A stretch of 24,402 nucleotides of DNA from an uncultured archaeon (GTDB lineage Archaea > Asgardarchaeota > Lokiarchaeia > Sigyniarchaeales > SOKP01): the NCBI GenBank assembly GCA_964583985.1, contig CAZOYD010000051.1, positions 1 to 24,402 of the forward strand, written 5' to 3'. The notes under the pieces were generated by a model, which saw only the letters and a list, made by a program, of their open reading frames with translations, did no database searches and was not told the DNA's origin. Within the stretch, counting starts at the first letter, position 1. Every line of letters begins with the position of its first letter. Below are positions 1 to 24,402 of this stretch, piece after piece. A program made the position numbers and the translations under genes.

Positions 1-25
1 TATTAACCATATAAATTTTACTCAT
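1..25 (-). CDS. Possible 5' end of a gene running off the left edge (MSKIYMVN...)
   Basis: ATG at 25-23 on the minus strand, open to the window edge and divergent from the 281 gene across an AT-rich gap. Only 8 codons are visible. Confidence 0.3.
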
Positions 26-280
26 AGCTTAAAATTAAGAAAAAAAGGAAAATAAAATCTATAAGATATTATTCAAAATGAGCTAATTAAGAGGGCGAAA
101 TCCAAATTGTATATAGATTTTTTTTTCCAATTTTTTTCCAATCAAGATTTAATCAAATGAGAACTATAAAAACACCTCATGAAATCGGTTACATATTTTT
201 GCCCTTCTATGATTTTTTAAAATTAAGTAAGATTAGAACCTTTTTTCATAATAAATATATCATTTTCATTATTTTATCAA

Positions 281-1702
281 ATGATGGAAAATCAAAATCG
301 CTTGGATCTGAGTCTTTTTCATCCAAAACACATTGCCTTCATTGGAGCTTCGGAGAAGAGTGCTTTTGGATCGATGTTATATCTAACAGCATTTAAAGAG
401 TCTCAATGGGCCTCCACATTTTATCCAGTAAATCCAAAATATGAAAAATTGATGGATTGGAGATGTTATGCCTCTGTATTAGACATTCCTTTCCCGGTTG
501 ATACCGCTTACATCTCTGTTAAACCCAATATTATCCCAAACGTGCTAATTGAATGTGTAGAGAAAAAAATTCCGTGGGTAGTTATTTACTCATCTGGGTT
601 TTCTGAAACTGGAGATAAAGAAGGAATTAAATTAGAGACTCAATTAAAAGAGATCATCAAGGGTTCCAATACACGTATAATAGGGCCAAATTGTTTAGGA
701 CCATTTAATGGAGAAACTGGGATGGCATTCTCTTTTACCTCCCAGAATGTAATTCCTGGAGGGATATCCTTCATGTCACAATCTGGAGGGCACCTTACTC
801 AACTATTGGATGTTGGGGTCAAACGCGATTTGAGATATCGATATGGGATTTCGTTTGGAAATCAAGTTGATTTAAACGCTATTGATTTTTTAAAATTTTA
901 CCATAGAGATGATAAAACAAAACTTATTGCGGCTTATCTTGAGTCATTTGGATCTGGTCATGGCAATGATTTTTATTTAGAATTGAAAGAAACCACTAAA
1001 AGTAAGCCAGTAATAATTTGGAAAGGGGGATACACCAAAGATGGTTCACGTGCGGCATTTTCTCACACGGGAGCCATGGCAAGTGAAAATAAATTATGGA
1101 ATCTACTTGCTAAGCAAGCGGGAGCAGTAATGGTACGTAATGATCTCGAGTTTTGGAATGCAATTAAAACATTTGAATTATTAGTACCGCAACTTTTACC
1201 CAAAGGAAGAAATGTGGGGATAATCACCCCTGGAGGGGGTTCTTCCGTAAATGCTACAGACTTACTAGCGATAAATGGATTGAAAATACCGGAACTGACA
1301 TTAGAATCACAAAAAAAGATATCTGCAATTTTACCGAAAGAAAATGTCAATGTAAAGAATCCAATTGATCTGGGTGCTCTAGGGTTTGTTGTAGATATAT
1401 TCATTAAATGTATTGAAGTAGTAGCCAAGGATCCCGTTATCGATGTTTTATTAATCCCGTTATGGCCTCATTTTCTTTATAGTCATGTATTTTCCAAAAT
1501 GATCACGACTTTAAAAAAAAGTGGAAAACCTTTTGCGTTCAGTTTACCAAGTATATCAGATTCTTTAGATAGTGCAAAAAAATTTTCTAATGTTCAAAAA
1601 ATATTACATAAAGAAAGAATTTTATATTTTTTCTCGCTAAGCGATGCAGCGAGGAGTATTTCGTTGTTATGTGAATATTCTGAATACTTGCAATCACATT
1701 AA
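281..1702 (+). CDS. ADP-forming acyl/acetyl-CoA synthetase alpha-subunit-like protein (CoA-binding plus ligase domains)
   Basis: IAFIGAS, YPVNPK, SSGFSETG, RIIGPNCLG, SQSGG, SFGNQVDL, phospho-His motif SHTGAMA, NPIDL. No ATP-grasp (beta) domain. Confidence 0.9.
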   Translation: MMENQNRLDLSLFHPKHIAFIGASEKSAFGSMLYLTAFKESQWASTFYPVNPKYEKLMDWRCYASVLDIPFPVDTAYISVKPNIIPNVLIECVEKKIPWVVIYSSGFSETGDKEGIKLETQLKEIIKGSNTRIIGPNCLGPFNGETGMAFSFTSQNVIPGGISFMSQSGGHLTQLLDVGVKRDLRYRYGISFGNQVDLNAIDFLKFYHRDDKTKLIAAYLESFGSGHGNDFYLELKETTKSKPVIIWKGGYTKDGSRAAFSHTGAMASENKLWNLLAKQAGAVMVRNDLEFWNAIKTFELLVPQLLPKGRNVGIITPGGGSSVNATDLLAINGLKIPELTLESQKKISAILPKENVNVKNPIDLGALGFVVDIFIKCIEVVAKDPVIDVLLIPLWPHFLYSHVFSKMITTLKKSGKPFAFSLPSISDSLDSAKKFSNVQKILHKERILYFFSLSDAARSISLLCEYSEYLQSH

Positions 1703-2047
1703 TCAATTAATCTTCTTGATCACTTTTTTCAAATATTTCCTCATGAAATACCTTTCAAGCATGCAGTAATCAATTATTTGATTGTTACTTAACAATTTAT
1801 CTTTATTATTTGATAAAGAAAGATGTATTTCCATAATTTTATGAAGTATATCATATAGATCCTCATCAAGTGGTTGCAAGTTGATATATTTAAAATTCTG
1901 ATTAAATTGTTCAGAAATTAGCATGATCTGAGTTAAATTATCCCTTTTATTAAGCGGATCGTTAAATATTTTAACAGATGTGTTTTGATTAAGGAAAAAA
2001 TTTCCTCCTGATGAACCCTCAGTTATTTTAATTTTTCCAGAACTCAT
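1703..2047 (-). CDS. Hypothetical protein, 114 aa
   Basis: Fills the gap without overlap. ATG has GAGGA 8 nt upstream and the stop abuts the convergent gene. Confidence 0.6.
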   Translation of the reverse strand: MSSGKIKITEGSSGGNFFLNQNTSVKIFNDPLNKRDNLTQIMLISEQFNQNFKYINLQPLDEDLYDILHKIMEIHLSLSNNKDKLLSNNQIIDYCMLERYFMRKYLKKVIKKIN

Positions 2048-2394
2048 ATTGAGGATCCTCTTAGCAATAATTTTTGAATAAATTTGTCAAAATTGCCCCA
2101 AAACCAAATATAAATTCTTTTTTTGTCGGTATATAAAACTTTGTTAAACTGCTTTTTCAAGATACTGAGATCATAACGCTAATATTTCAATTTTACATAT
2201 ACTATTATTCTTTTTTTATAAAACTTCGTTTACGACACATATTAATTCGTTAATAATTCACGAAATAGTTAAAAACAAACAAGGAGCAGATAAAAATCAA
2301 TAAAATCCAATAATGAACACCTAAACAAGTGTTTTTATATACATCAACTTTTATAATAAATAAAAAAAAGAAAAGAGCTTACTCCACAAAATTT

Positions 2395-2913
2395 TTAATA
2401 CATTTCTGTTTTGGTGAAAAGTAAAGCGAAAGCACCATAAAAGACACCATTCGTCAACCCACCAATAGAAGCAACCACAATCGTAGTCATATCCGCAGGT
2501 AACATATAAGCTACTAAAGTTGTAGGACTTAACCATAATAACATAATAATTGCTGCAGCACTTAGGATTGTGGTCAGTAAAAAGCCTCCAAAGCTCGCTC
2601 CTTTTTTCTCACCTACCCTTCCAGCCACAATTGCCGCAATAAAAGGCGAAACAATGTAACCAATGTATTCAATTAAGACATCAAGTCTTAATGAACCAGT
2701 TATTTCAACAAATAATCCATTGAGAACAATTCCGGGAGTGTTGGTAATTGGACCAAACAAGATTAGAATTATAACAAAGGGATCAGCAGATATAACACTG
2801 AATGTATGGTTCAAATCGCCACTTATTGTATTAGCAATAATTAAGAAAAGGAAATTAAGACCAACGTATGTGAGTAAACTAAAGCCAAATGATTTTCCGA
2901 AACCCATTTTCAC
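2395..2913 (-). CDS. Hypothetical integral membrane protein (about 4-5 TM helices)
   Basis: Several Gly/Ala-rich hydrophobic segments. GTG start, or ATG two codons later. Confidence 0.8.
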   Translation of the reverse strand: MKMGFGKSFGFSLLTYVGLNFLFLIIANTISGDLNHTFSVISADPFVIILILFGPITNTPGIVLNGLFVEITGSLRLDVLIEYIGYIVSPFIAAIVAGRVGEKKGASFGGFLLTTILSAAAIIMLLWLSPTTLVAYMLPADMTTIVVASIGGLTNGVFYGAFALLFTKTEMY

Positions 2914-3072
2914 TATCTCATTATATTTTGGTAATTATGTAATCATAATCATACATAAGCTATATAAATTTATATTAGACCAATATTGATCTGTTTTAAA
3001 ATTGGAGATAAGTAGCAGAAAAAAAATAAATTGAGATTTAAATAATATACAACTACTAATATTGATTAACTC

Positions 3073-4107
3073 ATGAGTGAGATCAAAAAATTCGGGTTGG
3101 GAAAATTAAAACTTGAGTTTCTAAATGAAATAATAAGTACCTATATCACTGATCTTGAATTCAATGATGAACGAGTTATCGTAGGTTCTAAGGTTGGAGA
3201 AGATGCAGCGGTTATTGATATGGGTGAGAATTATTTAGTTGCTAAGACTGATCCCATAACTTTTGCTACTGATGAAATTGGCTTCTATGCAGTCCATGTC
3301 AATGTTAATGATGTAGTCTGTACTGGAGCAACACCTAAATGGTTTCAGTCTTCAATTCTCTTACCTGAAAACAAAACTTCTCCTGAGTTAGTAAGATCTA
3401 TATTCAAGGATATTCATGATACATGTCATAACTTAAATATCACGGTCATTGGAGGGCATACAGAAGTAACTTCAGGGCTTGATCGCCCTATTATAATAGG
3501 TTCATTATTAGGTGAAGTAAGTAAAGAAAAATTGGTCAAATCATCTGGTATAAGTGAAGGAGATGCATTAATTTTGACAAAAGGAGTATTTATAGAAGGA
3601 ACTTCAATAATTGGAAGAGAAAAAGGATCTTTTTTAAGACAAAAAGGATATAACGATGTTTTTATTGAAAAATGTAAGAAATATCTCCACAATCCTGGCA
3701 TAAGTATTATGAAAGAAGCGCTTTTAGCAAACAGTAAATTTAAGATTCACGCAATGCACGACCCAACAGAAGGAGGTTTAACTACAGGCATTGCAGAACT
3801 AGCGATCGCTTCGAATTTGGGAGTATTGATTGATGAACAAAAGATTAACATATTACCCGAATCTAAAATATTAAGTAAAATCTTTAACTTGGAACCTCTC
3901 GGCACAATATCTTCTGGATCACTACTAATTGCAATAGATAAACCAAATTCTGCTGAATTAGTTGAACTATTAAGAAGTGAAAATATTGATGCTCAGATAA
4001 TTGGTCAATTTGTTAAAAAAGAAAAGGGAATGAGAATGAAGAGGTTAAATGGTAAACTAGATTCAATGCACTATTCCGAATTCGATGAAATATTGAAAAT
4101 TTTTTAA
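3073..4107 (+). CDS. AIR synthase (PurM/ThiL/HypE superfamily) related protein
   Basis: GEDAAVI, KTDPIT, NVNDV, GGHTEVT, MHDPTEGGL motifs. Lacks the C-terminal PRIC/Cys of true HypE. Confidence 0.88.
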   Translation: MSEIKKFGLGKLKLEFLNEIISTYITDLEFNDERVIVGSKVGEDAAVIDMGENYLVAKTDPITFATDEIGFYAVHVNVNDVVCTGATPKWFQSSILLPENKTSPELVRSIFKDIHDTCHNLNITVIGGHTEVTSGLDRPIIIGSLLGEVSKEKLVKSSGISEGDALILTKGVFIEGTSIIGREKGSFLRQKGYNDVFIEKCKKYLHNPGISIMKEALLANSKFKIHAMHDPTEGGLTTGIAELAIASNLGVLIDEQKINILPESKILSKIFNLEPLGTISSGSLLIAIDKPNSAELVELLRSENIDAQIIGQFVKKEKGMRMKRLNGKLDSMHYSEFDEILKIF

Positions 4108-4230
4108 TATTAGTATGATCGCATTTTGATAAACCAATATTTTTATTTCTGAAATATAATTTAATATTATACAATATTAGGGTTAATACAATCAGATTAC
4201 ATTTTTAATTAAATTATTCTATGATCCAAA

Positions 4231-6156
4231 GTGTCGAGCAAAGGACTCAATGAAATACTTGAAACAATGGGGGACAGAATGAAGGGAGAAGGGGTTTCCC
4301 TAAAATTAAATTCCAGCTCGTTCTTTAACATTTTAATAGGCAATGATCATGAATTAGAAATGTTCAAAACCGATATCCAATTGAAATGGGACGAATTTAA
4401 TCGTCAAAATAAAACCAAAGTCATCCAAAAGAGTTGGACAACTTTTTTTTATTTATATTTTGCTGATTTTTTTCAAGATTTCCTTGAAAAATTTTGTGGA
4501 TTTGATCGCAAGTCATTAACACTCGTCATCAAGGAAAAATTATCAGAAGATAATCTTTTCTTGGAATATAACTATAAAATGTCGAGTGAGGAAGCAAGAA
4601 ATTTCAAGAATTTTGGTCGGAATTATGGAAAAATAATTAATGGAATAACAACGCCCACAGGATATCTCTATATAGTGGTTTCCATTCTCGGAGTAATCTT
4701 GAGGAAACTTCTTAAGCAACCTTTTTATGTGATATTGGATGGAGCTGTCATACGAGAGGAAGAAGGTAATAATGTCCTAAATTTCTTAATTGTCATCAAG
4801 AACAGCAAAGATAATCTTTTTGAATATTATTATAAAATGTTTTTGTATTACTTTTTAAGACATTTCAAGGGGATCCCTGAAGAGTATTATGGAAAATTAT
4901 TATCAGGCAGAGATAAATTATACAGATTAGCAATTGAGAACTATCCCCTTGCCAAAGAGAAGTTAGTAGACCTGCTTTACTATTTCTATAAAAAATGTAA
5001 CTTACTCCATAATTTCTCCCCGTTATTAGATTTCATCAATTTCGTGTGTTCTCGTGTGGAAGATTCTGTTTACTCTAAAATAGATGTGATTAAAGATGAA
5101 TTTCTTGTCAATTTTAACTATTCTGATGGAAAAAAAGATTCTATAATAAAAATATTTGAATTCTTGGACCAGAAATCCACATTATATTCTACCTTCCAAT
5201 CTAATAATCTTCCCAGTGCGAAAAGTCAATTTAATTTATTCCTACTTTACATGAAGGTTTATTTTGGTAGTGGTAATATGAATGCATTTGGAGAAGGAGG
5301 AATGCTTTTATTACCAGAAAAGTTCAAATTAGTACTAAACCATTATAACGATCACCATGAGAATAAAATTGATGAAGCAGCTTTTATGAGAGTCCAGAAA
5401 TTCATTGAAAATGCTTCAATTCTTTCAAGTATTAATGATGTTGATCTTTTTTTTGAGAAAATATTTAATACGCATCTAACAGGTATAAACTATGCTTTTT
5501 TTAAAACTTTTTTACACAGCCTAAATTCAAAATTAGCTAAGCTGATTGAAAGTGAGAATAAGGTTATAAGTGAGAAGTATAATGATGAACCTTTCACGTT
5601 TAAAGATATTGTTGATCATGTATGTCGAATGCTGTATACTTTGATCGATCAAATTTTTATAAGAACTTCTCCTAATCAAGCAAGTAAAAACTTCATTGAT
5701 CCACGTAGTCGTTACATTGGGAAAAATATTGCGTTACGTGTGCTAGAATTGTTCATTTTCCAAGATCTCAACGTTTCTGATGATGTGTGGCCAGATTATG
5801 TCATCAGCATGAATAAAGATGAATTAAAAGGAGATATGAAATCATTTGGAGTGGATATTCCAGAGAGATACTTCTATAATGTGGAAGATATTATTAGATT
5901 TGTTGTTACCTATAATTTTGAAACATATTCTGATAAAATCCTACTTGAGGAATGGTTTGTCAATGAAATCATTGCTCCTCTAAACGAATTTATCTTAATG
6001 ATTCAAAATTCTGTTAAAGATATGAAAAATAAGGAAGCAATTTTTAAATCTCTAAATGACTTCTTTCTGATAGATATTCCCGCTGAAGATGTAACAAGAA
6101 TAGAGGATTTTAAATTTGCTTGTAATCAATTGATCCCAATCTGGCGTGAAAAGTGA
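4231..6156 (+). CDS. Large hypothetical protein, 641 aa, Phe/Tyr-rich and probably mostly helical
   Basis: Long uninterrupted ORF with a GTG start. No motif recognised. Confidence 0.85.
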   Translation: MSSKGLNEILETMGDRMKGEGVSLKLNSSSFFNILIGNDHELEMFKTDIQLKWDEFNRQNKTKVIQKSWTTFFYLYFADFFQDFLEKFCGFDRKSLTLVIKEKLSEDNLFLEYNYKMSSEEARNFKNFGRNYGKIINGITTPTGYLYIVVSILGVILRKLLKQPFYVILDGAVIREEEGNNVLNFLIVIKNSKDNLFEYYYKMFLYYFLRHFKGIPEEYYGKLLSGRDKLYRLAIENYPLAKEKLVDLLYYFYKKCNLLHNFSPLLDFINFVCSRVEDSVYSKIDVIKDEFLVNFNYSDGKKDSIIKIFEFLDQKSTLYSTFQSNNLPSAKSQFNLFLLYMKVYFGSGNMNAFGEGGMLLLPEKFKLVLNHYNDHHENKIDEAAFMRVQKFIENASILSSINDVDLFFEKIFNTHLTGINYAFFKTFLHSLNSKLAKLIESENKVISEKYNDEPFTFKDIVDHVCRMLYTLIDQIFIRTSPNQASKNFIDPRSRYIGKNIALRVLELFIFQDLNVSDDVWPDYVISMNKDELKGDMKSFGVDIPERYFYNVEDIIRFVVTYNFETYSDKILLEEWFVNEIIAPLNEFILMIQNSVKDMKNKEAIFKSLNDFFLIDIPAEDVTRIEDFKFACNQLIPIWREK

Positions 6157-6159
6157 ATA

Positions 6160-6684
6160 TCAAGGTAAGTCAAATATTTTTGTAAAATCCTCGAACTTTT
6201 TATCGATATCAATAATTGGAATTCCTGAATAGTTATCTATCTGTTTATTTAGGACCGTAATCCGTCCTGAAATCATCCTGACATTTTGGGATAATTGTGC
6301 TTGAATATCCTTTGTCTCTTTAACACATAGAATGGAAGGATAAGGTAAATATCTGAAACCCTCGATAAATAGAAGATCTAACTCAAAAGGTCCTTCTATA
6401 ATCCAATTTATAAAAGCTACATCATTCATCTCTCTTTTAAAAAAAAAGGCTATGTTATTGAATTTATTTCTGATGATTGATAAATCAGCCCCAGCTTTAA
6501 CATAACGTTGTGAATCTTTACCATCAGAGTCTACCGGATGATTATGAACATTTTTAATTACTCCTATATCTAAGGGGAACTTAGATTTCAATTTTTCTAT
6601 TGCATTTTCGATAAAATACGTTTTTCCGCTCCCAGAATATCCAAAAAAGCTAATTACTTTCAAATTATTCACGCTTATTTGCAA
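6160..6684 (-). CDS. mobB: Molybdopterin-guanine dinucleotide biosynthesis protein B
   Basis: P-loop GYSGSGKT, VIKNVHNH, DSDGKDS..YVKAGA, LLFIEGFR. Confidence 0.88.
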   Translation of the reverse strand: MQISVNNLKVISFFGYSGSGKTYFIENAIEKLKSKFPLDIGVIKNVHNHPVDSDGKDSQRYVKAGADLSIIRNKFNNIAFFFKREMNDVAFINWIIEGPFELDLLFIEGFRYLPYPSILCVKETKDIQAQLSQNVRMISGRITVLNKQIDNYSGIPIIDIDKKFEDFTKIFDLP

Positions 6685-6796
6685 TAAATTCTTGAATAAA
6701 AGACGCTTTTTTTAATGCTAAAATAATATATACATTACAATTAATTATTTAGATATAGGATTTATTAATACTAAAAATATAGGTAATTCGCATATC

Positions 6797-8767
6797 ATGC
6801 CAAAAGAAATCATCGTGTTCGATGCTAATTTTTTTATTTGCATGCTTTCCATACGCGCTAAAGATGTCTTAAAGAACTTGGAAATAGCCGGAAAAGACTT
6901 GAATTTGGATTATTACATATCTGATATAGTCTTTAGTGAAGTAAAAGGTCCTCATACGTATAGGGATCGATTAGCTCAATTTGTGAATGTTGAAAACGTT
7001 ACAGATTCCGAAATAACAATCGTTAAGAATAAGTTGAGTCAATTTAATGTAAAATTTCCCGCTCAGGATCCTGATCTTTCTTTACTGGTATTAAGTGAAA
7101 AGTTAATGGATGAAAATCAAGGTATAACAACCCATTTGGTTACTGATGATTTCAAATTGGCGAAAAATGCTTCTCTCTTGTTCAGAAACAAATTGAATAT
7201 CCTTTCCCTTTCAAGTTTTTTATTGAAAGTCCAAAGAACCATACCTAATAAGCTATTAAGAGCCTATTTTAAAAATATTTGGAAGAAAAGCTTGAATTAT
7301 ACGTTATCTTACATGATAGAACGTTCTAAAGTGTATCCCGCTGAACAAAAGATTCAATGGTTAATTGAAAGAGCAGTATCCGTTACAGAGGATTCTATAC
7401 TCGCTAAAGATGAGGCTGTTAAATTTAAGATAGGTAGATCAAAATACATTGAAGAAATTGAAATAGCGGAGCAATACATTGAAAATCAAAATTTAACAAC
7501 CAGTAAAGAGGAAATGGTAACAAGTATCATGTATTTCCTTGAAAATTTGAAAATATCTCGGGAATACGTAAATAAGGCACGTGAAGCAATAATTAAAAAT
7601 GAAAGTAAAGATGCTGTTTCATATTTGAAGAAAGGTAATGGATTTTTAGTATCTCTTCTACAAATGGCGGCAGGCAAATTAACTACCGTGAAGGATTACG
7701 ATATAGTCCAGCAATTAATCTGTTCTGAAATTTCAAAAATGGAGTTTTTACGGGCATTCTTATTGGTTACTCTTGGTCGCATTAACAATGCAATTGATTC
7801 TCTTGAGAGAGCAGCTTTATTTTCTACCATTATTCAAAATTTTCACACGTGTTTGACTTTAAATTATCTAAAAGCGTTAATCTTACTATTCCACGGGCTC
7901 TATAAAGAGGCCATTCTTCAATATAACTTTACCGAAGAATTATCGGATATCTATGAAGATGAGAAATTAAAATTAAAGTGTGCGATTGGCAAGGCTATAG
8001 CAATATATATTCAAGGTGAAGACAGAGAAACTGCAATGGGGATAATGGATGAAATAGCTAACATGGACTTGGAGAAAAATTTTTTAGATGCCATAATTGT
8101 ATTCAGTGAGCTTGGAGATTATTTCTTAGCATTGGGACATTCTCAAATTGCCGCTAATTTATATAATGAAGCCCTTGAGATAAGTATTGATTATAAAATG
8201 AAAGTCAGGAGTGATATGTTGATTGAAAAATTAAAAAGGGCTTATATTGCCACTGTTTTGAATGGTTATAGTGCAGAAGACATTATGGTTGATAAACTTG
8301 ATGTATTACTCGACAAGGCTTATTCCGTAAAGGACGTGGAGAAGTACAACGAGCAAATCAAAAAGATCTCTAGTTTCAACATTCTATTTTATACTCCTTT
8401 TCCATATATCACTGGCAAGAAGAAACTCATATCTTTTCTAAATTTACCCAAGGAGCTACAAGATGATTATCTGGAAGTAGTACACTTTGAAAAAGTAAAA
8501 AATGAAGGAAGGAATCAATATCTATTCATAGTGTCTCATTATGAATTAGGATTATTAGGGGTCTTATTAAAAACAAACGAAAATATTATCGGAATAGCCG
8601 AGAATTATAGCCTCAAATTAAAACCGACATCAAAGGTGAAGATCTATAACCCGTCAGAAAAATTAAAAGACACCTTTTTAATTCGTGCTATGATTGAACC
8701 GACGCAAATCGATCAATGCGAGATAATTTATTCACTGCCTTCTTTCTTTAAAACGCTCAATTTGTGA
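6797..8767 (+). CDS. PIN-domain protein with TPR-like repeats and an unassigned C-terminal domain
   Basis: N-terminal PIN acidic tetrad (VFDANFF, SEV, DPDLSL, LVTDD). TPR-like repeats such as ELGDYFLALGHSQIAANLYNEALEI. Confidence 0.8.
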   Translation: MPKEIIVFDANFFICMLSIRAKDVLKNLEIAGKDLNLDYYISDIVFSEVKGPHTYRDRLAQFVNVENVTDSEITIVKNKLSQFNVKFPAQDPDLSLLVLSEKLMDENQGITTHLVTDDFKLAKNASLLFRNKLNILSLSSFLLKVQRTIPNKLLRAYFKNIWKKSLNYTLSYMIERSKVYPAEQKIQWLIERAVSVTEDSILAKDEAVKFKIGRSKYIEEIEIAEQYIENQNLTTSKEEMVTSIMYFLENLKISREYVNKAREAIIKNESKDAVSYLKKGNGFLVSLLQMAAGKLTTVKDYDIVQQLICSEISKMEFLRAFLLVTLGRINNAIDSLERAALFSTIIQNFHTCLTLNYLKALILLFHGLYKEAILQYNFTEELSDIYEDEKLKLKCAIGKAIAIYIQGEDRETAMGIMDEIANMDLEKNFLDAIIVFSELGDYFLALGHSQIAANLYNEALEISIDYKMKVRSDMLIEKLKRAYIATVLNGYSAEDIMVDKLDVLLDKAYSVKDVEKYNEQIKKISSFNILFYTPFPYITGKKKLISFLNLPKELQDDYLEVVHFEKVKNEGRNQYLFIVSHYELGLLGVLLKTNENIIGIAENYSLKLKPTSKVKIYNPSEKLKDTFLIRAMIEPTQIDQCEIIYSLPSFFKTLNL

Positions 8768-8768
8768 A

Positions 8769-9041
8769 TCATTCTTTCCTTAAACTCTTATCTCTTTGAC
8801 TGATTTGATGACCGTGCACAGCACAGGATATGCAGTAATACTTCTTTTTGGTAGGGCTTTGAATAATCGTTCCTGTCTTTTTTAGTTCGGTAAACATTCG
8901 GCCATCAACTAACGAGACTCTTCTGGTCACCGCTTTGGCTTTACTTCTTGGCACAAATCTCCCACACTTAGAACATTGAACTTGGCTGTAATGTCCCTTA
9001 CTGGAACCACTCTTACCGGAACTCTTTCTTTTCTTTGGCAG
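8769..9041 (-). CDS. rps26e: Ribosomal protein eS26 (S26e), 90 aa, CTG start
   Basis: The frame of the 8769-8954 ORF continues upstream as (CTG)PKKRKSSGKSGSSKGHYSQVQCSKCGRFVPRSKAK...YYCISCAVH, giving both Zn CxxC pairs and the typical PKKR start. In-frame TAA lies directly before the CTG. Confidence 0.93.
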   Translation of the reverse strand: MPKKRKSSGKSGSSKGHYSQVQCSKCGRFVPRSKAKAVTRRVSLVDGRMFTELKKTGTIIQSPTKKKYYCISCAVHGHQISQRDKSLRKE

Positions 9042-9182
9042 TTATATCAGCTTTTAATATATTAATATTTAATGCTAAATACCTAAATAAAGCAAAATTT
9101 AAAAAATTTATTCTTTCGGCTAAAAATTCTGAGATTTTAAAGAAATTAACTTGATTTGTTAATTGTCTTCACGAATCTCTTT

Positions 9183-9854
9183 TCAATTATCATTCTTGCT
9201 AAAGAATTTATAGGAAAAAACAAAACGTTGAATGATAGTATAGAGACATAGTGCCATAAACACCAAAATGACGATTTGACTAAATAATGAACTTGGCGTG
9301 CCATAAAAAAGATCTGTCAGGAAGTATACCCAAACTTCTGCTACAAAGAAGATCAATAGAAAAATTACTCGTTCTGCTCTTTCCATCATGCCAACACCAC
9401 TCATTTCAAGACCGAGGCTTTCTGCTTTTGCTCTAATGTAAGAAATCATGATAACGAGGAATATTAGAATATATCCCTCAATATAACTTATCAAATTACC
9501 GAATATCATGCCAAAAATTATTGTAACATCAGAAAGACGATCCAAGTTGGAATCCAAGAACGCTCCTGCTTTTGAATTTTGATTAGTTCTTCTTGCTACT
9601 TCACCGTCAAAAACATCGAATGCACCTGTCCAAAAAAATATAAATGGTCCAATCCACCCTAACCAAAATGAAAAGTGTAAACCTCCAAGCCCTATAAATA
9701 TAGCTGCAAGAAGAGAACATAAATATCCAAAAAATGAGAGTAAGTTGGGAGAAACATTGTGTTTGATTAGAAATTTAACGGGATCATCAATGAATTTATA
9801 TAAAATTTTTCTTTGAACATCTTGTTTATTATGAGTTTTTTCTACTTCATTCAA
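9183..9854 (-). CDS. CDP-alcohol phosphatidyltransferase (archaetidylinositol-phosphate synthase-like)
   Basis: SPNLLS and the signature DVFDGEVARRTNQNSKAGAFLDSNLDRLSD, plus SYIRAKAE and MERAER. Confidence 0.9.
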   Translation of the reverse strand: MNEVEKTHNKQDVQRKILYKFIDDPVKFLIKHNVSPNLLSFFGYLCSLLAAIFIGLGGLHFSFWLGWIGPFIFFWTGAFDVFDGEVARRTNQNSKAGAFLDSNLDRLSDVTIIFGMIFGNLISYIEGYILIFLVIMISYIRAKAESLGLEMSGVGMMERAERVIFLLIFFVAEVWVYFLTDLFYGTPSSLFSQIVILVFMALCLYTIIQRFVFSYKFFSKNDN

Positions 9855-9918
9855 TTTGCCATCCGTATCTCCTTTATTCAGTGTGATAATTTAAACATTC
9901 TGTAAGATATAAAATTTT

Positions 9919-10527
9919 TTATTGTGAAGTAAGCAATCTTATTTTAACTAACCTTATAACTGAAGATGCTAAATAGGATTGCTTACCCAAGCTCAAATTA
10001 ATAAGATTTAATCCTATTAATTCTTGTTTTTTCATGAAATTACCAGTTTGATCTCCTAGGACAAATACCTGATCTTTTTTTAGATGATTTTTCGTAATAT
10101 AATTAGCGAGATCTTCTCCATCTTCATTTAAAATGAAAACATCACACCCATCATTCATAAAGTCTTCGATGGCTTTAAAAATGCTAATTTCTGTCGTTTC
10201 TATTGAATTTAAGGGATGATCTTGAGCCACATTGCTACCTTTATGTAAAATATAATCGATAAAATACTTGGCTAGCAAGAGTTCATTTTTTGGAAAATTT
10301 ACATTTAATTTTTCAGAATTGAAGATAAAAGTTCCGTAATTGTCAATGAAAACCCAAATCTGGACATTTTTCTCAAATTTAGAATTTAGATATAATGCTG
10401 CTAAGATACATCGACAAAGCACATCTATTCTTCCAGAGGATCCGGGAAGATCTTTTATTGTATAGTGATCAAGATTTACCGTTTCTGAATGAATGACAAA
10501 AATCAAAGTCATGAAATTAATTTCCAA
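9919..10527 (-). CDS. trmY: tRNA (pseudouridine54-N1)-methyltransferase, SPOUT family
   Basis: DLPGSSGRIDVLCRCI, LNEDGED, FVLGDQTG, LSLG. The start may be the ATG at 10512. Confidence 0.82.
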   Translation of the reverse strand: MEINFMTLIFVIHSETVNLDHYTIKDLPGSSGRIDVLCRCILAALYLNSKFEKNVQIWVFIDNYGTFIFNSEKLNVNFPKNELLLAKYFIDYILHKGSNVAQDHPLNSIETTEISIFKAIEDFMNDGCDVFILNEDGEDLANYITKNHLKKDQVFVLGDQTGNFMKKQELIGLNLINLSLGKQSYLASSVIRLVKIRLLTSQ

Positions 10528-10626
10528 TTAAATTTTAAATTGTGATAATCTAATTCTTAAATTGTAGATTGTTATATTAAATGAACTGATAATTTTAAAT
10601 TATTAAATTTGAGAACGTGTTAATTT

Positions 10627-11541
10627 TTGGATGAAATTGACCTTAAAATTTTAAAGCTGTTAATGGCTGATTCGAGGTCACCCTATAAGCAATTAGCTGA
10701 TGAATTTCATATTAGTGTCAATTCGATCCATAAACGTGTTAAATCTTTAGTAGAATCGGGTGTTATTAAAGATTTTAAAGCACGACTAGGTTTTGGGAAC
10801 TTTCCTAATATATCAAATATTGTAATTTTTGGGACTCCAACTATAAAAGATAAGAAACTTCTTTTAGAAAGATTAGGTGAAAATGAGTATATTTATAGTA
10901 TTTTACGTGCTAGTGGAAATTTATTTTATATCCATGCTTATATTCAAAATATGAACGAGCTGGATTCATTGGTTACATTTATACGAAAAACAGGAAAAAT
11001 TAGTGAGCTTACAGTCGGAATTGATCGAAATTTTCCCACCATTTCAGTAGATAATAAAATTAAGATTACAAATCTAGATTATCTAATTGTAGATTCTTTA
11101 CAAAATAACTCAAGAAAAACTATTTCAGATATAGCCGAAGAAATAGGAGCCTCCACCAAGACAATTAAAAGAAGGTTAGATGGTTTGATTGAGAACTCTT
11201 TAATAGAATTTTATTTAGATTGGTTTCCCTCTTCAATTTTTACCATAATAACCCTAAAGTTAAAATCTGATTCATTGGTAGATGATAGAGACTTTTTAAT
11301 AAGTTTGAAAAAAAAATATGGTTCCAGAATTGTACATTCATGGGTTTTCAGTAATTTACCACATATAAAACTTATATCCATTTGGACAGAATCAATGAAA
11401 GAACTTCAAGAGATTGAATCTTCACTTCTTTCTGAAAATTATGATTCTGTAGAAGTTACAATACTAATTGAAGGTAAATTTGTTCCCACATGGAGAGAAA
11501 CTTATCTTAAAGAGAAAGTTCGAGAGATCAAATTCCCATAA
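10627..11541 (+). CDS. Lrp/AsnC family regulator with two tandem HTH+RAM units
   Basis: MDEIDLKILKLLMADSR...RVKSLVESGVI and a second unit LDYLIVDSLQNNSRKTISDIAEEIG...RRLDGL. Confidence 0.9.
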   Translation: MDEIDLKILKLLMADSRSPYKQLADEFHISVNSIHKRVKSLVESGVIKDFKARLGFGNFPNISNIVIFGTPTIKDKKLLLERLGENEYIYSILRASGNLFYIHAYIQNMNELDSLVTFIRKTGKISELTVGIDRNFPTISVDNKIKITNLDYLIVDSLQNNSRKTISDIAEEIGASTKTIKRRLDGLIENSLIEFYLDWFPSSIFTIITLKLKSDSLVDDRDFLISLKKKYGSRIVHSWVFSNLPHIKLISIWTESMKELQEIESSLLSENYDSVEVTILIEGKFVPTWRETYLKEKVREIKFP

Positions 11542-11683
11542 TTATATATTTCTCTTTTATTTACCGCAATTATGATAAATGGGTAGTTAAAATTTAAATT
11601 TTATTTATAAATAAAAATTTAATTTCGTCCAATGAAGGAATGAAATCTTATTTTGGAGGAATTACTATTTTTTTTATGTATAA

Positions 11684-11707
11684 TTTTTCACCCAAGTGGG
11701 TTAAAAA
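11684..11707. promoter_or_regulatory. Imperfect palindrome, candidate operator upstream of the ABC exporter
   Basis: TTTTT-C-ACCCA-AG-TGGGT-T-AAAAA. Confidence 0.35.
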
Positions 11708-11836
11708 CCTCCCATTTTGCTCATTTTTTTATCTCATTTCTGCTATATCGGGTTATCGTTAACATTAAAAATGATTCATCTCATTTCAATATTAAACATT
11801 GGACTAAAGTTAATTTATATTAATTATAACCTTACA

Positions 11837-12682
11837 ATGATCAAAGAAAATGGAAGTGATAAAAAAATGTCTACTAAAATAAAACCTTATGAAAAACCTG
11901 AAAATATCATCAATCCGAACAGTGAATTTTCGATTGAAGTACAAAATTTAAGAAAAATATTCAGAGGGAAAAAGGGATATGATGATATTGTCGCGGTAGA
12001 TGATGTCTCCTTTACAGTGAAAACTGGGGAATTATTTGGTTTTTTGGGACCGAATGGAGCAGGAAAAACAACAACAATTAACATGTTAGTTGGACTTGAG
12101 AAGCCAACTAGTGGAACCGCAATTATTAATGGATATGATGTATATTATGCTCTCTCTCATATCAAAGAATCGATAGGAGTATGTCCTCAAGAGCCATCAG
12201 TTTTTAAATTTCTCACGGGATTAGAGAACATCGAACTTTTTGGAAAGCTCCATTCAATGAAAAAAGCTGAAATAAAAGAGAAAACCAATAAACTACTAGA
12301 AATCCTTAACTTATCAAATGCAAGTAAGAGAAAAACTAAAGGATATAGTGGTGGGATGTTAAGGCAACTTAATATGATAATCTCATTAATTCATGATCCT
12401 AAAATAGCATTTTTAGATGAACCTACCGTGGGAATGGATCCAAGAGCACGGAGGGCGACTTGGGAGTTCATTGGATCGCTTAAAACTAAAAACAAAACCA
12501 TTTTTCTTACAACACATTACATTGAAGAAGCAGAAGCTCTCTGCGATAGAGTGGCGATAATAGATTACGGAAAATTGATTGAAATAGGAACTCCACCAGA
12601 TCTAATCAAGAAATATGAAGTAAAAACTTTAGAGGGCGTGTTTTTGAAAATTACAGGAAGAAGAATTATGGAGGGAATATAA
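11837..12682 (+). CDS. ABC-2/drug-exporter ATP-binding protein
   Basis: Walker A GPNGAGKTT, signature YSGGM, Walker B FLDEPT, H-loop TTHY. The start is more likely ATG 11837 or 11867 than the TTG at 11717. Confidence 0.93.
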   Translation: MIKENGSDKKMSTKIKPYEKPENIINPNSEFSIEVQNLRKIFRGKKGYDDIVAVDDVSFTVKTGELFGFLGPNGAGKTTTINMLVGLEKPTSGTAIINGYDVYYALSHIKESIGVCPQEPSVFKFLTGLENIELFGKLHSMKKAEIKEKTNKLLEILNLSNASKRKTKGYSGGMLRQLNMIISLIHDPKIAFLDEPTVGMDPRARRATWEFIGSLKTKNKTIFLTTHYIEEAEALCDRVAIIDYGKLIEIGTPPDLIKKYEVKTLEGVFLKITGRRIMEGI

Positions 12683-13422
12683 TGAATACCCAAAGAATTT
12701 TAGCTCTACTGAAAATGGAACTTTTAAAACTTGTTAGAGAGCCAGCATATTTATTTTTAATGCTTTTATTTCCCGCTGTTCTTACAATCACTTTTGGATT
12801 TGCTTTTAATGATCCTGAACTTGGTTCAACTTTTAATATTATGGTTCCTGGATTATTTGCATATGCATGCATATTCATAATAATGACTGTATCTCAATCT
12901 TTTACTGAATTAAGAGAACAAGGAGTATTGAGAAGACTTAATACTACACCAATGTCGTCTAGTGATTTCATGATGTCTAATTTGCTCTCTAATATGATAC
13001 TTTCTATGCTTCAAGTGTTGATTGTTTTTGCTCTAGCATTGTTAGTAGGATTTAAATCTAATAGCGAAATTTTAGGAATTTTGTTTGCATTTTTACTGAT
13101 GGCTTTATTCTCATTAAGTTCTGTAGGATTAGGACTTATAACAGCATCAATTTCTAAAAATGCTGGAATAGCGACTGGGATTTCATTTATTTTCATACTA
13201 CCACAAATGTTTTTTGGAACATTTTTACCAATGACATCCAATACTAGAGTTATTGCGGTTTTCATGCCCAGTTATTACGCCACTGATGCATTAACTTCTA
13301 TTTTTGGTGGTGCAAACTTGCTGAGTGTGAATATATTAATAGATTTCGCATTTATTGCTATATTTAGTATAGTTATCGTGATTTTGGGAATAATAATCTT
13401 CAAGAAATATGGAAATAAATAA
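12682..13422 (+). CDS. ABC-2 type transporter permease
   Basis: About six TM segments, ELREQGVLRRLNTTP motif, TAATG coupling to the ATPase. Confidence 0.92.
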   Translation: MNTQRILALLKMELLKLVREPAYLFLMLLFPAVLTITFGFAFNDPELGSTFNIMVPGLFAYACIFIIMTVSQSFTELREQGVLRRLNTTPMSSSDFMMSNLLSNMILSMLQVLIVFALALLVGFKSNSEILGILFAFLLMALFSLSSVGLGLITASISKNAGIATGISFIFILPQMFFGTFLPMTSNTRVIAVFMPSYYATDALTSIFGGANLLSVNILIDFAFIAIFSIVIVILGIIIFKKYGNK

Positions 13423-13449
13423 TTTTTTTTTATTTTTTTTTTTTTTTTT
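13423..13449 (+). terminator. Long oligo-T tract (T9-A-T17), probable archaeal terminator
   Basis: Starts immediately after the permease stop, between convergent genes. Confidence 0.65.
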
Positions 13450-13459
13450 ACTTTCTACA

Positions 13460-13768
13460 TTAGATCGTTTTCTTTCTCTTAGAATATGAAATTAGGTAGA
13501 AAACTCCGATTATTACAAGCAAAGAAAGAAGTATGCCAAGAATCCCCGCAACATAATCATTTGTTATCCAGCTTAATATTGGTACCCAGGGAGAAATTAA
13601 ACTTTCAAGCCATTCTTCACCATACATGTCGATTAGAACTCTTTCTAATCCATCAGGATCTTCAGAAAGAAATCCTATTGTAAAGCCTGTTGCCAATACT
13701 ATCATTAAGACAGCTATTATAACAACAACGGTGATAATCGGCCATTTATATCTTTTCCATTCAATCAT
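13460..13768 (-). CDS. PDGLE-domain membrane protein, NikN-type ECF accessory component
   Basis: SEDPDGLE motif between two TM helices. ATGA overlap with the upstream cbiM/nikM. Confidence 0.88.
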   Translation of the reverse strand: MIEWKRYKWPIITVVVIIAVLMIVLATGFTIGFLSEDPDGLERVLIDMYGEEWLESLISPWVPILSWITNDYVAGILGILLSLLVIIGVFYLISYSKRKKTI

Positions 13769-14442
13769 GTCTTATTCAACCCCATTAATGATTCAGTAGT
13801 GATAAAATCTGGTTTTGTTTTATATATATAAAACACGATTAGCGCTGAAATTATTCCTTCTCCAATTCCTATTAGAGAATGCCAAAAAACCATGGAAATA
13901 ATCGCAACTTCCAATGGCATAATCCCTCCAACAGAAATTTCAATGCCACAAATAAATGAAGCCAGTACGATTGCGATGTAAGATCCTATCCCAGTAGCAA
14001 TTGTAATTTTTATCTCTTTTTTCAATGAAGAGTGATTTAAAAGCTTCACAATAAAGACTACTATATAGAATCCCACCATCCCAGCAATAATTCCCATATT
14101 AAATGTATTTGCTCCTAATGCCGTGATTCCACCATCTCCAAAGAGACTTTGAACAACTAATATTAAAAATATGACTATAATGGAAGCCCAAGGTCCTAAA
14201 ATCACGGCTACTAATGTCCCTCCTACTAAATGACCAGAAGTACCTCCTGGGATTGGATAATTTACAAATTGGAACGCAAAAATAACAGCCGCCAATACAC
14301 CTATATATGGAATTAATTTCTCAGAATCTTCTCTATCAAACAGATTCCCCATTCTAAAATATCCTATTATCATGAAAGTAATGCTAACAATCCAAAGTAT
14401 TACAATCGTGACAGGATCAAGTAACCCATCGGGTATGTGCAT
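13765..14442 (-). CDS. cbiM: Ni/Co ECF transporter S component (CbiM/NikM family, NikM-type N-terminus)
   Basis: MHIPDG metal-binding N-terminus, GTSGHLVGG, GDGGITALGAN, HSLIGIGEG. Confidence 0.92.
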   Translation of the reverse strand: MHIPDGLLDPVTIVILWIVSITFMIIGYFRMGNLFDREDSEKLIPYIGVLAAVIFAFQFVNYPIPGGTSGHLVGGTLVAVILGPWASIIVIFLILVVQSLFGDGGITALGANTFNMGIIAGMVGFYIVVFIVKLLNHSSLKKEIKITIATGIGSYIAIVLASFICGIEISVGGIMPLEVAIISMVFWHSLIGIGEGIISALIVFYIYKTKPDFITTESLMGLNKT

Positions 14443-14640
14443 TTTTTATTTACCTTATATTTTGTTATCGAAATATATTTTTAGTTTGAATAATATTTTT
14501 TTATAAGGAAGTATTATTTTTAAAGGATATGAATAATCTATAAAATAGTATGATCTTTATCAAAATGCCAATAGAATTAGATTGAATGAATTTTAGAAGT
14601 TTTTTAGTTAAATATTAGAAATAAGAGGAGTAGAAAGAAA

Positions 14641-15444
14641 TTGGAAATAATATTACCTTTTAAACATGAAGATCAAAAAAATTTATTAAATAAAATCCAT
14701 CCATTAACTCGTTTCATTCTTCCCTTTATTCTAGTTGTTCCTTTCCTTCTATTAAATAATATATATTTAATAATTACGACATTATTGCTCGTTATAATCT
14801 TTAATTTATGCTTTCGGCTCCAAATGATAACTATTTTATCAAGAATCAAAGCTTTACTACCCTTCGTATTATTTATCACGATTTTTATACCATTTTATGT
14901 TGGAACCACAGTTTTTTTTCAATTAAATATCGGAATTGTATTGAATATTTATAAGGAAGGCTTATTATTCGCCCTGACTCTATTCTTTCGAATTATCGGA
15001 GCTATTTTTGTGTTTTTAACCTTTTTATCTTCATTAACTTACTCTGAATTTATAGAAGCTTTGACTAAAATCAGAGCAATACCCTCATTTTTTACTGGAA
15101 GTATTATTATAATGCTTCATTACATACCATTATTAGCAAAATCCAATAGAAAGATATTAGAAGCCCAAAACTTGAGAGGAAAAAATAACACATCATATTG
15201 GCGAAGATTGAAAACTCATGGTTTCATAATGGGTAAAAATTTAGTGCATAACATGGAAAGAAGTGAAAAATTATATGAGAGTTTGAAGATGCGAGGTTTT
15301 TCAGGTAAGATTACTTTTGCTCCAAAGAAATTGAAGATTTTGGATATATCATTAGTTCTATCTTTCATCGTTCTCGCCATCTTCCTAAGCTACTTGATTA
15401 ATTTAGAACAGATTTATACAGAGGTTTTCAAACTATTTTTCTGA
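14641..15444 (+). CDS. cbiQ: ECF transporter T component (CbiQ/NikQ)
   Basis: IHPLTR, TM segments, coupling motifs AQNLRG and SLKMRGF. Confidence 0.88.
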   Translation: MEIILPFKHEDQKNLLNKIHPLTRFILPFILVVPFLLLNNIYLIITTLLLVIIFNLCFRLQMITILSRIKALLPFVLFITIFIPFYVGTTVFFQLNIGIVLNIYKEGLLFALTLFFRIIGAIFVFLTFLSSLTYSEFIEALTKIRAIPSFFTGSIIIMLHYIPLLAKSNRKILEAQNLRGKNNTSYWRRLKTHGFIMGKNLVHNMERSEKLYESLKMRGFSGKITFAPKKLKILDISLVLSFIVLAIFLSYLINLEQIYTEVFKLFF

Positions 15445-16181
15445 TAGAAGTAGAAAATTTGAATTTTGAGTACAATTCAAAATTTTCGATTAATAACATA
15501 TCATTTAAAATCGAAGAAAATTCAATCTATGCTTTAACCGGGAATAATGGTTCCGGGAAAACTACTTTATTAAGATTATTAGTTGGTTTACTGAAACCTA
15601 AGTCGGGATCTATTAAAATTTTTGATGAGATCTTGACAAGAGATAAAAATCAATTATGGAAGTTAAGGCAAAAAATTGGCTTTTTATTTCAAAACCCCGA
15701 TGATCAACTATTTGCTCCAACATGTGAAGAAGATGTTGGTTTTGGGGCGAGAAATCTTGGACTTGAAGAGAATGAAGTGATGAAAAGAGTTGATTGGGCG
15801 CTTAATGCAGTTGACTTGATAGATTATAAAAAATATTCTCCATTTGATCTGTCTTGGGGCCAAAAGAAACGTGCTGCTTTAGCAGGTTTGTTAGTATTGA
15901 AGCCAAAATTATTAATTTTGGATGAACCATTCGCGAATCTCGATTTTAAATCAATTTATAATCATTTAAAAATTTTGGATGCCCTTAGAAAAGAGGAAAA
16001 AATGACAATCTTATTTACTACCCATAATCTCTTTTTCATTGAAAATTGGGCAGATAGAATGTTGGTTTTAAACAACGGGAGTTTATTTTTCGAAGGGAAA
16101 CCTAACATAGGATTGCTAGATCCCTCAGTTTCAGAATTATTGGGGTCCTATGAAGAAATCTTAAAGGCACTCAAAAAATGA
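15441..16181 (+). CDS. cbiO: ECF transporter ATPase (CbiO/NikO). Probable CTG start at 15441, alternative TTG at 15459
   Basis: GNNGSGKTT, FQNPDDQLFAPT, LSWGQKKR, LILDEP. The frame extends to (CTG)IEVENLNFEY, overlapping the cbiQ TGA. Confidence 0.9.
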   Translation: MIEVENLNFEYNSKFSINNISFKIEENSIYALTGNNGSGKTTLLRLLVGLLKPKSGSIKIFDEILTRDKNQLWKLRQKIGFLFQNPDDQLFAPTCEEDVGFGARNLGLEENEVMKRVDWALNAVDLIDYKKYSPFDLSWGQKKRAALAGLLVLKPKLLILDEPFANLDFKSIYNHLKILDALRKEEKMTILFTTHNLFFIENWADRMLVLNNGSLFFEGKPNIGLLDPSVSELLGSYEEILKALKK

Positions 16182-16217
16182 AGATAGCAAAAAGTTTTTA
16201 GATCCTTTTTTCTTATT

Positions 16218-16542
16218 ATTAATTGGGAAATGATGAAGGAGCTATTGTCGCAAAAACGAGGACATGCACGAAAAAAGATGAATGCACGTGCAAATTTTTG
16301 CGCACATCCTGAATTTAAATAATCAATACTAATACTGCATAATAAATGGGCTCTTTACCTAGCTATGGTGTGTACCTTTGCAATGAGGCTTGAGTCAGTC
16401 ACCCAGCGTGCAGACATGATTATGTCCCAAAACGGCATAGAAATTATAGCCTAGCACGAGAGAACTTTTTTGATTACTTGGTATGACCTTGATATGATAA
16501 AAGCGTGTTAGTGTTTTAGGCGACAATATATGCTCAATTAAT
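16218..16542 (+). ncRNA. Candidate ~325-nt structured non-coding RNA of unrecognised family
   Basis: Visibly more GC-rich than other spacers and lies between convergent genes. Nested end-to-end helices: 16218-27/16533-42, 16243-51/16520-28 (perfect 9 bp), 16253-57/16513-17, 16261-67/16503-09. Internal helices: 16288-93/16298-303, 16320-26/16470-76, 16351-69/16443-62, 16413-17/16422-26. Mismatches are mostly G-U on the + strand. Confidence 0.6.
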
Positions 16543-16554
16543 TAAATTGAAATG

Positions 16555-17025
16555 CTAAAGCAGCCCCATTGTGTCAGAACTAAACAGATCTTTTAACTCT
16601 TTATTTAATTCACCTTGATCCGTTTGTAAGTAACGAGATAATATTTGAGAAATTTTAGGAGCAAATCGTTTAATAAGAGCTCTTACAAACCCTATTTGGA
16701 CGTTTTTATCTGAAACAATGCATAAAACTCCTTTTCCTATTTTACCTGAAAATATAAATCCTTTATCATATTCCGTGAATTGTAGTTCTGTAATTCCATA
16801 TCCTAAAATATGTCCTTGTTCTTCTCCTGCAGTAAATACTGCACCTCCAATCGCTCCAATTTTTTCCACGGAAATTTCTTCTTCATTAGAAAACGTGAAT
16901 TTAGATTCACTCATTATGGTTATTCCTGTATCATCGATGATAATAACGTATTTTAACCCGGGAGTGCTCGTAATGATTGTTTTTAAAATTTTTCTTAAAG
17001 CTACCTCATCTTTGGAATAACCCAA
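16555..17025 (-). CDS. Roadblock/LC7 (MglB/LAMTOR-like) domain protein with C-terminal extension
   Basis: YVIIIDDTGITIMS, EKIGAIGGAVFTAG, TEYDKGFIF, VLCIVSDKNVQIGFVR. AGGAG lies 10 nt before the TTG. Confidence 0.88.
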   Translation of the reverse strand: MGYSKDEVALRKILKTIITSTPGLKYVIIIDDTGITIMSESKFTFSNEEEISVEKIGAIGGAVFTAGEEQGHILGYGITELQFTEYDKGFIFSGKIGKGVLCIVSDKNVQIGFVRALIKRFAPKISQILSRYLQTDQGELNKELKDLFSSDTMGLL

Positions 17026-17167
17026 TGTGAATCTGCTCCTTGTAAAGAAATAATAAAAATTTACTTTTATCTAATTTCTATAATTTTAAAGATAACCATT
17101 TAAACTTAAATATTTAAGGCTTGCTGTGAAACAACAATTAAATGAAATACATAAAATGAAATGCAAT

Positions 17168-17518
17168 TTAAAATAAGTTTTGCGTTCTAATTATATTTTT
17201 TAACATTTTTATGCTATCTTTATGATATTTAGATTTTTCTAATAATAAAAATAAACGATATCGTTTGCCTTTGTCAATATCAAATTTAAGGGGAACTAAA
17301 TTGGGATCCTTAATAGTTAATTCCCTATTCTTCGATACAGCAGAGAGTGCTAATGTATTCTCACGAATCCAAAGTCTTTTTGATATATTTGCACCGATAG
17401 GAAATCCATTACGATCAGTAATCACTCCTGCTACAAAATTAGGAAAATTTTGCTTAATTTTATGTAAAAAATAATTTACTTCAGCTTGTTTGACTAATCT
17501 TGTTGATTCAGACTTCAT
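17168..17518 (-). CDS. Divergent roadblock-like protein
   Basis: FLHKIKQNFPNFVAGVITDRNGFPIGANI matches the roadblock helix1-beta1-beta2 pattern. The rest is shortened and basic. Confidence 0.6.
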   Translation of the reverse strand: MKSESTRLVKQAEVNYFLHKIKQNFPNFVAGVITDRNGFPIGANISKRLWIRENTLALSAVSKNRELTIKDPNLVPLKFDIDKGKRYRLFLLLEKSKYHKDSIKMLKNIIRTQNLF

Positions 17519-17643
17519 TTAACTCAACTTGTTAAAATTATATGTATTTAAGATCCAAATAAAAAGAAATCATCTTTAAATGGTGTAATATTGAGATAAC
17601 ATGGTTAACAACCATGAAATAAATTGAGATTAAAAAGAGAGAA

Positions 17644-18609
17644 TTATTTTTTCTTAAAATTAATACCTAGATTTAGATTTTCGATGAGTTCTGAGAACCT
17701 ATTACGTACTGTAACTTCTGTAACTTGAGATACTATTGCAATTCGTCGTTGAGTTCTTCTTTCATTAGTTAATATACTTGCTGCATATATCGCAGCAGCA
17801 CAGAGACCTGTAGGGCCTCGACCAGAGGTTAGACCTCTGACTTCTGCCATTCCAATTACTTTTTTCGCCATCTGTTGACATTCATTTGATAATTCCAATT
17901 CTGAAATAAACCTAGTGAGAAAGTCTGCTGCTTTTGTAGGATTCAAGTTCAAAATTAGTTCCCTTGAAATGAAGCGATACGATCTTCCAATTTCTTTTTT
18001 ATCTACTCGTGCTACCTCAGCAATTTCGTTTAATGTTCTTGGTACTTTATACATTCTACATGCCGCATATAAACTTGCTGCTGCTACTCCTTCAATGCTT
18101 CTTCCTCGGATAAGATGTTTTTCAACTGCATCTCTATAAATTTTTGCTGAACATTCCCTAAGATTTTTCTGAAGTTCTAAATTAGATGCCATTCTATCTA
18201 ATTCACTTAAGGCAAACGTTAAATTACGTTCGGTTGCATCTGAGACCCTAATTCTGCTTTGCCATTTTCTTAATCGATGAATTTGCCCTCTTAATTTTGC
18301 AGGAATTTCTTTACCAAAGATGTCTCGATTCTTCCAATCAATCATGGTACTCAGCCCTTTATCATGTATCATATATGTCATTGGAGCGCCAGTGCGTGTT
18401 CTCTTTTTCTTCTGATCCGCATCAAAAGCTCTCCATTCTGGACCATGATCAATATGATTTTCGGAATGGACTAAACCACATTCTTCACAAACCATCAATC
18501 CTCTATTTTCATCAAATAATACGTTTTTTCCACACTCCAAGCAATATCCATCTTTAACTTTAAGGTTTTCTGTTGTAGCAAAATGTTCTATATTCCAACT
18601 TGAAATAAT
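17644..18609 (-). CDS. tfb: Transcription initiation factor IIB (TFB), probable ATT start at 18609 or 18606
   Basis: Zn ribbon CLEC...CEECG, B-reader GPEWRAF, HDKGLST, two cyclin repeats ([21 protein letters not shown]). The first Cys lies upstream of the TTG at 18540, so the start must be earlier. Confidence 0.95.
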
Positions 18610-18650
18610 CTAACACCTATTTAACTTAATTTTTATTTATACTTCAAAGA

Positions 18651-18899
18651 TTAGCCCATTTTTACGTAGAATTTATTTTCAGGATTGAAATCATAAATGG
18701 AAGTTGTTTTAATTGAAATGAAGGGTAGATTAATCGGTCCAAAAATTTCTTTAATTGAACCAATCTCTTCATAAGATTCAGAATATATTGATTTATACAG
18801 TATTTTTTCTAACGATTTATCCCATCTCTTTGCTCTAAAAATATGATGTTTTTTAGATTCTCCGAGATAGAATAGATTTAATCGAATCCAATTTTTCAA
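18651..18899 (-). CDS. gar1: Gar1/Naf1 family H/ACA RNP protein
   Basis: EIGSIKEIFGPINLPFISIK signature. Directly upstream of tfb, a linkage common in archaea. Confidence 0.82.
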   Translation of the reverse strand: MKNWIRLNLFYLGESKKHHIFRAKRWDKSLEKILYKSIYSESYEEIGSIKEIFGPINLPFISIKTTSIYDFNPENKFYVKMG

Positions 18900-19060
18900 G
18901 GCTTACCCTTATGTATTGTTAAAATATAAAGTTTAAAATTGATAGCTAATATTTAAATATAATGTTTTAACGCACTCTTGGACAAAAAAGTACGCGCTCA
19001 TAAACTCGTTCCAGAACCGTTCTAACTAAATTGAAATTACGAAGATTAAATATTATTGTT

Positions 19061-20131
19061 CTAATTAAACATCTTCTGCATGTGGTATTTCAATTTACAA
19101 AAACATTGTTCCCCCTCTTCTAGTTTCTTTAAAAAAGTGACATTTTGAGAAAGAACAAAATTTTTAAGAACATCTTTCATTAGAATATTGCACTCCTTTT
19201 TAGTACAACTATGAATACCTCTCCTTGAACCCGCACCAGATGGATCGCATACTATTCTTGTAGTAAGAAGGCTTTCTTGGGTTTTTAATCCTTTTTTCAA
19301 ACTTTTTATGAGAGAATAATAAGATGGAACATGATAACGATTCTGTTGATACATATATTCAACTAATGTTCCTCGTTGTACATTAACCGGATTAATGGAA
19401 ATTGTATTAATTTGCATGGTAATTAACGTTTTAATAGAACTCACACAATCATCGATCGCTGATTCTTCGCTAAGGAAAGGAGGTTTGAATAATAAGTAAG
19501 CTCTAATACCAATCTCAGAATTTTTGCATAACTCAACAGCATCCAAGAATTCATTGAAAGTCATGCCCTTGTTAATATAATTTAATCTAATATAATCATT
19601 TACCGTTTCAAGCCCTATACCAATTTCAATATACTTGTTTTTTAATTCAGATCTCATTTGAGTTAGTTTTTCTTTATTTAAATGCTCAGTACGAGATTCC
19701 ACCACAACCTCAGTTATGTTTGGAACTTCTAAAATTTTTCCATAAATAAATTTTCTTAAATCCTCGGAAATTTCATCATCATCGAAGAAGCTACCCGAAT
19801 TAAAAATTTTTATGATATAGTTTTCCTTATCGTCTTGAATTTCTTTTATTTTCTCATTCCAAGCATGCATAAATTGATTTTTTATATTATTTGAATCAAT
19901 ACTATCAACACATGAATCTTGTATGTACCCACACATGGTACATCCACCTTGGTCCCCTAAAGCCCAACTACATCCTTTTGTTCTTAAGATTATGGTAAAT
20001 TCCTTACCAATTTTATCGAGTAAGCGATCTTCCTTTATCCAATAAGCTACTGGTATGTTTAATTTCTCCGAAGGCAATCCTCTTAATTTATGAATGGTCC
20101 GTTCTCGAAGATTTTTCACTTTTTCGATCAT
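19061..20131 (-). CDS. raSEA: Archaeosine biosynthesis radical SAM protein RaSEA
   Basis: ILRTKGCSWA...GGCTMCGY (CX9CX2C), KIFNSGSFFD, VESR, GLET, YLLFKPPFLSE, NVQRGTL, GSRRGIHSC. Confidence 0.9.
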   Translation of the reverse strand: MIEKVKNLRERTIHKLRGLPSEKLNIPVAYWIKEDRLLDKIGKEFTIILRTKGCSWALGDQGGCTMCGYIQDSCVDSIDSNNIKNQFMHAWNEKIKEIQDDKENYIIKIFNSGSFFDDDEISEDLRKFIYGKILEVPNITEVVVESRTEHLNKEKLTQMRSELKNKYIEIGIGLETVNDYIRLNYINKGMTFNEFLDAVELCKNSEIGIRAYLLFKPPFLSEESAIDDCVSSIKTLITMQINTISINPVNVQRGTLVEYMYQQNRYHVPSYYSLIKSLKKGLKTQESLLTTRIVCDPSGAGSRRGIHSCTKKECNILMKDVLKNFVLSQNVTFLKKLEEGEQCFCKLKYHMQKMFN

Positions 20132-22236
20132 TAGGGTTCACTTTTCACTTTTTCATATATTTTCGCTATTGGACCCGTGTGAGAATTTTTAATATAGGGT
20201 GATCCAACCAGCATCCTTGCAACTCCAATTATTTCCTCTTTTCCTTGATTCCAAATAAAGGCAAGATTATTTGGTTTGAGGTCATTACTAAAATCTATAA
20301 CTCCTGGTCTAAATAAGGTATTTCCGTTAATGATGTCTCCATTAAAGACTAAATAATGAATGTCTTTGATCCTATCTTTAATAATATTTGATCCATATAA
20401 AGAAAGTTCTACTTGTCCAGATTTTTTAATAAACACGCCTAATTTTTTTTTAGATTTCACATCCCTAATATTAAAACGGGTTTTATCTTTATTTGGATAT
20501 ATTTTTACTTCTTCTGAGAATAAAAAACCACCAATTCCTTTTCCAAATTGATAATCGAGGGTTTTTATGAAAACGCGAATCCAAGATTCCTGATATTGTT
20601 TATTAATCGAATCAGAAATATTATAGATGTCTTTACATTTGACTAATAAATTTTCTAAAGATTTTAGAGAACTTTTAGAAGTTAATCCATTGGTAACTTC
20701 AGAAAAATAGACTTTATGAGGCAAATTACTCATTACCTTATTTATTATTTCATGATATGCTTCTCCAGAAAGATGACAAATAATTGGGATTTCGGGATCA
20801 TACATCATGATGATTTTTGCTAACATTTCTTGAGCAATCAGTATTTCTTCAGAATCCCATTCGCCTGTTACTGAAATATCGTATTTATTTACGGGATGAA
20901 GATTTTCTAATTGGCGTGGAATTACTCCAAGAGGCGATGTTATTATAAATTCTTGAAAATTTGGGAATTCTTTGAATTTATGCATTATTTCATGGAATTT
21001 CTTGTGAGATTTTGATTCAGAATAAGGTTTTTTAGATGAACAAGGTAATAGTACGATTAATTTAGTCCATGGTTCGGGTTCAAAAGAATCAACTACCTTT
21101 TCTCGATATTCGTGGAAATCAGGACGAAAGTAAGAGGAAGGGCCAATGCTTTCAATAGTCTTAGTATCTTGCGTACTTGGAGTTTCCTGTTTAATTTCCT
21201 CATAATATTGATGATCCAAGACTTTTAACATTGACAATAAGACCATGTCATTCATCGATGATTTCTCAACAAAATTTCGATAATCTTCTGTTTTCATAAA
21301 TTGTTTAATCTTATGCATTTGATTTTTAGCGGTGATTAGATTATGAAGGGCTAATTGCTCAATTTTTTCTTTTGAAAACTGTTCTGATGCTAATTTTCTT
21401 AATTTTCCTTTACATGCGCAACAGGAACATGGGAAATATTGCACTTTATATATCGGTAATAAATGTTCTATTGTATCATAAAAGTTCTCAGAAGAAAGAT
21501 ATAGTATGTATGAACTATCTATGAGATCAAATCCTAAATATACCCATAGTGGGTAAGAATTTGGTAATATTTTACCAGATACCATAAATATTAGATTTTT
21601 ATCGACCTCTTTTCTAGTTTCAAAAATCACTTGCAAGATTTTACGAAAATTCCTTTTCTCTTCAAATAAATCATTAAAATTTAGGATTTTGACGTTACGA
21701 TTATTTTGGATTACGGGGAAATATAGATTAATTAATTCTGCATGACCAAAAAGTTTAATTGTCATACCAAAATTCAGTTTAGGATTTGAATTGAGTAATT
21801 CTTGAGACATTTTGATGTGATGTTCAATTTCTTGTTTGGCAAATTCTATATTCATAACTGTCGTGGGGTTGTTAAAGGGGATTATTGAAATAATATTATC
21901 TTGAAGGAATAGACCCTTATATTCCTCTAAAATTTCTTGATATTTTTCAAACGTGCCATAATGAGTGTAGATAAATCCATTCTGCTTGAATTTTGCTCGT
22001 AAAAATGATATTTTGAGGAAAATTTCGTTTGAAATCAAGAATATGGGATGTTTTTCAAATTCTTCAAGAAAATCTACCATGTTTACCAGCGATCTTCTAA
22101 TTGGAATAATGATGTTTGGAGAACTCACGTATCTTCTTTCTTCTTTTGATAGAATGATGCGTCCAATTCTTGAAAAGCCTATCTTTTCACTCACTAATTC
22201 AAAAATAATCCTCATCGTTTCAATATAGTATGCCAA
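20131..22236 (-). CDS. arcS: Archaeosine synthase subunit ArcS (TGT-like barrel, ArcS catalytic region, PUA domain)
   Basis: SRIGRI start, GFDLID, Zn site CSCCAC...HN, LPCSSKKPYSESKSH, TSPLGVIPRQLE..HP..KYD, PUA FRPGVID. The start may be the ATG at 22215. Confidence 0.88.
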   Translation of the reverse strand: MAYYIETMRIIFELVSEKIGFSRIGRIILSKEERRYVSSPNIIIPIRRSLVNMVDFLEEFEKHPIFLISNEIFLKISFLRAKFKQNGFIYTHYGTFEKYQEILEEYKGLFLQDNIISIIPFNNPTTVMNIEFAKQEIEHHIKMSQELLNSNPKLNFGMTIKLFGHAELINLYFPVIQNNRNVKILNFNDLFEEKRNFRKILQVIFETRKEVDKNLIFMVSGKILPNSYPLWVYLGFDLIDSSYILYLSSENFYDTIEHLLPIYKVQYFPCSCCACKGKLRKLASEQFSKEKIEQLALHNLITAKNQMHKIKQFMKTEDYRNFVEKSSMNDMVLLSMLKVLDHQYYEEIKQETPSTQDTKTIESIGPSSYFRPDFHEYREKVVDSFEPEPWTKLIVLLPCSSKKPYSESKSHKKFHEIMHKFKEFPNFQEFIITSPLGVIPRQLENLHPVNKYDISVTGEWDSEEILIAQEMLAKIIMMYDPEIPIICHLSGEAYHEIINKVMSNLPHKVYFSEVTNGLTSKSSLKSLENLLVKCKDIYNISDSINKQYQESWIRVFIKTLDYQFGKGIGGFLFSEEVKIYPNKDKTRFNIRDVKSKKKLGVFIKKSGQVELSLYGSNIIKDRIKDIHYLVFNGDIINGNTLFRPGVIDFSNDLKPNNLAFIWNQGKEEIIGVARMLVGSPYIKNSHTGPIAKIYEKVKSEP

Positions 22237-22270
22237 TGCAATTAAAGTTGAATTATTTTAAAATGTATAA

Positions 22271-23227
22271 TTAGAAAAGTGTAAAATTCGTATTTGTTAT
22301 CAACTCATCAAGAATAAAATTTGTATAAGTATCTTCAATCTTTTCATTATATAATTCCTTGATAAATAACGCGAAGTCTTCAATCTTTTGTACACGAACA
22401 ACAGCAAATAATCCATATTGCTCACCGATTCTGAATAAATCAGTAATTTCTTTAATTTTCTCTAAGTTTAAAGCAAGATTATCGTACTCAGAAGGATTAT
22501 TTGGCTTGATCCGAACGATAAATTTCCCATTGTATCCAATAGCTCTAGGATTAAAGTTGATTGCATAATTCAAAATAATTCCTGAATTCTCTAGGAGTTT
22601 AATTCTATTATAAATCGTGGGTTGAGAGATTTCTAATTTGGGATCTTGATTAATAATTTTCTTTACTTCATACGTAGAAATTGGTTTTAAACCTTGATTT
22701 TCCTGTAAAATATCAAGAATTTTATAATCTAAATCATCAAGTTCATAATCTGGATTAAATTTGATTTCATTCAATTGGATTCCATTCATTTTATAAATAC
22801 GGATTACTTCATTCATTTGATATTTTTTAAAATAGGAAGCTGTCATTATCTTATCTATAACGTGTAATATTTCATGATATTGATCTGCTGATCTGAATTG
22901 TAATAAACCGATCAAGGAAAATTCTCCAAAAATACCATCTAAACTCTTCAATTGCGGAATTTTAATCAAATCTTGCAATAAATGTGGTTCTTTTGGATTT
23001 GTTTTAATCTCTAATATTACAATTTTCATTCTATTTCGACCTATACTTGGATTTATATTGATAGTAAAGTTCTTAATTATTTGATCTGATATTAAATTTG
23101 AGAATTTAGTCCGAAATGATTGCCGAGTTATTCCTAAACTATCGGAAATTTTTGATATTCTTAGTTTTGAAGGAGAATTTAAACTTTTAATGAGGAGTTG
23201 AAGCTCTTGTTCATTTTTTAATTCCAT
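22271..23227 (-). CDS. Lrp/AsnC family regulator with two tandem units
   Basis: Two HTH+RAM units (ISDSLGITRQS...IIKNFTININP and LDDLDYKILDIL...SQPTIYNRIKLLENSGII). Confidence 0.88.
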   Translation of the reverse strand: MELKNEQELQLLIKSLNSPSKLRISKISDSLGITRQSFRTKFSNLISDQIIKNFTININPSIGRNRMKIVILEIKTNPKEPHLLQDLIKIPQLKSLDGIFGEFSLIGLLQFRSADQYHEILHVIDKIMTASYFKKYQMNEVIRIYKMNGIQLNEIKFNPDYELDDLDYKILDILQENQGLKPISTYEVKKIINQDPKLEISQPTIYNRIKLLENSGIILNYAINFNPRAIGYNGKFIVRIKPNNPSEYDNLALNLEKIKEITDLFRIGEQYGLFAVVRVQKIEDFALFIKELYNEKIEDTYTNFILDELITNTNFTLF

Positions 23228-23249
23228 TTTTTATGTACTCATCTGATTT

Positions 23250-23348
23250 TATGATCTGATATGAATTATATGTAATATTAATTTAAAAATAAAACTATCA
23301 TATAATTAAAAAAAGCTTTATTAATCAATTAAAATTCATAAGATCATA
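23250..23348. promoter_or_regulatory. Divergent lrp/ahcY promoter region with an inverted motif pair
   Basis: TATGATCT-ga-TATGAATT (23250-67) is mirrored by AATTCATA-AGATCATA (23333-48). BRE/TATA-like AAAAGC-TTTATTA lies at about 23311-23323. Confidence 0.45.
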
Positions 23349-23368
23349 TCTAACAAAAGTGTTAAAAT

Positions 23369-24402
23369 ATGGTAAATTATAAAGTTGCTAATGAAAGTTT
23401 AGCGGAACAAGGTAAAGAAGCATTATATATAGCTGAAAACAAAATGCCCGTCATCTCTAAAGTTATTCGAGAACGATTTGAAAGGGAAAAACCGTTAAAA
23501 GGTATAACCATTGCTGGATGCCTCCACGTAACAAAAGAAACGGGGAATTTAGCCCGAACTTTAAAAGCTGGGGGTGCAGAAGTATATTTATGCGGTAGTA
23601 ATCCTTTATCAACTCAAGATGATGTATCAGCAGCATTAGTTAAAGAGGGTATTAATGTTTTTGCCTGGCATGGGAATACTGATGAAGAATTTTATTGGTG
23701 TATAAGAGAATGCTTAAAAGCTAAGCCTAACATTCTTATAGACGATGGCGCTGATATGATTGTTACTGCCCATAAAGAATTTCCTGAATTGATTCAAAAT
23801 GGTACGATTATCGCATGTCAAGAAGAAACGACAACAGGTGTGAAGAGATTTAAGGCAATGGATAAGCAAGGGGCTTTGAAAGTTCCATTATTTCCTGTTA
23901 ATGATGCTCGTTGTAAAAATCAGTTTGATAATGAATTAGGTACAGGACAAGGAATTGTTGCTGCAATATATGGAATGCACGTCTTATTTGCTGGGAAAAA
24001 CGTGATTATAGCAGGATTCGGCCATTGTTCCTCTGGAATGGCTTTAAGAGCGAGAGGATTAGGTGCTAACGTTACTGTAACGGAAGTAGATCCGATTAAA
24101 GCGCTTCAAGCTAAATTTACCGGATACAACGTAATGCCTATAAAAGAAGCTCTTCCTTATGCTGACATCATTTTAACTGCTACTGGATGCAAGCATGTTA
24201 TTCATCCTACCAAAGAAATGTTTGGGTTATTAAAGGATGGGGTTATATTAGGAAATTTAGGTCATTTCGATATCGAGATCCCAACCAAGGAACTTTACGA
24301 ATATGCTAAGGAAATAAACCCAGTCCGTAAAGATGTCGAGGAACTAGTCTTTCCCGATGGTAAAAAGGTTTATCTTCTAGCTAAAGGGCGTTTGGCTAAT
24401 TT
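23369..24402 (+). CDS. ahcY: Adenosylhomocysteinase (S-adenosyl/inosyl-homocysteine hydrolase), truncated by the window end
   Basis: Not in the ORF track. Manual translation: MVNYKVANESLAEQG...GCLHVTKET, GSNPLSTQDDV, DDGAD, QEETTTG, VNDARCKNQFDN, VTEVDPIKAL, GHFDIEI. Confidence 0.95.
   Translation, partial: MVNYKVANESLAEQGKEALYIAENKMPVISKVIRERFEREKPLKGITIAGCLHVTKETGNLARTLKAGGAEVYLCGSNPLSTQDDVSAALVKEGINVFAWHGNTDEEFYWCIRECLKAKPNILIDDGADMIVTAHKEFPELIQNGTIIACQEETTTGVKRFKAMDKQGALKVPLFPVNDARCKNQFDNELGTGQGIVAAIYGMHVLFAGKNVIIAGFGHCSSGMALRARGLGANVTVTEVDPIKALQAKFTGYNVMPIKEALPYADIILTATGCKHVIHPTKEMFGLLKDGVILGNLGHFDIEIPTKELYEYAKEINPVRKDVEELVFPDGKKVYLLAKGRLAN

What the first reader, a model, noticed from the sequence alone, without database searches (positions are those of the whole stretch)
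16218..16542. Orphan ~325-nt multi-domain structured RNA candidate between convergent genes
Seen: the 373-nt gap between the cbiO stop and the roadblock stop is far longer and more GC-rich than the other convergent gaps here (0-37 nt), and neither neighbour needs a promoter there. The ends pair in four nested helices: ATTAATTGGG/CTCAATTAAT, TATTGTCGC/GCGACAATA, AAAAC/GTTTT and GACATGC/GCGTGTT. These close a junction carrying a hairpin (GATG..GTGCAA-ATTT-TTGCGC..CATC, 16277-16308) and a long second arm (TAATCAA/TTGATTA, then CTCT/AGAG, CTAG/CTAG, CTATGGT/ATTATAG) capped by a further junction with GACAT-GATT-ATGTC. Imperfect pairs are G-U on the + strand and would be A-C on the - strand, which suggests selection on an RNA and not on a DNA inverted repeat. 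Knowledge: SRP RNA and RNase P RNA have this size and paired ends, but the SRP helix-8 GNRA/AGCAG motif and the GAGGAAAGUCC box are absent. Only loose RNase P echoes occur (GAGGACATGCACG, AAAACGGC, ATAAAAGCGTGTTA). Inference: a new large ncRNA class, or a very divergent member of a known one.
Basis: partly seen in the sequence, partly recalled or inferred. Interest (0 to 1): 0.85.

Follow-up and report, generated by a model that had tools for sequence, protein, structure and literature searches.

The report
Asgard three-hairpin pseudouridine guide RNA

Summary
Its helices exist in this one sequence, yet fold no better than shuffles (z -0.11) and do not covary in 28 homologues (67.8% paired, 169/500 shuffles as good). 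A different fold does covary (95.3%, 0/500): three box H/ACA units, each with a K-turn/K-loop and an ANA box. The RNA is found in 118/130 genomes of this Promethearchaeia (Lokiarchaeia) family, and all four H/ACA proteins are encoded. Unit 1 fits 23S U2496 and unit 2 fits U2554 (E. coli numbering; top hits of a blind scan). Unit 3 probably serves helix 69 (U1915/1917), by homology only. It has no direct Rfam hit, but other Asgard copies hit both my model and HgcG/Pab40. Differences from Pab40: a basal fourth K-turn, helices closing each unit, and unit 2 apparently re-aimed from U2586 toward U2554, the yeast snR10 site. RNase P and SRP RNAs lie elsewhere in the genome. Expression and activity are untested. 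This scan already reported the same RNA on other genomes.

The parts
16189..16202 (+). Likely archaeal promoter: purine run (BRE-like) followed by a TATA-like T run, about 30 nt before the conserved GGG
   Evidence: A TATA-like motif 24-32 nt upstream in 46 of 63 homologues, mostly at 29-30; promoter role inferred
16225..16535 (+). Three-unit box H/ACA guide RNA gene (about 310 nt); ends inferred from conservation
   Evidence: Alignments A1/A2, covariation, model R1 search
16228..16316 (+). Basal box C/D-like kink-turn closing unit 1: C-stem 16228-31/16313-16, bulge 16232-34, GA 16235-36 with GA 16311-12, stem 16238-40/16307-09
   Evidence: C-stem 99% paired with U-A/U-G/C-G exchange, inner stem invariant in A1; both stems show double changes in A2; similar 5' motif in other Asgard copies
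16250..16306 (+). H/ACA unit 1: lower stem 16250-54/16297-301, 5' guide CGAGG 16257-61, upper stem 16262-68/16283-89, K-loop GA 16270-71 and 16280-81, 3' guide GCAA 16290-93, ACA 16304-06. Predicted target 23S U2496 (E. coli numbering)
   Evidence: Stems 97% and 94% paired with double changes; spacing to ANA 14 nt in 57/63; top target of 1074 U, 1/100 shuffles as high
16319..16423 (+). H/ACA unit 2 with its closing helix (16319-25/16417-23): lower stem 16335-39/16409-13, 5' guide 16345-51, K-turn (UA 16360-61, GA 16385-86), 3' guide CAGU 16396-99 and ACCC 16401-04, ACA 16414-16. Predicted target 23S U2554; residual fit to U2586
   Evidence: Lower stem 98.5% paired, 4 of 5 pairs with double changes; U2554 top hit, 0/100 shuffles; spacing 17-18 for CAG, CCC fixed 9 nt before ANA
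16435..16533 (+). H/ACA unit 3 with its closing helix (16435-39/16529-33): lower stem 16449-57/16511-21, 5' guide GAGAG 16458-62, K-turn GA 16472-73 and 16496-97, 3' guide GUUAG 16507-11, ACA 16523-25. Predicted target helix 69, U1915 and/or U1917
   Evidence: Stems supported; GAGAG in 60/63 and GUUAGUG in 62/63, spacing 16 for U1915 or 14 for U1917; aligns with HgcG motif 3 via Asgard bridges; not the top hit of the blind scan
18651..18899 (-). gar1 gene (an H/ACA RNP protein) 2.1 kb away; context, not part of the RNA
   Evidence: Pfam PF04410 E 1e-6, just under the curated cut-off

Best explanation
It is a box H/ACA guide sRNA, the Lokiarchaeia-type orthologue of HgcG/Pab40/Afu4. It is transcribed on the + strand from its own TATA promoter (inferred). 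L7Ae binds each K-turn/K-loop, Cbf5-Nop10-Gar1 docks on each lower stem and ANA box, and the two strands of each internal loop pair with pre-23S rRNA on either side of a uridine, which Cbf5 isomerises to pseudouridine (established mechanism of the class; not shown here). Unit 1 aims at U2496 in the peptidyl-transferase centre, unit 3 at U1915/U1917 in helix 69, and unit 2 at U2554 in the A-loop, possibly still also at the ancestral site U2586. The extra basal K-turn and closing helices probably protect the ends and hold the units as separate modules (inference). Shown: conservation, fold, boxes, protein genes, complementarity. Inferred: transcription, protein binding, modification.
For: Fold: 95.3% of cells paired, 20 pairs with double changes, 0/500 shuffles; 93.9% and 49/65 pairs in 64 sequences (alignment fitted to the model); RNAalifold recovers most of it unprompted. 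ANA boxes in 63/63, 62/63 and 62/63 homologues; unit-1 spacing 14 nt in 57/63, as required for active archaeal guides (14-15 nt, PMC2377435). Blind scan over 1074 U: top hits U2496 (1/100 shuffles) and U2554 (0/100) (numbering). Yeast has pseudouridines at 2865 (snR46), 2923 (snR10) and 2258/2260 (snR191) (PMC8307265), which map to these positions by spacing from Um2921 = E. coli Um2552 (inference). One copy in nearly all of 118/130 family genomes. Cbf5, Nop10, L7Ae and Gar1 genes present. Ten Asgard loci found with Rfam HgcG all match model R1 too, E 1e-24 to 3e-3, and the HgcG consensus has the same guide strands in the same order.
Against: No direct HgcG hit in this genome even at E 10; the link is transitive. 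The genome's own 23S is not assembled, so targets were read on 23S of the same genus. Unit 3's helix-69 site ranks 3rd-4th and is not above shuffles. Unit 2's spacing for U2554 is 17-18 nt, outside the Pyrococcus rule. The scan's scoring was my own and its pocket borders were set after I had seen the candidate targets. Target sites are invariant in the rRNAs seen, so guide-target covariation could not be shown within the family.
Confidence: 0.93

Rival explanations
1. Same H/ACA RNA, but unit 2 still acts only on the ancestral site U2586 (or is inactive), and the match to U2554 is a by-product of an internal GGG:CCC helix and of the self-complementarity of helix 92.
For: CCC stays exactly 9 nt before ANA in 53/63, as in other Asgard copies and HgcG where AACCC gives 14 nt for U2586; the 3' strand pairs as well with the U2586 flank (-9.2 against -9.4 kcal/mol); GGGCUC is present in Asgard copies lacking CAG; one homologue (L115) changes GGG and CCC together while no matching flip was seen in 42 rRNAs (its own 23S is missing).
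Against: 5' duplex is far stronger for U2554 (-10.2 against -3.4); CAG is kept in 59/63; homologues in the sister family (L081, L082) lost ACCC and have a canonical U2554 pocket, GGGCG plus CAGC at 15 nt, and L084/L089 also lost ACCC but keep CAGC.
Confidence: 0.2
2. A composite C/D-H/ACA RNA, in which the basal box C/D-like motif recruits Nop5-fibrillarin and guides a 2'-O-methylation or a processing step, as in Pab21 or eukaryotic scaRNAs.
For: The basal motif reads RUGAUG...CUGA in many copies and is conserved; Pab21 carries both a C/D and an H/ACA motif (PMC2377435).
Against: Box C position 1-3 and the U-U pair vary freely; the bases before box D are the ACA box and a paired stem, leaving no free antisense element; no C'/D' pair other than the unit-1 K-loop. 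No methylation-target scan was run.
Confidence: 0.08
3. A new class of large ncRNA, or a divergent RNase P/SRP RNA, folded.
For: The helices can be drawn in this one sequence; no Rfam hit.
Against: No covariation, no folding advantage; RNase P RNA (140 bits, over cut-off) and an SRP RNA match (E 8e-15, under cut-off) lie on other contigs.
Confidence: 0.02
4. A MITE or DNA inverted repeat.
For: An imperfect 10-bp terminal inverted repeat in this genome.
Against: Single copy in the genome, fixed next to the same ORF in the genus, terminal repeat not conserved (44% paired).
Confidence: 0.01

Closest known systems
HgcG / Pab40 / Pf7 / Pho40 / Afu4 three-motif box H/ACA sRNA (Rfam RF00064; PMC2377435, PMC4652768)
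   Same: Three H/ACA motifs in the same order; motif 1 guide strands CGAGG and GCRA, motif 2 ACCC at a fixed distance from ACA, motif 3 GUUA. Pab40 motif 1 modifies P. abyssi U2588 and motif 3 U2016 in helix 69; motif 2 of Afu4/Pf7 is predicted for the P. abyssi 2678 equivalent. 2678-2588 = 90 = 2586-2496, which fits my numbering (inference; no Pyrococcus rRNA was aligned here).
   Different: Below Rfam detection; has a basal fourth K-turn and helices closing each unit 3' of ACA, of which the HgcG consensus shows none for motifs 1 and 3; unit 2 has an AG(Y) insertion giving a CAG guide for U2554; unit 3's 5' guide is GAGAG (matching CUCUC here) and leaves 3-5 target bases unpaired.
Haloferax volcanii sR-h45 (PMC7075261)
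   Same: Its two stem-loops guide Psi2605 and Psi1940/1942 (helix 69), the latter pair through one pocket with an unpaired UNUN: the model for unit 3 serving both U1915 and U1917.
   Different: Two stem-loops and a dispensable linker, no unit-1 equivalent; no sequence comparison was made here.
Yeast snR46, snR10 and snR191 (PMC8307265)
   Same: Guide Psi2865, Psi2923 and Psi2258/2260, the positions equivalent to the predicted targets (mapping by spacing).
   Different: Two-hairpin eukaryotic snoRNAs without K-turns, one RNA per site; no homology to this RNA was tested or is claimed.

Membership tests
Archaeal box H/ACA guide sRNA | Hairpin with lower stem, internal-loop pocket and upper stem (1-3 per RNA) | tested here: met
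   Three units, stems supported by covariation
Archaeal box H/ACA guide sRNA | K-turn or K-loop in the upper stem, 9-10 nt above the pocket | tested here: met
   GA/GA motifs in units 1 and 3; unit 2 has UA, AA or GA opposite GA; about 10 nt from pocket in all three
Archaeal box H/ACA guide sRNA | ANA box just 3' of the lower stem | tested here: met
   63/63, 62/63, 62/63
Archaeal box H/ACA guide sRNA | Bipartite guide complementary to rRNA around a U, 14-16 nt from ANA | tested here: met
   Fully met for unit 1 (U2496, 14 nt). Unit 2 complementary but 17-18 nt; unit 3 14/16 nt but not top-ranked
Archaeal box H/ACA guide sRNA | Cbf5, Nop10, Gar1 and L7Ae encoded by the host | tested here: met
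   (L7Ae E 3e-37 and Gar1 slightly under their cut-offs)
Archaeal box H/ACA guide sRNA | Expressed, binds the core proteins and directs pseudouridylation | not testable with these tools
Rfam HgcG (RF00064) | Score at or above the gathering threshold (77 bits) | tested here: not met
   No match at E 10 in this genome; best Asgard copies 52 bits
Rfam HgcG (RF00064) | Homology: three motifs, same order, same guide strands | tested here: met
   Transitive: ten loci hit by HgcG are also hit by model R1
Archaeal RNase P RNA | Covariance-model match and conserved P4 pseudoknot | tested here: not met
   No match here; real gene on contig C11; the P4-like helix is 79% paired without covariation
Archaeal SRP RNA | Covariance-model match with helix 8 motif | tested here: not met
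   No match here; the only match is on contig C15
Box C/D methylation guide | Free 10-21 nt antisense element before box D or D' | tested here: inconclusive
   By inspection the bases before box D are paired or form the ACA box; no target scan run
MITE | Many dispersed copies with conserved terminal inverted repeats | tested here: not met
   Single copy; termini not conserved

The most novel reading that the evidence does not exclude
In this Lokiarchaeia order, the middle pocket of the ancient Pab40-type guide was re-aimed by a 2-3 nt insertion from U2586 to the A-loop site U2554 (yeast Psi2923, snR10), with dual-fit intermediates (this RNA) and U2554-only end states (L081, L082) all still present; and the basal C/D-like K-turn with the closing helices is an uncatalogued architecture that changes how an H/ACA RNP is assembled. 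That would be a natural series for watching a guide RNA change target, onto a site eukaryotes also modify.
Probability: 0.55. Interest if true: 0.55.

Novelty: new variant of a known kind. Interest (0 to 1): 0.4.

Why it matters
I found no published description of H/ACA guide RNAs in Asgard archaea (library limited to open papers), and Rfam misses this one. It gives specific, testable pseudouridine predictions in the ribosome core of the prokaryotes closest to eukaryotes, at three sites that yeast also modifies, and a model (R1) that annotates the gene in over 100 genomes. The class and mechanism are well known, so the gain is in rRNA-modification evolution and guide-RNA architecture rather than new biology. 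The case also shows that a single-sequence folding z-score (here -0.11) can miss a real K-turn-rich RNA.

Tried and rejected
Rfam scan of the region: nothing significant. Single-strand folding, whole and per unit: no signal. Own 23S rRNA: not assembled. Alternative unit-3 target at L035 2620/2622, top of my scan: dropped because the site differs in L039 and homology points to helix 69. A unit-2 match to AGAGCC at L035 1916 lacks a 3'-guide partner. Search for a helix-92 base-pair flip that would explain L115: none in the 42 rRNAs found. Pyrococcus sequences to check numbering directly: not obtained; two papers on archaeal A-loop and Haloarcula modifications are not held, so whether Psi2554 is known in archaea stays open. 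The pattern scan of genome contigs was mostly chance hits; only two Promethearchaeia records matched model R1. The sigma-70 promoter scan does not apply to archaea; one local pattern search found nothing.

Full report
1. The observation. The gap is 373 nt and slightly GC-rich, the listed helices can be drawn, and Rfam has no significant match. But the + strand folds no better than shuffles (z -0.11). A DNA search found the element at 67-83% identity in 28 other genomes of the genus, next to the same downstream ORF whenever the locus reached it, with or without cbiO, and once only in this genome. So it is under selection and is not a mobile repeat.

2. What it is. The alignment shows three ANA boxes, each just after a short stem, and four tandem-GA motifs. 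A fold of three H/ACA hairpins, each enclosed by a further helix 3' of its ANA box, is 95.3% paired with 20 doubly changed pairs and exceeds all 500 shuffles and all slid controls. I derived it from these same sequences, so the slid control is biased in its favour; but RNAalifold finds most of the helices unaided, and the fold holds in 64 sequences, about 45 of them not used to build it (93.9%, 49 of 65 pairs doubly changed; alignment fitted to the model). Model R1 finds the RNA in 118 of 130 genomes of the family, one full copy each, in 3 of 14 of the sister family and in 10 further Asgard families. A family member is a named Promethearchaeia genome. A TATA-like box lies about 30 nt before the conserved GGG in 46 of 63 copies. 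The genome encodes Cbf5, Nop10, L7Ae and Gar1, the last 2.1 kb away, and has RNase P and SRP RNA matches on other contigs.

3. Targets. The genome's 23S is missing, so I used 23S from the genus and its own 16S, numbered against E. coli. Unit 1: GCAA pairs with UUGC and (U)CGAGG with CCUCG(A) around an unpaired UU; the U is E. coli 2496 and lies 14 nt from ANA in 57 of 63 copies. It is the top of 1074 U, matched by 1 of 100 shuffled rRNAs. Unit 2: AAUGGGC pairs with GCCCAUU and CAG(Y) with (G)CUG around UAC; the U is 2554, top hit, 0 of 100 shuffles. The spacing is 17-18 nt, longer than the 14-15 of active Pyrococcus guides (PMC2377435), though Haloferax guides work up to 19 in that paper's count when ACA is present, and an unpaired UNN is tolerated (PMC7075261, PMC2377435). 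The downstream CCC can extend this duplex or pair at U2586. Unit 3: GAGAG pairs with CUCUC and GUUA or UAGU with the 5' side of the helix-69 loop, putting U1915 at 16 nt or U1917 at 14 nt. This site is not the top hit and not above shuffles, so it rests on homology. The scan's pocket borders were chosen after I had seen the candidates, so its p-values are optimistic.

4. Relation to known RNAs. Rfam HgcG (Pab40) does not hit this genome but hits 14 of 100 Asgard genomes below its cut-off; all ten of those loci that I tested also match R1. The HgcG consensus has the same three motifs in the same order with the same guide strands. Pab40 motifs 1 and 3 modify P. abyssi U2588 and U2016; Afu4/Pf7 motif 2 is predicted for the 2678 equivalent (PMC2377435); the spacing 90 equals 2586-2496. 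Haloferax sR-h45 serves the last two regions, with both helix-69 uridines from one pocket (PMC7075261). Yeast has Psi2865, Psi2923 and Psi2258/2260 (PMC8307265), equivalent by spacing from Um2921; Psi2260 = E. coli 1917 is stated in PMC11077068. So it works like, and by transitive homology belongs with, the Pab40 type, while failing the Rfam score.

5. What differs. (a) A basal C/D-like K-turn closes unit 1 and recurs in other Asgard lineages. (b) Helices close units 2 and 3 behind ACA; where the 5' arm of the third is deleted the 3' arm has decayed too. (c) Asgard copies outside this order read GRGUY-(A)ACCC-N9-ACA, canonical for U2586; this family inserts AG(Y), creating the U2554 guide while keeping ACCC; L081 and L082 have lost ACCC and are canonical for U2554. 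A change of target is the simplest reading but is inferred; one copy (L115) hints at an internal GGG:CCC helix instead. Afu4 motif 2 was once proposed for a site 31 nt before the 2678 equivalent, i.e. about 2555, and that proposal was rejected on spacing rules (PMC2377435), so caution is due.

6. Earlier notes of this scan. I had the H/ACA reading and the three target regions before looking (note). The scan has reported this RNA on many other genomes. Those notes gave me the lead to Pab40/HgcG, which I then tested.

7. Verdict. Confidence in H/ACA guide 0.93; targets U2496 high, helix 69 fairly high, U2554 moderate. Interest 0.4.

Noticed in passing
L023:916-996 (-), G029:C17:42378-42458: A second, partial copy of unit 3 about 500 nt downstream of the full RNA in one genome (E 4e-14).
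   Followed up: no
L115:227-545: Unit 2 has GGG to GCG and CCC to CGC together plus a short deletion; the genome's 23S is not assembled, so internal pairing and target change cannot be told apart.
   Followed up: partly
L041 (G015 23S): Reads GGTTTGGCACCTCG at the PTC, the bacterial form, unlike all other genus 23S: probably a contaminant contig.
   Followed up: no
L035, L040, L130 versus L039, L121, L127: The 23S stretch between the 2500 motif and helix 92 is about 30 nt longer in some family members, a variable insertion near helix 91.
   Followed up: no
window 16555-17025 (-) and 17168-17518 (-): Two small ORFs conserved beside the RNA across the genus (62-89% identity) without a Pfam hit; the 'roadblock' label is unconfirmed here.
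   Followed up: partly
L003:1501-1825: The genome's SRP RNA scores only 67.6 bits, under the Rfam cut-off of 96.5, so it is a divergent copy.
   Followed up: no
L140, L142: Some Asgard HgcG-like loci appear to carry only units 2 and 3, the two-hairpin layout of Haloferax sR-h45.
   Followed up: no
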